DNA from: Candidatus Poseidoniales archaeon
GTDB taxonomy: Archaea; Thermoplasmatota; Poseidoniia; Poseidoniales; Poseidoniaceae
Assembly: GCA_038146705.1 (NCBI GenBank)
Contig: JAYQSB010000005.1
Location: 10,628 to 74,627 of the forward strand
Direction of reading: 5' to 3'
Length of the DNA stretch: 64,000 nt
Positions within the stretch are counted from its first letter, which is position 1; every line of letters begins with the position of its first letter. Below the pieces are notes generated by a model. It saw nothing but the letters and a program-made list of their open reading frames with translations. It had not been told where the DNA came from and did no database searches. A program made the position numbers and the translations under genes. Positions 1 through 64,000 of this stretch are shown in pieces.

Positions 1-747
1 TATATTCAAAATGGTCGAGTAAATGGTTCGACTTTTGATGGGGGTAGAATCACTGGAGATTTTTCCGACATTGATGATATTATGGTCTATGTACCGAACG
101 GAAATGAAATTGCATATGTGACTTCAAATCAGCCAACGACTGTTTCGATTTCACAGATAGGAGTTGGAGGTCATCTTGAATTTTCGATGAATGCAAGTGC
201 TTCTGTTATGGAAGATGATGTGCTTGAATTGTGGGGGACTCCGGTTGATTTACAAAACGCATCGATTATCGATATTGCTTTTGACAAGTACCACCTTGCC
301 GTTACAATCAACGTTTCTGCAACCGACCGTCTTGTTTTACTTGAACGAAACACATCTGAACAATGGCTTGTCAGTAATCCAAAATACCAAGCGGCAGAGC
401 CATCGATCGGATTTGGCCGTTTAGCATGGGTTGGAAAAGACCATTTGAATCCAACAACTCCACAAGAACAATATTTAGATTTTGAGTTATACTACCTTGA
501 TTTTGAGAAGAATCAGTCAAATGTGTTGACAGTTGACACATTAAATCAACACTCACCTCAAGTCCTTGAGCAACACATCGTGTATGTTGAGTCCGACGAA
601 GACGGCACTTCTACGGTTCGCGTTCATACATGGGAGCCAACATTACAAACTTACTCAAGTTTGGTCTTACAAATTGGAATTGTCTTGGCCGTGTTTGTCG
701 TTTTCATACATATATTGCAGCGTCAAAAGGAATATCGTCATCGATAA
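1..747 (+). CDS. Membrane-anchored protein with TolB-like/beta-propeller character (5'-truncated by window edge)
   Basis: Frame is open from base 1 through the 82..747 ORF; beta-rich repeats (LAWV, LYYLD, IVYVE); C-terminal TM helix followed by basic residues. Confidence 0.6.
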   Translation, partial: YIQNGRVNGSTFDGGRITGDFSDIDDIMVYVPNGNEIAYVTSNQPTTVSISQIGVGGHLEFSMNASASVMEDDVLELWGTPVDLQNASIIDIAFDKYHLAVTINVSATDRLVLLERNTSEQWLVSNPKYQAAEPSIGFGRLAWVGKDHLNPTTPQEQYLDFELYYLDFEKNQSNVLTVDTLNQHSPQVLEQHIVYVESDEDGTSTVRVHTWEPTLQTYSSLVLQIGIVLAVFVVFIHILQRQKEYRHR

Positions 748-1428
748 TTATCCGTGATACCGTACTCTTGCACGAATTTCATTCAACCGAACAATGACTT
801 CGTTTGCTGTGGGAACTCGACCACCCTCAAGTTCAACATCTTCACCGTGTTCAACATCGTACGCCAAATATCCAGCAATGACCTGTTCCATTGCTTCAAA
901 AAGATGAGGATGAGAGGCTCCAAGAATCTCATCAAGCACATGCAGGTCAATCCCAAACCGTTCAACTTCATACTCAATCGCTGCAAGGCCAAAATCAATG
1001 AAGACAATGGAATTATTCTGAACGATCATGTTGTTTGTCGATAAGTCTCCATGTGTAATTGCAAAGCGATGCAAAGAACGAATCATCCGTCCAACTTCAA
1101 ACAGGATGTTCTTCGTTGATTCATCTATTTCTTCAACAGAATTCAGTACCTCAATAAGAGTTATTCCATCAATTCTCTCCATGACCATTCGCTGTCCTTC
1201 AACATCGACATCGTAAAGGCGGGGGACAGGGAAATGATGCTGATTGAGTTTGAGCAGTATTCGACATTCGCTGATGAGTCTTCGTACACCTAGTTGATAA
1301 TCAAGGTCGGGATGACGCCAGCTTCTATTTCGCCTTTGTTTTCGTATCGCATCGTTGCCATACCACGAACCACGCCAAACCTCAGCCTCTGCACCGAGAT
1401 GAAGGCGTTCCTGCTCTTGAAAGGGCAT
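748..1428 (-). CDS. bud32: KEOPS complex kinase Bud32 (stand-alone)
   Basis: GAEA P-loop, YRHP-like WRHPDLD, HGDLSTNN catalytic loop, IDFGLA, C-terminal RVRY. Confidence 0.92.
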   Translation of the reverse strand: MPFQEQERLHLGAEAEVWRGSWYGNDAIRKQRRNRSWRHPDLDYQLGVRRLISECRILLKLNQHHFPVPRLYDVDVEGQRMVMERIDGITLIEVLNSVEEIDESTKNILFEVGRMIRSLHRFAITHGDLSTNNMIVQNNSIVFIDFGLAAIEYEVERFGIDLHVLDEILGASHPHLFEAMEQVIAGYLAYDVEHGEDVELEGGRVPTANEVIVRLNEIRARVRYHG

Positions 1429-1547
1429 GGTTCATGCTCCCTAGGCTTCTTTTTCAATTATGTGTTTAAATATCGTTGTCAATTGTTATGATTGAACAGT
1501 GAATTGTGTAGGGTGTTTGCTTCAAAAAGGGGAACAGTGTCGGAGAG

Positions 1548-2711
1548 ATGAGCAAGATGACTGTTTCGTTGCCAATGTGTGCTGTTGATTTTTCATCAAC
1601 GCAAATGTCTGATGAAGAACGGGCAATTTCTGAGCGTATTCAAGAAATCAAAACCCAGTTAGGTGACAAATTGCTTATCTTAGGACACCACTATCAGCGG
1701 GACAGCATCGTTATGCACGCTGATTTTTTGGGCGACTCGTTTATGCTCAGTCAAAAAGCTGCAGACTCAAATGCACAATACATCGTCTTTTGTGGAGTTC
1801 ACTTCATGGCGGAATCAGCCGACATTCTCACCTCAGATGAACAACATGTGGTTCTACCAAATTTGAGGGCTGGATGTTCAATGGCTGATATGGCGACACT
1901 AGAAGATGTTCAAGTTGCCTGGGATGCTATCCTCTCGGACACTGGCTTACTCGATCCAATTTCTAAAGCCGACCCAGCGAGCGTTGCAAAGGATGGAGAG
2001 GCCTTCCTCGTTCCAGTCACCTACATGAATTCAAGTGCTGATTTGAAGGATTTTGTGGGGAGACACGGTGGCATCGTTTGCACATCATCGAACGCAGAAG
2101 GTGTGCTCAAATGGGCATTTGAACGTGCAGGAAAAAATGGTTCAGTGCTGTTCTTTCCTGACCAACACCTTGGGCGAAATACTGGTCTGGCAATGGGTGT
2201 CTCTGAGGATTCTATGCCAACGTGGACGCCGGGCATCGGTTGGGGGCATGAATACAATCATCCAAGAATTATTCTTTGGCACGGCTTTTGTTCCGTTCAC
2301 AAACGATTCACACCTGCACAAATCGATGATTTCCGTTCCCGACATCCAAAAGGCATAGTCATCGTCCATCCAGAATGCCCTATGGAAACGGTTGACCTCG
2401 CCGATGCATATGGTTCAACACAATACATTCGCTCATTTGTACAACAATTAGAATCTGGTGCTGAGGTAGCTATTGGAACTGAAATCAATATGGTGGCACG
2501 TTTGGCTGATGAACACCCGGACAAACATATTGAATGTCTTGATAGCGAAATTTGCCCTTGCTCTACAATGTACATGATTCATCCAGCATACTTGATGGAC
2601 GTCCTTGAGCGAATTGTCGAAGGCGAGGTCCCCAATCAAATCGTCGTTCCCAAGGAAATTCAGCATGGCTCGATGCTCGCTCTTGAACGGATGCTGGCTG
2701 TTCCAAAATAA
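1548..2711 (+). CDS. nadA: Quinolinate synthase A
   Basis: LGHHYQ, FCGVHFMAE, AGCSMAD, YMNSSA, VHPEC, CSTM motifs with three Fe-S cysteines. Confidence 0.96.
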   Translation: MSKMTVSLPMCAVDFSSTQMSDEERAISERIQEIKTQLGDKLLILGHHYQRDSIVMHADFLGDSFMLSQKAADSNAQYIVFCGVHFMAESADILTSDEQHVVLPNLRAGCSMADMATLEDVQVAWDAILSDTGLLDPISKADPASVAKDGEAFLVPVTYMNSSADLKDFVGRHGGIVCTSSNAEGVLKWAFERAGKNGSVLFFPDQHLGRNTGLAMGVSEDSMPTWTPGIGWGHEYNHPRIILWHGFCSVHKRFTPAQIDDFRSRHPKGIVIVHPECPMETVDLADAYGSTQYIRSFVQQLESGAEVAIGTEINMVARLADEHPDKHIECLDSEICPCSTMYMIHPAYLMDVLERIVEGEVPNQIVVPKEIQHGSMLALERMLAVPK

Positions 2712-3131
2712 TCAAGATGACGTGATTAATCTCAAGTCTTCGATCGACCGTAACTCAGCAAGGTAGATCTGTTCGATAGCGTCGTATAATTCTCCATCAT
2801 CATAATCTTCCAGCATTTTGAGTAATGTGCCATACACTTCAGCAGCTTTTGTCTCGGTTTCTAACGCACTTTGAAGCATATCTTCGTATGAAGTGCTGTT
2901 TGAAATGGGTGTACTGTTTCGTTCTGTGACTGGCATGCCGTCCAATTTGACGATAGCCCGTCGAACAACATCAGCATGAGCAAGAGATTCTGTGGCTTCA
3001 CCTTGAAACATAGGGGCAAATTGAATTCTATGAAGGCCGCGAACAATGGCAGCAAAGTGGGCATACATATTGATGGCTCTCAGTTCCCATCCTAATGCTT
3101 CGTTGAGGGTGGTGATAAGATTCTGTGTCAT
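2712..3131 (-). CDS. Ferritin-like (bacterioferritin/Dps-type) protein
   Basis: Four-helix pattern LNEALGWELRAINMY...ESLAHA...ETKAAEVY; last ExxH degenerate (ELRS). Confidence 0.75.
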   Translation of the reverse strand: MTQNLITTLNEALGWELRAINMYAHFAAIVRGLHRIQFAPMFQGEATESLAHADVVRRAIVKLDGMPVTERNSTPISNSTSYEDMLQSALETETKAAEVYGTLLKMLEDYDDGELYDAIEQIYLAELRSIEDLRLITSS

Positions 3132-3174
3132 CTCAATCGGTATTGCTAAACATCGAACCTAAAAAGAGGTGACG

Positions 3175-3546
3175 CTAACTTTGGAGTAAATTGCCGCCCA
3201 ATTTCAACCCAATCAATGCCATAAGTGGACAACACAATATTGTGATGAGAACATATGGCACGACACTTGACCACAAATTTTGTTCAATCAGTTGAATTGT
3301 TTCCAATGAAAAAGCAGACATTGTGGTGAACGCGCCAAGAATGCCCGTGACGAGAAACAACGAGGCCTCGAACCCTAGGGAAGAATGAGCAGTTGCTGCA
3401 AAACATACACCAATGAGGAAAGAGCCAATCAAATTGACCAATATCGTTGCCTGTGGGAAGGGTTCATTTTCCAAAAATTCAGAGATACCAAACCTCATCA
3501 TAGCCCCAATTGCACCGCCAATTGCAACCAAAATGTACGAATTCAT
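3175..3546 (-). CDS. crcB: Fluoride channel CrcB/FluC
   Basis: GGAIGAMMR, VNLIGSF, GILGAFTTMSAF signature. Confidence 0.93.
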   Translation of the reverse strand: MNSYILVAIGGAIGAMMRFGISEFLENEPFPQATILVNLIGSFLIGVCFAATAHSSLGFEASLFLVTGILGAFTTMSAFSLETIQLIEQNLWSSVVPYVLITILCCPLMALIGLKLGGNLLQS

Positions 3547-3632
3547 ACCCTCCCGGAGCTAAGGGGAGAATTTCAATCATGTGGAGGAATGAAGGTTACC
3601 AATTCAAAAACATCAGACTTCCAGCGAACTTT

Positions 3633-4295
3633 ATGACCGAAACAATTTGGTTTGTTACTGGTAATGAAGGTAAATTCGTAGAAGCATCTCTTGCATTTGC
3701 TTCACTAGATATTGAACTCAAACAATTTCATCCTTCATCATTTGAATTTATTGAACCTCAGCATGTTGATTTACTTGAAATTTCTATTGCAAAATTGAAT
3801 CAAGCTGTTTCTCACCTGCGTGATATCGGAGAAGAGCCAAATGTTCTTGTCGAGGATGCTGGATTGTTCATTGATGCCCTCAACGGCTTTCCGGGAGTGT
3901 ATTCATCATACACATTTGATTCCATAGGCCTCGATGGCATCCTTCGGTTATTATCACATCTCACATCAGAAAATCCTATTCAATTGAGATCGTTAAGGAG
4001 TGCTTCATTTCAAGCGGTAGCCATGCTCCAATTTAAAGAAAAACAATACATAGGAAGAGGAGAGTGCAAGGGATACATTTCAACGATCATCAAAGGTGAG
4101 CAGGGATTTGCTTACGACCCACTTTTTATCCCAAATGATGTCGATTTGAAAGGTGAATCTTTGGCCCCAGGTGAATCAGGAATACGAAGCACACATGGAG
4201 CAACGTTCGGAGAAATTTCTTCCGATGAAAAGAATGAATTCAGTCATAGAAAAAAGGCTATTTTGGAAATTCTCAAAAATATCGACTTGGGGTGA
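3633..4295 (+). CDS. rdgB: Non-canonical purine NTP pyrophosphatase (Ham1/RdgB)
   Basis: FVTGNEGK, VEDAGL, GFPGVYS, GFAYDPLF, SHR motifs; start set at ATG 3633 because the longer ORF overlaps crcB. Confidence 0.92.
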   Translation: MTETIWFVTGNEGKFVEASLAFASLDIELKQFHPSSFEFIEPQHVDLLEISIAKLNQAVSHLRDIGEEPNVLVEDAGLFIDALNGFPGVYSSYTFDSIGLDGILRLLSHLTSENPIQLRSLRSASFQAVAMLQFKEKQYIGRGECKGYISTIIKGEQGFAYDPLFIPNDVDLKGESLAPGESGIRSTHGATFGEISSDEKNEFSHRKKAILEILKNIDLG

Positions 4296-4346
4296 ACAAT
4301 AAATAAAGACACACTCTCGGAGTAATTGCATAAGGAAGGTCATCTG

Positions 4347-5240
4347 ATGGGAGCAGTTCGAAATGTCATCGCTGTATCCTTTATTGCTGTGTTTTTTTAC
4401 TATTTGAGTGCTGGACATCTCACGGACAATGACAAATGGGTTCTCATCTCAATTTTAGGTGGCCTCGCATTTTTTTGGGTCATGCTCGGTAACCAACCAA
4501 AGCAAGTTCAAAGACCACAGCCTGAAGTTCAACCACAACCGTTGATTGAAACCGTTCTTGAAGAAGAAGACGATGAAGAAGTGCCTGCACCAATCACCTC
4601 ATCAGAAGAATCTCAACAAACCCTCCGAGAAAGGAAAATGGCGAAGATTGCTGCGATTGAAGCCAGAGTCGAGGAACATGAAACTGACAATGAGGTGGTC
4701 GTTGAAGTAGAAGAAGTTCACGTTGCAGAAGAATTTGTCGTTGAGGTGAGCCCTGAAACATTTGAAGAGGCAGATATCCAAGTGACCGTTACGGAAAGAA
4801 AAGTTCGTCACGATAAAATCCGAGAGCGAATCGAAGTACGAAGAAGAAACCAACTCGCAGATATACGTACTGTTGCATCTCAAAAATATCAGGAAGCAGA
4901 CCCGAGAGAGGACATAATTGCGTTACTTAAGCAACCGAATCACGGTTTGACTGTTCACCTCGAGCCAGAAAACCTTGAACCAGGACGCACTTATGGTAGC
5001 ACTTTTGTCCGCTTGGACGACCAAAACATTCTCCGAATTCGAGTTCCTCTTGATGTCGGTTTTGAGTCAGTCGCCAGTCTTTCAAAGGAAGAAGAGGCTG
5101 AGTCTGCCCCTATCATTGGTCCAGATGGAAAAATACTGCCCCCTCTTCTTGGTCCGGATGGAAAACCACTTCCATTACCGCCATTACCCTCTGCCTCGGG
5201 ACAACTTGCAGCTCTTAAGGACGACATGATGAATGAATAA
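4347..5240 (+). CDS. Hypothetical membrane protein (2 N-terminal TM helices, acidic/coiled-coil region, Pro-rich GPDGK tandem repeat)
   Basis: Long ORF, hydrophobic N-terminus, E/V-rich middle, PIIGPDGKILPPLLGPDGKPLP. Confidence 0.65.
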   Translation: MGAVRNVIAVSFIAVFFYYLSAGHLTDNDKWVLISILGGLAFFWVMLGNQPKQVQRPQPEVQPQPLIETVLEEEDDEEVPAPITSSEESQQTLRERKMAKIAAIEARVEEHETDNEVVVEVEEVHVAEEFVVEVSPETFEEADIQVTVTERKVRHDKIRERIEVRRRNQLADIRTVASQKYQEADPREDIIALLKQPNHGLTVHLEPENLEPGRTYGSTFVRLDDQNILRIRVPLDVGFESVASLSKEEEAESAPIIGPDGKILPPLLGPDGKPLPLPPLPSASGQLAALKDDMMNE

Positions 5241-5267
5241 CTGATTGAAACTCATAACAGTTGATCT

Positions 5268-6098
5268 TCATTTGTGTTTCCAATTGGGATCGGTTCGATT
5301 CAAAAACGCTTGAACGCCTATATTCTTGTCTTCTGTGTCAAAGAGGAGAGCGAACTCATCCTCCTCGATTTTGATGCCTTCAGATATACTCTCATCGAGG
5401 GCTGCACGAATCACTTTCTTAGCTACCGAGAGCGTATGGGATGATTTGCTGGCAATCGTTGAAGCGATAGAGAATGTAAAATCCTCCAACTCATCTGGTT
5501 CAAGGACATGATTGACGAGTCCGATTGCTTTTGCTTCTTCTGCCCCAATCATTTCTCCTGTGTACACCATTTCCATCGTTTTTCCATAACCGATGAGCGA
5601 AGCCAGTCGTTGCGTTCCTCCACCACCGGGAATAAGACCCAAATTGATTTCTGGAGTACCAAATTTCGAACGGGTTGAAGCAATTCGTAAATCACATGAG
5701 CATGCAATTTCACAGCCACCTCCAAGGGCAAATCCATCGACCATTGCAATGGTTGGTTTTGAAAGATTCCACAATGCTTCCCAGCCATTCATCGGGAAAA
5801 TAGGCCGGTCTTGACTTGTTTTATCGACGAATTCGGTGATATCAGCTCCAGCAACAAATGCGTTTGGTTTTGCCCTCTTACCTTCCTCTGCGGGAAGAGG
5901 TCTCGCACCGGTCACGACAACACAACGAATATCGTCACATTGCTCGATAAATTGAGAATACTCAACAAGTGCGGTCATGACCTCTTGGTTGAGAGCGTTC
6001 AATTTCTCTGGTCGATTGATGGTCAACACAGCAAAATTGGATGATTCATTCACCTGATGTGTCTCAAATGTAACTGATTCGTGATGGGGAGTCTCCAT
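5268..6098 (-). CDS. Enoyl-CoA hydratase/isomerase (crotonase family)
   Basis: INRPEKLNALN, FVAGADI, GFALGGGCE, PEINLGLIPGGGGTQRL; both catalytic Glu present. Confidence 0.93.
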   Translation of the reverse strand: METPHHESVTFETHQVNESSNFAVLTINRPEKLNALNQEVMTALVEYSQFIEQCDDIRCVVVTGARPLPAEEGKRAKPNAFVAGADITEFVDKTSQDRPIFPMNGWEALWNLSKPTIAMVDGFALGGGCEIACSCDLRIASTRSKFGTPEINLGLIPGGGGTQRLASLIGYGKTMEMVYTGEMIGAEEAKAIGLVNHVLEPDELEDFTFSIASTIASKSSHTLSVAKKVIRAALDESISEGIKIEEDEFALLFDTEDKNIGVQAFLNRTDPNWKHK

Positions 6099-6191
6099 GA
6101 TTGAAGCGAGGACGATGTAGTTCATCATGCCACCGATTTATTGAGATGAAGAAATGCGAGAAATCAAAACCTCATGTTCCTTCGTCGCTCC

Positions 6192-6968
6192 ATGCCTGAA
6201 CCTTCGCTTCCTCTTGTCAAAGCCAAGGATATGGCGAAAAAATATGGGGACTTTATCGCCCTTCATCCATTGAATGTCGAGGTTCATCCAGGCGAATTTT
6301 TTGGGGTCTTTGGTCCCAACGGGGCTGGCAAATCAACCTTCATCAAACTGCTTACAGGTCAACTTCGACCGAGCAAGGGCCAAATCGAAGTCCTTGGCAT
6401 CGATGCTGTGAACGACCCTCAAAAAGTCAAAGCGAATATCGGCATTGTCCCTGAATCAGAATCGCCTCCTTCGTTTCTCACACCAGTTGAATTTTTGGAA
6501 TTCGTTGCAAGACTTCGCGGAGTTGGTGATTTACACGAAACAGTGGCCGGTTGGATTTCTTGGTTTGGACTTGAAGATAAGCAAGACACGATGTGCAAAG
6601 ATCTCTCCAAAGGCCAACGACAAAAAGTCATGCTCGCAAGTGCGTTCATCCACAAACCAAAACTGCTCTTCTTGGATGAACCGTTTGCAAATTTAGACCC
6701 AATCTATCAACGAAAGTGCCGAGAGTGGCTTCTTGATCATGTAAAAGAAGGCGGAACGATATTTCTGTGTTCACACGTTCTTGAGATGGCCGAACGCCTT
6801 TGCAATCGTATGGCTATCATCAACGATGGAAAGGTGCTTGCTGCAGGTACGGTCAAGGGAATGAAACTTACACCCGAAGAAACCTTGGAAGATGTCTTCA
6901 TTCGCCTTGTGGGTAAATCTATTGAAGATGTGGAGCGAAGTCATGAAACCGATGATTCGGAGGAATGA
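6192..6968 (+). CDS. ABC transporter ATP-binding protein
   Basis: Walker A GPNGAGKST, LSKGQ signature, LFLDEP Walker B, SH switch. Confidence 0.95.
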   Translation: MPEPSLPLVKAKDMAKKYGDFIALHPLNVEVHPGEFFGVFGPNGAGKSTFIKLLTGQLRPSKGQIEVLGIDAVNDPQKVKANIGIVPESESPPSFLTPVEFLEFVARLRGVGDLHETVAGWISWFGLEDKQDTMCKDLSKGQRQKVMLASAFIHKPKLLFLDEPFANLDPIYQRKCREWLLDHVKEGGTIFLCSHVLEMAERLCNRMAIINDGKVLAAGTVKGMKLTPEETLEDVFIRLVGKSIEDVERSHETDDSEE

Positions 6969-8668
6969 ATTTGACGATGACCTATATCGAATCTCGCGAT
7001 TGGTCCGAAGTTCCGGAGAACCTTGGAAAACCAGTTTCGATTGAAACGAGCAATGGTGGGCAAATCATTCGTGAACCATTGCGGGGCCTGAGTGCATTCC
7101 GAGCGACGTTCAAAGTTATGTTTCATGAAGAACGACGAAAAAGTCTCGAGTTCGCAAAAAAACGTCACATGATCTTATTTCCACTCATGCTCATGTTTGT
7201 AACGACAATAGCAACGATTGGATTACAATTCCTGGTTGGTGATTCGGCTGCTCAAACAAGCGATATTGAATCGAAAACGTTCACATGGAATGAACTTCGT
7301 TTCGGTTTGCATGCACCACTACTCATGTTTAGTTTGGGCATGGGCACCTTCGCGTTTATGGGACGAGATGCGATTATTCAGCGAACAGCATCAAAAAACT
7401 ATCTCTTGGCATCGCCCGCTCTTCTTCCACTACCAAACTCAATAGCACATTTTGCATATTTTATCAAAGACCTCGTCTTTTACGTCATGCTCATCCTTAG
7501 CCCAATCATACTCGGTATGGCCATCGGAATCCTCCTCGACGGGATTGGAGGTGTAAACACCCCGCTCATGTGGACGTCGCTACCTTGGACTTGGGTTGCA
7601 ATGGTTGCAACGCTCGCTCAAGGACTTGCTCTTTCGTTTTTGATTTCCGCACTCTGGATGCTTGGTCGTCCCTTCACCTTTTTCACACCGCTTGCAGTTG
7701 TTGCATTTGCCTTGAGCGTCGGAACTGGTGTGTTTAACCTCAATCATGCGTTGTGGGGAATGTACATTCAAGAAAACCAGTTCATTGGCCCATTGCTCAT
7801 AGCCCTTGGAACATCTGTCGTCATTGGTGCATTTGCTTCGATTTTGATACGCGATGACTTTGATGTCCATGTTGTCCAAAAAGGCGATTTGCTAACTCCA
7901 GCCTACAATCGACTAGGTTTCCTTGGAAAAGGCACGATTCGACTTCTCGTTGCAAAGGAATTTGTCGACTTATTTCGTAGTGGATCAATTAAAAAAATGA
8001 CTGTTTCTTACTCAATTCCACTCCTTGTCCTTCTCGGAATGGCATGGCTCATTGACTTTGCAGAAGCCCCCATTCCCATCAACCTTCTCTCCTATGCACC
8101 TTTTCTGGGCTTTTTTGGCTTTAATTTCTACTCATGGCTCACCATTCTCGACTCTCCAGATTTCATGAATGGGCTACCGATGAAAGTTCCTGACCTCATA
8201 CGAGCAAAGGTTGTGGTGTACTTCCTTGCTACGTCGTGGATTTCCCTTATTTTCATCGTCCTGATGGCTTGGCGACTTGACGAGTGGGTTTCGCTTCCAA
8301 CAAGCATCATTGTGATGCTTGCGAATTCGATTTACATCGTAGCCCTCACTGCATTTTTGATGGGGTTAAGGCCAAATCGAGCAATATTTGATGCTTCGAT
8401 TATGATATGGTTTTGGATAGGAACAGTTCTTCCACTGCTCGGTTTGTTTTTGCTTTCTTTCACACAAGGCGATGTTTCACTTTACGGCAATTGGTGGGAG
8501 AGAACATCTGAAGGTGGCCTAGCCGCAACTGCTCAAATGTATGACGAAACAATGGTCCAGCAAGGTTACTTTGGGATGATCGGCATCTCGATTTTCTTGT
8601 TATTCGCTTCTGCATTTTTATGGAAATTAATGGACCGACGTTGGGGCAAAGCTGAGTTCTCAAATTGA
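6965..8668 (+). CDS. Polytopic membrane protein, putative ABC exporter permease
   Basis: About 12 or more hydrophobic segments; ATGA overlap with the ABC ATPase. Confidence 0.75.
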   Translation: MNLTMTYIESRDWSEVPENLGKPVSIETSNGGQIIREPLRGLSAFRATFKVMFHEERRKSLEFAKKRHMILFPLMLMFVTTIATIGLQFLVGDSAAQTSDIESKTFTWNELRFGLHAPLLMFSLGMGTFAFMGRDAIIQRTASKNYLLASPALLPLPNSIAHFAYFIKDLVFYVMLILSPIILGMAIGILLDGIGGVNTPLMWTSLPWTWVAMVATLAQGLALSFLISALWMLGRPFTFFTPLAVVAFALSVGTGVFNLNHALWGMYIQENQFIGPLLIALGTSVVIGAFASILIRDDFDVHVVQKGDLLTPAYNRLGFLGKGTIRLLVAKEFVDLFRSGSIKKMTVSYSIPLLVLLGMAWLIDFAEAPIPINLLSYAPFLGFFGFNFYSWLTILDSPDFMNGLPMKVPDLIRAKVVVYFLATSWISLIFIVLMAWRLDEWVSLPTSIIVMLANSIYIVALTAFLMGLRPNRAIFDASIMIWFWIGTVLPLLGLFLLSFTQGDVSLYGNWWERTSEGGLAATAQMYDETMVQQGYFGMIGISIFLLFASAFLWKLMDRRWGKAEFSN

Positions 8669-8735
8669 AGAGAAGACACATTCAAACTCATGTTCGATGG
8701 GGTATTTTCAAAGGCTATCGGCATCAGGGATTTCC

Positions 8736-9299
8736 ATGGGCAAGGTAGTTGCAGTATGCGGCATGCCTGGCTCAGGCAAAGGAGAGTTTGCAGCAATATT
8801 GGCTGAACACCACATTCCAATCCTCTCGATGGGTGATATGGTTCGAAGAGAAGTCCAAATCAGAGGCCTTGAAGAATCGCCATCTATTTTTGGAGAAGTC
8901 GCCCACGACATGCGGATGAAATTTGGTAAAAATGTCCTCGCAGTGAGGCTCGTTGAGGCGATTAACGAACTGCTCAATAGCCACAACGTCGTTCTTATCG
9001 AAGGCATGCGAGGTACTGATGAATTCGATGTGTTCCATCACGAATGGGGTGAAGATTTTATCTCTGTTGCAATCGACACACACGAAGACATTCGATTCGC
9101 ACGAATCCAAAAAAGAGGACGGTCTGAAGACGGGAGTAAAGAAGAGTTTGAACAACGTAATCAACGTGAAATAGGTTGGGGGCTTGACATCTTACTCAAG
9201 AATGCAGATGAAACCATTGGAAACGACGGGACCCTCGAGGAGTTTTCGAACCATGTTTTCGATTGGTTGAATTCAATTGGAGTGAAGGCTGAACATTGA
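8736..9299 (+). CDS. P-loop nucleotide kinase, archaeal UPF0200/dephospho-CoA kinase-like
   Basis: GMPGSGKGE, SMGDMVR, IEGMRG, RGRSED, RNQREIGWG. Confidence 0.8.
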   Translation: MGKVVAVCGMPGSGKGEFAAILAEHHIPILSMGDMVRREVQIRGLEESPSIFGEVAHDMRMKFGKNVLAVRLVEAINELLNSHNVVLIEGMRGTDEFDVFHHEWGEDFISVAIDTHEDIRFARIQKRGRSEDGSKEEFEQRNQREIGWGLDILLKNADETIGNDGTLEEFSNHVFDWLNSIGVKAEH

Positions 9300-9396
9300 A
9301 ATAAGGACCAATTTCAGCCCGTCTTTCTTAAGTTCAACACCTAAGTGTTATAGTCGGGTATTGAGTGAACTAACATGGTTAGGAGAGGGCGTCAGC

Positions 9397-10917
9397 ATGG
9401 CAAGGAAAAAAGGTGAAGGTCAACAACGACGCAAAAAGCCACAGGCACAGTATGATGAACTCGACAAATATCCTGTTATGCCTCCACACGCATTTGCTCG
9501 AATCGTACGCGACAAACAAACGCTGAACATCATTTACCAAATTATTGAACCGCCTATGACCAAAAAAGAACAGGAGCAACGAGACGAGATTCTGGATATT
9601 TTCATTCGTTCACTCACCGCGAACATCGAAGATATTGATGCAAATCCAGAAGCATATATACGAACAGCAATGGATAAAGTCATCAAATCCTATGGTATGA
9701 AAATCAACAAGAAATCGAAATCTAAGATTTTCTATTATATTCGACGTGATTTGATTGGTTACGGTCTCATGGATGTCCTCATGAATGATGTGAACGTTGA
9801 AGATATTTCACTCGACGGAACGAATGTTCCCATTTTCGCCTACCATAGAAAATTTGAATCTGTGGAAACAACGGTTGTATGGACAACCGATGAAGAACTC
9901 GAATCGTACGTCATTAAACTCGCTCAGCGTTGTGGAAAACATATTTCTGTGGCAGAACCACTTCTTGACGCAACGCTGATGGATGGGTCTCGAATTGTCA
10001 TGAAACTTGGTCACGAAATTTCGACCCGTGGTTCAGCATTTTGCATTCGACGATTCAAAGACGATCCATTTTCACCAGCAGATATTGTGGCTTTCCGAAC
10101 GATGTCTTCACTCATGGTTGCATACCTTTGGATTGCGTTCCAGAATGAAGTACCAATGCTTTTCGTCGGAGGTACAGCATCAGGAAAAACAACGACACTC
10201 AACGCTATGTGTGTTTTCATTCCATGGCAAATGAAGATTGTATCTATCGAATCAACTCGAGAGGTAAATATTCCCCAACCAAACTGGGTTCCTGGTTTGA
10301 CAAGACAAGGATTTGGTGGTGAATCGTCAGATGGTGTCATTGGAGAATTCGAACTTCTCAAGGCAGCACTTCGTGAACGGCCTGAGTACATCATCGTGGG
10401 TGAGATTCGTGGTGCTGAAGCATATGTGTTGTTCCAGGCGATGGCAACAGGTCACTGTGCATACTCAACTGTGCACGCAGATTCTGTTCCTTCACTTGTG
10501 CACAGATTAGAGAATAAGCCAATCGATATTCCTCGTGTTCTCCTGCCTGCACTTGAAGCCTGCTCAATTCAAATTCAAACTCGTATCAATGGAAAGCGTG
10601 TTCGAAGGACGAAGCAACTTGTGGAGATTGTCGGTATTGATCCAAACTCAATGGAAGTCATCACCAACGAAGTGTTTCGATGGGACGTTTCAAGTGATGA
10701 TTTCGTCTTCAGTGGAAAATCCTATGTTCTCGAGAAAATAATGGTAAAAATCAACTACAGTCAAGAAGAAATGCGACGTGAACTGAGAACAAGAAAAAGA
10801 ATCCTTGAGTGGATGGTTCTCAACGATATCAGGAAAGCCGACCAGGTTTCACAGATTGTAACCGAATACTATGTGCGACCACATGAAATTATGGCACGAG
10901 TTGATGGATTACGATAA
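9397..10917 (+). CDS. Type II/IV secretion ATPase (archaeal PilB/FlaI/VirB11 family)
   Basis: GGTASGKTT, ALRERPEYIIVGEIRGAEA, AMATGH, STVHA; SD-like GGAGAGG upstream. Confidence 0.93.
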   Translation: MARKKGEGQQRRKKPQAQYDELDKYPVMPPHAFARIVRDKQTLNIIYQIIEPPMTKKEQEQRDEILDIFIRSLTANIEDIDANPEAYIRTAMDKVIKSYGMKINKKSKSKIFYYIRRDLIGYGLMDVLMNDVNVEDISLDGTNVPIFAYHRKFESVETTVVWTTDEELESYVIKLAQRCGKHISVAEPLLDATLMDGSRIVMKLGHEISTRGSAFCIRRFKDDPFSPADIVAFRTMSSLMVAYLWIAFQNEVPMLFVGGTASGKTTTLNAMCVFIPWQMKIVSIESTREVNIPQPNWVPGLTRQGFGGESSDGVIGEFELLKAALRERPEYIIVGEIRGAEAYVLFQAMATGHCAYSTVHADSVPSLVHRLENKPIDIPRVLLPALEACSIQIQTRINGKRVRRTKQLVEIVGIDPNSMEVITNEVFRWDVSSDDFVFSGKSYVLEKIMVKINYSQEEMRRELRTRKRILEWMVLNDIRKADQVSQIVTEYYVRPHEIMARVDGLR

Positions 10918-10933
10918 TTGAGGTGAGTCGAAG

Positions 10934-11953
10934 ATGGAATTGACATTATGGCAACGATTCTGCACAAGAGTCGTTGGCCCATTTGTCAAAAAAAGGGCGA
11001 GGAATAACAAGGAATTGTCGGACAATCTTGTCAAAGGCTCCATGCCAATTATGCCAGAGGTGTATTTGTCTACTGTGATCATGACCTGTATTGCCATAAC
11101 ATTTGTTTCACTCGGCTTTGTCTCGATATTCTTTATCCCCGAGATTGGTGTCATCGCATTTTACGAAAGCATGCAAGACCCAGCAACCGTCGCAGCGTGC
11201 TATGACTGGGCGTATTGGAATGCCGATTTGGTGGACGAGACCTTACCGGGTAACGGCTGCCCGGATTACGCACTTCGTGTCTTCCCAGAGTTCCTCAAAT
11301 ACATCATTGTGTTTGTAGGAGCTGTCGTTGTTCCTTATGCTGCATTCAAATACAACTCCGGAGGAGCGGAAAGAGAGGTGACGAGAAGAGCGGATATGAT
11401 TGAGAAATATCTGCCATATGCTGCTTCCTACACCGCAGCTATGTCTGCGGCGAACGCAACACCTGCAAAAATTTTCAAATCCTTGGCGATGAATAAAGAC
11501 ATTTACGGCGATGTAGCAGACGATGCAGCGATGATTTACAGAGATGTCACATTGCTTGGCTACGACCTCATCACTGCCATGCGATTAAGTGTTGATAGGG
11601 CCGCATCGATTTGGCTCACCGAGTTCTTTCAAGGTATGGTCGGTACCCTTACTGCTGGTGGTCAACTCAAACTCTACTTCCTTAATCGAGCAGAACATTA
11701 CATGAGAGAAAATCGTACTCGATTGCAAATGTTCCTCGAATCTATCGCTCTCCTCGCTGAGTCATACATTGTGGTCGCTGTTGCTATGCCGCTGTTTCTT
11801 ATCGTCATGCTCGTCATTATGTTCTGGGTTTCTGGTTCAGGTGCTCAGATGTCAGAAAGTATGCTCTACTTCATTGTCTTAGGCTTCGTTCCAATGATTC
11901 ACGTCGCTTACGCCATCCTTGTGTACACAAGCAGCAAAGAACAGGAAATGTGA
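10934..11953 (+). CDS. Type II secretion system F / TadC-like pilus platform protein
   Basis: IEKYLPYAASY...YG..A T2SSF pattern, TM helices, GAGGTGA SD upstream, adjacent to ATPase. Confidence 0.82.
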   Translation: MELTLWQRFCTRVVGPFVKKRARNNKELSDNLVKGSMPIMPEVYLSTVIMTCIAITFVSLGFVSIFFIPEIGVIAFYESMQDPATVAACYDWAYWNADLVDETLPGNGCPDYALRVFPEFLKYIIVFVGAVVVPYAAFKYNSGGAEREVTRRADMIEKYLPYAASYTAAMSAANATPAKIFKSLAMNKDIYGDVADDAAMIYRDVTLLGYDLITAMRLSVDRAASIWLTEFFQGMVGTLTAGGQLKLYFLNRAEHYMRENRTRLQMFLESIALLAESYIVVAVAMPLFLIVMLVIMFWVSGSGAQMSESMLYFIVLGFVPMIHVAYAILVYTSSKEQEM

Positions 11954-11962
11954 GGTGATACG

Positions 11963-13540
11963 ATGGCAAGAAAGAAAGAAAAAATCATCGTTGAACTCGA
12001 CCTCCCGAAAGACGATAAAACCCTCACACGACTGTACACGATTCTTTTCTTTTCAATTCTTCTCGGGGTTACAAGTGGTCTTTTCTGGATCACAAATTCA
12101 GGATTCATACCTACGGCAAATGGCGAGCCGATGTTCACCAATATCTACTGCGGTGCAACTGCACAAGACCCACTCACTGGGCAACCGATGGGCGACTACT
12201 TCAAATCGAATCAAAAACCAACATATGCAGCAAATCAATCGTGTAACATTCTGCAAGATAAAGCCGATGTGATTTCCTGGGAACCTGAACCTTGGACCGA
12301 TGTATCAAAGCGGGCTCAAAATTTCAATGTCCCGGGTGTACCAGCTGAGGCTACGGGTGGTGCTGTGGTTGAACAACCGATGTGGCTCAATTGTTCAATT
12401 GATGCAAAACAAGGCACAACATATACGATTGCAATACGGAATCCTGATGGAGACCTTGTCGCTTATGAAAACGGAACTGCTGGTCAATCAACGGATTGTG
12501 AAATAACATTACAAAATATCGAAGCTGGAGACCTCTACGAATTTATTGCCTTGAGTAATGTAGAAGGAGAAACATTGTATGAAGTCAAATTTGATATGAC
12601 GATTCATTACTATGACGGCATTCCAACGTACATGAACAACAAATCCCTTTGGATTGGACCTAGTATTGATATCTTCATCGCTCAAGTCCATCCAACAATT
12701 TTCCTCAACTTTTTCGGATTTACGTTCTTCTTACTCATCTTCCCTGCCTCATACTATTGGGAAAAAGTTGAGGAAGCAAAGAACGAAATGGAAGAAAAAT
12801 TCCCTGATTTTCTTCGTGATCTTGCAGAATATTGGAAAGGTGGTCTTTCTATGACGGTGGCGGTTCAAACCCTTGCGACATCCGAATATGGTGCATTAAA
12901 TCATGAAGTCAAGAAAATGTCGAATCAATTAAGTTGGGGTATCAAATTTGGAGATGTCATCTATCAATTTGCTGAACGAGTCGGGACGCCACTCATCAAA
13001 AGAGCGATCACACTCATTCAAGAAGCGGACAAGGCGGGTGGTAAAATTTCAGATATTCTCGTGACCGCTGCAAATGACTCCCGTGAAATTAAATTCCTTG
13101 AAGCAGAACGAAATCGTGCTATTGGTTCGTACATTGCAGTTATTTGGACATCGTACTTCGTTTTCCTCGGTGTTATCGTCGTTCTAGCAAAGGTGTTTAT
13201 TCCTGCGATTGCTAATTCAAATTCAGGTGGTGAAGATGGCGGCGACAGTGGAGGACAGACGATTGGAAACATGTCGATTCGAAATGTCGACCCCTTGTTT
13301 TTCTTAACCGTCTTCTATTATGGTGTGACCATGCAAGCAATGGGCAACGGTTCAATGGCTGGTTTAATGGCCAAAGGTCGCTTCAGTGCAGGATTTAAGC
13401 AATCTGGATTAATGATTGTCGTCGCATTGGTCGTGTTCAATATCATTGCATTCTCAAACGATCTCATTGGCGTCACAGAAATTCCAAGTCTAGCCCCAAA
13501 TACAGGTAGTTTCGTTCCCCAACCAATCAGCTGGGGGTGA
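11963..13540 (+). CDS. Type II secretion system F / TadC-like protein with large extracellular insertion
   Basis: EEKFPDFLRDLAE...G.S...A...EYGAL, GGKISDIL; about 200-aa Cys-containing beta-rich region between TM1 and TM2. Confidence 0.85.
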   Translation: MARKKEKIIVELDLPKDDKTLTRLYTILFFSILLGVTSGLFWITNSGFIPTANGEPMFTNIYCGATAQDPLTGQPMGDYFKSNQKPTYAANQSCNILQDKADVISWEPEPWTDVSKRAQNFNVPGVPAEATGGAVVEQPMWLNCSIDAKQGTTYTIAIRNPDGDLVAYENGTAGQSTDCEITLQNIEAGDLYEFIALSNVEGETLYEVKFDMTIHYYDGIPTYMNNKSLWIGPSIDIFIAQVHPTIFLNFFGFTFFLLIFPASYYWEKVEEAKNEMEEKFPDFLRDLAEYWKGGLSMTVAVQTLATSEYGALNHEVKKMSNQLSWGIKFGDVIYQFAERVGTPLIKRAITLIQEADKAGGKISDILVTAANDSREIKFLEAERNRAIGSYIAVIWTSYFVFLGVIVVLAKVFIPAIANSNSGGEDGGDSGGQTIGNMSIRNVDPLFFLTVFYYGVTMQAMGNGSMAGLMAKGRFSAGFKQSGLMIVVALVVFNIIAFSNDLIGVTEIPSLAPNTGSFVPQPISWG

Positions 13541-13546
13541 AGTTGA

Positions 13547-13990
13547 TTGAACAATGATGAAAAAGGCCAAGTCCATATTCTTGAAATGTTGACACTCTTC
13601 TGGCTTTTCTTTATGTCTGCCACCTTTCTCATTCGAGTTCAGGTCCCAGATGCAGAATCGGTTGCATTCGATGCTTCTCTTGAACTCGCAGCCGAAGATA
13701 GCCTGAATTATGGCTTGGGTCTTGAACCTGTAACCGATGGAGACAGTCGACTCCACGAACTCCTCGAAGAAGGAGAATTGAATCAGGCTTGCACACTCTT
13801 GCAGAGTGCTATTGCGTCCGGAAAGGAAGCAAATTGTTGGATGGCCAAGGATAGTGCAATGTCAGTTCCTTATGGAACGGTTGGAAATCCATATGGCAAT
13901 ACGGTCACCGTGCATCGATTACTCAATGTCAACGGAGACATCTGGACCGTAACACTCGACGTATGGAGTAGAGGAGGCGGCGCTGCATGA
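13547..13990 (+). CDS. Putative pilin-like protein (class III signal peptide)
   Basis: DEKG/QVHILE followed by a hydrophobic helix; downstream of T4P assembly genes. Confidence 0.65.
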   Translation: MNNDEKGQVHILEMLTLFWLFFMSATFLIRVQVPDAESVAFDASLELAAEDSLNYGLGLEPVTDGDSRLHELLEEGELNQACTLLQSAIASGKEANCWMAKDSAMSVPYGTVGNPYGNTVTVHRLLNVNGDIWTVTLDVWSRGGGAA

Positions 13991-14433
13991 AAACCTCCTC
14001 GCATTCCATCGAAGGTGATGATTTCGCCCAAATGCTCCTTGCAACAGGTATCGTTTTGCTCATGTCACTGCTATCCATGGCCGTTTTTGGAGTCAAAGTT
14101 GCTGGGCTGACATTACCATATGAACCCAGTTCGGATGCGGTGTTGGATACAACTTCAGAAGTGGTCGACATTCTACCTCATCTCGTCGAAAAACGAACTA
14201 ATGTTTGGGTCGATACTGGCGTTGACGCCGATGAAGCAATTCTTCTCGCTCTGGATTCCACTCAGAATGACCTCCTCCATCATGGTGAAATTCGAGGAGT
14301 TGAAATCAAGTTGTTGGACTTCGTAGCCACATCTTCAGCGAACAACGAATTTCTTGTGTCAGGGGAACTGGGTGTATCCGACCAACACGTGATGATGCAA
14401 ATTGAAATTGATTTTACAATCACAATTTCTTGA
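13987..14433 (+). CDS. Putative pilin-like protein
   Basis: DDFA/QMLL followed by a hydrophobic helix; ATGA-coupled to previous gene; cleavage site lacks the usual basic residue. Confidence 0.5.
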   Translation: MKTSSHSIEGDDFAQMLLATGIVLLMSLLSMAVFGVKVAGLTLPYEPSSDAVLDTTSEVVDILPHLVEKRTNVWVDTGVDADEAILLALDSTQNDLLHHGEIRGVEIKLLDFVATSSANNEFLVSGELGVSDQHVMMQIEIDFTITIS

Positions 14434-14434
14434 A

Positions 14435-15097
14435 TCATGATGCGAATCCTTCATCAGCTTGTTTTCTTCGAAACAATGTGATGATTCGTTCAACATCATC
14501 ATCAACTCTATGAGGATCAACAATCGGCCAATTGGCTATTTTTGCACGCTCGATAAGGCCATCTTGAATTGCACGAATTCTCTGTAGATTTGCAATGTAA
14601 CGCTCTGCTTTTCGATAGGTGTTCTTTTCTCGTTCAACAAACATTGCTTGATGTAAATTTTCATCGTGAACAACCATCACAACACCCATTGCAAAACCAC
14701 CTGATTCCGTCCACGACCTTAGGATTCGTTCACTTGGCACAACATGCACACCCTCTATGACAAGGTCAAATCCTTCTCTTCGTGATTTTGCAATGGTCGC
14801 AAGAATGGCGTCTTCCAAGACTTGACAAGTATCAAGCCAATCTTGAACAGGTTCTTTGGTCTCACCTAGTGAATACGATGAACGGTGTAATGCTCGATTG
14901 GACTCATCCACATCCACGCTCCGAAGGACTTCTCGAATATTATCTGTGGAGACAATTCGCTGAAAGCCTTCACGTTGAGCAATTTTGATTGATGCTGTTG
15001 ATTTGCCCGTGCCTGTTGCACCTGCAATAATCAGCAGTCGAGGTCGATAGCCTCCTGAGCCAAGCGATGGGGTTGGTCGCGTGTCCTCTACTGCCAT
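14435..15097 (-). CDS. 2-phosphoglycerate kinase-like P-loop kinase
   Basis: IAGATGTGKST, VSTDNIREVLR, LHRSSY, VIEGVH, IRAIQD. Confidence 0.8.
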   Translation of the reverse strand: MAVEDTRPTPSLGSGGYRPRLLIIAGATGTGKSTASIKIAQREGFQRIVSTDNIREVLRSVDVDESNRALHRSSYSLGETKEPVQDWLDTCQVLEDAILATIAKSRREGFDLVIEGVHVVPSERILRSWTESGGFAMGVVMVVHDENLHQAMFVEREKNTYRKAERYIANLQRIRAIQDGLIERAKIANWPIVDPHRVDDDVERIITLFRRKQADEGFAS

Positions 15098-15165
15098 GAC
15101 ATCGATGTGGTGGATGAGCACATGAGGATTATGCAATATGAACCTCAAAACTCAAGATTGAAACT

Positions 15166-15582
15166 TTGATGTCCCTTGCCGAGTCCATGGGCCACACGAT
15201 TGATTCAAGCGCTTTACCATACGCTCCTGAAAAATTACCTCGAAAAGAAGTCATCGGATTTGAACACTTTTTATCGGTGGATATGCGAACAGGAACCATC
15301 GTTCATGTCGAGGACTACCCTCAAATGCGAAAACCATCGTACAAAATAACAGTCGACTTTGGTCCGGTTGTGGGAAGATTGCAAAGTTCTGCACAAATTA
15401 CGAATTATGCAACTCACGAACTCTTGGAGAGAAAAGTCGTCGGTGCAATCAATCTTGAAGAAAAAGTGCTTCCAGGTGGGTTTGTTAGTCAATTCTTGGT
15501 CTTGGGAGCACTCGATGCTGATGGAACCGTTCATCTGCTTGAGTGTGATGCATCAATGCCCAATGGCTCAACAATCCTTTGA
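15166..15582 (+). CDS. csaA: tRNA-binding OB-fold protein / export chaperone CsaA
   Basis: VDMRTGTI, KPSYKITVDFGP, SSAQIT, SQFLVLG. Confidence 0.85.
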   Translation: MMSLAESMGHTIDSSALPYAPEKLPRKEVIGFEHFLSVDMRTGTIVHVEDYPQMRKPSYKITVDFGPVVGRLQSSAQITNYATHELLERKVVGAINLEEKVLPGGFVSQFLVLGALDADGTVHLLECDASMPNGSTIL

Positions 15583-15631
15583 AAGAAGCATCATCTTCAA
15601 CCGATGACAATTTGAAGTCCTTCTCATTCGT

Positions 15632-17074
15632 ATGTTCATGAACGATGAATTGATGTACATTTCCGGTGGGTGGCGGCCATCCTCAAACGGTGAAAAAAGT
15701 GAGGTCATCAACCCTGCGACCTCCGAAGTGATCGCTACAATTCCAATGGCAAGCCCAGAAGATGTTGAACAATGCATTGCTGCTTCAAGGGCTGCTTTTC
15801 AATCCAAAGAATGGGCACTAATGGACCCTGCTGAACGTGGAAGAATGCTCAATCGCATGGCGCAAGCAACATACGCTCAAGCAAAACACTTAGCTGCTCT
15901 TGAGTCGACAAATAACGGGAAAACATTCAGAGAAGCACTTTCCGAAATTCGTTATGGCGCATGGACATTCGAATATTTTGCTGGCTTAACCGATAAAATC
16001 GAAGGCGCAACTATCCCCGTTCCGGGATCACGCCTCAACTACACACTACGGCAACCGCTCGGTGTGACTGCACACATTGTCCCTTGGAATTTTCCTTTGC
16101 AACTTGCCCTACGCTCCATCGCTCCTGCGTTAGCAGCAGGTTGTACAGTGATTGCCAAACCAGCCTCTTGGACTCCATTGTCGTTGCTTGCATGGTTGAA
16201 AGCTATGCAAGATGCAGAAGTTGGTCTACCGGAAAATGTTGTTCAGATCATTACGGGCTCTGGTTCGAAAATTGGTCAACAGTTATCAAGCCACAAGGAC
16301 GTTGATGGTATTGTGCTCACAGGCGGTGTCCCAACCGGAAAACAAGTCATGGCTGCAGCAAGCGAAAACCTCACCCCAATTACCCTCGAATTGGGTGGTA
16401 AAGGTGCAAATATCGTGTTTGAAGATGCGAATTTGAAGTATGCGGCTAAAGCGATTTGTTTTGGAATCTTCATGAATGCCGGGCAAATGTGTTGGGCTGG
16501 CTCTCGGCTTCTCGTTCATGAATCAATACACGACGACTTGGTTCAAGCCGTATGCGATGAAATCTCCACATGGAAAGTTGGACCTGGTATGGAAGAAGGT
16601 GTTCGTATGGGCAGTCTTGTTCACACATCTCACCGAGACGAAGTTTTGGAAAAACTCGCAAATGGGCTTGCTGAAGGTGGCGAGGTGGTTCTTGGTGGAT
16701 CTGCAATCGAAGGAGATGGTTGCTTCATGGAACCAACGGTCGTTACAGGTGTCAAACCCGAACATTTCTTGTTCCAAGATGAATTGTTTGGACCAGTTCT
16801 CGCAGTAACGACATTCAATGAAGACAAGGAAGCACTTGCGATGGCAAACGACACAGAATTTGGCCTCCTGAACGGTGTATGGACAAATCAACTCAGTCGG
16901 GCGCACAAATTTGCAAGAGACCTACAATGTGGCATGGTTTCAATCAATGAATTCCCTATCACCTTCCCACAAACCGCTTTCACCGGATGGAAACAGTCAG
17001 GAATTGGTGTCGAGCAAAGTCAAGAAGCACTCAGATTTTACACTCGAGTCAAAAATGTCAATGTCAAACTCTGA
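15632..17074 (+). CDS. NAD(P)-dependent aldehyde dehydrogenase
   Basis: IVPWNFP, LELGGKG, NAGQMC, ELFGPV. Confidence 0.95.
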   Translation: MFMNDELMYISGGWRPSSNGEKSEVINPATSEVIATIPMASPEDVEQCIAASRAAFQSKEWALMDPAERGRMLNRMAQATYAQAKHLAALESTNNGKTFREALSEIRYGAWTFEYFAGLTDKIEGATIPVPGSRLNYTLRQPLGVTAHIVPWNFPLQLALRSIAPALAAGCTVIAKPASWTPLSLLAWLKAMQDAEVGLPENVVQIITGSGSKIGQQLSSHKDVDGIVLTGGVPTGKQVMAAASENLTPITLELGGKGANIVFEDANLKYAAKAICFGIFMNAGQMCWAGSRLLVHESIHDDLVQAVCDEISTWKVGPGMEEGVRMGSLVHTSHRDEVLEKLANGLAEGGEVVLGGSAIEGDGCFMEPTVVTGVKPEHFLFQDELFGPVLAVTTFNEDKEALAMANDTEFGLLNGVWTNQLSRAHKFARDLQCGMVSINEFPITFPQTAFTGWKQSGIGVEQSQEALRFYTRVKNVNVKL

Positions 17075-17083
17075 GGGTTGACC

Positions 17084-17854
17084 ATGACCGTGCATACTGA
17101 AGACCTCAGCGATGGAATTCGACTTCTTACACTGACTGGTTCGATGGCGAGTCAGTCATTCTCTCGAGCATCTCTTCCCGTCATCGCTGATGCCATCAAC
17201 GACGCCCTCGGCGATTCAAACATCAAAGGGCTCGTCATTACAGGCGAGGGCAGATTTTTCTCGGCTGGAGCGGATATCAATGCCTTCCAAGCCTCCATTG
17301 AAGCAAATGAAGCCCCACAACTTATTCGTGATTTGACCAACATTCTTCATCCACTCATCGTTAAGATGCGGCAATCACCAACGATTACCGTTGCAGCGGT
17401 CAACGGTGCAGCAGCAGGCGGTGGACTTGGCTTAGCATTGGCTTGTGATGCCCGCATCGCTTCACCCAAAGCAAAATTTGCAGCAGCTTATGCGAGTATG
17501 GGTCTCTCTCCTGACGGAGGAACCACCTGGCTTCTTCCACGTCTTGTCGGTGAGCAGGTTGCGAGGAAATTCTTTCTACAGAATGAAATTTGGACTGCCC
17601 GTGAAGCTCGTGACCTTGGAGCCATTGATGTGCTCGTGAGTGATGATGGAGCGTTACTTGAAACCGCTATTGGCCTTGCAAAGCATTGGAGTCAATGGGG
17701 TAGTCACACCAAAGAAGCAACGAAGCATCTCCTCCATGTTCAAGCTGACCACGACTTTGAGACACATTTGAAACATGAGCAAACGCTCATCGAGGCAGCT
17801 GGAATTACGCAGGAATTCAAAGACGGAGTTCAGTCATTTCTCAAAAAGAAATGA
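17084..17854 (+). CDS. Enoyl-CoA hydratase/isomerase, PaaG-like
   Basis: FSAGADI, NGAAAGGG, MGLSPDGG (Asp-type isomerase lacking the two hydratase Glu). Confidence 0.85.
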   Translation: MTVHTEDLSDGIRLLTLTGSMASQSFSRASLPVIADAINDALGDSNIKGLVITGEGRFFSAGADINAFQASIEANEAPQLIRDLTNILHPLIVKMRQSPTITVAAVNGAAAGGGLGLALACDARIASPKAKFAAAYASMGLSPDGGTTWLLPRLVGEQVARKFFLQNEIWTAREARDLGAIDVLVSDDGALLETAIGLAKHWSQWGSHTKEATKHLLHVQADHDFETHLKHEQTLIEAAGITQEFKDGVQSFLKKK

Positions 17855-17965
17855 TGTTGGACTGGATTTTTTTAATCACTTTTGTTGAAATCTGTTTCAT
17901 CGTTCTAAATGTTATCTATGGGAAACCTTAGCCAATCAAATCATTTATATCTCAAAAGACGAATT

Positions 17966-18817
17966 TCACCATTGGAAAAATCCTTGGCCTGATTTTTTCC
18001 CGAGTTTACCCTCACTGACCATTTGTTCGAGCAGGGGGTGAGGGGCATACCGGTCGTCGTTGAATGAGCGTTGAAGATTGAGAAGAATGTCTCGGCGAAC
18101 ATCGAGCCCAACCAAATCCGTCAATCGAAGAGGACCCATCGGGTGCTTGTACCCAAGAACCATGGCAGTATCGATATCTTCAGCACTCGCAACTCCGTCT
18201 GCCAACATTCGAATGGCCTCATTCCCCAAAACAACGCCTAATCGGCTCGTTGCAAAACCTGGGACATCCTTGACAAGAATGGAGGTTTTTCCCATTGTTT
18301 CAGCCGCGCTTTTAGCGAAATCAATTGTTGCTTGACTCGTCGTTTCGTGCTTTACAAGTTCAAGTAATTGCATGATTGGCACAGGATTAAAAAAATGCAT
18401 TCCAATTACTTTATCCGGCCTCGATGTCGCTTGAGCGATCATATCGATAGATAGAGAAGAGGTATTTGTTCCAAGAACGGCATGCTTGGGTGCAAATTCA
18501 TCCAGTTGTGAAAAAACTGCTTGCTTCAACTTTGGAATTTCTGGAACGGCTTCGATGACAAGGTCTGCACCTGCAACGGCATCCTCCATTTCACCCGAGG
18601 CTCGAAGATTGCTTTGCCATTCATTTTTTTGAGCAGGTGTCGTCTTACCTCGTTCGATTCCTTTATCCCAAAATGCGTCAATTCGTTGCATACCCTTGTC
18701 AAGACTCTCGGGGTACGCATCAAAAAGCGAAGTAGTCCAACCTGCTTGTGCACATACCTGTGCTATACCTGCTCCCATCGTTCCAGCACCGATGACGGCG
18801 ACTCGTTCAATTGCCAT
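17966..18817 (-). CDS. 3-hydroxyacyl-CoA dehydrogenase (PaaH/Hbd family)
   Basis: GAGTMGAG, IEAVPE, TNTSSL, GMHFFNPV, HPMGPL..D.VGLD. Confidence 0.95.
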   Translation of the reverse strand: MAIERVAVIGAGTMGAGIAQVCAQAGWTTSLFDAYPESLDKGMQRIDAFWDKGIERGKTTPAQKNEWQSNLRASGEMEDAVAGADLVIEAVPEIPKLKQAVFSQLDEFAPKHAVLGTNTSSLSIDMIAQATSRPDKVIGMHFFNPVPIMQLLELVKHETTSQATIDFAKSAAETMGKTSILVKDVPGFATSRLGVVLGNEAIRMLADGVASAEDIDTAMVLGYKHPMGPLRLTDLVGLDVRRDILLNLQRSFNDDRYAPHPLLEQMVSEGKLGKKSGQGFFQW

Positions 18818-19745
18818 GTTCCAATGTGGCTTGTTCTTGTTCATGATGCTTCTCGCTCTGTGCAATGACTACACCACTCACGATAAGGAGAAATGACAAA
18901 AGAAGTGAAAATCCGAGTTGTTCATCCAAAAGAATGTACCCTCCAAGAATACCGAATGGAGGAATGAGGTACACATACAATGCCGCTTTTCCAGCACCTA
19001 TCTTGATGATTCCATCAGCATACCAGACATAGGAAACGACTGTTGAGAAGATGGCGAGGAACACAATGCCATACCATGCATCAATCGATGGCGAATGAAA
19101 CGTTCCACTTTGAACGGTCTCAAAAACGACGAATGGTGAGAGGAAAAGTAAACCAGTCACCGATGACCAAACTGTGAGAATCAGTGGTGATAGACCTTCT
19201 TCTTGATCGTTACCGAGCATCACTTTCTTCATCAAAATTGACGATGTAGCCCATGAAAGTGCTGCACATGCGATGAAGGCATTTCCTAACCAACGAGCAG
19301 ATGTATCGAGGTCTGTATTTGGCGATGCAAAGAAGAGGATTGCAACGCCAGTGAAACCAAAACCAACACCAAGAGCATGCCGTTTTGTAAATGCTTCATG
19401 AATGAACAACGAGGCTAAAACTGCGGTGAAAAGCGGATTGAGGGTGATCATCAACGAAGCATCACCTGCTGCCGTACGACCCATCCCGAACATGAAAAAG
19501 AGTTGATAGAGAAATGTTGAGAAAAATCCAATTTGAAAAAGTCCTTTCCACTGCTTTTTTGTGGGCATATGCCATTTTCCTGTGACTTTAATGTACAGAA
19601 CAAAGCAGACGACTGCGATAACATATCGTATCCATGCAGCAAGAACTGGGGGGACGTCAAGTGCGACAACTCTACCAGCTGGCCAACCAAAACCCCAAAT
19701 CATCGCAACAATAAACAGTTTTAGATGAATGAGGAATTGTTTCAT
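18807..19745 (-). CDS. DMT/EamA family transporter
   Basis: About 10 TM helices with duplicated EamA pattern (IWG, R..IA, P.F..L). Confidence 0.88.
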   Translation of the reverse strand: MKQFLIHLKLFIVAMIWGFGWPAGRVVALDVPPVLAAWIRYVIAVVCFVLYIKVTGKWHMPTKKQWKGLFQIGFFSTFLYQLFFMFGMGRTAAGDASLMITLNPLFTAVLASLFIHEAFTKRHALGVGFGFTGVAILFFASPNTDLDTSARWLGNAFIACAALSWATSSILMKKVMLGNDQEEGLSPLILTVWSSVTGLLFLSPFVVFETVQSGTFHSPSIDAWYGIVFLAIFSTVVSYVWYADGIIKIGAGKAALYVYLIPPFGILGGYILLDEQLGFSLLLSFLLIVSGVVIAQSEKHHEQEQATLEHGN

Positions 19746-20278
19746 GCAAAGCGCTCCAGGCCGAGTTGAATCATCCTCGACCGAGGAAGCCCAATTTCAG
19801 GCAAGCCTTTCGCAGGAGCGTGTATTTTTAAGCCTTCAATTCTTGATACATACAAGCCATAGCTTGCAATATCTCCAGGTTTGTACGGCGTGGGTAAGCC
19901 CATTTTAGTTAATGTAGCACATGCTTTTTCAGAATAAATAGGATAGACGTTGGTGGAAAAGTGCATCCACTCTGAAACACGTTGTGCATCCACATCATCA
20001 AGTGTGAGGAGATGTTCCAAGAGTGCTACATCTGGGTATGAAACGGTTTTGAGGACCATTTCAACTTCGGTTTCGACATCTTCTGGCCAAGCATAAGGGC
20101 CCCTGTTGGACCACATGTCCGAGATGCGAATATGCTCGATACTTCGCTCATCTTGAATAGCATACAGTGCGTCGATGTACGTTTGATCTTCATATGCGTC
20201 GTCAACTAATGTGGGGAGTGCATCATAGAATCGCTCGCACATCTCTGCGTCGACCCCGTAAAGCGAGACGGGTATCAT
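19742..20278 (-). CDS. Hypothetical protein co-transcribed with boxB
   Basis: SD-like GGTGAT before ATG 20278; ATGA-coupled to the transporter; weak HhH-like segment LDDVDAQRVSEWMHF...YPIY. Confidence 0.65.
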   Translation of the reverse strand: MIPVSLYGVDAEMCERFYDALPTLVDDAYEDQTYIDALYAIQDERSIEHIRISDMWSNRGPYAWPEDVETEVEMVLKTVSYPDVALLEHLLTLDDVDAQRVSEWMHFSTNVYPIYSEKACATLTKMGLPTPYKPGDIASYGLYVSRIEGLKIHAPAKGLPEIGLPRSRMIQLGLERFA

Positions 20279-20289
20279 GAGATCACCAC

Positions 20290-21450
20290 TTAAGCAGTTG
20301 CGCCGATACCTGATTCGATTTGCTTTGTTGTCAATGGTTTTTCGGCAACCCATTGCTGCTTGAATAAATCGATAAGTGCAGCTTCATCTTCAGGTGTTGG
20401 AAGGTGTTCACGGACATACGTTGTCCATTCATCGTCTGAACCTGTAAACTCTGTTCCGTCGGTAAAGAATCGCTTTCCTTTCATAGCGCCAATTTCACGG
20501 TTAAAGTTCTCGTGAGGGATGTAAAGCGGTGCTGCGCCTTCGGGTAGGTAACCGTTGAGTTTCTGAATTTCACCTTCGATTTCGTCATGGTAATGACCTC
20601 GGGCTTCTTCGTTAAGTGTCTCTTTGTCCACTTCGATGTCGCCTTCGAGTTTCTTTCGCTCGTCCCAGCGTCCCTTGATACCCCAAACATACGCCCAGTG
20701 TGCAGATGAGGATTCGTCAACACCGAAAAGATCGTGTGCTGTTGCGACCCATTTGTTGATGTACCGCTGAAGCATATCAAGAGGAATAACGCCTGCTTTG
20801 ATGATTCGTCGGAGTCCGTTTGAACCTGTTCCAAGATGGAATGACTCTTCTTTGAGCATCGGACCCATGGATGCTGCTAGAGGTTTGAAAGCAGATGTCG
20901 ACAACATGCCGAGTTGGAACTTACCATCTCTGTCAACGAACATTGTGTAGCAGAAAAAGTCGAGCCAGTGTGGCATTGGACGATTGAACGCTCCGAGCAA
21001 TCGGTCACCATCTTGTGCATTTCGTTCAAGCAATTTTTGTGCCTCTCTTCGACCTTGTTGTCCAAAGTAGGTCATGAGGAGATATGCCATTTGCCAACCG
21101 TGACGTTGTTCTTCAGCCATGATTCTCGCTGCTGCATATCTATCGTAATCTGTAGGTGCTGTTGCCAAGAGATGGCGTTGTTGTTCGACGGAAGCGAATT
21201 CTGTGTCGCCTTGAACAGTGATGAGTGTAACGAGGGCGTCTCGCATGCTCTGGTGAGGCACTTGGAGCGATCGCTCCCACTTGCGCTGGCCCATGAAATC
21301 ACCATATTCGATGACATCGCCTGCACGGTCCCAGTCAAATTGAATGGAGAGGTCGAAATCACCCAGCCATTCGCGCTTAAATCCTACGCGGTCTTGCCAA
21401 TCGTTGAAGTTTGAAATCCATTCGTCCCATGTTTGCGGAAGGTTGTCCAT
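20290..21450 (-). CDS. boxB: Benzoyl-CoA 2,3-epoxidase BoxB-like diiron protein
   Basis: QGDTEFASVEQQRHL, EEQRH, LLGAFN, W.DFF...F.DRDGKFQL, EESFH, KGR motifs matching the BoxB family. Confidence 0.85.
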   Translation of the reverse strand: MDNLPQTWDEWISNFNDWQDRVGFKREWLGDFDLSIQFDWDRAGDVIEYGDFMGQRKWERSLQVPHQSMRDALVTLITVQGDTEFASVEQQRHLLATAPTDYDRYAAARIMAEEQRHGWQMAYLLMTYFGQQGRREAQKLLERNAQDGDRLLGAFNRPMPHWLDFFCYTMFVDRDGKFQLGMLSTSAFKPLAASMGPMLKEESFHLGTGSNGLRRIIKAGVIPLDMLQRYINKWVATAHDLFGVDESSSAHWAYVWGIKGRWDERKKLEGDIEVDKETLNEEARGHYHDEIEGEIQKLNGYLPEGAAPLYIPHENFNREIGAMKGKRFFTDGTEFTGSDDEWTTYVREHLPTPEDEAALIDLFKQQWVAEKPLTTKQIESGIGATA

Positions 21451-21471
21451 GACTCTCGCATGTCGGGGTGT

Positions 21472-21510
21472 CACTTATACTCTTTACGAACATGTTCGCA
21501 CGAACATGTT
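21472..21510 (-). promoter_or_regulatory. Putative boxB promoter with tandem palindromic operator
   Basis: ACGAACATGTT at 21486-21496 and 21500-21510 (each with palindromic AACATGTT); minus-strand TATAAG just downstream, about 25 nt before ATG 21450. Confidence 0.55.
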
Positions 21511-22132
21511 AGGTGCTTTGTTTCCTTATATCATCCTTAAACGCAAACATAACGCCTGATTCAATTCGCTGAAGCTGGCTGGAAAGGGTTGATTTGGCTA
21601 CACCTAGTTTTTCTGCAAGTTCGGACAATGTGATTCTTCGAGGTACGTCATAATATCCATTTTTGAGAGCATATTCGAACACCTCCATTTGTCTTGGCGT
21701 GAGAAGGCGACTCGAGTTTTGACGTGTGGAAAGCAAGCGGTACGGAATGAAATCTTCATCAAACAACCGAAACAGCTCTTTGAGTGCTTCCTTTGAAGAT
21801 TCGATGTGCCATTCAACCCATCCATCTCGAATTTCAAATGGTGTTCTTGGAACTACGCCAGTTATTCGAAGAGGTTTCAGGAATCCTCCACCCCCAGCAA
21901 CGATGTCAACACTGAAGTTATTTTCCGAGAGTGCCTTGAGCGAATCAACACCAGCGTGGTCGTTGATGGATGTACTCATATCGAGGTCGCTCCAACATTT
22001 TGCCATGCCACGTCCTCGCGACAAAGGCATGTGCTCTTCAATACGGAGCGTCCCTGATGGGTTTTGACGAGACACATCACCTGCCCAGTGGCCTTCCGGT
22101 AGTCGAACCTCGATTCTGACCTGCTGTGCCAT
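21509..22132 (-). CDS. Bat/HTH_10-type transcriptional regulator
   Basis: LTPRQMEVFEYALKNGYYDVPRRITLSELAEKLGVAKSTLS signature. Confidence 0.92.
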   Translation of the reverse strand: MAQQVRIEVRLPEGHWAGDVSRQNPSGTLRIEEHMPLSRGRGMAKCWSDLDMSTSINDHAGVDSLKALSENNFSVDIVAGGGGFLKPLRITGVVPRTPFEIRDGWVEWHIESSKEALKELFRLFDEDFIPYRLLSTRQNSSRLLTPRQMEVFEYALKNGYYDVPRRITLSELAEKLGVAKSTLSSQLQRIESGVMFAFKDDIRKQST

Positions 22133-22141
22133 ATCCTTCGC

Positions 22142-23095
22142 CTAAAGTTCGTGGGATTTCACACGCTGAATAACGCTTCCAGCTTCTACATCAATGAGTT
22201 CCGAAGTCGTTGTTGCTTCGCTGTCAGTAAGCACAACGCCAGGAAGATAACCGTCGCAGACACCTGCTGCAGCAAAAATCGAATTTGTGCTTTGACAGAG
22301 ATCTTGTGCACTCCACAATCGCTCGAGGTCATCGCCGACCATCTGTACCGCTCGTTGCTCCTCTTCTTCATTTCGAAACACGAGACGACCTTCAAAAATT
22401 CCACCTAGCCCACGAATAGCAGTTGCTGAAATAACCCCCTCGGGTGCGGCACCGATACCTAAGAGAACGTCAAATGGTCCATCATCTTTAGCAGCCCAAA
22501 TTGCACCCGAAACATCGCCATCGCCGAGTAAGTGAAGGTCAGCACCAACCTCTCGAACCTCACGAAACAATTGTTCATGTCGGCTTCTGTCAAGGCTGAC
22601 GACTTTGACTTCTTCGAGCGGCTTATCCCTCACATGTGCAATCTGCTCAAGATTGTACGCAACGTCTGCTTCAAGGGAGAGATGGGATTCAAGGTCTTTG
22701 CCAGCTGCGATCTTGTCCATGTAACAATCTGGAGCATGGAGCAACGTTCCACGAGGACCCGCTGCAAGAACGGCTATTGAGTTCGGTCTGTTGTAAGCAC
22801 AATTGTTGGTGCATTCAAGCGGGTCAACTGCGATATCAATTTGTGTGGCGTTCGGCATACCGACCATCGAGCCGAGTGGTTCCCCAATGTACAACATAGG
22901 AGCTTCGTCACGTTCACCTTCACCGATGGCAACCCTACCGTCGAATGGAACTTCATCAAAACACGCTCTCATCGCCTCGACCGCTGCTTGATCTGCAGCG
23001 TTTTTGTCTCCCTTTCCTTTCCAAGGGCCACAAGCAATGGCTGCCTGCTCAACGGCGTTAAGAAAAGCCTCACTCAGGTCAGATGTTGTTCCCAT
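22142..23095 (-). CDS. glpX: Fructose-1,6-bisphosphatase class II
   Basis: GDKNAAD, IGEGERDEAPMLYIGE, DIAVDPLE, YMDK, DGDV, GAAPEGV. Confidence 0.95.
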   Translation of the reverse strand: MGTTSDLSEAFLNAVEQAAIACGPWKGKGDKNAADQAAVEAMRACFDEVPFDGRVAIGEGERDEAPMLYIGEPLGSMVGMPNATQIDIAVDPLECTNNCAYNRPNSIAVLAAGPRGTLLHAPDCYMDKIAAGKDLESHLSLEADVAYNLEQIAHVRDKPLEEVKVVSLDRSRHEQLFREVREVGADLHLLGDGDVSGAIWAAKDDGPFDVLLGIGAAPEGVISATAIRGLGGIFEGRLVFRNEEEEQRAVQMVGDDLERLWSAQDLCQSTNSIFAAAGVCDGYLPGVVLTDSEATTTSELIDVEAGSVIQRVKSHEL

Positions 23096-23178
23096 GATTG
23101 AACCAAACGGATAACACCCATGAACTCAACGGTTCATTTTCAAGAGATGATGAGAGGAATATTCCATGGGGATATAGG

Positions 23179-23655
23179 CTATTGCTTGATTTTCGAGACG
23201 ACGTGTATTTGTTCCAACTGTGCAGTTTGGTATTGCCCTTGTTCATCTTTTTCAAATGATTTGACCATGTCAAAGACACAGAGCAAACCTGCAGAAACAC
23301 CTGTTAAGGCCTCCATCTCAACGCCAGTTTTGTACATGGCTTCGACCGTCACTGTGCATCGTAAATTTGTACCCTCCCAAATCCACTCGACGTTGACGCC
23401 TTCGATTGGAATTGGATGGCAGTGTGGAATAATCCGCGGGGTATCTTTGACGGCTTGAATTGCTGCAATCGTCGAGGCTTGCAGGACATCTCCTTTCTTC
23501 ACAGCCCCAGATTCTATGGCTTCTTTTGTCGCAAGTTGAAGTCGAAGCAAGCCCGTAGCAACGGCTTTTCGATAGAGAATTTCCTTTTCATGAATACGAA
23601 CGACCGCTTCGATATCCACAGATTTGTCTTCGTTCAACCAAGTCCCTCCTTCCAT
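23179..23655 (-). CDS. moaC: Cyclic pyranopterin monophosphate synthase
   Basis: KKGDVL, IPHCHPI, TGVEMEALT, DMVK. Confidence 0.95.
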   Translation of the reverse strand: MEGGTWLNEDKSVDIEAVVRIHEKEILYRKAVATGLLRLQLATKEAIESGAVKKGDVLQASTIAAIQAVKDTPRIIPHCHPIPIEGVNVEWIWEGTNLRCTVTVEAMYKTGVEMEALTGVSAGLLCVFDMVKSFEKDEQGQYQTAQLEQIHVVSKIKQ

Positions 23656-24083
23656 GTGCTACCTGCTGAGGTAACCTCTTTCTTCCACAGGGGTGCTTGA
23701 ATTTTCAATGTATCGATAAGCCATTCGCATGCTTGAAATGCTTCTTTTCGATGAGCACTACCAACATGTATTGCAACAATTGGTTCGTTTGCTGCTACGC
23801 TACCGATACGATGGGCTAAGGCCACAGAAAGCACGCCGAAGGTTTCAATCGCCTCTGAGCCAAGGCGGTGCAATACACCAGCGAGTTTATCTTCCCAAGC
23901 ATCGAATTCTAGACGGTAGACTTCATGCTCACCCTCCATCGACCTCGTTATTCCAAGAAAACTTACAACAGCCCCACAGCCTTCTAAATTCATTTGCTGA
24001 AGAAGTGATTCTGCGTCAAGAGAATCTTTTGCCTCAACAACAAGAATTTGTCCACTCACAGTGATGCGAAAGAAACGCATCAT
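23634..24083 (-). CDS. moaE: Molybdopterin synthase catalytic subunit
   Basis: GAVVSFLGITR, HRIG, SAHRKEAF, PLWKKE. Confidence 0.93.
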   Translation of the reverse strand: MMRFFRITVSGQILVVEAKDSLDAESLLQQMNLEGCGAVVSFLGITRSMEGEHEVYRLEFDAWEDKLAGVLHRLGSEAIETFGVLSVALAHRIGSVAANEPIVAIHVGSAHRKEAFQACEWLIDTLKIQAPLWKKEVTSAGSTWKEGLG

Positions 24084-24105
24084 TCAAACCTCTCGCTTCG
24101 TTACC

Positions 24106-25377
24106 ATGGACATGGGCGGAAAGGATTCCATCACCATCATGGGTGCTGGACTATCTGGACTTGCTGCCGCTACGCTTCTTGCTCGAGCCGGAAACGATGT
24201 TCATGTTCATGACATACGAACGGATTCAGGGGCCCGATTTGACGGCGACTTTCAAGCACTGGAAAACTGGAGCATGGATGAAGATTTTTTTGATCAGTTG
24301 GAATCATGGGGGTTCGATTCAACCTCATTCAAATCGACATCGTTTTCTGTGGTTGACCTCATCCACCCCGACGACGAAATTTCGCAAGCGAAAACCAATG
24401 GTATCGCTTACCGTATCGTCGAACGTGGCACTTCAGATCATACCATTGATCAAGCCTTCAAACGCATGGCTACAGAGGCAGGTGCAACAATACATTACAA
24501 ATCTCGAATTGAGGAGAAGGATGCAGATATTGTTGCATGTGGTCCGAAGGATACTTCTGCCCTAGCACTCGGAGAAATCTTTCATACCACACATCCAAAC
24601 CACATTGCATTTCAATTGAATGACAAACTCGCTCCCGGTGCATACAGTTACATGATCATCATCGATGGTGTTGGCCTCATTTGTACATGTCTATGGAGAA
24701 AACAAAAGAAGAGCGAACGTTTTCTCAACGAAACGATAGCATGCTACCAACGTCTTTACCCTAACGTTGACATGAAACCCATCAAGCGTGTCGGGGGCAA
24801 AGGTGACTTCACACTCAATGGGCATTACACTGTTCCGGAAACTGGTCAACACTTCATTGGAGAATCCGGTGGCCTTCAGGATTTTATGTGGGGCTTTGGG
24901 ATGCGTATGGCAGTGTGGTCAGGAGTTTTGGCTGCGCAGGAGATGCTTGGTGGCAAACCCTACGAAAAAGAAGTTCGGCGGCAACTCCTTCCATATGTTC
25001 GAACAAGCGTTGCGAATCGTTGGCTCATGAACCGTGTCGGTGACCGAACCTTCAAACGAATGTGCAAACAATGGATGCGTGACCAAAAGAAAAGCGGGGA
25101 TGGCCTGCGATGGATTGGGCGCCTTTTTCGTCCGAGTTTGTTCAAACAAGTGGTGTTCTTGGTCACCTCTCCATTTATGCTCAAAAGAATGCAAGGACCT
25201 ACCCGTCCCTTGAGACTACCATTTAGGAAAGCCAAGTCAAGAGATCATTGGGAACAAAGCAAAGAAGCACTCGAGGTCAAAGCACGATGGGAAGCAGTGC
25301 GACGAGGTGGAGGACATGTCTCATTCACGAGCACAGCCGAAGGCGAGGGGCAAGAAATCTCAGCGATTTCTTCTTAA
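24106..25377 (+). CDS. NAD(P)/FAD-dependent oxidoreductase (geranylgeranyl reductase/FixC-like superfamily)
   Basis: GAGLSG Rossmann motif, APGAYSY, IGESGGLQD..GFG. Confidence 0.8.
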   Translation: MDMGGKDSITIMGAGLSGLAAATLLARAGNDVHVHDIRTDSGARFDGDFQALENWSMDEDFFDQLESWGFDSTSFKSTSFSVVDLIHPDDEISQAKTNGIAYRIVERGTSDHTIDQAFKRMATEAGATIHYKSRIEEKDADIVACGPKDTSALALGEIFHTTHPNHIAFQLNDKLAPGAYSYMIIIDGVGLICTCLWRKQKKSERFLNETIACYQRLYPNVDMKPIKRVGGKGDFTLNGHYTVPETGQHFIGESGGLQDFMWGFGMRMAVWSGVLAAQEMLGGKPYEKEVRRQLLPYVRTSVANRWLMNRVGDRTFKRMCKQWMRDQKKSGDGLRWIGRLFRPSLFKQVVFLVTSPFMLKRMQGPTRPLRLPFRKAKSRDHWEQSKEALEVKARWEAVRRGGGHVSFTSTAEGEGQEISAISS

Positions 25378-25400
25378 CACCTATCCATGTGGATTGGGGT

Positions 25401-26267
25401 ATGAGCGACTTATATGGACTCAAACTTGAACCTCTTGCAAACAATCTTGTGAACTACGGCGTGACTGAAAACGGTATTGCCGTCATTGAACTTTGCTCGG
25501 ATTCTGCTGGAAAACCACTCACGGAATCAAGTGACCGGTCTCCGAACACGTACACCCACGAAATGATGCGAGACCTCGACGAGGCCATCGTAAAAGCTCG
25601 TTTCGACGACGATGTCACCTGCATTATCCTCACTGGTAATGGTGCATCGTTCTTCTCTGCAGGTGCTTCAATTCAAATGCTCAACAGCGTAACTCCAGGA
25701 TTCAAGTACAATTTCTGCCTTCACGCAAATGAAACCCTTTCAAGACTTGAACAAACACCAAAACTCGTTGTTTGTGCTATCAACGGCCACGCCGTTGGTG
25801 GAGGTCTTGAAATTGCCATGGCTGCTGACATTCGAATCGCACGGAAGAATGCTGGAAAAGTTGGCTTGCCGGAAATTAACCTCGGTGTTCTTGCGGGTAC
25901 TGGTGGAACTGCACGACTCACACGATTGGTTGGAAAAGCAAAAGCACTCGAAATGATGGTCACCGGTGAACTTTGGTCTTTCGAAGACGCACATGGACTC
26001 AACCTCATCAATCACATCTGGGAAGGAACCCCTGAAGACTTCAGGAGAGACATCCTCGACTGGTGTTCGCAATTTACCCTGCCAAACAAAGCCGTCAAGG
26101 CTGTTGGCAACATCAAGCGCTCGTGCCAAACCGGTCCAGAAATTCCATTTGAATATCACCTCGCACTCGAGCGAGAACTTCAAGCAGCGTTATTCAACAG
26201 TTCGGATGCAAAAGAAGGTATTGCCGCATATGTCGAAAAGCGAGTGGCAAACTTTACTGGTCAATGA
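25401..26267 (+). CDS. Crotonase-family protein resembling the BoxC N-terminal domain
   Basis: NTY, FSAGASIQML, FKYNFCLHANET (compare BoxC KVNFCKFTNET, recalled), LPEINLGVLAGTGG. Confidence 0.8.
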   Translation: MSDLYGLKLEPLANNLVNYGVTENGIAVIELCSDSAGKPLTESSDRSPNTYTHEMMRDLDEAIVKARFDDDVTCIILTGNGASFFSAGASIQMLNSVTPGFKYNFCLHANETLSRLEQTPKLVVCAINGHAVGGGLEIAMAADIRIARKNAGKVGLPEINLGVLAGTGGTARLTRLVGKAKALEMMVTGELWSFEDAHGLNLINHIWEGTPEDFRRDILDWCSQFTLPNKAVKAVGNIKRSCQTGPEIPFEYHLALERELQAALFNSSDAKEGIAAYVEKRVANFTGQ

Positions 26268-26285
26268 AGAGTCGGAGTTGGCGAC

Positions 26286-27209
26286 ATGGAAGTTTCTGTT
26301 CCTGCTGATGTTCCTGATGAATTAATTGAAACGTATTTGGATAACATGAGAGCTGCAACAAGCGGCACTGGTTCGATGAACCTCTTTGCTTGTGATCAAA
26401 AGATTGAGCACCTCAACGATGACTTTTATGATGGCGGACAAAACATTCCACTCTCATCAAATGACCCAAAACACCTCTTTGAAATCGGAGCCCGAGCTCA
26501 CGCAGAAGGAACGATTGGCGTGCTCGCAGGTCAACTTGGTCTCATCTCAATGTATGCTCGGGACTATCCCGAGATCCCTTACTTGGTAAAACTAAACTCA
26601 AAATCACATGTTGTAAAAACAAAACAACGAGACCCCATTTCACAATCGATGTGGGATATGGACGATGTCATGTCACTCGTTCATAATGGAATTAATGTTG
26701 TTGGGATTGGATATACAATATACATCGGTTCAGAATTTGAGCATGAAATGCTTACTGAAGCGGCACAATTTATTCGTCAAGCACACGAACTTGGAATGAT
26801 TTCAGTCGTTTGGATGTACCCGAGAGGGAAAGCAGTGGAAGATGAAAAAGACCCTCAATTAATCTCTGGTGCTGCCGGTGTTGCCGCATGCATCGGTGCT
26901 GACTTTGCAAAAGTCAACTATCCAAGGGCTTGGGATGGCATGACACAACCCGAATCATTCAGAATCGCCGTTGAAGCAGCAGGCCGCACCGGAATTATTT
27001 GCTCGGGTGGTGGCTCACTTCCTCCACGCGATTTCTTACAACGTCTTCACGACCAGGTAAATATCTCAGGCTGCCGTGGTGCTGCAACCGGAAGGAACAT
27101 TCACCAAAAACAAACCGAAGAAGCGGTACGAATGACTGCAGCCTGTCACGCTATTATTTGCGATGGAGCAAGTGTAGATGATGCAATGGCAATATTCGAA
27201 AACAATTAG
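26286..27209 (+). CDS. Class I (DhnA-type) fructose-bisphosphate aldolase
   Basis: DQKIEH, VKLNSK, GYTIYIGSE, WMYPRG, GADFAKVNYP (Schiff-base Lys), GRNIHQ. Confidence 0.9.
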   Translation: MEVSVPADVPDELIETYLDNMRAATSGTGSMNLFACDQKIEHLNDDFYDGGQNIPLSSNDPKHLFEIGARAHAEGTIGVLAGQLGLISMYARDYPEIPYLVKLNSKSHVVKTKQRDPISQSMWDMDDVMSLVHNGINVVGIGYTIYIGSEFEHEMLTEAAQFIRQAHELGMISVVWMYPRGKAVEDEKDPQLISGAAGVAACIGADFAKVNYPRAWDGMTQPESFRIAVEAAGRTGIICSGGGSLPPRDFLQRLHDQVNISGCRGAATGRNIHQKQTEEAVRMTAACHAIICDGASVDDAMAIFENN

Positions 27210-27691
27210 CCTTGAGTCGACATACACCATCGCTTCAATTCATTAACCTCAATTGATTCATCATATGTCTCAACATGATGTTGGATTATTTCAGGAGGTA
27301 TGAATTTGCCAGTATTTTTTCTTTCCAAATTCCTTTCTAGAAGAGTTTGAAGGTTCAAAGCAGGTAAAGAAATAAGTTTGAGAACATATTTTTTCTCAAC
27401 TGATGCACAAACATATGGACACATTTCCCAAGGAAGGATGTTTGTATTATCAATGATAATCAATGCAGCCTCAGCATCCATAGCATCTATGCAACGTTCT
27501 AGATTGAGTTGGTGGTATTCTTTGAGTCTATTTTTATCAAACACATACATTCCATGTTGATAAAAGAAAGAATCAGTTGAGCATACGACTGCTTTTGGGT
27601 GTTCTAAGATAATCTCCTGAACAAGTGTCGACTTACCCGAGCATGCTGGTCCGCGGATGATGACCAATGTTGGTTGATCGCCTAAATTCAT
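27206..27691 (-). CDS. P-loop kinase (AAA_33 / N4BP2-like polynucleotide kinase-like)
   Basis: RGPACSGKST, CSTDSFF, IIDNTN...WE..PY. Confidence 0.75.
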   Translation of the reverse strand: MNLGDQPTLVIIRGPACSGKSTLVQEIILEHPKAVVCSTDSFFYQHGMYVFDKNRLKEYHQLNLERCIDAMDAEAALIIIDNTNILPWEMCPYVCASVEKKYVLKLISLPALNLQTLLERNLERKNTGKFIPPEIIQHHVETYDESIEVNELKRWCMSTQG

Positions 27692-28011
27692 GATTCATTG
27701 TCAACATGGGTGGTGAACGTTCCATCCGGCCCCATGACGATTGGATTACCTTCAACCCATTCAGGGCAATTTTCTGCAACCCACACTCGAGTAGCCCATT
27801 CGCAAATATCATAGCCACCTGATAAGATACCTGATCGCTTGATATAGCCGACTTTCACAATGTCTTTGTCTTTTGAGAGAACGTTGCCTAATTGTTGACT
27901 CGTTGTTCCATGGCGCATGGAGGAGTTGATGTGTTCGAGGATTTCAGCTGTGTTCCTGGGCCTATCATTCAAATATTTCTTGATTTTTTCTCGGATTCGA
28001 GTCGTTTTCAT
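27688..28011 (-). CDS. DUF3860-like small winged-helix protein
   Basis: TAEILEHIN...HGTTSQQLGNVLSKD, conserved Thermoplasmatota pattern; GGAGG SD upstream. Confidence 0.75.
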   Translation of the reverse strand: MKTTRIREKIKKYLNDRPRNTAEILEHINSSMRHGTTSQQLGNVLSKDKDIVKVGYIKRSGILSGGYDICEWATRVWVAENCPEWVEGNPIVMGPDGTFTTHVDNES

Positions 28012-28282
28012 ATCTTTTTTCCTCCTGTCATTTTACCATTTACTGAACTCAGTACCTGATGTTTCTAAGGAGCGAGGCTACTAATATAACCGTTGCCCTC
28101 TTCATGAACGAAGTTGTTACATAATTCTGATAAATATCGGTGTTTTTTTTACATTCAAACCTATTAAGTAAGTTAAATTCTACACATTCCACAGGAAATG
28201 CATAACTAAATGTAACTATATTGTAGATTAACTTATATATACTGCGGAATTTTGCAAACAATTGTTGGAAAGAGGAGAAATT

Positions 28283-30766
28283 ATGACAATTCGTCCAATT
28301 CGCAGCCGGACACATCGCAAAATCTTGCATTGTTTAATGGACGGTCCTGCGACTGTTTCAGAATTAGCACAATGGTCGAGTATGAAATTACCACACATGT
28401 CCCTTGGCTGCAAACAACTTCGGGAAACGGGTCATATCCAGAGGGATGATGTAACAGGGATCCGTAAAGCCCCTCATCGTCTAACGCAGTTGGGTGTTGA
28501 AAGAATTCGTTCGGATATGGTCCATCATATGCTAAAGGCCAAGGTAGGATTGTTCCCATCAAATAATGATGCTATCGTCATTAAAATTGAAGGTTCAAAA
28601 GTCCTCATAGGTTACACAAAACAACCAAAAAATCAACTCCATTTCATACCGAGCAAGGGTTTCGAACAGAGCAACAACCCCTCTAACATCTCCAAAGGAA
28701 ATGGAGGGGGTACTTGGATTTCGATTCACGGTTCGACAATTGGATGGTACAATGCAATAGATGGAAGTCCAACCACACCTGAAACACCTGCAAAAGGGAC
28801 GCTGATCGAGTTTCAACATCCTGAAGAAAAATTGGGGCTTGTTTGGGGGAACATTCTTCGGGAATCACATGAATCGCAATTGTCTGAAAAAACATGGTTT
28901 AACTCAAATTTTGATGGAACTGAAACCTCAGAATTTTCATTGGGCGATTATTATCTTGGGAAAATAGATCATGAAATTCCATTTCAAATACATCGAGGCA
29001 TACATGCCATCATTACCTCGTCAATTGAGCGTGAATTACTGATTCAACAGCTCGCAAGAAAATCAATGACGGCTGTTTCTCTACAAAATCGTCAAACAAA
29101 AATGCCATACAATGTACTCGTTGAATGGGTTAAATTGATTCATCCAAGACTTGATTTTTCGAAAGTCGAATCAAAAGCCTCTGATTTATTTCGTCGAATC
29201 AAGGATAAGAAAATTAGGCCATCAAAGCAACTTAACGAACTTCGAAATGATTTTCAGAACGTGGAATGGGTCAACGATTCCAATGCTGACCTCATGCACA
29301 TATCAATTGCAGGATGCAGTGAAAGAGGTTCAAGGGCCGTAGCTGAATTCTTACTCACAACAACTACACCATGGGTGTTTGAATGGAACTATAAATTACC
29401 AAAGGACAACTTACTTGAACGTTGCATCTCCTACAACCATTGCGTTTGTGTGATAACAAAACAAGTTGAAGATATACCACTAACGAATGCTCAGATGGTT
29501 CTTCGCTCTACGTCAAATATTGGCGAAATTGATGTACATATATCAAGACGTGGAACGTTTTCGTTCCACTTAGATACCCATGGTGATGAACAAGCACCTC
29601 AACTGTTCCAATTTTTCCCAAGAAATGCTGAAGAATTAAAAAAATTCGACATGCAAACTTCGCTACAAACAGCCCAAAACTTAGAATTAGGCTCAGAATT
29701 TCACACGCCAACAATTCACGCTGCAATACGATGCTACCCAGATGGCGATTCGGATTTGGCAAATTCAATCGAACGTCAAGAACCGCTTGCGTCTTGGATT
29801 GCTTCACCGATGGAAGAACGCCCTAAGAGATGGGAGCGGATTCATGACAAATTACCACCTGGCTGGGTTGAATTACTTGACATGAGATTGATGAGTGATG
29901 AAATGCTGTTGAAAAGTTCAATGTATGGCGGCAGGAAATGGATAGAAGAGATGATGTCAGAAACGAAACTTAGAAGTTTAAGCCACCCAATGTTTTTGCT
30001 GAAGTTGTTCGAAGCACTCGATGATGAAAAAATCCAATTCAACGCTGCTGCAATCATTCTTTCTTCTGTTGATTTCATCGACCAAAACTATCGCGTAAAA
30101 ATTGAGGAGGCGTTTGAGAAGTGGACTCAACAACCCATATTTTCAACATATGTATTGGAGATGTTATTCAAATCTTCAACGTTCTCTGAGACAGAAAAAA
30201 CGAATATGTTAGGACGTCTCATCTCAAAAGAATTCGATTTCAATCAATTTCCAGTATTTACAACATGGCAGAAATACCACCGTACAAACAAAGAACAACT
30301 ATCTGCAGAATTTATTCAACGCTGTATTAACAATTTTCCTTCGCATTGGTGGAAAAAGAACGCTGTTCATTGGTTTAGTATACTATCATCAAGTAAATCC
30401 GGTCGAGATTGGCTCTCAAAACAACGCATTTCTTGGTCAATACAACTTCTTTCCCAATACCAAAACAAATGGGGCATTCCTGGTGTTAGCGGGGAGATTG
30501 ATCATCTCCAAAGTATTGATCTCGTGAGTGTTGAGAGGGTCATTTCTAATTCTGAAATTGAGAACGAACATTTAACAGACTTGCATCAAGTTCTTCTCCA
30601 TCGTGAAAAGTCTGGAATTCCCCGTTGTAAGACCCATCCTTTGCTTGGATGGTTATCGAAATCTGTTGAGCAGTGGCCACCTTTTTCACCATCCTCATTT
30701 CTCCTAGAAGATTCATTTATCGGTCAACATCTCTTTGAAATGTTTTCATCAAAATTGCACGACTAA
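28283..30766 (+). CDS. Large hypothetical protein with N-terminal ArsR/MarR-like wHTH
   Basis: KILHCLMDGPATVSELA...PHMSLGCKQLRETGHIQR; remaining ~750 aa unrecognised, Trp-rich and helical. Confidence 0.65.
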   Translation: MTIRPIRSRTHRKILHCLMDGPATVSELAQWSSMKLPHMSLGCKQLRETGHIQRDDVTGIRKAPHRLTQLGVERIRSDMVHHMLKAKVGLFPSNNDAIVIKIEGSKVLIGYTKQPKNQLHFIPSKGFEQSNNPSNISKGNGGGTWISIHGSTIGWYNAIDGSPTTPETPAKGTLIEFQHPEEKLGLVWGNILRESHESQLSEKTWFNSNFDGTETSEFSLGDYYLGKIDHEIPFQIHRGIHAIITSSIERELLIQQLARKSMTAVSLQNRQTKMPYNVLVEWVKLIHPRLDFSKVESKASDLFRRIKDKKIRPSKQLNELRNDFQNVEWVNDSNADLMHISIAGCSERGSRAVAEFLLTTTTPWVFEWNYKLPKDNLLERCISYNHCVCVITKQVEDIPLTNAQMVLRSTSNIGEIDVHISRRGTFSFHLDTHGDEQAPQLFQFFPRNAEELKKFDMQTSLQTAQNLELGSEFHTPTIHAAIRCYPDGDSDLANSIERQEPLASWIASPMEERPKRWERIHDKLPPGWVELLDMRLMSDEMLLKSSMYGGRKWIEEMMSETKLRSLSHPMFLLKLFEALDDEKIQFNAAAIILSSVDFIDQNYRVKIEEAFEKWTQQPIFSTYVLEMLFKSSTFSETEKTNMLGRLISKEFDFNQFPVFTTWQKYHRTNKEQLSAEFIQRCINNFPSHWWKKNAVHWFSILSSSKSGRDWLSKQRISWSIQLLSQYQNKWGIPGVSGEIDHLQSIDLVSVERVISNSEIENEHLTDLHQVLLHREKSGIPRCKTHPLLGWLSKSVEQWPPFSPSSFLLEDSFIGQHLFEMFSSKLHD

Positions 30767-30804
30767 TACGATGTATTCAAAAACATGCAGATCTTGGATA
30801 AAGC

Positions 30805-31053
30805 ACCGTACCTGCAACATCGGGCTGAGTCGAAAGACTGTGATGTCTGACACCACGGTACGGCCGCAATCGAAGGCCACATTGACCGAAAGGGATGAAA
30901 TGTGGTGCAATGCGGTAAACCTCGGTGGACTATGGGTCCTCATGCGACGCAAGGATGACCATGAGACAACCAATCCACCGGACAGTACGCCCCGAATTCG
31001 AGGGTCAAGCCTCTGAGGACACGATGAAGAAGGCTGTTAGAATTCGGGGCACA
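30805..31053 (+). ncRNA. Multi-hairpin archaeal H/ACA pseudouridylation guide RNA (4 units)
   Basis: Four consecutive hairpins, each with an apical GA/GA K-turn or K-loop and an internal loop; followed by ACG, AAA, ACA (30982) and ACA (31051); T-tract after; hairpin 4 pocket complementary to 23S H69 (recalled). Confidence 0.85.
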
Positions 31054-31129
31054 GGTTTTCTTCAAAATCACGCATTAGAAATCGAATTCTTGCGATGAAA
31101 TCAAAATCGACTGCCGTGTCGAAGTCATT

Positions 31130-32152
31130 GTGAGCGAGCAGAAACAATACGAATGTTGTCTCCTCGGGGGAACATTCGATCGATTTCATGCAGGTCATGA
31201 ATTATTACTCAGCACAGCACTTTCAATGGCACGTCAGGTTGAGATACATATCTTAAATCAAAGCGATGCAGAGAAAAAATCACCTCACATTCAATCTGTT
31301 GAAGTAAGGATGAGGGCCATTGAGCACTGGCTCAAGGAACATCAACACTCAAATTACCAATTATTCGAATTGATTGATAGCCACGGACCCGCCCCCACGC
31401 ATGCAAAAGCAGATGCAATTGTTGCAACGTTGGAAACGAGATTTGAATGTGAAAATATCAATAAAATACGGGTTGAAAATCACCTCAAAGAATTGGATAT
31501 TATCATTGTACCTCAATTACCAAGTTTTGATGGAGGCATCATCAGTTCCACGCGAATTAGAAATGGTACAATCGACACAGAGGGACTACCTTGGATTCAA
31601 AATGATTGGCGAAAGCATCCATTGTTGATGACGAGAGATGTTGGTGAGATGTTGAAAGAACCTTTTGGCACATTGTTTGAAGGGCCGGAAAATGAACCTT
31701 CAATCGCACTTGAAAATATCTTTATTGAATATGATTTCACAGAATCCCTCCTTGTAACAGTCGGTGATGTCACAACAAAAACTGCTCTCGACATGGAGGT
31801 TATACCAGACATTGCACTTATTGACGGTAAAACGAAGCGAATTGATCTCGCCGATTCTGAGAAAATCGATATCGAAGTATTCGATCTCAAACTGTATGTA
31901 GAAAATCCAGCTGGTCGATTACATCCTGATCTTTTGCAAGCCATTGAAGAATGCTTTTTGTCTGAAGAAAAATGTGTGATTATAGTTGAAGGAGAAGAAG
32001 ATTTAGCACCTCTTTTTGTTCACTTATGTGCGCCTCTTGAGACTGTCATTCTGTATGGGCAACCCCACAAGGGCGTCGTTGCACAACCCACAACACTTGC
32101 TTCAAAAGAAAGATGTGCTCGGATTTTAGGTCTGTTCGAGGTGCTTGATTGA
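31130..32152 (+). CDS. coaD: Fused phosphopantetheine adenylyltransferase + GTP-dependent dephospho-CoA kinase (DUF359)
   Basis: GGTFDRFHAGH, ISSTRIR; then LKEPFG, TVGDVT, IDGKTKR, NPAG, GEEDL, YGQP. Confidence 0.9.
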   Translation: MSEQKQYECCLLGGTFDRFHAGHELLLSTALSMARQVEIHILNQSDAEKKSPHIQSVEVRMRAIEHWLKEHQHSNYQLFELIDSHGPAPTHAKADAIVATLETRFECENINKIRVENHLKELDIIIVPQLPSFDGGIISSTRIRNGTIDTEGLPWIQNDWRKHPLLMTRDVGEMLKEPFGTLFEGPENEPSIALENIFIEYDFTESLLVTVGDVTTKTALDMEVIPDIALIDGKTKRIDLADSEKIDIEVFDLKLYVENPAGRLHPDLLQAIEECFLSEEKCVIIVEGEEDLAPLFVHLCAPLETVILYGQPHKGVVAQPTTLASKERCARILGLFEVLD

Positions 32153-33249
32153 CAACACCATTTGTCTCAATCACTGTTTGCGTTCGAAATGGAGCAGATT
32201 GGGTTGACCATTGCCTCCATGCATTGAGCACACAATTGTATGATGCCTTCGAAATCATCGTTGTTGACGATGGTTCCACCGATGAAACTCCAAATGAACT
32301 TCGAAAATGGGATGACCCGTTAGGTGCCAGGGGGCCGAAAACCAAAATTCTCACACAAGATCCACTTGGACTTTCTGCAGCCCGTCAACATGCTATTGAC
32401 AATGCAAGTGGTGAGTGGATTGCTATAACCGACATTGATGTACGACCTGAACCAAACTGGCTTAGTCATCTCATGAATGCGTATCAGGCATGTTCGGAAG
32501 AGGAAAATATTGTAGCTGTCACAGGAAGAACAATGTTTGGCATTGGCTCAGACCCTGTGAGCCTCCTTCGTTCAATGGAGATTGAACGTAAATACAAATC
32601 GAGAACAAGGTACACAACTCTTGCAAATGGTCCTTGTTCAATGTTTCAAAAATCATCACTTGATGACATCGGTGGATTCGGTAAAACGTGGTATCACGCT
32701 GAGGATATGGAGGTAAGCCTTCAATTATTATTGAATGGGGGCAGGATCCTCTATGCTCCTGAGGCCGTCGTACACCATGTTCCTGAGACTGGACTACGAC
32801 GCTTTTTGGGGAAGCGCAAAAGAGATGCCCGCGCACACACAAGAATTGTTCGCAAATACCCGAGACGGAAGAGAGCAAAGAACACCTTTGATTTCTTGGG
32901 CTCATCATTTTCTGTCATTTTGGCAACATTGCTTTTTGTGTTGATGATGATTACAGGTGTATCGAGCATTACAATGAATCCATTATTCACCATTGAGCGA
33001 ATACAATATTCGAAGTTCTTCCTCTTATTCTTCTTCCTGTTTGAGTGTATTATGTGGACCGGCACATTGGGGTCCGTTCATTTTCAAAGTTTGAAACATT
33101 CAAAATCGATCAAGTTCCTCACATCAATCCGAATTCGATTCATCATTATTCTATGGGGAGTAGCGTTGATGATTGGAATATTTCAAGGTTGTATTGATGC
33201 TGTTTTTGCAAAACACGGTCATCCAAGATTATTCTCAAAAAGAGCCTAA
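32149..33249 (+). CDS. Glycosyltransferase family 2 with C-terminal TM helices
   Basis: IIVVDDGSTD, GLSAAR, TDID, AED; hydrophobic C-terminus. Confidence 0.9.
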   Translation: MTTPFVSITVCVRNGADWVDHCLHALSTQLYDAFEIIVVDDGSTDETPNELRKWDDPLGARGPKTKILTQDPLGLSAARQHAIDNASGEWIAITDIDVRPEPNWLSHLMNAYQACSEEENIVAVTGRTMFGIGSDPVSLLRSMEIERKYKSRTRYTTLANGPCSMFQKSSLDDIGGFGKTWYHAEDMEVSLQLLLNGGRILYAPEAVVHHVPETGLRRFLGKRKRDARAHTRIVRKYPRRKRAKNTFDFLGSSFSVILATLLFVLMMITGVSSITMNPLFTIERIQYSKFFLLFFFLFECIMWTGTLGSVHFQSLKHSKSIKFLTSIRIRFIIILWGVALMIGIFQGCIDAVFAKHGHPRLFSKRA

Positions 33250-33797
33250 TCAACGTTTGAATCTCCGTCTGGAGAATTCATTGAATAGATGAGGGCAAAT
33301 CCAAAGCCGACGAGAGCGATGGACACTGAGTACACACCAACATCAATCCATGCAGTATGTTGAATACCGTACCAGAAGTAGAACACAAGACCCAAGAGAA
33401 GGCACCAAGCAGCGACTGTTCGTTGCAATTCATCTCCTCCTCCCAAAGATTTCCAAGTTTCATTCATCACAAGCCCTCGGAGCCAGTTGGAGAATCCGAT
33501 GCTGCCATTGATGTTTTTGAATGCTGAATACATCATTGCGATACACACAAGACCAAAAACACCGTCAGATGCAGTGACTTGAATACCTTCGGAAATAGGT
33601 TCAAACGCCTTGTTCGTAAACTCAAATGTCAAAAGTCCACCCCAGGAGACGTGATAATTTGGATGAACTTTTCCAAACATGTTGAGGACTGTTAGGAAGA
33701 TACCCCATAGTCCAATGGCCATGAACCAATTCGATATTGGATTGAGTGGCTGAACCTTTGGTTCTTGGTTTGGTACGAATGCTTCTCCCTCAGCCAT
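33246..33797 (-). CDS. Hypothetical membrane protein
   Basis: Four hydrophobic helices; fills the gap between GT2 and cdc6. Confidence 0.65.
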   Translation of the reverse strand: MAEGEAFVPNQEPKVQPLNPISNWFMAIGLWGIFLTVLNMFGKVHPNYHVSWGGLLTFEFTNKAFEPISEGIQVTASDGVFGLVCIAMMYSAFKNINGSIGFSNWLRGLVMNETWKSLGGGDELQRTVAAWCLLLGLVFYFWYGIQHTAWIDVGVYSVSIALVGFGFALIYSMNSPDGDSNVD

Positions 33798-33847
33798 GAT
33801 GCTCCGACCTAGATAGTGATTATAAACGCACCCAATAATTAACCAAT

Positions 33848-35095
33848 TTAAGCCAACCTTGATTGGTGATTGTACGAATGCTCGAAAATTGGTTTCAAAT
33901 CGTCTTCTGCATCAGTCAATAGCGGGATGGTTTCGAGATTTTTTGGAATGCTTGAACTAATTTCCTTTGTTCGACCATAACGGCCTCGACTAATAGTCCG
34001 TGCTGTGATAAGACCGAGCATGTCTAAATTTTGAATTATTCCAGAAATACGTCGTTGAGTAAGTGGATTATGACGAATGTGTTTGCATGCCTGTCTGTAA
34101 ATCTCATACACTTCCCCTGTCTGAATATTGCTCAATCCAGCAGATTCGTTAATGAGAATTGCTGCAAGAACGAGCTTTTGTTGCCGGGGTAAAGACGAGA
34201 TGACTGGGGCGATTTGGTCCGATTCGATTTGATGTTGGGCTGTTCGTACATGATGCGATTGAACAATTTCGTCCCCTGCAAATTCTGCTTTTTCAGTCGA
34301 AATACGAAGTAAATCAAGAGCACAACGAGCATCTCCATGTTCTTGGGCTGCTAGTGCTGCACACAATTCAATAACGCCTGGTCCTAAGATGCCTGGAACC
34401 AAGGCTATGTCTGCCCGTTGCCTCAAAATATCTTGTAACTGTCCAGCATCGTAAGGTTTGAACAAAATATCGAGTTGACCGAGGCGAGATTTTACGCGAG
34501 GATCGAGGAAATCTGTAAATTTGAGATCATTTGATATCCCTATAACGCAGGCTCTTGAGACTTTGAGCATCGAATTGATATTCGTTAAATTATACAATAA
34601 ATCATCACCAACTTTTCGAACGAGGTGGTCGATTTCATCTAGAACGATGATGAAAACCCCTTCTCTTTTATCCATTCTTTTTACGAGTTCTTTCATGACA
34701 CGATCTGTTGGCCACCCTGTGAAAGGAATCTCTTCAGCTTCATTTGCCTCCAACAATGAATTGCCGATATGTGTGAGAACTCGATATTGAGTATCGATTT
34801 GTCGACAATTCACCATAACGGTCTCGACACTACGGCCTTTTTGACTGCCCTTTTCTTCAAGATGCTGACAGACGTAGGATGTAACAGCCGTTTTCCCAGC
34901 ACCTGTGACACCATACAGTGTCATGTTCGAAGGGATATGCCCATACAATGCCTCAACGAGATTATATGATATTTTGCTGATTTCTTCGTCTCGATGTGGT
35001 AGCAAAGAAGGGCTGTGGTCGTGGCGGAGAATTTCTTTGTTTTTGAAGAGCGATTTCTTTGATAGAAGGTCATCAAAGATGTTTGGTTCGCTCAT
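33848..35095 (-). CDS. cdc6: Orc1/Cdc6 replication initiator
   Basis: LPHRDEEI, YGVTGAGKT, VLDEID, DPRVKSRL, HGDARCALDLLR, C-terminal wHTH with GRYGRT. Confidence 0.96.
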   Translation of the reverse strand: MSEPNIFDDLLSKKSLFKNKEILRHDHSPSLLPHRDEEISKISYNLVEALYGHIPSNMTLYGVTGAGKTAVTSYVCQHLEEKGSQKGRSVETVMVNCRQIDTQYRVLTHIGNSLLEANEAEEIPFTGWPTDRVMKELVKRMDKREGVFIIVLDEIDHLVRKVGDDLLYNLTNINSMLKVSRACVIGISNDLKFTDFLDPRVKSRLGQLDILFKPYDAGQLQDILRQRADIALVPGILGPGVIELCAALAAQEHGDARCALDLLRISTEKAEFAGDEIVQSHHVRTAQHQIESDQIAPVISSLPRQQKLVLAAILINESAGLSNIQTGEVYEIYRQACKHIRHNPLTQRRISGIIQNLDMLGLITARTISRGRYGRTKEISSSIPKNLETIPLLTDAEDDLKPIFEHSYNHQSRLA

Positions 35096-35280
35096 TTATA
35101 TTCCCCTTCATATACCGCTGTGAATCGTTCACGAGAAACGCACATTGGACAATTTTTGGGAGTCCGAGTCCCCCTTATATTTCTGTCCGTTCAAATGAAT
35201 GATTCATGAACTATTTCGGTATATAAACAAAAGAAAAGTATGGGTTTCAAAACAGGAGTTTTACATTAAAAAATAACATT
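35096..35280. other. Candidate replication origin / Orc1-binding region upstream of cdc6
   Basis: Minus strand TTCACAGCGGTATATGAAGGGG and CGGACAGAAATATAAGGGGG resemble ORB plus G-string; AT-rich tract at 35221-35280. Confidence 0.4.
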
Positions 35281-36078
35281 TCATGCTTTGTGCATGAATC
35301 GGATTTCGCCTTTTTCATCATCCCACGAACATGAGAATCCATCGTTTGCATGATACACGTGTTTTGGATGGCTTGGCTTGTCTCTTGAGATGGCTGGTGT
35401 GTTAACACCCTCTTTGTCGATATAGGTATGCGTAACGATGAGAGGTGTCGTTGTAAGTTCAGATAAATCTTGAATCGTTTGAGGAGAGTGGTGTTCATCA
35501 GTTTGAACATAATCGGGAACACCCATTTCTACAATTGCAAAGTTAACAGTTTTTATCTCATTGTACAGGGATTCACAAGGGCCCGAATCTCCACTGTGAA
35601 CAAATGAAAAGTTTGGATAACTGAACCTGTAGCCAAACGGGTCAACCTCATCGACATGTTGAACTGGAAATTTCTTCCACTTTAGGTCACCTTCAACTTC
35701 TCCCTCCATGGTTTCAATCCATTCAATTCGATCAAAAATTTCCCCGAGACTTCCTGGATAGGCCATCTCACAAAGCGTTTGTAGACGTTCTTTACCTCCA
35801 GGTGCCACAATGACACGCAAAGGATGCACTCCCTCTCTGTCGGAGATGTATTTTCGTTCGAGCAATAAAAAAGGAAAACCGAAAATATGATCTCCGTGCA
35901 AATGGGTGATGAAAATCGTTCGCAAGTTTGAGATTGGAATGTCTGCAAGTCGAAGCGATGCAAGCGCTGTTGGTGGAGCATCGATGAGATGTTGACCGTC
36001 AATGAGGGTCAAAGAATGAAGGCGTCCCTGCGGAAGAAAGGCGTTTCCTGTTCCAAGGACCTCAACCTTTGGCGGCAC
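35281..36078 (-). CDS. MBL-fold metallo-hydrolase (RNase Z-like)
   Basis: LGTG, THLHGDH, SGDS, H residues of the MBL fold. Confidence 0.85.
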   Translation of the reverse strand: MPPKVEVLGTGNAFLPQGRLHSLTLIDGQHLIDAPPTALASLRLADIPISNLRTIFITHLHGDHIFGFPFLLLERKYISDREGVHPLRVIVAPGGKERLQTLCEMAYPGSLGEIFDRIEWIETMEGEVEGDLKWKKFPVQHVDEVDPFGYRFSYPNFSFVHSGDSGPCESLYNEIKTVNFAIVEMGVPDYVQTDEHHSPQTIQDLSELTTTPLIVTHTYIDKEGVNTPAISRDKPSHPKHVYHANDGFSCSWDDEKGEIRFMHKA

Positions 36079-36199
36079 ATATTTTCCAAAACCTTACCCT
36101 ACATATCCAAATCGGTTGGTCGGTTTGCTCACAACGACATATACGAATGATGATAAAGGACATTTTCTTCGAAATAACTACCGCAATGGAGTGTTATCA

Positions 36200-37441
36200 A
36201 TGTCGGATTGGTCTGCAAAAAATCCCTACATGACAAAAATCACCGAGAATTACATCCTCAACGGTGAGGGTTCAAGCAAAGAAACCCGGCACGTTGTCTT
36301 TGCATTGGGTGATTCAGGACTCGATTACAAAGTTGGTGATGCTCTTGGCGTCATTCCAGAAAACCCCCCTCATATCGTTGATGAGCTCATCGAAGTTCAA
36401 GGCTGGGACGCATCGCACACCGTGACCACCCACAATGGTGAACGAGAACTTCGAGAAGCGTTGAAAAAAGATTTTGAAGTTCACATGGCGAACAAGAAAT
36501 TCGTAGCTTCTTTGGCCCAAAAGATTGTATCGAGTGGCATGGATATCTCCATGAAATTTGTGAACAGGAGTCGAGCGAAGGTTGTCTCTGGCTCAAGTGG
36601 TTCGGCACAAGTCTTGCTACCTAGTCTACCATCAGATGACCCCGCATCAAGGGTTGAAGCGATAAATGCAACAACAGAAGCCGTCGAAGATTACCTTTGG
36701 ACTCGAGATTACATTGATATCATGAGAGAATTCAATGTCAAATATTCTCCTGAAGAATTCCTTGAACTAGCAGACAGATTGAAACCAAGGTTGTACTCTA
36801 TTGCCTCTTCTCATGATGCTCACCCAGGGTATGTAGAACTTACAGTAGGTATTGTTCGATTCGAATACAACAACAGACCACGTGGAGGTTTATGTACTCA
36901 ATTTTTAGCAGATGAAATTGGCGATACCGGTGCACCTATTGGCGTGTTTATGTCTCCAACGAAATCGTTTATTCTTCCTGAGGATAAAGAGACGGATATC
37001 ATCATGGTTGGTCCAGGAACCGGTATTGCACCATTCCGTGCATTCATGGAGCAACGAGTACATGATGGTGGTGGCGGACGAAATTGGCTATTTTTTGGAG
37101 ATCAATCTGAAAAAACCGAGTATTATTACAAAGATACTATTGAATCTTGGATGGATGAGGGACATCTCTACAAATTTACAACAGCGTGGTCGAGGGACCA
37201 AGCCGAGAAAATATATGTCCAACACCGCATGAGAGAACATGGTGAAGAAATGTGGAATTGGATCGATAATGGAGCATATTTCTATGTTTGTGGCGATAAG
37301 AGTCGAATGGCAAAAGATGTTCACAGGGCACTGATTGACATTGCAATTGAACATGGTGGCATGTCTGAAACTGATGCTACCGAATTCATCGAAAAGAAAA
37401 TGATGCGGGAACAAAAACGATATCTTCGAGATGTCTATTGA
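36200..37441 (+). CDS. CysJ/CPR-like FAD/NADPH oxidoreductase lacking the flavodoxin domain
   Basis: KETRH, YKVGDALGV.P.N, PRLYSIASS, GLCT, MVGPGTGIAPFR, LFFG, YVCGD..MAKDV, RYLRDVY. Confidence 0.88.
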   Translation: MSDWSAKNPYMTKITENYILNGEGSSKETRHVVFALGDSGLDYKVGDALGVIPENPPHIVDELIEVQGWDASHTVTTHNGERELREALKKDFEVHMANKKFVASLAQKIVSSGMDISMKFVNRSRAKVVSGSSGSAQVLLPSLPSDDPASRVEAINATTEAVEDYLWTRDYIDIMREFNVKYSPEEFLELADRLKPRLYSIASSHDAHPGYVELTVGIVRFEYNNRPRGGLCTQFLADEIGDTGAPIGVFMSPTKSFILPEDKETDIIMVGPGTGIAPFRAFMEQRVHDGGGGRNWLFFGDQSEKTEYYYKDTIESWMDEGHLYKFTTAWSRDQAEKIYVQHRMREHGEEMWNWIDNGAYFYVCGDKSRMAKDVHRALIDIAIEHGGMSETDATEFIEKKMMREQKRYLRDVY

Positions 37442-37511
37442 GCAAACTTATGACATCCACATGGCTGCTATTGGATAAATTGTTATAAAGAAACATATCT
37501 TTTAACTCTTC

Positions 37512-38156
37512 ATGCAACCACAAGACCCTGGAATGAATGCCCCTGCGACAATAGACATGTCACAGCAAATGAATGCTGACCCGAACTTTGCTCCCTCGCA
37601 AACGATGGCCGCACCAATGGATACAAATCAAATGGCAACAGCCTCCATGGTACAAACTCCCATGGTTGTAGCCGCTGTTGACCCTGGCAACTCAGTAAGT
37701 ATGGTCAATTTTGCTTCTGCAATGAGTGTGTTCAAATATGGTTTCATTTCGATTCTCGGATGGATTGTTTCGTTTATCCTCTTGGGTGTCATGTGGGGAG
37801 TTTCTATGGCAATAGCGATTGGCTCAGAGAATTCTGTTGTTGGCATCATTGTTTTACTCATTACTTTACTCGTGACCTTGATTGGTTATGGACAGATGAT
37901 CATCTACCCTGTGGGTAAAGCCCTAAAAGACGCACGTGGCGACATGTCAACCTTTTCTTATGTTGATTCGTGGAAAGCCTCGATTGCTAGTTTCATTGAA
38001 ACAATTGGTGTGACCGGTGGAATGGCTGTCTTGTTTGCTGTTGGGCTGAGCGAAGAAATACTTGCTCTAACTGCTCTCGCAGGCCTTGGATTCATGCTAT
38101 TCTTAATCGGATACATCCCTTACTTAGCCCGAAAAACGGCTCAATTTATCGATTGA
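37512..38156 (+). CDS. Hypothetical membrane protein with M/Q/P/A-rich N-terminus
   Basis: Low-complexity N-terminal tail followed by 4 TM helices. Confidence 0.65.
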   Translation: MQPQDPGMNAPATIDMSQQMNADPNFAPSQTMAAPMDTNQMATASMVQTPMVVAAVDPGNSVSMVNFASAMSVFKYGFISILGWIVSFILLGVMWGVSMAIAIGSENSVVGIIVLLITLLVTLIGYGQMIIYPVGKALKDARGDMSTFSYVDSWKASIASFIETIGVTGGMAVLFAVGLSEEILALTALAGLGFMLFLIGYIPYLARKTAQFID

Positions 38157-38217
38157 GTACATATATCACTCTTCGTCGAGAACATCTCTTTTTCAATGAT
38201 GTTTTGCACGTAGTAAC

Positions 38218-38625
38218 ATGTCCGTCCGTGATTCCGTTGCAATCGTTGTCGGTATCATCTTCATTATCATAGGCGTCGACCACTTCATTCGAACAGAATG
38301 GTACAACCCAATCGTTCCCTCAATTCTCGGATTTCCAGCATTCTGGGTTTATACGAGCGGAATTGCGGAAATTGGATTTGGTATCGCAATCATACTGAAG
38401 ACCTACAGAAAAAAGGCAGCAGTATTCGGAATTCTCATGTTGGTCGCTTTGTATTGGGCAAACCTCAACATGTGGCTCAATGATATCCCCCTGAATGATG
38501 TTCAGTACAGCACTGGATGGCACATTGGGCGATTGATAGTCCAAGGATGCCTCATACTCCTCCTTGCTTGGGTGGGAGAACTTCAATTTCGCAGTAAGGG
38601 TATTGATCACGTCAACAATCTGTAG
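38218..38625 (+). CDS. DoxX-like membrane protein
   Basis: GVDHF, IVP, SGIAEI, ANLNM, R...Q pattern. Confidence 0.75.
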   Translation: MSVRDSVAIVVGIIFIIIGVDHFIRTEWYNPIVPSILGFPAFWVYTSGIAEIGFGIAIILKTYRKKAAVFGILMLVALYWANLNMWLNDIPLNDVQYSTGWHIGRLIVQGCLILLLAWVGELQFRSKGIDHVNNL

Positions 38626-38690
38626 AACATCGAATTCTCCAGAATGCTATCATCATTCAAGTCATACGTTGATGTTCAACATCGTTGATT

Positions 38691-39545
38691 CTACTCTGCC
38701 AGGCTATCTTGAGCAATTTGACGAATATCAACTTCCCATTGTGTGAATTCTGGCATAGTCATCGGGTCAACCCCATGAACTGCATGAAGCCAAATCAGTG
38801 TCCCAGTATCGACGAACATGTCGCCCGCATGGCCCTTCTCGTCGGTGAAGAGTGAGGTCGCCTTTGGACCCTGAAGTTGCTCCAAATCTCCATCAAGGTC
38901 TCCTGCTTCGAACATCTCGCGCATCTCGTAGGCAAGGGCACCGTGATGGAAGGTGAACACCTCTATACTTGGATAATCTGCTCTAAGGTCGTCAGAAAGG
39001 TTTCCCCAATACGGATAGAGGTCGAGCGTCGAATTGGTAGCATACTCGCTCGCGTTCTCATATTCTCCAGGGAAATCTTTCCACGGCATGGCCAAACCGA
39101 TGCGTACATCGGGATTCTTCTCAACAGCATAATCAGTGAAATTCCAGACGGCTTGATCCGTATCGAGCGTTTTGATGAATTCTGGTGAACAGCAAATCAT
39201 GATCAAGACATCAATTTCACCTGTATCAAGGAAGGCTTTGATGTTCGCTTGGTGCTCAGCATCGTCCCACAACAGCCCCGGTGAACCGGATTCACCACCA
39301 CTAAATTCGATGTATTGAGCGTGGTTCGCCTCGCCTGCAGCATGCGCAAAATCTTCTAACAAACTTGCAAATGGACGACCAAAACTGTGACCAATGTAAA
39401 GAACATTGTAATCATCAGCGTTAACTTCCATGGGTGAGTCCATACTATCGTCACTGTCACCTTTTTTCTTGCCATCTCGTAAACAACCCGATAAAGAGAC
39501 TGTTACAAATAAAATCGCTAGTAAAATAGCTATTTTTTTGTTCAT
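38691..39545 (-). CDS. Lipoprotein, SGNH-hydrolase-like
   Basis: Signal peptide with lipobox LSGC; VLYIGHSF and late D..GH resemble SGNH blocks I and V. Confidence 0.6.
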   Translation of the reverse strand: MNKKIAILLAILFVTVSLSGCLRDGKKKGDSDDSMDSPMEVNADDYNVLYIGHSFGRPFASLLEDFAHAAGEANHAQYIEFSGGESGSPGLLWDDAEHQANIKAFLDTGEIDVLIMICCSPEFIKTLDTDQAVWNFTDYAVEKNPDVRIGLAMPWKDFPGEYENASEYATNSTLDLYPYWGNLSDDLRADYPSIEVFTFHHGALAYEMREMFEAGDLDGDLEQLQGPKATSLFTDEKGHAGDMFVDTGTLIWLHAVHGVDPMTMPEFTQWEVDIRQIAQDSLAE

Positions 39546-39679
39546 GTTTTAAATTCTGAGAACTTGTTAATATGACTTTTGTCTGTGATTTTTCTTCCAT
39601 CAAGTCAAAATTATTCTTCTAAAATATGTCAAATCGTTGTACCAAAATCGGTTAATATAGGATGTTCAAAGTTCTCGAC

Positions 39680-41776
39680 ATGTGGACTGATGAACAACTT
39701 CTGGGGCAGGGTTGGACACAAGAACAAATCAATCAATGGAGAATGGACCAAGGGATTCAAGTCGAAACTGTCACATCAGTTGGTGCGGCCACAAATACTC
39801 TACCAGAGATTGTCGAATCGAAACCAGGTTCACTAAACGCCGGTTCGGCAACATTCTTGCAAAATAAAACCCAATTGATTCTCGTTGTATGCATGCTCAT
39901 CGTTGCACCTCTTTCCCTGTATTCTTCCATGTTTGCTGAAGGTCCTCAAGGACCTGCTGGACAAGAAGGTCAACAAGGTGAAAATGGTACAGCTGGTTCA
40001 AGTTTTCATCTCGTACAATCCTCTTTTGATTTACCAGTTTGTGACGAAACTCTACAGAATCAAATCTTCTTTGTCGCTAATGATTCTGGCTTCGCCGTCT
40101 GTCAAAATGGAAATTACTTCAATGTGGACCTCACAGGACCTCAAGGTGAATCTGGTCTCAATGGCACGGATGGAATTGATGGGGTCAACGGCACAGACGG
40201 CTCAGACGGTGTAAATGGAACAAATGGTACGAATGGCCAAGATGGAGATGATGGTTCGGATGGAACAAACGGAATCGATGGTCAAGATGGCTCAAATGGT
40301 GCAGACGGTTCAGATGGACTCACATCAATCATCGTCTCAAGCATTGAGCCAAACGGTGTGAATTGTCCAGAAGGTGGCACTCGTATTGATACCGGAATCG
40401 ATGACAATGGTGATGGCGCTTTAGGTTCAAGTGAAATCGATGATACCGTTTTTGTTTGCAATGGTGCAGATGGCAACGATGGTAGTGACGGAACAAATGG
40501 AAGTTCAACCTCAACAATGATGGTCGCCACCCTTACCACTGCCCCTTCGTATCTTGGATGCAATGGAACGGGGCAGTTGCTTCAACAGGGGCTTGATGAT
40601 GGTTCAGGCGGAGGCATTGCTCAAAACGGTATATTAGAAGCTGGAGAAATACTCACAAGTTCGCTCATTTGTACAACCTTCTCCGTCTCTCAAGTTGTGG
40701 ATATGAACGCTGGTTCTGGTAACGGCGCTCCTTCAAATTTCGTCACTGTGAATTCAACAATGTATTTCACTGCAAGTGCAGGAGGGAGTGCAGAGTTATG
40801 GTCTCTTGACACGAACGGAACGTTGACTTCAGTCTACTCGGGTACTGTTCTCGGTCTAAAGGCCGTGGGAAGTCATCTCATGTTCCTCGGTAGCGACACA
40901 TCGGCCGGACTTGAACCATGGATTTTCAATCCATCCAACACCACGGCGTGGAGAATTGCGGATATCAACCCCGGAACTTCAGATAGTTTTGCAGGACAAT
41001 TCACATTACTAGGCACGACAGTATATTTTTCTGCCCGTGACGGTGCTGGTGTCTTTGACTTGTGGGCGTATGAGCAATCAAATTCAACCGTTTGGAAAGT
41101 CGATGATGGTTCAGGACCCGTAGAGATCGTCGTCGTAGGTTCTCATGTCTATTATGCTACTTCCAATGAATTGAGAATGTACAATACGACCTCCAGTAGC
41201 TCCTATGATATCGATATCAACCCAGGACCTCTTGCTTCAAGCCCTTCAAGTCTGGTCGTTATGGGAACGACGATTTACATGTCTGCAAATGATGGAAGTG
41301 TTGGAAAAGAATTGCAAGCCTTTGAAACAACAAACAATTCAACGTGGACGGCTGCAGATATTCGGACTGGTGTTGCTGGAAGTTCACCATCATACATTAC
41401 CGTCATGGGTACGAGATTGTACATGCAAGCAACATCAGGCTCGTACTTCGAATTGTGGGTTTACGATACTGTCAACAACTCCTTTTGGGAAGTATCGAAC
41501 ATTCAATCCACATCTGGAAGCAATGGTCCTGAAGATTTGACGGCATACCAATACACCATCTATTTCTCAGCTAACGATGGTACGACAGGTGAAGAATTGT
41601 GGGCTCATCATGCAGTCAATGGTACGACTTGGCAAGTCGTCGACTTGGACCCATCTGGTGGATATGTCGGTGAAATTTATCATCACGGAGGTAATATCTT
41701 CTTTGCCAGCCAAGATGGAACAACAGGAATTGAACTATGGCAACTCATCTTCTCAAGGACAGTTACCTTTGTTTGA
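39680..41776 (+). CDS. Membrane-anchored surface protein: collagen-like G-x-x repeats, Cys-containing repeats, ELWxxDGT-type beta-propeller
   Basis: One TM helix; GPQG/GxDG/GxNG runs; NCPEGG...G.DDNGDG.L...E motif twice; repeated YFSA.DG..G.ELW. Confidence 0.8.
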   Translation: MWTDEQLLGQGWTQEQINQWRMDQGIQVETVTSVGAATNTLPEIVESKPGSLNAGSATFLQNKTQLILVVCMLIVAPLSLYSSMFAEGPQGPAGQEGQQGENGTAGSSFHLVQSSFDLPVCDETLQNQIFFVANDSGFAVCQNGNYFNVDLTGPQGESGLNGTDGIDGVNGTDGSDGVNGTNGTNGQDGDDGSDGTNGIDGQDGSNGADGSDGLTSIIVSSIEPNGVNCPEGGTRIDTGIDDNGDGALGSSEIDDTVFVCNGADGNDGSDGTNGSSTSTMMVATLTTAPSYLGCNGTGQLLQQGLDDGSGGGIAQNGILEAGEILTSSLICTTFSVSQVVDMNAGSGNGAPSNFVTVNSTMYFTASAGGSAELWSLDTNGTLTSVYSGTVLGLKAVGSHLMFLGSDTSAGLEPWIFNPSNTTAWRIADINPGTSDSFAGQFTLLGTTVYFSARDGAGVFDLWAYEQSNSTVWKVDDGSGPVEIVVVGSHVYYATSNELRMYNTTSSSSYDIDINPGPLASSPSSLVVMGTTIYMSANDGSVGKELQAFETTNNSTWTAADIRTGVAGSSPSYITVMGTRLYMQATSGSYFELWVYDTVNNSFWEVSNIQSTSGSNGPEDLTAYQYTIYFSANDGTTGEELWAHHAVNGTTWQVVDLDPSGGYVGEIYHHGGNIFFASQDGTTGIELWQLIFSRTVTFV
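40136..40320 (+). repeat. Coding collagen-like (Gly-X-Y)n repeat
   Basis: Degenerate 9-nt periodic repeats such as gatggt/aatgga encoding G-x-D/N triplets. Confidence 0.8.
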
Positions 41777-41832
41777 TGTCTCAGAAATGAGGTACTTTAT
41801 ATAAATGAATCAATGAAAAGTAAGAAAAATTT

Positions 41833-41933
41833 GGGGCCGCCTCCCCGTCCGAAGAGGGGAAGGGGGCAACAGCCCTTTCGGGAAACCTGAGATTCAGGTT
41901 ATCAAGACACTTGAAAGTCGATGAGGACTTTCA
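41833..41933 (-). other. GC-rich structured 3' element / terminator region of the MC1 gene
   Basis: Several hairpins, including cUUCGg and cGAAAg loops on the minus strand, followed by a U-rich tract. Confidence 0.55.
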
Positions 41934-42197
41934 GAGGTGTTCAACGCCCATTTTCTTGACGTTGGCCTTCTTGATCTTGTCAGGAAGCCATGCCGGGCCG
42001 TTTGCTGGCTTGTCAACCATAGCAATGGATCCGCTGAAAACGTGGACCTTTTTGGTTCCTCGCTCTCGTAGGCGGATGTCCGTATGCCCTCGAGTAGCAG
42101 CTTTGAGTGCTGCTCCACGTGGTTGTTTGCTTGCAAAGACCTGGCTTGTATCTTTTCCGCCCTTCATGAGGACGAAGTATTTCTTTCCGTCTGCCAT
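41931..42197 (-). CDS. mc1: Non-histone chromosomal protein MC1
   Basis: YFVL, QPRGAALKAA, IRLRERGTKKVHVF, PAWLP; GGAGGT SD upstream. Confidence 0.93.
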   Translation of the reverse strand: MADGKKYFVLMKGGKDTSQVFASKQPRGAALKAATRGHTDIRLRERGTKKVHVFSGSIAMVDKPANGPAWLPDKIKKANVKKMGVEHL

Positions 42198-42335
42198 TTG
42201 GATTACCTCCGAAGCACCACTGTGTCACGGAGTATATAGTCATTTCTCAAAAAAAGCGTTGTACTGCGTCACATAATGCTCGCAGTACCCCTCCCGAATA
42301 GCAAAAAAAACAACAATGTTCAAAGAGAAAAATGA

Positions 42336-42569
42336 CTAAATTTCAGCACCAGCAAGCGTTTTTGTGTGCAATACACCATTGATTTGTCGAATTTTTGAAA
42401 CAACTGTTGTAGCGATGAGTCCTAATTCTGGGGCAACGAGTTTGAGGATAATATCATGGTCACCGAACAACAACGTTGCATCTTCAACATAATCTACTTC
42501 TCGAATGTTTTCTAAAACCTCTCTTTCGAGTCCTGGTTCAACGTTGATGAGCACATATCCTACTGCCAT
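42336..42569 (-). CDS. Stand-alone Lrp/AsnC ligand-binding (RAM) domain protein
   Basis: YVLINVEPG, LFGDHDII, IRQINGV..T.TL; no HTH. Confidence 0.85.
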   Translation of the reverse strand: MAVGYVLINVEPGLEREVLENIREVDYVEDATLLFGDHDIILKLVAPELGLIATTVVSKIRQINGVLHTKTLAGAEI

Positions 42570-42594
42570 AGCACGACGAAAGGGTTCTGTATCA

Positions 42595-45500
42595 TCAATT
42601 CTTCTCTAGATTAGAATTGAAATCGAACAACTTTTGCTGATGTTCAGCCACATATGATGCCCACTGCTCATTTGACCAATCTTCAGGAACTGGCCCCTCA
42701 AGCCATGAGGCAAATTGGTCAATTGTCCATCCACTTGGTACAAAATTAGGTAATTCCTCATTCTGTGAAATGATATTTGTTGAATTTTGGTCAAACAGAT
42801 CATCGATTTCAACATCATGTGAGAGACCAGCAGCGTCTTCCTTGTCGATAGCCCATTGTTGACTCACCTTCCGATGTCGTGAGATAAAGAGTGCAGATAA
42901 TGCAAGAACACAGACCAGTATAAGGATAAAGACGCCGATGTATGATGACTCGACTTCATTCGAAGTTTGTGATGTGTTACCTCTTGCTGAGCACTCACTC
43001 GAATTTGATTCAAAACATGGGTCTACATAAGGGTCAATGGTGACGATTTGAGTAGCAGTGAATGATTCAAATTGCTCATTAATGCACTCAAACATCAAAG
43101 ATATTGATTGGTTCTCGACATTCCGAGGAATCGGATAAATCCACAGGATTTCGTTTTTCGACATTGAAGATTCGCCTGCGAGGTCGATAAATTGAGACAA
43201 TACATTTTGTTCTTGGTCTAAAATTTGCAAGGAACAGATAATACCAGAAAGACCATCATCATCTGACACGATGAGTTTCGCAGCCAGATCGGCTCCCGTG
43301 GAAATATTTTGAGGTAATTCAGTTTCTAATAATGTTGGGGCACGAGTAAATTCAATAGATTGTTGAATCGAATGGACTAAACCATCCACATCTTTGAGAT
43401 AGCCTAGCAATTGACCTTCGCCCTCAATAAACGTACTATCAAGTCGAACCCGATAGTGTATTTTGGTTTGATCAACATTTGTAATTTCAAGATCGCAATC
43501 CAATGAAGCATTTTGATTATCGAACCAAACCGGTTCTTCTTGAGTGGGTAATGAAACTGCCCAACCTTCTTGGATTAACGACACGGAAGAGGTTTCAATC
43601 GGCCTATCACTCTCTATGACCACTGTCCATGTTGCAATTTGACCAAAATTCATTGATTCTATTTTCCCAGAAATGCCACACAATGATGTGGATTGAATTT
43701 TTGGTGGGGTGAGAATCACCGGATATTCAACCTCCACGGTGGCTGTTGAGCCATGGAGGCCCGTTCCACTGACTTGAGCCCAAAAATTACCCGACTCGAG
43801 TGCATGATGTACTTGTTCTAATTGGATAATAATTTCATAGTTACCCTGTCCGATGTCAATCGGCTCCTGAAGAATTTCTCCACCCGGCCATACCATTCTC
43901 AAATCACCGATAAATGTGAATTCATCATCATCGATATCAGAAACTTGAATTCTCAGATATTCGCGACCGTTGTTGATTATACGGTCTAAAATCGTACCAT
44001 TTTCTGATTCGATCGTCAGTTGAATCATAGGAGCGATATCCCCGACTTGTATTTCTCGATAGGCAACTCTCACCATGTTCGAGTTGAATAAACTGAATTC
44101 AATGTGTTCTAATGAAGATGACCGTGCAAGTTCAAATGAAGCTTCATAACAATAGACACCAAACTCTGAAGAATCAATCTCAACTAACGCTGTGAGATTT
44201 CCCCTATTTGCTACCAATGTGGGATATTCGTATTCAGGTTCAAAGTCAGCATCCTCTGCACACACGATGAGAACATATGTCTGCGAACGTTGAAGTTCAA
44301 ATGAAGGGGACATTGGAAGATTTGATGCCCTGTCCCAGTTCGAAGGATCTAAACCTTCGATATAAGGGCCATACCATGATTGTGAAGCATTCAATATTCG
44401 CGTTACATTTGGAAATTCTTTGAAATCGAACAGTCCATTAGAATCGTAGGCTGTAGCCCTCAAAGACAAATTCCCGAGTGTTGAGGTGGTTGGAATTGTC
44501 ACCACAGTTTCCCAACGATTTCCAAACAAGTAGGATGCATTTTGAGCAACCCATTCTCCTGAAGAACCAACTCTCCACTCCACGATGACCGATGTCACAT
44601 TGACATCATCTGATGCCAAAATATTGCAAATCGTGTAACCTCCTCTTGCGAGTTCAGCAGCACTACAATATCCTCCTGTAAGCACTGGTTGAGCATTGAT
44701 GGGAAAGCCAAGGTCGACGATGTTTTGTTTGAAATTCCGTTCTGGAGTTGAATTGAGCCACCTGATTCGAATATTCATCCAATCGAGAGATGATACGGGG
44801 AAATCAAGTTCGATTTTGAATCGAGAACCGTTTTGATCGCCAGCCGGAATAGTAAGGTTGGTTTGGTTGAGCAAAACATTTCCTTGTAAATTTACAACAA
44901 CAATTGAACCGACTGCAGCCGACATTCCTGTGTTTTCCAGTGCTAATTCGACCGTAGAATTTTCATTTTCATTTGCAAAGCCGAGGAGGCGGGCGTCAAT
45001 GATGTTCACATCGTGAAATTGGTCTGCAAATGGTGCCATCTTGGGGTCGCCCACAACAACACCCATCCATCCTGTGATGAGGTTGGCTGCTGCATGACTT
45101 TCCGCTAAATTATATCCTTGGACATACGATTCCATCAAGACTGAGGGGTAGCCAACAGCCGTCAAATACGGCTCGTAGACATAGCCTTTGAGACCAGATA
45201 CACCGTCTTCAAGTAAATCTGCCACAAGGGATTGCCCATAACCTGTACCCCAAGCAAATGAACGACCACCTGTCGAAACAGCGGTTTCGGCTATTGAACC
45301 ATCAACCCAACCATTGTGAGGGCGAATTGAACGTAGATTGAGTGTATCAAGGTAAAATGAACCATCAGCATTCGCACCAAGTGGCGTGACTTCGACGACA
45401 ATACGGAAAGATGTGACATTCTCATGTGGCCTAAACCGTAGTGTTCTACTGTTCCAGTTTTCTGCTAGAATTTGTGAGTTTGTCTGATTTTGAGAAAGTA

Positions 45501-47913
45501 AAACACCATTTGAGTCATACCCTTCCACAAGTATTTCGAAATGTCCACTAGCCTCACCACTACTGCTTCCGTAGCCATAGATAATCCATGCATGCCCGGT
45601 GTGGCCATTTGGTATTGTCATGTTTTGCCATACATCAATTGTTGAACTCGATGCTCCTGAGAACGGTCCACAATTTTTGTACACCTCTCTTGATAACTGA
45701 TGGACTTCTTCGTGAGATAGTGCATCATCGTAGACCACAACTTTGTCAATGAATCCTTTGTAATAAGCTGAACCTGCTCGATTAACACCCAATCTGTAGA
45801 GGTCTACATTGTTAAAATCACTCACATTGGGTTGAAATGAACCAACGTGAATTCCATTCATGTAACGATGTACAGTTCCATTGTCGTAAACTGTTGACAG
45901 GTGATTCCACTGGTGGAGTTTGAGTTGGCCAATCACATTTGAAAAATTACTGTGCTGTTTCCAATCCCCATTTTGAATCATATGCTGAAAACTTTGAGAT
46001 GAACCTGCTGCATTATCGATGGCAAATGTTGAAGCATATTCGGTTTGATTATCATCTTCAACCAAAACAAATTGACTGATGGTCAAATTTCCGGACCAGT
46101 CTTGCACATCAACTTGAGCATAATCATCAACGCCATCAAAAAATAGACATGTTCCACCTGGACAACTTACCCAGTTCGATGAATTCATATCATGCAATGT
46201 TAGATTTGCTGAATTTTGTCCATCATATGCTGTCGAACCAGAACCTGATTCAAAATCCCAAGAATGGCGAATTGAATCAGTTTGTGGGCGCGATGTAAAG
46301 ACCTTGAGGGCTGATTGTGGAACAACCGACTTTGATTGATTTGGGCCTTCCCACGATAAGATAACGCCGTGTGGACCTCCGCCTTCAAACATTTCAACCC
46401 TCAACTCGTGATTCCCAGAAGATAAATTTCGATACCCGGATATTTCTCTCATACCGTGTGTCCCGTGATTTTGAATAAGCGATTGTCCATCCAACCACAT
46501 TTCTGAGCCGTCATCACTATTGAGATAGAATGTCCAATTTCCTTCCTCTGGAACATCGATGGAGGCCGTAAATCGTACACTAAACGACTCCTTGAAACGT
46601 GGATCGAGCCCTGGAGGTGGATTGCTCGATGAACCGAAGTTAATGTTTGGTTGAATGATGACCGCATTTGGAAATCGACCTTGTAAATTTGGCATTGCGT
46701 TGCTATTAAATGACACAGCTCTGTTGTCAAAATATTCTGCAAGAACACCATTAAGGTCGTTGCCAAGTTGTGCATCACAATCTGGAGTAAGTGTGACAGA
46801 AAGCGCTTTTTGACCCCCTTGTTTCTTTGTATTTTGAGTATCGATACGAATCGATTCATTCCCTGTGGTTGCTGGCAACGAATGACTCCAATATCTTGCT
46901 TGAGTACTCCATGAAGTATCAGAGGTATCAAATCCAGCATTCGGTAACCGATTTGCATTCCAATTTCCATCGTTACTACCCCAAGATGCATAGCCGATGA
47001 CATTCGATACATTGGTCACGAACTCTGTTTCCTCGTCGAAGAAAACAGGAAGGTTGTATGTACCATTAAGCGTTGAGTTGGCTAGATACAAATTGTCATT
47101 CCAGTACTTGTAACCCGATCCATTTCGGTTTGTTGCTAAATCAAGAACAAAATTTCCTCTGTTTCCAAGGCTATTGTTGGCCTTTTCAATTAATCCAAGA
47201 GCGGTTTCTGTCGTATAACCTGTTAAACGAGAAACGAGGAAGAATCCAAATTCTTGCCTCGTGAACGCTTTCATTGGATTGTCTGCCAACGGGCCATAAT
47301 CATGGGTGATCCACCAACTTCCACCGATTGAATCATTGTAACGTCCTCCGACCAATGATATTTCTTGGTCAAAACTTGCCGCAGTATTTTGGCCGCCAGA
47401 TACTCGAAGCGGAATTCCTTTGGTGGTAACCAAATAATTGATTTGAGAACTGTTCGTTCTGTTCATGAGCATCTCATAGAATGGCTCAAGAAAATATGTT
47501 GTGAATTGGTTTCTGTTGATGGTTTCCCCGGTTGGAGTATTTGGGTGATCGAAGATAAAAATTCTCTCTTCACTAATGTTTCTTGCTTCGATAAAAGCCC
47601 AAGCAATTTCTTTGCTCACATCAGATTGATTATTCACGAGAACTGCGACATCTGAATAATTTAACACATCCAAATAAGCAAATCCATTTGGTACTGCAAT
47701 GGTTCGAAATGGAAGTTCATCCCATACCGTTAGATTTGATTGATTGGATGAAAAATGACGATTGCCGGTATCGTCTTGACTTTCAAAGGAGGAAATGAGT
47801 TCCTGAGGCTGAGATAGAAATGGAGAACTACTGGTCAGCAGAAATAAGGCTGCGAGAACGAGAGCCTGTTTCATCTTCCTCATTCTAACCATTCGCTTCA
47901 TGGTTATAGCCAT
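42595..47913 (-). CDS. Large secreted, C-terminally anchored protein: TIGR03790-like domain with PA14 and LamG inserts plus Ig-like stalk
   Basis: Signal peptide; V.VLVN..S..S..IA, KGIPL, VSRL.G, G..GYVYEPYL, GDP; PA14 (F.L.SDDGS...LDG); LamG (FDGVDDY, W.H...YD, G.ID.V.VY..AL); TM near C-terminus. Confidence 0.8.
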   Translation of the reverse strand: MAITMKRMVRMRKMKQALVLAALFLLTSSSPFLSQPQELISSFESQDDTGNRHFSSNQSNLTVWDELPFRTIAVPNGFAYLDVLNYSDVAVLVNNQSDVSKEIAWAFIEARNISEERIFIFDHPNTPTGETINRNQFTTYFLEPFYEMLMNRTNSSQINYLVTTKGIPLRVSGGQNTAASFDQEISLVGGRYNDSIGGSWWITHDYGPLADNPMKAFTRQEFGFFLVSRLTGYTTETALGLIEKANNSLGNRGNFVLDLATNRNGSGYKYWNDNLYLANSTLNGTYNLPVFFDEETEFVTNVSNVIGYASWGSNDGNWNANRLPNAGFDTSDTSWSTQARYWSHSLPATTGNESIRIDTQNTKKQGGQKALSVTLTPDCDAQLGNDLNGVLAEYFDNRAVSFNSNAMPNLQGRFPNAVIIQPNINFGSSSNPPPGLDPRFKESFSVRFTASIDVPEEGNWTFYLNSDDGSEMWLDGQSLIQNHGTHGMREISGYRNLSSGNHELRVEMFEGGGPHGVILSWEGPNQSKSVVPQSALKVFTSRPQTDSIRHSWDFESGSGSTAYDGQNSANLTLHDMNSSNWVSCPGGTCLFFDGVDDYAQVDVQDWSGNLTISQFVLVEDDNQTEYASTFAIDNAAGSSQSFQHMIQNGDWKQHSNFSNVIGQLKLHQWNHLSTVYDNGTVHRYMNGIHVGSFQPNVSDFNNVDLYRLGVNRAGSAYYKGFIDKVVVYDDALSHEEVHQLSREVYKNCGPFSGASSSTIDVWQNMTIPNGHTGHAWIIYGYGSSSGEASGHFEILVEGYDSNGVLLSQNQTNSQILAENWNSRTLRFRPHENVTSFRIVVEVTPLGANADGSFYLDTLNLRSIRPHNGWVDGSIAETAVSTGGRSFAWGTGYGQSLVADLLEDGVSGLKGYVYEPYLTAVGYPSVLMESYVQGYNLAESHAAANLITGWMGVVVGDPKMAPFADQFHDVNIIDARLLGFANENENSTVELALENTGMSAAVGSIVVVNLQGNVLLNQTNLTIPAGDQNGSRFKIELDFPVSSLDWMNIRIRWLNSTPERNFKQNIVDLGFPINAQPVLTGGYCSAAELARGGYTICNILASDDVNVTSVIVEWRVGSSGEWVAQNASYLFGNRWETVVTIPTTSTLGNLSLRATAYDSNGLFDFKEFPNVTRILNASQSWYGPYIEGLDPSNWDRASNLPMSPSFELQRSQTYVLIVCAEDADFEPEYEYPTLVANRGNLTALVEIDSSEFGVYCYEASFELARSSSLEHIEFSLFNSNMVRVAYREIQVGDIAPMIQLTIESENGTILDRIINNGREYLRIQVSDIDDDEFTFIGDLRMVWPGGEILQEPIDIGQGNYEIIIQLEQVHHALESGNFWAQVSGTGLHGSTATVEVEYPVILTPPKIQSTSLCGISGKIESMNFGQIATWTVVIESDRPIETSSVSLIQEGWAVSLPTQEEPVWFDNQNASLDCDLEITNVDQTKIHYRVRLDSTFIEGEGQLLGYLKDVDGLVHSIQQSIEFTRAPTLLETELPQNISTGADLAAKLIVSDDDGLSGIICSLQILDQEQNVLSQFIDLAGESSMSKNEILWIYPIPRNVENQSISLMFECINEQFESFTATQIVTIDPYVDPCFESNSSECSARGNTSQTSNEVESSYIGVFILILVCVLALSALFISRHRKVSQQWAIDKEDAAGLSHDVEIDDLFDQNSTNIISQNEELPNFVPSGWTIDQFASWLEGPVPEDWSNEQWASYVAEHQQKLFDFNSNLEKN

Positions 47914-48007
47914 GTTCCTTTCATCTCACTGTAAACGAATCGAAAATGCGATGACTGTCATCAATTGAATACGAACTATCTATGTAGGGCGGCCTTCCCT
48001 CCTTGAC

Positions 48008-48637
48008 ATGATGGTCGAATTATACATGGCTCGAACATGCAAATGGGGAGTTCTCAAGGTCATCGGAGGAGATGTGTGGGAACACTCCGCTGATGTACTT
48101 GTTACACCAGCAAACAATCGATTGTCTGGTCGCGAAGGTCTTGATGCCATGATTCATCAAAAAGCTGGCAAAGAACTCACCCAAGTGACAAGGAATATTT
48201 GTCTAGAAATGAGAAAAATCAATGCCCCACCTTGTGCGGTAACTGAAAATGTTGTTACCGAGCCATATGCTCTCGCTGACCGATTCAAACACATCATCCA
48301 TGCCGTCGGTCCAGATTGTCGACGACCAAACCAAGATGATTCTCGCCGAGAACTCTTACCTGAGACCTACTACAACCTCTTTGATAGATTACGTGAACTC
48401 AAGGCTGAAAGCGTCATCGCACCACCATTATCTATGGGCATCTTCGGATTCCCACATCGAGAAGGTGCCCGAATAACATTGAGTGTCCTCCTAGGTATTT
48501 TGGATGGCGAAGAAGATTTTGGAATTAAAGAATACTCAATTGTTGTCAAAGAACGCAATTTCATTAGCAACATGAGAACGGTCTACAGAGAAGGTGAAGA
48601 TCAATTCCCTGGTATCGACACAACCAATGAAATTTAA
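48008..48637 (+). CDS. Macro domain protein
   Basis: GD, D..VTPAN..L, IH..AG, IIHAVGP, P.LSMGIFGFP. Confidence 0.88.
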   Translation: MMVELYMARTCKWGVLKVIGGDVWEHSADVLVTPANNRLSGREGLDAMIHQKAGKELTQVTRNICLEMRKINAPPCAVTENVVTEPYALADRFKHIIHAVGPDCRRPNQDDSRRELLPETYYNLFDRLRELKAESVIAPPLSMGIFGFPHREGARITLSVLLGILDGEEDFGIKEYSIVVKERNFISNMRTVYREGEDQFPGIDTTNEI

Positions 48638-49164
48638 TCCGCAGACGACCCTGCAAGTCTGTCTTCAGCCATCTGTAATTTCATTTTCACATCCTCAAGT
48701 TCCGCCCTAGCATTTTCGAGAGATGCGGCTTTCAAATTCCGTTCAACCGAAGCACGAAGACGTTCAACCGTTACAATTCGTTGATTCCTGTCTTTTGGCC
48801 GGGTGGATTCACTTCTCATCGTCATCAGCCATTCTTCAAGCAAGGCTCGCCCCCATTCTGGAGCTCTGAATTCTGCCGATAGAATGATACTTTGACTCAT
48901 GTGTCGGAATCGAACTTTGCCATCCTTTGCCCTATCCGCTTGAATAGAACCAACATTCCATCGAGATATTGGAATGTGCAAATGTTGTTCAAGTTGAAGT
49001 TCATCTTCCGAGGGAAACGAAAACACGGCAATGAGGACGCCACTTGAAAAACAAAAGAACATCTCGGTTTTTTCTTCTGTCTCTGACCACATCGTTGAAT
49101 GGGTCGCAATTTCCCCCCAAGATTCTAAACACCAGTTCTCGATGAGTGAACGTCTCGGATTCAT
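48634..49164 (-). CDS. Hypothetical protein with C-terminal coiled coil
   Basis: ORF fills the gap; heptad-like C-terminus. Confidence 0.6.
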   Translation of the reverse strand: MNPRRSLIENWCLESWGEIATHSTMWSETEEKTEMFFCFSSGVLIAVFSFPSEDELQLEQHLHIPISRWNVGSIQADRAKDGKVRFRHMSQSIILSAEFRAPEWGRALLEEWLMTMRSESTRPKDRNQRIVTVERLRASVERNLKAASLENARAELEDVKMKLQMAEDRLAGSSAD

Positions 49165-49236
49165 GTGATTGCAATCTAGCGACACGATTTGAAGGTTTCC
49201 TCTTTTTGATGTTCACAGTGAAGATTCAAAGAGGGC

Positions 49237-50736
49237 GTGTTCTTACGTGTAATGATGGCGGCTGAGGTTCAATCGAGCGTTGAATCGACATTGTGGCAAC
49301 CTTCATTCAATTTTGGACTCATTTTTACCCTTTTTGTAGCATGGTATATCTTTCTTAGAGTGCTCGAAAAAAATGGTACACTCGATCGATGGAATGCATC
49401 GAGAGCTTTGGGTTTCGTGCTTATGGTTCGAACCAATAAAGGCCAGAAAGCACTGGAAACAATTGCCAAACCGAGAAAATTTTGGAGAGTGTATGGTGAA
49501 ATTTCAGTTTGGGTTTGTAGCATTTCACTCGTTGCTGTTGCTTTACTTGTCATTCTTGCATTTGTGTCTTCGCTTCTTTCCCCTCAAACAGGTGAGCCAC
49601 CTGGTGCTTCAGAATTAATTGCCATTCCGGGATTAAATCCGGTCATACCTCTCGGTTGGGGAATTATTGCTTTCGTCGTCTCACTTGTAATTCATGAACT
49701 CGGGCACGGTTTACAGGCTCGGGCCCACGGTATGCGAGTAAGATCATTCGGGTTGCTTCAACTCGGTCCGCTTCCCCTCGGAGCGTTTGCTGAGCCACAA
49801 TATGAAGAATTGAGTCAGGCACCTCGAAGGGAACGATTACGAATGTTTGCAGCAGGGCCTGCGACCAATATTTTTGCAGCAGTGTTTTTCCTCATTATGC
49901 TCGGCCTTGTCGCCACGCAATTTACATCCACCAACGAACATGTCCATATTCAAGGGGTCGTTGTTGATGAGAGCGCTGACATTGCTGGAATGGAGCCTTG
50001 GGACATTATTATTTCAATCAATGAAAGTACGGTAGTAGACGTCCAACAATTTTACGATGTGATGGAAGGATATCAAGCAAATGATACCATATCTGTTCAT
50101 GTTCTTCATGTCAATGGTACCCAAGAAAATCTCACACTTATTTTAGGTGATAAATTCGAACATTACAAAGCACAAGGTTGGAGTGAAGAAAATTTAGAAT
50201 TGATTGGCATTGAAAAAGGCGACCCCTTTCTAGGTGTCGTAGGTATATCGGATGGCACGCAAGGTGTTGACCGATTAGCAGGACCACTCTCTCCAGAATG
50301 GGAAGGTGGATTAATCTCAAGAACAATTTCTCTTCCATTCCATTTCATCAATCTCCTCATCGTTCCTTTTGAATTTCAAGGCGTTGCAATTCATCCATTT
50401 GAAGAATCTAGACTAGCAGCATCTGATGGAATCCTTGCAAGCCTATTGGGACTTGGTGGTTTACTCTTTTTTGTTCACCTGTTCTTTTGGCTCATTTGGG
50501 TCAACATTCTTCTTGGATTCACGAATCTTATCCCTATTGTACCATTTGACGGGGGACATATGTTCAGAGACTTTGCTCATGGATGGCTGGACAGGTTCAA
50601 GCGCTTGAGAAGAAAATTAGGGCTGGGTGATACTCATCCGTTATGGGTCGAGCATTTTGCACAAAAGGCGACCAGTTTTTCATCACTCTTTTTATTCATC
50701 ATGTTGATGATAACGATACTCATACCTTACTTTTAA
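49237..50736 (+). CDS. Site-2 protease (M50) with PDZ domain
   Basis: HELGH, AGPATN, NLIPIVPFDGG; true start may be 49252 or 49255. Confidence 0.93.
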   Translation: MFLRVMMAAEVQSSVESTLWQPSFNFGLIFTLFVAWYIFLRVLEKNGTLDRWNASRALGFVLMVRTNKGQKALETIAKPRKFWRVYGEISVWVCSISLVAVALLVILAFVSSLLSPQTGEPPGASELIAIPGLNPVIPLGWGIIAFVVSLVIHELGHGLQARAHGMRVRSFGLLQLGPLPLGAFAEPQYEELSQAPRRERLRMFAAGPATNIFAAVFFLIMLGLVATQFTSTNEHVHIQGVVVDESADIAGMEPWDIIISINESTVVDVQQFYDVMEGYQANDTISVHVLHVNGTQENLTLILGDKFEHYKAQGWSEENLELIGIEKGDPFLGVVGISDGTQGVDRLAGPLSPEWEGGLISRTISLPFHFINLLIVPFEFQGVAIHPFEESRLAASDGILASLLGLGGLLFFVHLFFWLIWVNILLGFTNLIPIVPFDGGHMFRDFAHGWLDRFKRLRRKLGLGDTHPLWVEHFAQKATSFSSLFLFIMLMITILIPYF

Positions 50737-51358
50737 ACACCGTAGATTCAGTTCTACGTCGTTCTAATTCTGCAAAGATTTGACTCCGTTTTACAGCCTC
50801 ATCGAAGACATTAGTTTGTTCATTCGGCTCATCCACATGTTGATTGGAATCATAACAAATGAGTGAAATGAACTTATTGAGCGGCAAACCATCATCCCAA
50901 TTCAGATACACTGAACCCGTTCTCGTTGTTGGAAGTGGGGGTATCCGTTGAGCCAATTGCCACTGCTTTGCCGTGACGGCTCCTGTCTCAACTCGAAACA
51001 ATCGCCATGAGTCTCCTCGAACACCCTTACGTCGAAAAGCATACAATGGAAGCAATTCGCTTCGTTGACAATCTCTTCGAATCGCATTGTACTGTTCTCG
51101 AAGCCGTTCATCAAAATACAATTTTTCTGAATGGGAAGATTTGACTTCAATTGGAAAACTGTAATCACTCCTCGCTGCAAAAATATCGCCGCTTCCTTCG
51201 ATACCCGAGCCAGCTACACGTATCACAAAAAATGGTTTTTTGAGAACCATGCGCATTCGATTTTTTTCTTCAATTGAGCATGAACGAATGACGCCCTCGA
51301 CATTCTTCTTTTTTCCCGCCAATACAAGCCGTAATTCTCGCTCGTAATTTTGACCCAT
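50720..51358 (-). CDS. hjc: Archaeal Holliday junction resolvase
   Basis: G.NYEREL, R.AGSG, DIFA, IEVKS (PD-(D/E)xK). Confidence 0.85.
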   Translation of the reverse strand: MGQNYERELRLVLAGKKKNVEGVIRSCSIEEKNRMRMVLKKPFFVIRVAGSGIEGSGDIFAARSDYSFPIEVKSSHSEKLYFDERLREQYNAIRRDCQRSELLPLYAFRRKGVRGDSWRLFRVETGAVTAKQWQLAQRIPPLPTTRTGSVYLNWDDGLPLNKFISLICYDSNQHVDEPNEQTNVFDEAVKRSQIFAELERRRTESTVFKSKV

Positions 51359-51477
51359 GCATGCTCAACATCGTCAATCGTTCTTAGCCACTTCGGAGAA
51401 TTGACGCGATTTGTGTTCAATTTTCTATCAACAAAAAACACCGATAGGTTAGAAGAGAATTATGATGAGCCAGCACT

Positions 51478-52221
51478 GTGCACAGGGCATACATTCAAAC
51501 TGATGATTTTGTGATGTCATTTCGCCTCATGCAACGATTACGAGAAGAAAACATACGTTTTGAAGTATTGGAAATTGAAGAACCCGTGCCTGAATTTGGT
51601 GTTTTATTTACCGACAAAATAAAAAATTCTCATCTTAATTCTATTTTGGTGGATTCGGAAAACATAGATGAGGCGATAGAGGATTATTACAGAGCAGTTC
51701 ATCAAATCGATGAAACCTCATTGTTGACCATCGGTATTGATCCCGGTCCTCGTCCCGCTTGTGCGTGGAGAACCGACGCTACAATCGTCGGAGTTCAACA
51801 GACTGAATCGTTCGATGAGTTGTTTGAATTTCTATCAAAACTTGGTCGTCGTTACAGTACTCACTCAATTCAAGTAAAAATTGGCAACGGCTCCCCTCTG
51901 CATAGGGACCAAATTATCAACCGAAGTTTCCATCGTGGATATCGCGTCGAAATTATCGATGAAAAATCAACAAGTAAAGGCAGGAACAGACATGACCACA
52001 CTCAGGCCGCAGTCCGAATAGCAATGAAATCAGGTACTCTCGTCTTTGAGGAACGCACGATTGAACCAAGTAAAGGCGACCTGCGAAACATCCAACGAGA
52101 GAGTCGAGAAGTATCAGAAGGCAAGGTATCAATTTCTACTTCACTCGCATATTCTGTTGCTGTTGGAGAGTTGTCCCTTGATGAAGCCATCAAAAAGCAC
52201 AATCATTCTTCTTCAGCGTAG
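51478..52221 (+). CDS. Hypothetical protein with RNase H-like (YqgF/RuvC-like) domain
   Basis: IGIDPG, KIGNG, IDEKSTS, H..AA..IA. Confidence 0.65.
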   Translation: MHRAYIQTDDFVMSFRLMQRLREENIRFEVLEIEEPVPEFGVLFTDKIKNSHLNSILVDSENIDEAIEDYYRAVHQIDETSLLTIGIDPGPRPACAWRTDATIVGVQQTESFDELFEFLSKLGRRYSTHSIQVKIGNGSPLHRDQIINRSFHRGYRVEIIDEKSTSKGRNRHDHTQAAVRIAMKSGTLVFEERTIEPSKGDLRNIQRESREVSEGKVSISTSLAYSVAVGELSLDEAIKKHNHSSSA

Positions 52222-53105
52222 GTTTTTACCTCTTCAAATTCTGGTGAATTGGAAATAATTTTTATTGCTAATTTCTCGTAGACAACAGGTGCGATAAACA
52301 CCATACCGATGACGAGAAAGAGGAAGACAAATGATGAACTCGGGACATAGTATGTTCCTGGCGATGGTGGACCGCTAACCATCAATTTCACAGTGCCTAA
52401 CCAAGGTATTTCACCACCAGCCGTACCGATCATCCAAGACTCACGCACAGGACCATCCAATGACCCTCCCGAACTGATTACTCGACGCTGGTCAACAGAA
52501 CAGTGATTGTTATCGCCGAGGGTCAAGAATCCTGCATGCGTCGGTGTCCATTCCCGAATACTGAGATGCTGGGTTAATCCCTCGTGAGCCATCACTCCAA
52601 ATTTGCAGTCATAGCGTGCGTGTTGTTCGCCATCAAATTCAATGCTGATATTCTCAACGTCTGCTATTCCTGTTCCGGGAACCTGCCATGTCATGACACA
52701 GACTCCAAATTGACCGTCCACATTTAGCCACTCGGCGTCGTAAATCCCTCCATTAGGGCAAGGGTTGGTTGAATTATTTGTGGATGAAACGAAAGAGAAT
52801 GGCTGTACTTCGAGAATGGCTCGATGAATGATTGGTGTTTCTTCACCACCATTCTTCTTGAAAATAATCACATCACCATACATGCCATGCTGCTCATAAC
52901 CATAGGACGAAGAATCCGGGTTCGAAGCTTCTGCAAAGGTAATGATTTGGTCGAACGGTGTCGTGTGAACGAGGATTAAATCTCCTGCATCAATTGCGCC
53001 AACTTCACCATTTTCATTATGCATCATCGATTCTGATTCAACGACCACCAAGGGCGGCATTGAACCAGTGTGTGCCCACAACCCGAAGATGAGAAGGGCG
53101 ATCAT
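52203..53105 (-). CDS. Signal peptidase I (S26, Sec11-type)
   Basis: VVESESM, GDL, IIHRA, TLGDNN..D; reading frame extends upstream to a possible CTG start at 53165. Confidence 0.85.
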   Translation of the reverse strand: MIALLIFGLWAHTGSMPPLVVVESESMMHNENGEVGAIDAGDLILVHTTPFDQIITFAEASNPDSSSYGYEQHGMYGDVIIFKKNGGEETPIIHRAILEVQPFSFVSSTNNSTNPCPNGGIYDAEWLNVDGQFGVCVMTWQVPGTGIADVENISIEFDGEQHARYDCKFGVMAHEGLTQHLSIREWTPTHAGFLTLGDNNHCSVDQRRVISSGGSLDGPVRESWMIGTAGGEIPWLGTVKLMVSGPPSPGTYYVPSSSFVFLFLVIGMVFIAPVVYEKLAIKIISNSPEFEEVKTYAEEE

Positions 53106-53181
53106 CCCCGCAGCAAGAACGAATTCTGTAAGCAGAACAACGAATGGGTCTGCTTTTTTACTCAGGATTTCACACCCGTAT

Positions 53182-53586
53182 TTACTTTCGATACAATTTG
53201 TTGTCTTGAGCGAATTTCGTCCATTTTTCTAGGTGGCCTGCACCGAGTTCTTTTGCAGCCTGCTCTGCTTCTGACAACCTTTTTTTGAGTTCAGGCCGAC
53301 CTTCGATTGCCATCACTTCATCTAAAACAGCAACATGACCTTTGAAAACAAAAAACGTTGGAATAGAAACCATCATCAAGATTCCCGATATGACGAGGGT
53401 TCCGATAGCTAATCCTGTCATGTCTTGCCAGTCTGGATAATTTGGATTACCATTCATGAAAAGAAGTTGGTACCCACTCAACAAAAAAATGATCGTTGAA
53501 GCTCCACTAGCAATTGCTGAAATCTGATACTGGCGTCCATATTGATTCGCCCACAGACGCTCAAACAGACCTTGTTTTTCTGACAC
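53182..53586 (-). CDS. Small membrane protein (DUF3198-like)
   Basis: Two TM helices plus charged helical C-terminus; directly upstream of the signal peptidase. Confidence 0.55.
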   Translation of the reverse strand: MSEKQGLFERLWANQYGRQYQISAIASGASTIIFLLSGYQLLFMNGNPNYPDWQDMTGLAIGTLVISGILMMVSIPTFFVFKGHVAVLDEVMAIEGRPELKKRLSEAEQAAKELGAGHLEKWTKFAQDNKLYRK

Positions 53587-53713
53587 GCATTTTCCCCCTA
53601 TACTCCTGTTGACTCGTTTGAATTTTTAAGTATGTGCGAATTTGTATCTTGACCGATATGCGAATACTTGATATGGTATAGTTAGAATTAGCATTCACGC
53701 TTGAGGTCTACCT

Positions 53714-56700
53714 ATGCGCCGTGCCCTAATCCTCGTACTCATTTTCACCCTCTCGACAATGTCGCCATTGGCTTCTGGTGCCACGACTGAGACACAATTC
53801 AAAGATGGCACAACATCGTTCTCATACACATTCACAGGGACCGGCAACGGAACAGCAGGTGTTGTTTCCATGCCCTATGGTGCAGAAGTCACCGCTGCGA
53901 CCTTCAATTTAAACGGCGAAGCGAGTACAACATCTTGGATCAATTGGACCACTGATGACCACTACGGCGGAGCCGGCGATGCCTATGTTTCGAGCAGCGG
54001 TTACCTCCCTTCGCCGTACACATACACGTACCGACAAAATTTGGAAGTTGACAATCAAGTTATTTCTCTCGCAGGCACACCGACGACATCGTACGCTGGG
54101 TTTGACCAAACTTCTGATGTGAGTAACTTGAATAGTGCGACCATCAACACCTCTGGAGAATTCATAGCACTTGGCGACCAAGGTTACATTTCGCCAACGA
54201 AGAAGGTATCACAAACGCTGATTTCCCAAACATCTGGATACTACCGAGGACTTGTCGTTCCAATTTCTGACTATGAATATCATGTTTTGAGGTATTCTTC
54301 ATCCTACATCACCTCTTCACCGACAATTGAACGAGTGAACTCGTCAACAGGAGGCGTTATTGGTACTGCAACCCTAAGATATAACTCCGGTAACACAGGA
54401 TGCGGAACAACTGGGAACTACTATGACCTCACAGACGCAACGATATACAATGACACGGTGATGTACACCACATCTCGAAATTACTACATCCTTACAAAAT
54501 GGACCTATACCAACACGATGTGGACATGTCAGGCAAGTTACAACTTTGGTTCCTCAAACTACCTTACCGGCGTTGACTTTGATGATGCGACAGGCAAGAT
54601 GTATGTCGCCACATGGAACAGGAATAGTTACTATCATTACCTCAACGAAGTCAATCCTTCATCACCTACGGTGATCAATCAATCCTGGCTTATGACATAC
54701 AATTCCGACTACTACGCCTACGGTGCTGGCTTGGTGGTCAACATGCCAAATGTGATTTACAATATGTACAATCACCCTTCAGCATCAAATTCCGACCGAA
54801 AGAGTCACCACTACCACTACACCTACAACTCCAACAACGGATTCATCTACGAACAAGGCATCATTACCTCAACCGATGCTGGCCACTATGGACTCGTCGA
54901 TGGACCAGACAACACGATGTTTTTCGGGTGCCACTACATTTCCTACTGCACATCGAATTCGAGATACATCTACGAATACGGCGACGGTAGTCTCTTCGAT
55001 GCTCGTACGCCAAGTCAAACTTCGCAACTTGTCATTGGAAGTGCAATTTCTCTTACCCGTTCTGTCAACAAGGTATCCCTTGACGGCATTTTTGGTTACA
55101 TGCCTTATGGAACATCGATCGATATTGACTTATCCGTTGATGGTGGATCGACTTGGATTGCAGCAACCCCCGGTCAAACCATAACATTCCCTTCGTCTGG
55201 CCAATTCCTCGTATGGAGGGCGACCTTGAACGGTACGTCGAGTGTATCACCTGTTTTAGGTGACCTCGCTATGTCCTATGTCACAAGTTACCAATCCTCT
55301 GGGTATCTCTACGGATACGTGTATCAATGGGGGCAAACAAGTTCTGTTGTTGCTGCTTTCGCAAACTGGACCGAATCAGTGCCTTCAGGAACCAACATTA
55401 ACATCTATTTTGGCATTCAATCTTCGTCTTCCAGTTGCCAAAACTCGAACGGAAGGGTGCTCTTTACGCAACCGGGTCAAAATGTGAACATGCCGAGTGG
55501 AACCAGTTACTACACCTGTTTCAGATTAGAGATGAGTACATCGAATTCTGCGAACACTCCAACCCTCACCGACTTGAGAATCGCTCAATACTCCAACGCT
55601 CCAAAGGAGCCTGGAATCAATATTGACAAAGTCCAAGCCTACACTTGGCCAGCCAGCAATGGAGCCTTGCTCGGACAGCTAGAGGTGAAAAATCACGCGG
55701 GAATCATCAACGCGCTCAACGCAAAAATACCTGACCAAGGAGCAGGGATCGCTGACATCCAAATCGACCTTCGTTCAAAGTCAAGTGGAATTCTCTCCCT
55801 CGAATCATTTTCAATAACATACACAATGCAAACTGTGAATCTCGACATCACCATTCCTGAAAACACGATTCTTCATGAGCGTGCTACACCATACGAAGTC
55901 GTCTCTCGGCATGTGATCGGTGAAGATGCTTCTGGTATCAGTCAAGCTTCTTTGGAAATTCGAACCAACAGTATTGCTAATAACCCCACACTCTATTGGG
56001 AATCGGGAGATATTTTCCCTGCGCCGAATGACCCGGGCATGTACATCAGCGTTGACCAATCATCGTATTCAGTTGAAAACAATGGTATTCTCGAAATCCA
56101 TTGGAAATTCTACATTACATCAGATTTCCCTGACCAGAATGATGTCAAATTTAGAGTCGGATGCATGGACTCACAAGGCTTTGAACCTCTTCATTTGATG
56201 AGCAGTTATGGATTAAAAGTCAATCAAACCTACGGGCTTGGATGGCTTGAAGTTCGAGATAATGATGGAGAAGTCACCTCATTGGACGTTCCAGATGGTT
56301 CATGGGTAGCAGCAGGTGAAGCGCTCAAATTTACTGGAGCGATGTGGTTTATCGATTCTGAAGATGCTCCTAAAGACAGTGAATTCGATGTCAGAGTCTC
56401 AAGAAATGGTTACGTTGAAGCAACAGCGAGGGACACAACCAACAACAATGGTTCGTTCTTCATTTCTGTTGACTTACCAAACATCAACGTCCCTGACGGC
56501 ATGACATACGAAGTTCAAACCTACAACAACAAGAATCCTGACAAAGTCTTGCAACCAAATGCGGACTGGCGTCGAACATACAAGGTTGACGCTACGGCAC
56601 CAGAACGTATGGATGTCTATCCAAAGGAGGATTCGTACGAAGCTGCAAATCGAGAACAGGATGTGAAGATTCTCGTCAACGATGATGTTGGTCACCCAAT

Positions 56701-58798
56701 GGAACTTCGCTTGTTTTATTGGGTTGAATCCGACCACGACCTCAACAGAAATGGTATCGCTGATGACAATGAATATGCGAGCAAACTTGTATCAAACAAC
56801 ACCATTGCAAAGAACAAATGGTTCCTCACCACAATTGACACTTCAAGAAATCCAAACATGGGCCGAGTATCGTACTTCTGGGATGGTGGCGATCAAGCAG
56901 GAAACCCATTGCATTACACTGTCATGGATGATGACGATAACATCTTGAAATTTGAATCAGAACCTGGCTTCACGTATGACGATGCGACATTTAGGACTCG
57001 AAAGGACTCTGCAGCTATTTTCACTGGCTTAGATTGGGTTGGTCACAACGATGATGACTCAGTCTATGCCGGTTTAACACAAACAATTGAATTAGGATTC
57101 ATTGATGCAAACACTGTGATTGACTTTGAATTTATTTCCCTTGTCTTTGATTTCGAGGGACCAAATCCACTTCGTGATGCCCAAGCAATTTCCTATTCGG
57201 GCCGCAACAATACATTTTGGTCAGATTCACCGTACATCGAACTCCTTCCAACGAGCACCATGGTCGAAACAACGAACGAATCAGGATTGCCATGGATTAT
57301 CGTGACATTCCAATTTAAATTCTCATGGGACTGGCCTGACGAAGAAATGGGCGATGTCGCTCTTCTTTACAAGGAACTTGGCAATGCTGACCCATCAAGA
57401 ATCCTCTTGCTTGAGCATACATTCAGGGTCGAAAACGACCTTATGCTCGACCCAGAAATGTTCTCGGTCGAGGATATAAGCGAACCAAGAACTGGCCCAA
57501 TTGCCGATGGTACACGAGTTCGGAATGACGACCGATTGGCATTTACTGGAAGAGTTGTTTACGAAGGAAGCAATGTTGCTGCTCCAAGGGACGTTGGTAT
57601 TCTCGTCGAAGTCTTTGATGGAGAAAAACTGTGGAGTGATGGGTCCTTAACCAACGACGGCGGTTATGATGTCGAAGTCCCGCTATCATCAGCGAGTACC
57701 CTCCAGTCCTCACCAACGAGGACATGCCTCATCTCTATCACCAACATCCCTGGACGTGGGGAGGACATGACAGGAACATTAGTCTCAACGACACTACAGG
57801 TCATCGTTGACGATGCTGCTCCACGTGTCACTCGACGGATTGCTCCGCTGAACGTGATTGATATATCAGCCAACAACGACCTTTCCAAGGTACCAGTCGT
57901 GTTCCAAGGAACAGAAGATGCTGACCTCACAGGCTCAAAACAAACCGTTCATTGGGTGATGCGGGATTCAACACGAACGATCACCATCGGTGCAGGTTCG
58001 ACCTTGCTCGGAATGCAACAAGAGGACCAAATCGTTACCTGGACCGCAATTGTTGATTTGACAGATGGTGGAAGAATAACCCCTCGTGCAGGAGATTTCG
58101 TTGGATTCTACATCACTGGATGGGATGCTGCAGGTAATCAATTCCCAGTGGTCTCGAACTCTGAAGCAAGCCCAATTCCTGAACTCGCCGTAGATGATAC
58201 TGACTTTGAACGACAATGGATTCAACTCGGAGCAGTTGGGCCTGAATTGAGAATTCACTCTATTTCTGTCTCCGATGACCACGTATCGCCTGGTTCAGAT
58301 ATCACTGTTCGAACAACCATCGTCAACAATGGCGGAAATACTTCGTCTTTATTCAAGGTTGGATTTTACTCAGGCGATGATGCTGAACCATTCGATACTG
58401 TCACTATCAATGGTATCGAAAAGGGAGAAATGATTGATGTTGAAACACGCTGGACAACCGAAGATGGCGTCACCAGAGTACGTGTGGTTGTCGATTATGA
58501 TAATCTGATTCCCGAGGTGAATGACTTTGATAATTCAGCCGAGCATTCGATTGATATTGCATACGCACAGTACTTTGGTTGGTTTGATTCACCACGTGAA
58601 AATCCATTGGCTTGGATCTTTGTCTTTATCTCAATCATTACAGTTATCGCAGTCATCAGTATTGCATCAAGGACAAGCATCGACTATGGTGGAGGTGCAT
58701 TTGATGAAGAAGATGTTGAATGGGATGAAGATGTCTTCGAATCCGATGATGGCCTCGATGATGATGCTGATGAAGAAGATGAAGATGACGAAGATTGA
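53714..58798 (+). CDS. Giant secreted surface protein with CARDB domain, C-terminal TM and poly-acidic tail
   Basis: Signal peptide; Tyr/Ser/Thr-rich N-terminal half; D.AGN Ig-like motifs; VVVDYDNLIPEVNDFDN CARDB signature; D/E tail. Confidence 0.8.
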   Translation: MRRALILVLIFTLSTMSPLASGATTETQFKDGTTSFSYTFTGTGNGTAGVVSMPYGAEVTAATFNLNGEASTTSWINWTTDDHYGGAGDAYVSSSGYLPSPYTYTYRQNLEVDNQVISLAGTPTTSYAGFDQTSDVSNLNSATINTSGEFIALGDQGYISPTKKVSQTLISQTSGYYRGLVVPISDYEYHVLRYSSSYITSSPTIERVNSSTGGVIGTATLRYNSGNTGCGTTGNYYDLTDATIYNDTVMYTTSRNYYILTKWTYTNTMWTCQASYNFGSSNYLTGVDFDDATGKMYVATWNRNSYYHYLNEVNPSSPTVINQSWLMTYNSDYYAYGAGLVVNMPNVIYNMYNHPSASNSDRKSHHYHYTYNSNNGFIYEQGIITSTDAGHYGLVDGPDNTMFFGCHYISYCTSNSRYIYEYGDGSLFDARTPSQTSQLVIGSAISLTRSVNKVSLDGIFGYMPYGTSIDIDLSVDGGSTWIAATPGQTITFPSSGQFLVWRATLNGTSSVSPVLGDLAMSYVTSYQSSGYLYGYVYQWGQTSSVVAAFANWTESVPSGTNINIYFGIQSSSSSCQNSNGRVLFTQPGQNVNMPSGTSYYTCFRLEMSTSNSANTPTLTDLRIAQYSNAPKEPGINIDKVQAYTWPASNGALLGQLEVKNHAGIINALNAKIPDQGAGIADIQIDLRSKSSGILSLESFSITYTMQTVNLDITIPENTILHERATPYEVVSRHVIGEDASGISQASLEIRTNSIANNPTLYWESGDIFPAPNDPGMYISVDQSSYSVENNGILEIHWKFYITSDFPDQNDVKFRVGCMDSQGFEPLHLMSSYGLKVNQTYGLGWLEVRDNDGEVTSLDVPDGSWVAAGEALKFTGAMWFIDSEDAPKDSEFDVRVSRNGYVEATARDTTNNNGSFFISVDLPNINVPDGMTYEVQTYNNKNPDKVLQPNADWRRTYKVDATAPERMDVYPKEDSYEAANREQDVKILVNDDVGHPMELRLFYWVESDHDLNRNGIADDNEYASKLVSNNTIAKNKWFLTTIDTSRNPNMGRVSYFWDGGDQAGNPLHYTVMDDDDNILKFESEPGFTYDDATFRTRKDSAAIFTGLDWVGHNDDDSVYAGLTQTIELGFIDANTVIDFEFISLVFDFEGPNPLRDAQAISYSGRNNTFWSDSPYIELLPTSTMVETTNESGLPWIIVTFQFKFSWDWPDEEMGDVALLYKELGNADPSRILLLEHTFRVENDLMLDPEMFSVEDISEPRTGPIADGTRVRNDDRLAFTGRVVYEGSNVAAPRDVGILVEVFDGEKLWSDGSLTNDGGYDVEVPLSSASTLQSSPTRTCLISITNIPGRGEDMTGTLVSTTLQVIVDDAAPRVTRRIAPLNVIDISANNDLSKVPVVFQGTEDADLTGSKQTVHWVMRDSTRTITIGAGSTLLGMQQEDQIVTWTAIVDLTDGGRITPRAGDFVGFYITGWDAAGNQFPVVSNSEASPIPELAVDDTDFERQWIQLGAVGPELRIHSISVSDDHVSPGSDITVRTTIVNNGGNTSSLFKVGFYSGDDAEPFDTVTINGIEKGEMIDVETRWTTEDGVTRVRVVVDYDNLIPEVNDFDNSAEHSIDIAYAQYFGWFDSPRENPLAWIFVFISIITVIAVISIASRTSIDYGGGAFDEEDVEWDEDVFESDDGLDDDADEEDEDDED

Positions 58799-58876
58799 TT
58801 CAACATCATAACTTTACCTTCACACAAATCCTCAAGAAGGGTTGCCCATGGTTAACTCAAACGGGGTGGGGAGAGT

Positions 58877-61800
58877 ATGTCTGTTGATTTTTCCCATCTG
58901 CACGAAAAACTTCACCATGTCCTTCATCAAAAGGACTGGGTTCCGACACCAATTCAGGCAGCTTCTGTAGAAGATATCGTATCTGGAAAAGACAGAATTC
59001 TCATCGCCCCTACAGGTTCAGGAAAGACATTGGCTGGAATTTTACCATTGTTCCATCGGTGCCTCAATGAACATTGGTCCGGCCTTTCAATCCTCTATAT
59101 CACGCCGTTAAGGGCATTAAATCGGGATGTCGACCTTCGGTTGAGTCAAATTGCAGAGGAGGTCGGTTTACGGGTTGGCACCCGGCACGGAGATACCTCG
59201 CAAAGCGAACGGCAAAAACAGGTGAGAAATCCACCTCATATGCTCATTACCACCCCTGAAACCTTCCAATTGATGTTGAGTGGAAAACGATTGAGAGAGA
59301 TGCTAAAGGATGTTCAAACGGTCGTTTGTGATGAAGTTCACGATATCGCATCAAGTGAACGCGGATGGCAATTACGAATTGGCCTCGAGCGACTTGACAC
59401 GCTCGTAGGGCGACGAATTCAACGGCTTGGTTTGTCAGCAACAGTCGGCAATCCTGAACAAGTTGCAGCATGGCTTTCCCACCGAGATTGTCAACCAATT
59501 ATTCACACGGGTAACAGGGAGACAAACATTGAGGTATGTGCATCTGAAATCACCGAAGCATCCGAACAAGGCGCTGTGAAACATGCTATGAAGCCAAGAC
59601 AATGGTCAACCTACACGAAAGTACTCGATGTGATCAAACGAGAACCACCTTGTCTTGTGTTCGTCAACAGCAGAAACGAGGCAGAAACCCTCGCAGGACA
59701 TTTGTCAACGCTTGCCCCTGACTTTGACATTGGGGTGCATCATGGTTCCTTAGCAAAGGATGTACGAGAGCAAATGGAGAATGATTTACGAAGTGGGAAA
59801 TTATCTGCTCTCGTCTGTACGTCATCTTTAGAATTGGGCATTGATGTGGGTGCAATAAAAACCGTTCTTCAACTTCATTCCCCAAAATCATCAGACAGAA
59901 TGCTACAAAGAATTGGGCGAGCAGACCACAAGGTTGGTGGCATTGGTAATGGTTTTGTATTTTCTTGGGATGTCGACCACCTTGCAGAATCAAGTATCAT
60001 ATCCATGCTCGCAATGAATGGAGACATCGAACCTGTTGAACTTCGTCGTAGGCCGATGACTGTAGCATTGAACCAATTGGTCATGATGGCCCATGCAAAT
60101 GGGGCAATGGCCATTGATGAAGCAACAAGAATCATCGGTTTATCGCCCCAATTTGATGGATGGTCGAGAGAAGATACTGAACGTATTCTATCAGTCCTTG
60201 ATGACCGATGGATTCTTCGATTTTCATCAGAACCGCATCTCTTGCCATGGTACCGATGGCCGAAGGCATTGATTCGAAAAGCATGTGCTGAAGTCAATAT
60301 TGATGAAAATAAAATTCTCGAACAACTGCCTTCATACACAACAGATGAAGATGATATACCGAGAGAGATTAAAGAATTCAATTTGCCCATTCCACAACAC
60401 CTTTCGAAAGGATGGTTCAGCACTGCTGGAAAAACATTTGATTGGGTAAGGAATAATCTCTCGATGATACCGAATAAACGAATGTACACCGTTCGCGATG
60501 CTGTCACTCGGAAAAGTTTAGGAAAGGTTGACGAAGCTTTCGTGTTATCATTGAATCAATCTGGTGAAGATGAAGACGGTGTAACACGTCAATTTGTGAT
60601 TGCTGGACGAACATGGATTATCGTCGATGCAGACCCTGATCAAAGCGAATTGCTTGTTGCACCGATAAAATCACACGGGAAAGCACCAGTTTGGGTGGGT
60701 GAAATTCCTCCTGTACCTCAAGACATTGCACAAAAAGTTGGTCGATTCCGTCGACTTTTAGCCGATTCAATCGAATTGGATTATCCACGCACTTCACCAC
60801 CATCAATCGACAAGTTTGGACATAGGAACACTGGTGTTTTCACCTTGCAAGAAGTCCCACTCAATACCGTTGGTCAGAACATGTTACTTGAGCAAGTGGT
60901 CAAACACGTTGAGGATGCTGAACATCTGCCAAGTGACCTTTCAATCACCATTGAAGAACGAAGTGATGCTTTGGTTGTGAATTGCTGTCAAGGGTCAAAA
61001 ATTAACGAAGCGTTGGGCCAATTTCTTTTGGTCATGTCATCAACGATCACTGGTCAATGGGGGAGGGTTGAATGTGAGCCCACTCGAATTTCTTTGTCTG
61101 TCGGTTCTGCTGTACAAGTCGAAGATCTTCAAAAATGGCTTCTAGAAACACCCCCAGATGCCTTAGAAAATATCCTCAGCGTTACATTACCAAATTCTAC
61201 CCAGGTTCGTTGGAGATTTGCACAAGTTGCAAAATTATTCGGTATTTTACGAGAAGGTGTTGACCCACGGAAGATCAACCTCCAAGCTTTACTGAAGAAA
61301 TATCGCGGAACGGTTGTCATGGAAGAGGTCCTGAGTAAACTCTTCTTTGAGCGAATGGATGTTCACGGTGCAAGAGATGTGCTCGAAGCATTGCAAAATG
61401 GCACAATTGATTGTCATCTTACAGCTTCGGGCCCATTGGGCATTTCAAGTCGAACAAGAGAGGATATGACCTTACCAAATTGGGATAATGCTGAATTGCG
61501 TAGCCAACTCAAATCAAGACTGAGTAATGAACGGGCCGCTCTTTGCTGTCTAAAGTGCCAAAAAACCAAGCGATTTAGGGTTGCAAGATACACCTCTATC
61601 GACAATGTAGAAACTTGCTTAGGTTGCGGAGGACGTATGCTTGCATGTGCAAGAGAGGGTATGCTCGATATGCTCGAAAAATGGGTCGCTTCCGAGGATA
61701 CTGTTGAGCAAGACAGAATGATGAAGAATGCTGATATTGTAGCAAATCGAGGGCATGAAGCCATTCTTTGTCTTATGGGAAGAGGTATTGGTGAAGCGAC

Positions 61801-61912
61801 AGCAATACGCATTTTACGAAAAGTTCGACGTGGCGATGAGGAAGGCCTGCTACAAGCAATACATCATGCCGAGGTCGAATATGCAAGAACAAGGCGATTC
61901 TGGGGCAATTGA
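58877..61912 (+). CDS. lhr: Lhr-family ATP-dependent SF2 helicase
   Basis: APTGSGKT, TPLRALNRD, TTPET, DEVH, SAT, HHGSL, SSLELGID, QRIGR; C-terminal CxxC..CxxC and RTRRFW. Confidence 0.92.
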   Translation: MSVDFSHLHEKLHHVLHQKDWVPTPIQAASVEDIVSGKDRILIAPTGSGKTLAGILPLFHRCLNEHWSGLSILYITPLRALNRDVDLRLSQIAEEVGLRVGTRHGDTSQSERQKQVRNPPHMLITTPETFQLMLSGKRLREMLKDVQTVVCDEVHDIASSERGWQLRIGLERLDTLVGRRIQRLGLSATVGNPEQVAAWLSHRDCQPIIHTGNRETNIEVCASEITEASEQGAVKHAMKPRQWSTYTKVLDVIKREPPCLVFVNSRNEAETLAGHLSTLAPDFDIGVHHGSLAKDVREQMENDLRSGKLSALVCTSSLELGIDVGAIKTVLQLHSPKSSDRMLQRIGRADHKVGGIGNGFVFSWDVDHLAESSIISMLAMNGDIEPVELRRRPMTVALNQLVMMAHANGAMAIDEATRIIGLSPQFDGWSREDTERILSVLDDRWILRFSSEPHLLPWYRWPKALIRKACAEVNIDENKILEQLPSYTTDEDDIPREIKEFNLPIPQHLSKGWFSTAGKTFDWVRNNLSMIPNKRMYTVRDAVTRKSLGKVDEAFVLSLNQSGEDEDGVTRQFVIAGRTWIIVDADPDQSELLVAPIKSHGKAPVWVGEIPPVPQDIAQKVGRFRRLLADSIELDYPRTSPPSIDKFGHRNTGVFTLQEVPLNTVGQNMLLEQVVKHVEDAEHLPSDLSITIEERSDALVVNCCQGSKINEALGQFLLVMSSTITGQWGRVECEPTRISLSVGSAVQVEDLQKWLLETPPDALENILSVTLPNSTQVRWRFAQVAKLFGILREGVDPRKINLQALLKKYRGTVVMEEVLSKLFFERMDVHGARDVLEALQNGTIDCHLTASGPLGISSRTREDMTLPNWDNAELRSQLKSRLSNERAALCCLKCQKTKRFRVARYTSIDNVETCLGCGGRMLACAREGMLDMLEKWVASEDTVEQDRMMKNADIVANRGHEAILCLMGRGIGEATAIRILRKVRRGDEEGLLQAIHHAEVEYARTRRFWGN

Positions 61913-61960
61913 CCCCGGTCGTGTACATACATTGATATTGACGAAATAGTCCACATAGTC

Positions 61961-62518
61961 ATGGAAATTTCTAGAGATTTCGTTCGAACGACGGTTATCA
62001 TTGGTGGAATTTTGGTTCTTTCCTCATATGTTTGGGGTGTTTCAAAAATGGAACATCCTGACCAATTATGGGGCGGTGTGTCTAAGTCGTTACAAAAAAT
62101 TACGGTCCCTTTCATGTTTCTAGCAGCCATTGGATTCCTTATCTTTTGGTGGAATTCAATGTACTCCCTTTCAATCGAAGAACTTCAATCCTTACACTTC
62201 CCTTGGAATGATAACGATGGCGAAGGTATCCAACGAATGTTTTTCGCCTACATGTTGTTTCTCATTCCGTCGATGTTTTGGTTGGAAAGCACACGATTCC
62301 ATGAAATGAACACTTATACATGGACACCTGTACTCGTTATCGGTATCCTCGCTCTCGCATCAATTGGCAATATCCTCTTCATATTCCTAGCGTATTCGGC
62401 GTACGAACAGGATATTGCCCGCTCGGGTTGGATGCTGCTTGGAACAATTTTTCTTGCTATCCAAGTCATCATCAATGACCTTGTTATTTGGTCATATGCT
62501 TACCCTTGGAAAGGATAG
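61961..62518 (+). CDS. Hypothetical membrane protein
   Basis: Five hydrophobic helices; LWGG motif. Confidence 0.65.
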   Translation: MEISRDFVRTTVIIGGILVLSSYVWGVSKMEHPDQLWGGVSKSLQKITVPFMFLAAIGFLIFWWNSMYSLSIEELQSLHFPWNDNDGEGIQRMFFAYMLFLIPSMFWLESTRFHEMNTYTWTPVLVIGILALASIGNILFIFLAYSAYEQDIARSGWMLLGTIFLAIQVIINDLVIWSYAYPWKG

Positions 62519-62520
62519 GT

Positions 62521-62994
62521 CTAAGCAAAACGTGGATCTTGAGGCCCTGAAGTTCGTTGGATTTCTATACCATGCTCTTCGAGATAACCAATTCCATTTT
62601 CGCCACCAAAACCACCGTCAACGATGACAACTCGGGAAATTCCTGCGTGATGAATCAGTTTTGCACACATCATGCATGGTTCTCCAGTAACGATGAGCCA
62701 AGCTTGATTCGTCTTGACTCCGTTTGCTGCAGAGTTACAAATTAAATTCATTTCTGCGTGATGACATCCAATTTCAACTCGGGTACCTGAGGCTACGTTC
62801 ATTGTATCACGGAGGCATTCATCGCCACCGCAGAGGGTTCCTCCGCCACGAGGACCGCCATTGTACCCGTCCATAAGGACAACATTTCGCTCAGGGTCGA
62901 CAAGGAGTGCCCCAAATTTTCGTCGAGGGCAATTCGACGCCTCCGCTAGTGCGAGACATTGTTGAATACGAATCGCTAGGTGCTTCTCCTTCAT
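62521..62994 (-). CDS. dCMP deaminase (ComEB-like)
   Basis: SNC.RR..GA, GYNG, HAEMN, PCMMC zinc motif. Confidence 0.9.
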   Translation of the reverse strand: MKEKHLAIRIQQCLALAEASNCPRRKFGALLVDPERNVVLMDGYNGGPRGGGTLCGGDECLRDTMNVASGTRVEIGCHHAEMNLICNSAANGVKTNQAWLIVTGEPCMMCAKLIHHAGISRVVIVDGGFGGENGIGYLEEHGIEIQRTSGPQDPRFA

Positions 62995-63050
62995 CCTCTA
63001 TCATGGCGACACAACAATCATTCATGTTTGATTGCTTCGATTGAATTTTT

Positions 63051-64000
63051 TCAATCATCGAACAAACTTAATTGTTCATCAGAATCATAGCCTAATGCCT
63101 CGAGCACATTACCCTGAAGATAGAGTGAACCTATGACAAGTACTCGATGTGGAGAAGAACAGTTGTCGATGATGTAATCAATCGCCTCTTTGGGGTGTGC
63201 ATACTCGATGATTGGAACGTTGTAGGATTCGAAATATTTCCGTAACTCTGAGGGCTGTACACCAGGGTACCTTCCTTTTTGCGGAGACGTGAGAATGATG
63301 TGAAGGGGTGGAGTTCTTGTGAGCCATGGTCGGAGTGGTTCAATCATGTCGTCCATCGATTGCTGAGGCGATGTGCCGAACATGAGGCTCCAGTTCGATG
63401 GCCAGTTGGTCACCATAGATTCGAGTGCACGGCCCATGCCACTAGGGTTGTGTGCTCCCTCGAGGAAGAATTCGATGTCTTGATGCTGCAAAAGTTGTTG
63501 TCGGCCTGGCCATGAGACTTGATGCACACGTTTACCACATTCAATACCAAGGTACGAATGAAGCGATTGATGAATCAACAATTGAGCCTCATCAATGTAA
63601 TCGGTGGAGGATGCCGTGTCAATAAATTGGAGGTGAGAGGGGCCTTCTAGCTCATCAATACCAATAATGGTTGGATTCGATGCAACGTCCTCAAAGACCT
63701 CTTGAACGGCCTGAGAATGAGGGTGTTTTACAAAAATTGGGCACTTCGGTCGAGCAATTCCTGCTTTTTCTCTTGCAATATCCTCGATGCGATGACCGAG
63801 AACATCTGTGTGTTCAAGGCTAATGCTCGTTACCACACAACATGTTGCTGGAGCAGTACGGGTAGCATCAAGTCGCCCTCCTAGACCGGTTTCGAGAATG
63901 AGTGCATCGACATCGAGAAGACGAAGACATTCGAGCGTTACGAGATAGGTCGCTTCAAAAAATGTCATCTTTTCATCTACATCATGTAGACGATGTCGAA
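63051..64000 (-). CDS. folC: Folylpolyglutamate/dihydrofolate synthase (5'-truncated by window edge)
   Basis: TFFE, LETGLGGRLDAT, EHT..LG, IAREKAGI, WPGR, GAHN, GSLYL; frame open to the window end. Confidence 0.92.
   Translation of the reverse strand, partial: RHRLHDVDEKMTFFEATYLVTLECLRLLDVDALILETGLGGRLDATRTAPATCCVVTSISLEHTDVLGHRIEDIAREKAGIARPKCPIFVKHPHSQAVQEVFEDVASNPTIIGIDELEGPSHLQFIDTASSTDYIDEAQLLIHQSLHSYLGIECGKRVHQVSWPGRQQLLQHQDIEFFLEGAHNPSGMGRALESMVTNWPSNWSLMFGTSPQQSMDDMIEPLRPWLTRTPPLHIILTSPQKGRYPGVQPSELRKYFESYNVPIIEYAHPKEAIDYIIDNCSSPHRVLVIGSLYLQGNVLEALGYDSDEQLSLFDD

Follow-up and report, generated by a model that had tools for sequence, protein, structure and literature searches.

A stretch of about 250 nt in the genome of a Candidatus Poseidoniales archaeon very probably encodes, on the plus strand at 30805-31054, a box H/ACA guide sRNA for pseudouridylation that is built from four tandem units. 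Coordinates refer to the window, the whole 64,000-nt stretch of DNA that was analysed (contig JAYQSB010000005.1, positions 10,628 to 74,627). A preliminary description made from the letters alone had proposed such a guide, with one unit aimed at helix 69 (H69) of 23S rRNA, and the letters that it quoted agree with the actual sequence.

A conserved non-coding gene

The gene is non-coding and lies between two long ORFs, one ending at 30766 and the other starting at 31130; the ORFs that overlap it are short chance ones of at most 93 aa. The elevated GC content noted earlier for this intergenic stretch was confirmed, with 0.545 at 30800-30999 versus 0.34-0.44 on either side (overall 0.55 versus about 0.40). 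By blastn, 34 of 36 further genomes in the genus contain the block, with alignments that end at 30805 and 31054 and flanks that could not be aligned. A covariance model retrieved one full-length copy from 136 of the 151 Poseidoniales genomes searched, with all 22 genera represented, and the synteny of the gene was fixed in 24/24 loci.

Just upstream, CGATG and TTCAAAAA form a putative BRE/TATA pair (Table 1). By eye, a motif resembling CGAYG-N2-3-TTCAWAW stands at a similar upstream distance in most of 25 order-wide loci, among which the remaining upstream flank is unalignable. On the other side, the tract UUUUCUUC is a putative terminator; a T- or pyrimidine-rich run occurs no more than about 10 nt past ACAG or ACAC in most of the 25 loci, again judged by eye.

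Table 1. Features of the four-hairpin RNA gene and its flanks (window coordinates)
Feature	Position	Strand	Lower stem	Upper stem	Pocket or guide strands (5'; 3')	GA dinucleotides	Remarks
Promoter-like element	30769..30783	+					CGATG 30769-30773, TTCAAAAA 30776-30783; about -36 to -22 from start of conserved block
Four-hairpin H/ACA-type sRNA gene, whole	30805..31054	+					Edges of blastn and covariance-model matches
HP1	30806..30863	+	30806-30811/30858-30863	30820-30825/30845-30850	30812-30819; 30851-30857 (pocket)	30827-30828, 30842-30843 (K-turn)	
HP2	30864..30919	+	30864-30868/30911-30915	30876-30883/30899-30906	30869-30875; 30907-30910 (guides)	30884-30885, 30897-30898 (K-turn)	AAA 30917-30919
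HP3	30923..30984	+	30923-30929/30974-30980	30939-30944/30960-30965	30930-30938; 30966-30973 (guides)	30946-30947, 30957-30958 (K-loop)	ACA 30982-30984
HP4	30989..31053	+	30989-30999/31040-31050 (11 bp)	31008-31012/31031-31035	31000-31007; 31036-31039 (guides)	31015-31016, 31026-31027 (K-loop)	ACA 31051-31053
T/pyrimidine-rich tract UUUUCUUC	31056..31063	+					Terminator-like, just 3' of ACA box

Four covarying hairpins

The minimum free energy structure of the plus strand (-93.5 kcal/mol, z -3.24, 1 of 200 shuffles as stable) consists of the four tandem hairpins of the preliminary description. The minus strand folds almost as stably (z -2.85), so that the strand is undecidable from energy alone. 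In an alignment of 30 sequences from the genus, 98.0% of cells were paired versus 30-40% with slid partners, and both sides had changed at 16 of 61 pairs. Across the order (25 sequences, 22 genera) the corresponding values were 93.0% versus 35-49%, with changes on both sides at 56 of the 61 pairs, and none of 500 shuffles matched any of five covariation measures. The commonest base occurs in just 0.58-0.74 of the sequences at stem positions, and compensatory changes support every lower and upper stem of the four pocket hairpins, including all 12 stem pairs of HP1 (91-93% of cells paired) and 10 of the 11 pairs in the lower stem of HP4. Structural conservation in relatives, which the preliminary description had named as a condition of its reading, was borne out.

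Archaeal H/ACA sRNAs carry a K-turn or K-loop with tandem sheared G-A pairs 5-6 bp above the pocket, and an ANA box (usually ACA) lies 3' of the motif and is separated from the target position by 14-15 nt, or at most 16. The GA-[stem/loop]-NNN-GA cap described for each hairpin was found in all four units; order-wide, 24-25 of the 25 sequences retain the eight GA dinucleotides concerned. Between pocket and G-A pairs are 5-7 Watson-Crick pairs and one or two non-canonical layers. The pockets themselves contain invariant cores: GCAAC and ACC in HP1 (both 25/25, with an A after the former in 23/25), CGAAG and GC in HP2, GGUC and AC.ACC in HP3, and GGUCA and GUU in HP4.

Both ACA triplets that had been reported, after HP3 and HP4, are present, and these are the only ones conserved order-wide. 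The ACA of HP3 (23-24/25) lies 16 nt from the top of the pocket, and that of HP4 lies 15 nt from it, the distance originally given. The AAA noted after HP2 is present in this genus but is not conserved across the order, and only 10-11 nt separate it from the top of the pocket. No ANA box follows HP1; the ACG that had been listed after it is part of its lower stem, which had been misdrawn as accgu/acggu and is CCGUAC/GUACGG in its conserved form. The lower stems of HP1 and HP2 adjoin without a linker in this genus. The HP2 hairpin stands as drawn, except that its upper stem also includes the pair 30876-30906. The H/ACA architecture originally assigned to the whole RNA holds for the pocket hairpins, the K-turns and K-loops and the ACA spacing of 15-16 nt in HP3 and HP4, but HP1 has neither an ANA box nor a canonical target (see below) and the AAA of HP2 is unconserved.

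Guide pockets match sites in 23S rRNA

We compared the pockets with the organism's own 23S rRNA, numbering positions by alignment to E. coli rrlH. HP4, HP2 and HP3 pair over 12, 11 and 12 positions at 1915, 2496 and 2555, respectively. The guides of HP4 (GUUA and GAGGGUCA) match UAAC-UA-UGACCCUC with 12/12 Watson-Crick pairs. The archaeal H69 sequence given in the preliminary description is exactly that of this 23S rRNA, and the unpaired U (C34:1435) aligns to E. coli U1915; HP4 is thus predicted to guide U1915 in the loop of helix 69. In the background of 4.08 Mb of genome sequence (both strands), of which the scanned rRNA makes up about 0.09%, 25 sites pair fully with the HP4 guides, and H69 is the sole one without a G-U pair.

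The guides of HP2 form 4+7 Watson-Crick pairs (11/11) with UUGC-UA-CUUCGAU, and the predicted target, C34:2009, aligns to E. coli position 2496 in the peptidyl-transferase ring; in the same background 23 sites are fully paired, three of them without G-U. For HP3, 6+6 pairs, one of them G-U, are formed with GGUUGU-UC-GCCCAU in the A-loop, and 16 sites in the background reach at least 12 pairs. The predicted target of HP3 is C34:2068, which aligns to E. coli U2555, or alternatively U2554 in a shifted register; the invariant C at 30938 is left unpaired. The HP3 guides deviate in five sequences of the order-wide set of 25, and the A-loop of those genomes is unchanged. A search for another target of these variant guides (part of family f3) returned 10-pair matches at chance level only.

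The genome was also searched for the protein partners named in the preliminary description. Cbf5 (325 aa; DKCLD, TruB_N, TruB_C_2 and PUA domains) is encoded, as are Nop10 (33 bits) and L7Ae (78 bits), each above its cut-off, but Gar1 was matched below cut-off, at 19-23 bits, by the N-terminal part of a zinc-ribbon protein of 373 aa.

Neither of two descriptors revealed a second H/ACA gene in this genome. A strict one gave 46 matches versus 22 in the reversed control, recovering HP3 and missing HP4. A relaxed one was applied to 61 regions of high GC content that lie outside long ORFs and were obtained by merging the unlabelled ones among 116 islands. It recovered all four hairpins, with six matches on the sRNA; its 36 other matches, versus 18 in the control, included none with an ACA after it.

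HP1 and its candidate target

A canonical target for HP1 was found neither in 16S rRNA, the organism's own 23S rRNA, tRNAs and whole genomes nor in the complete 23S rRNA of a 96%-identical relative. The best tRNA match was U13 of tRNA-Gly(UCC), with 13 pairs and one mismatch. Under the same lenient rules 4.08 Mb contain 35 HP1 sites, a density at which stable RNA (7.3 kb) should hold about 0.06, and on this basis we treated the tRNA match as chance. Canonical matches in the genome were at their best at C6:63830, C28:7303 and C19:18692; these sites are within or antisense to coding regions and were rejected as mRNA targets. The pattern GGTRTNTGTTGC gave 16 matches in five relatives (two with single-contig genomes) versus eight in the reversed control, and none recurred in a homologous gene.

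A weak candidate is GGU-U(U)-GUUGC in 23S rRNA at E. coli position 2606, with a non-canonical 3+5 or 3+6 pairs. The invariant letters of HP1, ACC and GCAAC(A), are exactly those that complement this one 23S site, and we tentatively assign U2606 in helix 93 as the HP1 target. A study of Pyrococcus mentions a 23S position that is frequently pseudouridylated in eukaryotes (Muller 2008); by our placing of that position, the candidate site would adjoin it.

HP1, and possibly HP2, might instead be a structural or chaperone module that binds L7Ae, for example to hold helix 93 while the ribosome assembles or to stabilise the RNA, with catalysis confined to the units that bear ACA. We consider this rather unlikely. 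HP1 indeed lacks an ANA box and a canonical UN target, homologues in the sister order lack HP1 and keep the other three units (no 23S rRNA was found in five of five sister-order genomes), and in Haloferax the 5' unit of a two-hairpin guide depended on the internal ANA box (Majumder 2020). The same work found ACA dispensable for typical single-hairpin guiding, however, and the HP1 pocket cores are invariant while its stems covary, down to the letters that complement the 2606 site beside the eukaryotic position as we place it. HP2, for its part, makes 11 perfect pairs with a site that its counterpart in a known family would also guide, if the numbering is read as below.

Presence in RNA libraries

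Metatranscriptome contigs from four runs in four studies cover 30812-31048, and contigs of the same runs cover neither 30650-30796 nor 31049-31250. One contig of 232 nt (30814-31045) spans all four hairpins; two others, of 203 nt (30846-31048) and 189 nt (30836-31024), are also multi-unit, and the three come from three different studies. Adapter letters adjoin contigs at 30812, 31047 and 31048. The RNA evidence consists of assembled contigs, from which strand, exact ends and processing state are not derivable.

A gene for a PPAT-DUF359 protein (coenzyme A) begins 30-90 nt downstream, in the same orientation, at all 24 loci inspected throughout the order, and the RNA could be a structured 5' leader or regulator of that gene, such as a K-turn leader responsive to L7Ae, rather than a guide acting in trans. 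This seems extremely improbable: contigs stop at 31045-31048 and leave the downstream interval uncovered, the T-rich tract stands right behind the ACA, and a second promoter-like motif (CGATG...TCAAAAT) is located between the sRNA and the downstream gene. Pockets that match three functional 23S sites and ACA boxes would serve no role in a leader, and the sub-threshold Rfam match described below is to an H/ACA family.

Alternatively, the four hairpins could be transcribed together and then cut into guides of one or two hairpins, with no four-unit particle ever formed. The units without a conserved ANA (HP1 and HP2) and those with ACA (HP3 and HP4) would offer natural break points, and the contigs of run X4 are short (64, 102 and 130 nt) with unequal depths (415, 2233 and 1210), although contig depth is an unreliable measure. 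We regard such a precursor as quite improbable, since the three long contigs each span several units, the linker between the lower stems of HP1 and HP2 is missing in this genus, and cleavage behind HP1 or HP2 would produce units that lack a 3' box altogether. In addition, the multi-motif guides Pab35 and Pab40 are active in vitro as intact RNAs (Muller 2008).

Proposed mode of action

Our results concern the structure and conservation of the RNA, its complementarity to the targets, the protein genes and its occurrence in RNA libraries; for a trans-acting guide with four units, we infer protein binding, catalysis and pseudouridine formation by analogy with the family. Each hairpin would present its K-turn or K-loop to L7Ae. 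Some seven stacked layers further down is an internal loop, the pocket, whose two strands would pair with the 23S rRNA letters that flank an unpaired U-N. The predicted sites are U1915 (HP4), 2496 (HP2), U2555 or U2554 (HP3) and, tentatively, U2606 (HP1). The conserved ACA of HP3 and HP4 would anchor the PUA domain of Cbf5, and HP1 and HP2 would be ACA-less units.

A more far-reaching proposal is that the entire RNA-guided pseudouridylation programme of Poseidoniales is carried by this one RNA with four sets of Cbf5-Nop10-Gar1-L7Ae. HP1 and HP2 would be active despite lacking an ANA, their ACA-PUA anchor perhaps replaced by the adjoining lower stems, which could stack coaxially, or by neighbouring particles, and positions 1915, 2496, 2555 and 2606, grouped around helix 69 and the peptidyl-transferase centre, would be modified in concert during 50S assembly. 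In this complete form the proposal is speculative, and we think it unlikely.

Marine Group II archaea are uncultured, and a literature search for work on their small RNAs gave none among the papers listed. A conserved guide-RNA gene in this group yields four testable predictions of pseudouridines at the catalytic heart of the ribosome. Its ACA-less internal units offer a natural test of the need for an ACA/PUA anchor, a question raised by the Haloferax work, and the covariance model annotates, in 136 of 151 order genomes, a gene that is missed at Rfam thresholds. The RNA would extend the known span of archaeal H/ACA guides, given as one to three hairpins or motifs both in a 2021 review and in Muller 2008, to four units; the preliminary description had assumed this same range.

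Relation to known guide RNAs

The gene had been called unannotated, and at gathering thresholds Rfam indeed has no match in the window. Below threshold, the RNA aligns to RF00064 (HgcG, Pab40) over model positions 1-276 with 31.8 bits (E 2e-7; gathering score 77), a match that appears with shorter stretches and was missed in a 451-nt Rfam E-value scan. The three-hairpin homologues of the sister order score 36.9-43.7 bits (E 4e-10 to 5e-8), likewise below 77. In this alignment HP2 is placed on motif 1, HP3 (poorly) on motif 2 and HP4 on motif 3, and HP2 and HP4 resemble motifs 1 and 3, respectively, in their guide strands. HP1 coincides with the 5' part of the model, which is unstructured, and, searched by itself, matched no family. 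Pab40 of P. abyssi guides 23S position 2588 with motif 1 and position 2016 in domain IV with motif 3 (Muller 2008); from the numbering, these would be the E. coli 2496 and H69 sites.

The RNA is probably a divergent relative, or four-unit derivative, of the three-motif HgcG/Pab40/Pf7 family, and the fourth unit, HP1, would have been gained at the 5' end in Poseidoniales. This would show how an old family can gain a unit. It also qualifies the novelty suggested for the RNA: a four-hairpin archaeal H/ACA RNA was not found in full-text literature searches, but HP2 to HP4 relate to a known family. Both the RNA described here and the HgcG/Pab40/Pf7 RNAs (Thermococcales, Methanococcales) are multi-motif guides with K-turns and ACA boxes. 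They differ in having four units versus three, and in the middle unit, here a simple hairpin directed at the A-loop and in Pab40 directed at 23S position 1932; unlike those RNAs, ours has internal units without conserved ANA boxes.

By its description, sR-h45 of Haloferax volcanii likewise combines several hairpins in one H/ACA RNA and acts on a small number of 23S sites. The Haloferax 23S uridines 1940 and 1942 presumably lie in helix 69. Both are among the sites of sR-h45 in this mesophile (Majumder 2020). sR-h45 has two hairpins, with a functionally required internal ANA, rather than four. In its stem-loop 2, UVUN is left unpaired and two pseudouridines are made, whereas HP4 would leave only U-A unpaired, in the canonical register.

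The H/ACA-like sRNAs of Pyrobaculum are single motifs, reported in Crenarchaea. Like the present RNA they include units of K-turn and pocket that depart from the canonical design of lower stem plus ACA, but the ACA-less units described here retain lower stems that covary and are joined with canonical units in one RNA. The 2021 review speaks of 'highly atypical' features of the Pyrobaculum sRNAs (cf. Toffano-Nioche 2015).

Eukaryotic H/ACA snoRNAs of the hairpin-hinge-hairpin-tail type similarly combine tandem guide hairpins with targets in the same rRNA regions, and each of their hairpins, as we suppose for the units here, is presumed to bind a full set of proteins (2021 review). They differ in having two hairpins, followed by an H and an ACA box respectively, no K-turn, and Nhp2 instead of L7Ae.

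A four-hairpin RNA gene conserved across the Poseidoniales

The RNA block lies between a long ORF and a gene encoding a PPAT-DUF359 fusion protein (table below) and has a GC content of 0.545, compared with 0.34-0.44 in both flanks. All sequence details quoted in the preliminary description are present, including the four GA-stem/loop-NNN-GA caps, the 11-bp stem of HP4, and ACA trinucleotides at 30982 and 31051. On the + strand, the predicted fold is a series of four hairpins (HP1-HP4; -93.5 kcal/mol, z -3.24). Because the opposite strand folds almost as stably (z -2.85), the strand assignment rests on other evidence, not folding energy.

We searched related genomes for the block with blastn and recovered it from 34 of the 36 other genomes of the genus (72-98% identity, alignments ending at 30805 and 31054) and from none of 24 genomes sampled from the other two families of the order. 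A covariance model built from the genus alignment was run on 151 genomes sampled from the order, and 136 of these gave a single full-length match each (73/74, 1/2 and 61/74 in families f1, f2 and f3), representing 22 of 22 genera; genomes lacking a match were mostly incomplete.

In a MAFFT-based alignment of 30 genus sequences with the structure written by hand, 98.0% of cells pair, as opposed to 30-40% when partners are slid, and 16 of 61 pairs show double-sided changes. Among 25 sequences spanning the 22 genera, the corresponding values are 93.0%, 35-49% and 56 of 61 pairs, and no shuffle equals any of these measures; this alignment was fitted to the model and is biased towards the structure, a bias from which the MAFFT-based genus result is free. 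Each helix of the four hairpins has such support, and this holds for HP1 too. By covariation, the basal stem of HP1 is CCGUAC/GUACGG instead of the one originally proposed, and the upper stem of HP2 gains the pair 30876-30906.

Each of the eight K-turn GA dinucleotides is kept in 24-25 of the 25 order-wide sequences. The invariant pocket cores are GCAAC and ACC in HP1, CGAAG and GC in HP2, GGUC and AC.ACC in HP3, and GGUCA and GUU in HP4, whereas in the stems the commonest base reaches only 0.58-0.74 of the sequences. An ACA follows HP3 in 23-24 and HP4 in 23-25 of the 25; no conserved box follows HP1 in these sequences, and the AAA after HP2 is limited to part of family f1. In Haloferax, the ACA is reported to be dispensable for a typical single hairpin, but the internal ANA of a two-hairpin guide to be required. 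In family f3 (loci L154-L166), the HP1 cap above the K-turn is enlarged to about 30-45 nt, and a CCCC...GCCGGAGG-like element recurs in it; the window's genus lacks this element.

Gene order (834-aa ORF, RNA, PPAT-DUF359) is identical in 24 of 24 loci. The 834-aa protein adjoins the sRNA order-wide, with 19-35% identity over its C-terminal part. Full-length relatives of the PPAT-DUF359 protein (29-33% identity) occur in candidate-phyla-radiation bacteria (Levyibacteria, Gottesmanbacteria), and most other archaeal matches cover the DUF359 half only.

Features of the sRNA locus and of the genome that carries it (G000); positions are in the window unless a contig (C) is named
Feature	Position	Strand	Remark
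Upstream ORF	28262-30766	+	834 aa; no Pfam family
CGATG-N2-3-T(T)CAWAW motif copies	30769-30783 and 31093-31109		also at these positions in 25 related loci
Four-hairpin H/ACA-type sRNA gene	30805-31054	+	about 250 nt
HP1	30806-30863	+
HP2	30864-30919	+
HP3	30923-30984	+
HP4	30989-31053	+
Downstream gene	31130-32152	+	cytidylyltransferase-like (PPAT-type) domain fused to DUF359
Gar1-like 373-aa protein	C32:10839-14075 (locus L006:670-1788)	-	sub-threshold domain
tRNA 3'-half-like copies	C2:95914-96014	-	two in tandem (T-arm, acceptor strand, CCA-like end); GC-rich non-ORF island
GC-rich islands	C13:41356-41664; C12:41500-41715; C36:18364-18554		GC 0.57-0.65; outside long ORFs; neither tRNA nor rRNA

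Expression and gene boundaries

Of the 24 runs listed, 18 are recorded as RNA and contain part of the stretch. Contigs from four metatranscriptome runs (four studies) cover 30812-31048, and the contigs of these same runs do not cover 30650-30796 or 31049-31250. Individual RNA contigs span several hairpins (232, 203 and 189 aligned nt), and adapter letters abut the contig sequence at 30812, 31047 and 31048. As assembled contigs, these data bear on presence in RNA libraries and on flank cover, not on strand, exact ends or level. By eye, most of the 25 loci show a CGATG-N2-3-TTCAWAW motif at about -36 to -22 upstream, the terminal ACA is followed by a tract rich in T or pyrimidines, and a second copy of the motif, with T(T)CAWAW, precedes the downstream gene. 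The motif may be the BRE/TATA consensus of the lineage.

Predicted targets in 23S rRNA

We scanned the organism's own 16S rRNA (contig C10), its partial 23S rRNA (C34) and the complete 23S rRNA of a relative with a 96%-identical RNA, using the canonical rule 5'-(complement of 3' guide)-U-N-(complement of 5' guide)-3' and numbering positions by alignment to E. coli K-12 rrlH. The proposed complementarity of HP4 to helix 69 (H69) was borne out: the organism's own 23S reads UAAC-UA-UGACCCUC, forming 12 Watson-Crick pairs and leaving the U equivalent to E. coli 1915 unpaired. HP2 matches UUGC-UA-CUUCGAU in the same 23S with 4+7 Watson-Crick pairs (target E. coli 2496), and HP3 matches GGUUGU-UC-GCCCAU with 6+6 pairs, one of them G-U (target U2555 or, depending on the register, U2554, in the A-loop). 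In the U2555 register the invariant C30938 is unpaired and the spacing to the ACA is 16 nt; an alternative register with A30966 unpaired would give target U2554 and a spacing of 15 nt.

Searching both strands of the 2.04-Mb archaeal assembly (95% complete, with the window as its contig C5; 4.08 Mb in all) returned 25 fully pairing sites for HP4, of which only H69 lacks G-U pairs, 23 for HP2, three of them without G-U, and 16 sites reaching 12 pairs for HP3. Because the scanned rRNA makes up about 0.09% of this space, each HP2-HP4 match is unlikely to have arisen by chance (order 0.001-0.02).

HP1 had no canonical target in rRNA or the 41 tRNAs, and none recurred across five relatives, including two with single-contig genomes. 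The single lead is 23S GGU-U-UGUUGC (E. coli 2603-2612), which complements exactly the invariant HP1 letters ACC and GCAAC(A) and leaves U2606 (and U2607) unpaired; the chance of an HP1-type match in 4.3 kb is estimated at 0.01-0.05, for a match found post hoc. Position 2698 in the numbering of Muller et al. is presumably E. coli 2606, given a constant offset of 92 drawn from their text and from known E. coli sites. That HP1 targets U2606 is a tentative suggestion from complementarity, to which we give somewhat under even odds.

All four rRNA sites read identically in five f3 genomes. At five of the 25 order-wide loci, all from f3 (L156, L160, L162, L164 and L166), the HP3 guide pair differs (5' ..UAGGUC or ..AAGGUC; 3' ACUACCC or ACCACCC). 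The 23S A-loop of these genomes is identical to that of the window organism, and no alternative rRNA target was found for the variant guides.

Protein machinery and other candidate RNA genes

The genome encodes a complete Cbf5 (325 aa; DKCLD, TruB_N, TruB_C_2 and PUA), Nop10, L7Ae and a second L7Ae/L30e-family protein. For Gar1, the sole signal (19-23 bits, below threshold) comes from the N-terminal end of a 373-aa protein with RanBP-type zinc ribbons; if this is Gar1 at all, the fusion would be an unusual format for the archaeal protein. Two crude scans of the genome gave no other H/ACA RNA candidate. Among the GC-rich islands, the tandem tRNA 3'-half copies could be an attachment site duplicated when an element integrated, and those on C13, C12 and C36 may encode further structured RNAs, for example RNase P or SRP RNA.

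Probable relationship to HgcG/Pab40 RNAs

The 64-kb window has no Rfam match at gathering thresholds. In the sister order of the class, searched with the stricter filters for large searches, the covariance model gave weaker matches (42-43 bits) in 4 of 43 f4 and 0 of 2 f5 genomes. These RNAs form three hairpins, which carry the guide cores of HP2, HP3 and HP4; their first hairpin has an ACA 14 nt from the pocket, and HP1's place is taken by AU-rich sequence that includes a TATA-like box. With E-value thresholds, they match the full model of Rfam RF00064, HgcG RNA (Pab40), at 36.9-43.7 bits (E 4e-10 to 5e-8).

The window RNA scores 31.8 bits against RF00064 (E 2e-7), compared with a gathering score of 77, and so is not a member by the Rfam rule, although homology with the HgcG/Pab40 family is likely. 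HP2, HP3 and HP4 align with the family's motifs 1, 2 and 3, HP1 lies over the 5' region that the model leaves unstructured, and HP1 alone has no Rfam match. According to Muller (2008), the P. abyssi RNA Pab40 guides 23S position 2588 through motif 1 and position 2016, in domain IV, through motif 3. We infer that these two sites correspond to the HP2 and HP4 targets.

A four-unit guide had been thought possibly undescribed. Full-text searches of a literature collection short of most subscription journals gave no four-hairpin or four-motif archaeal H/ACA RNA; in a search on small RNAs of Poseidoniales or Marine Group II, neither group name occurred among the matches listed. In a 2021 review, archaeal H/ACA sRNAs are mostly of one hairpin and "in rare instances" of two or three, and Muller (2008) gives them one, two or three motifs. 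Because the literature describes one to three units and the searches gave no four-unit case, we regard the sRNA, which is conserved across Poseidoniales and has two units lacking an ACA, as a probable derivative of the HgcG/Pab40 lineage with four units.
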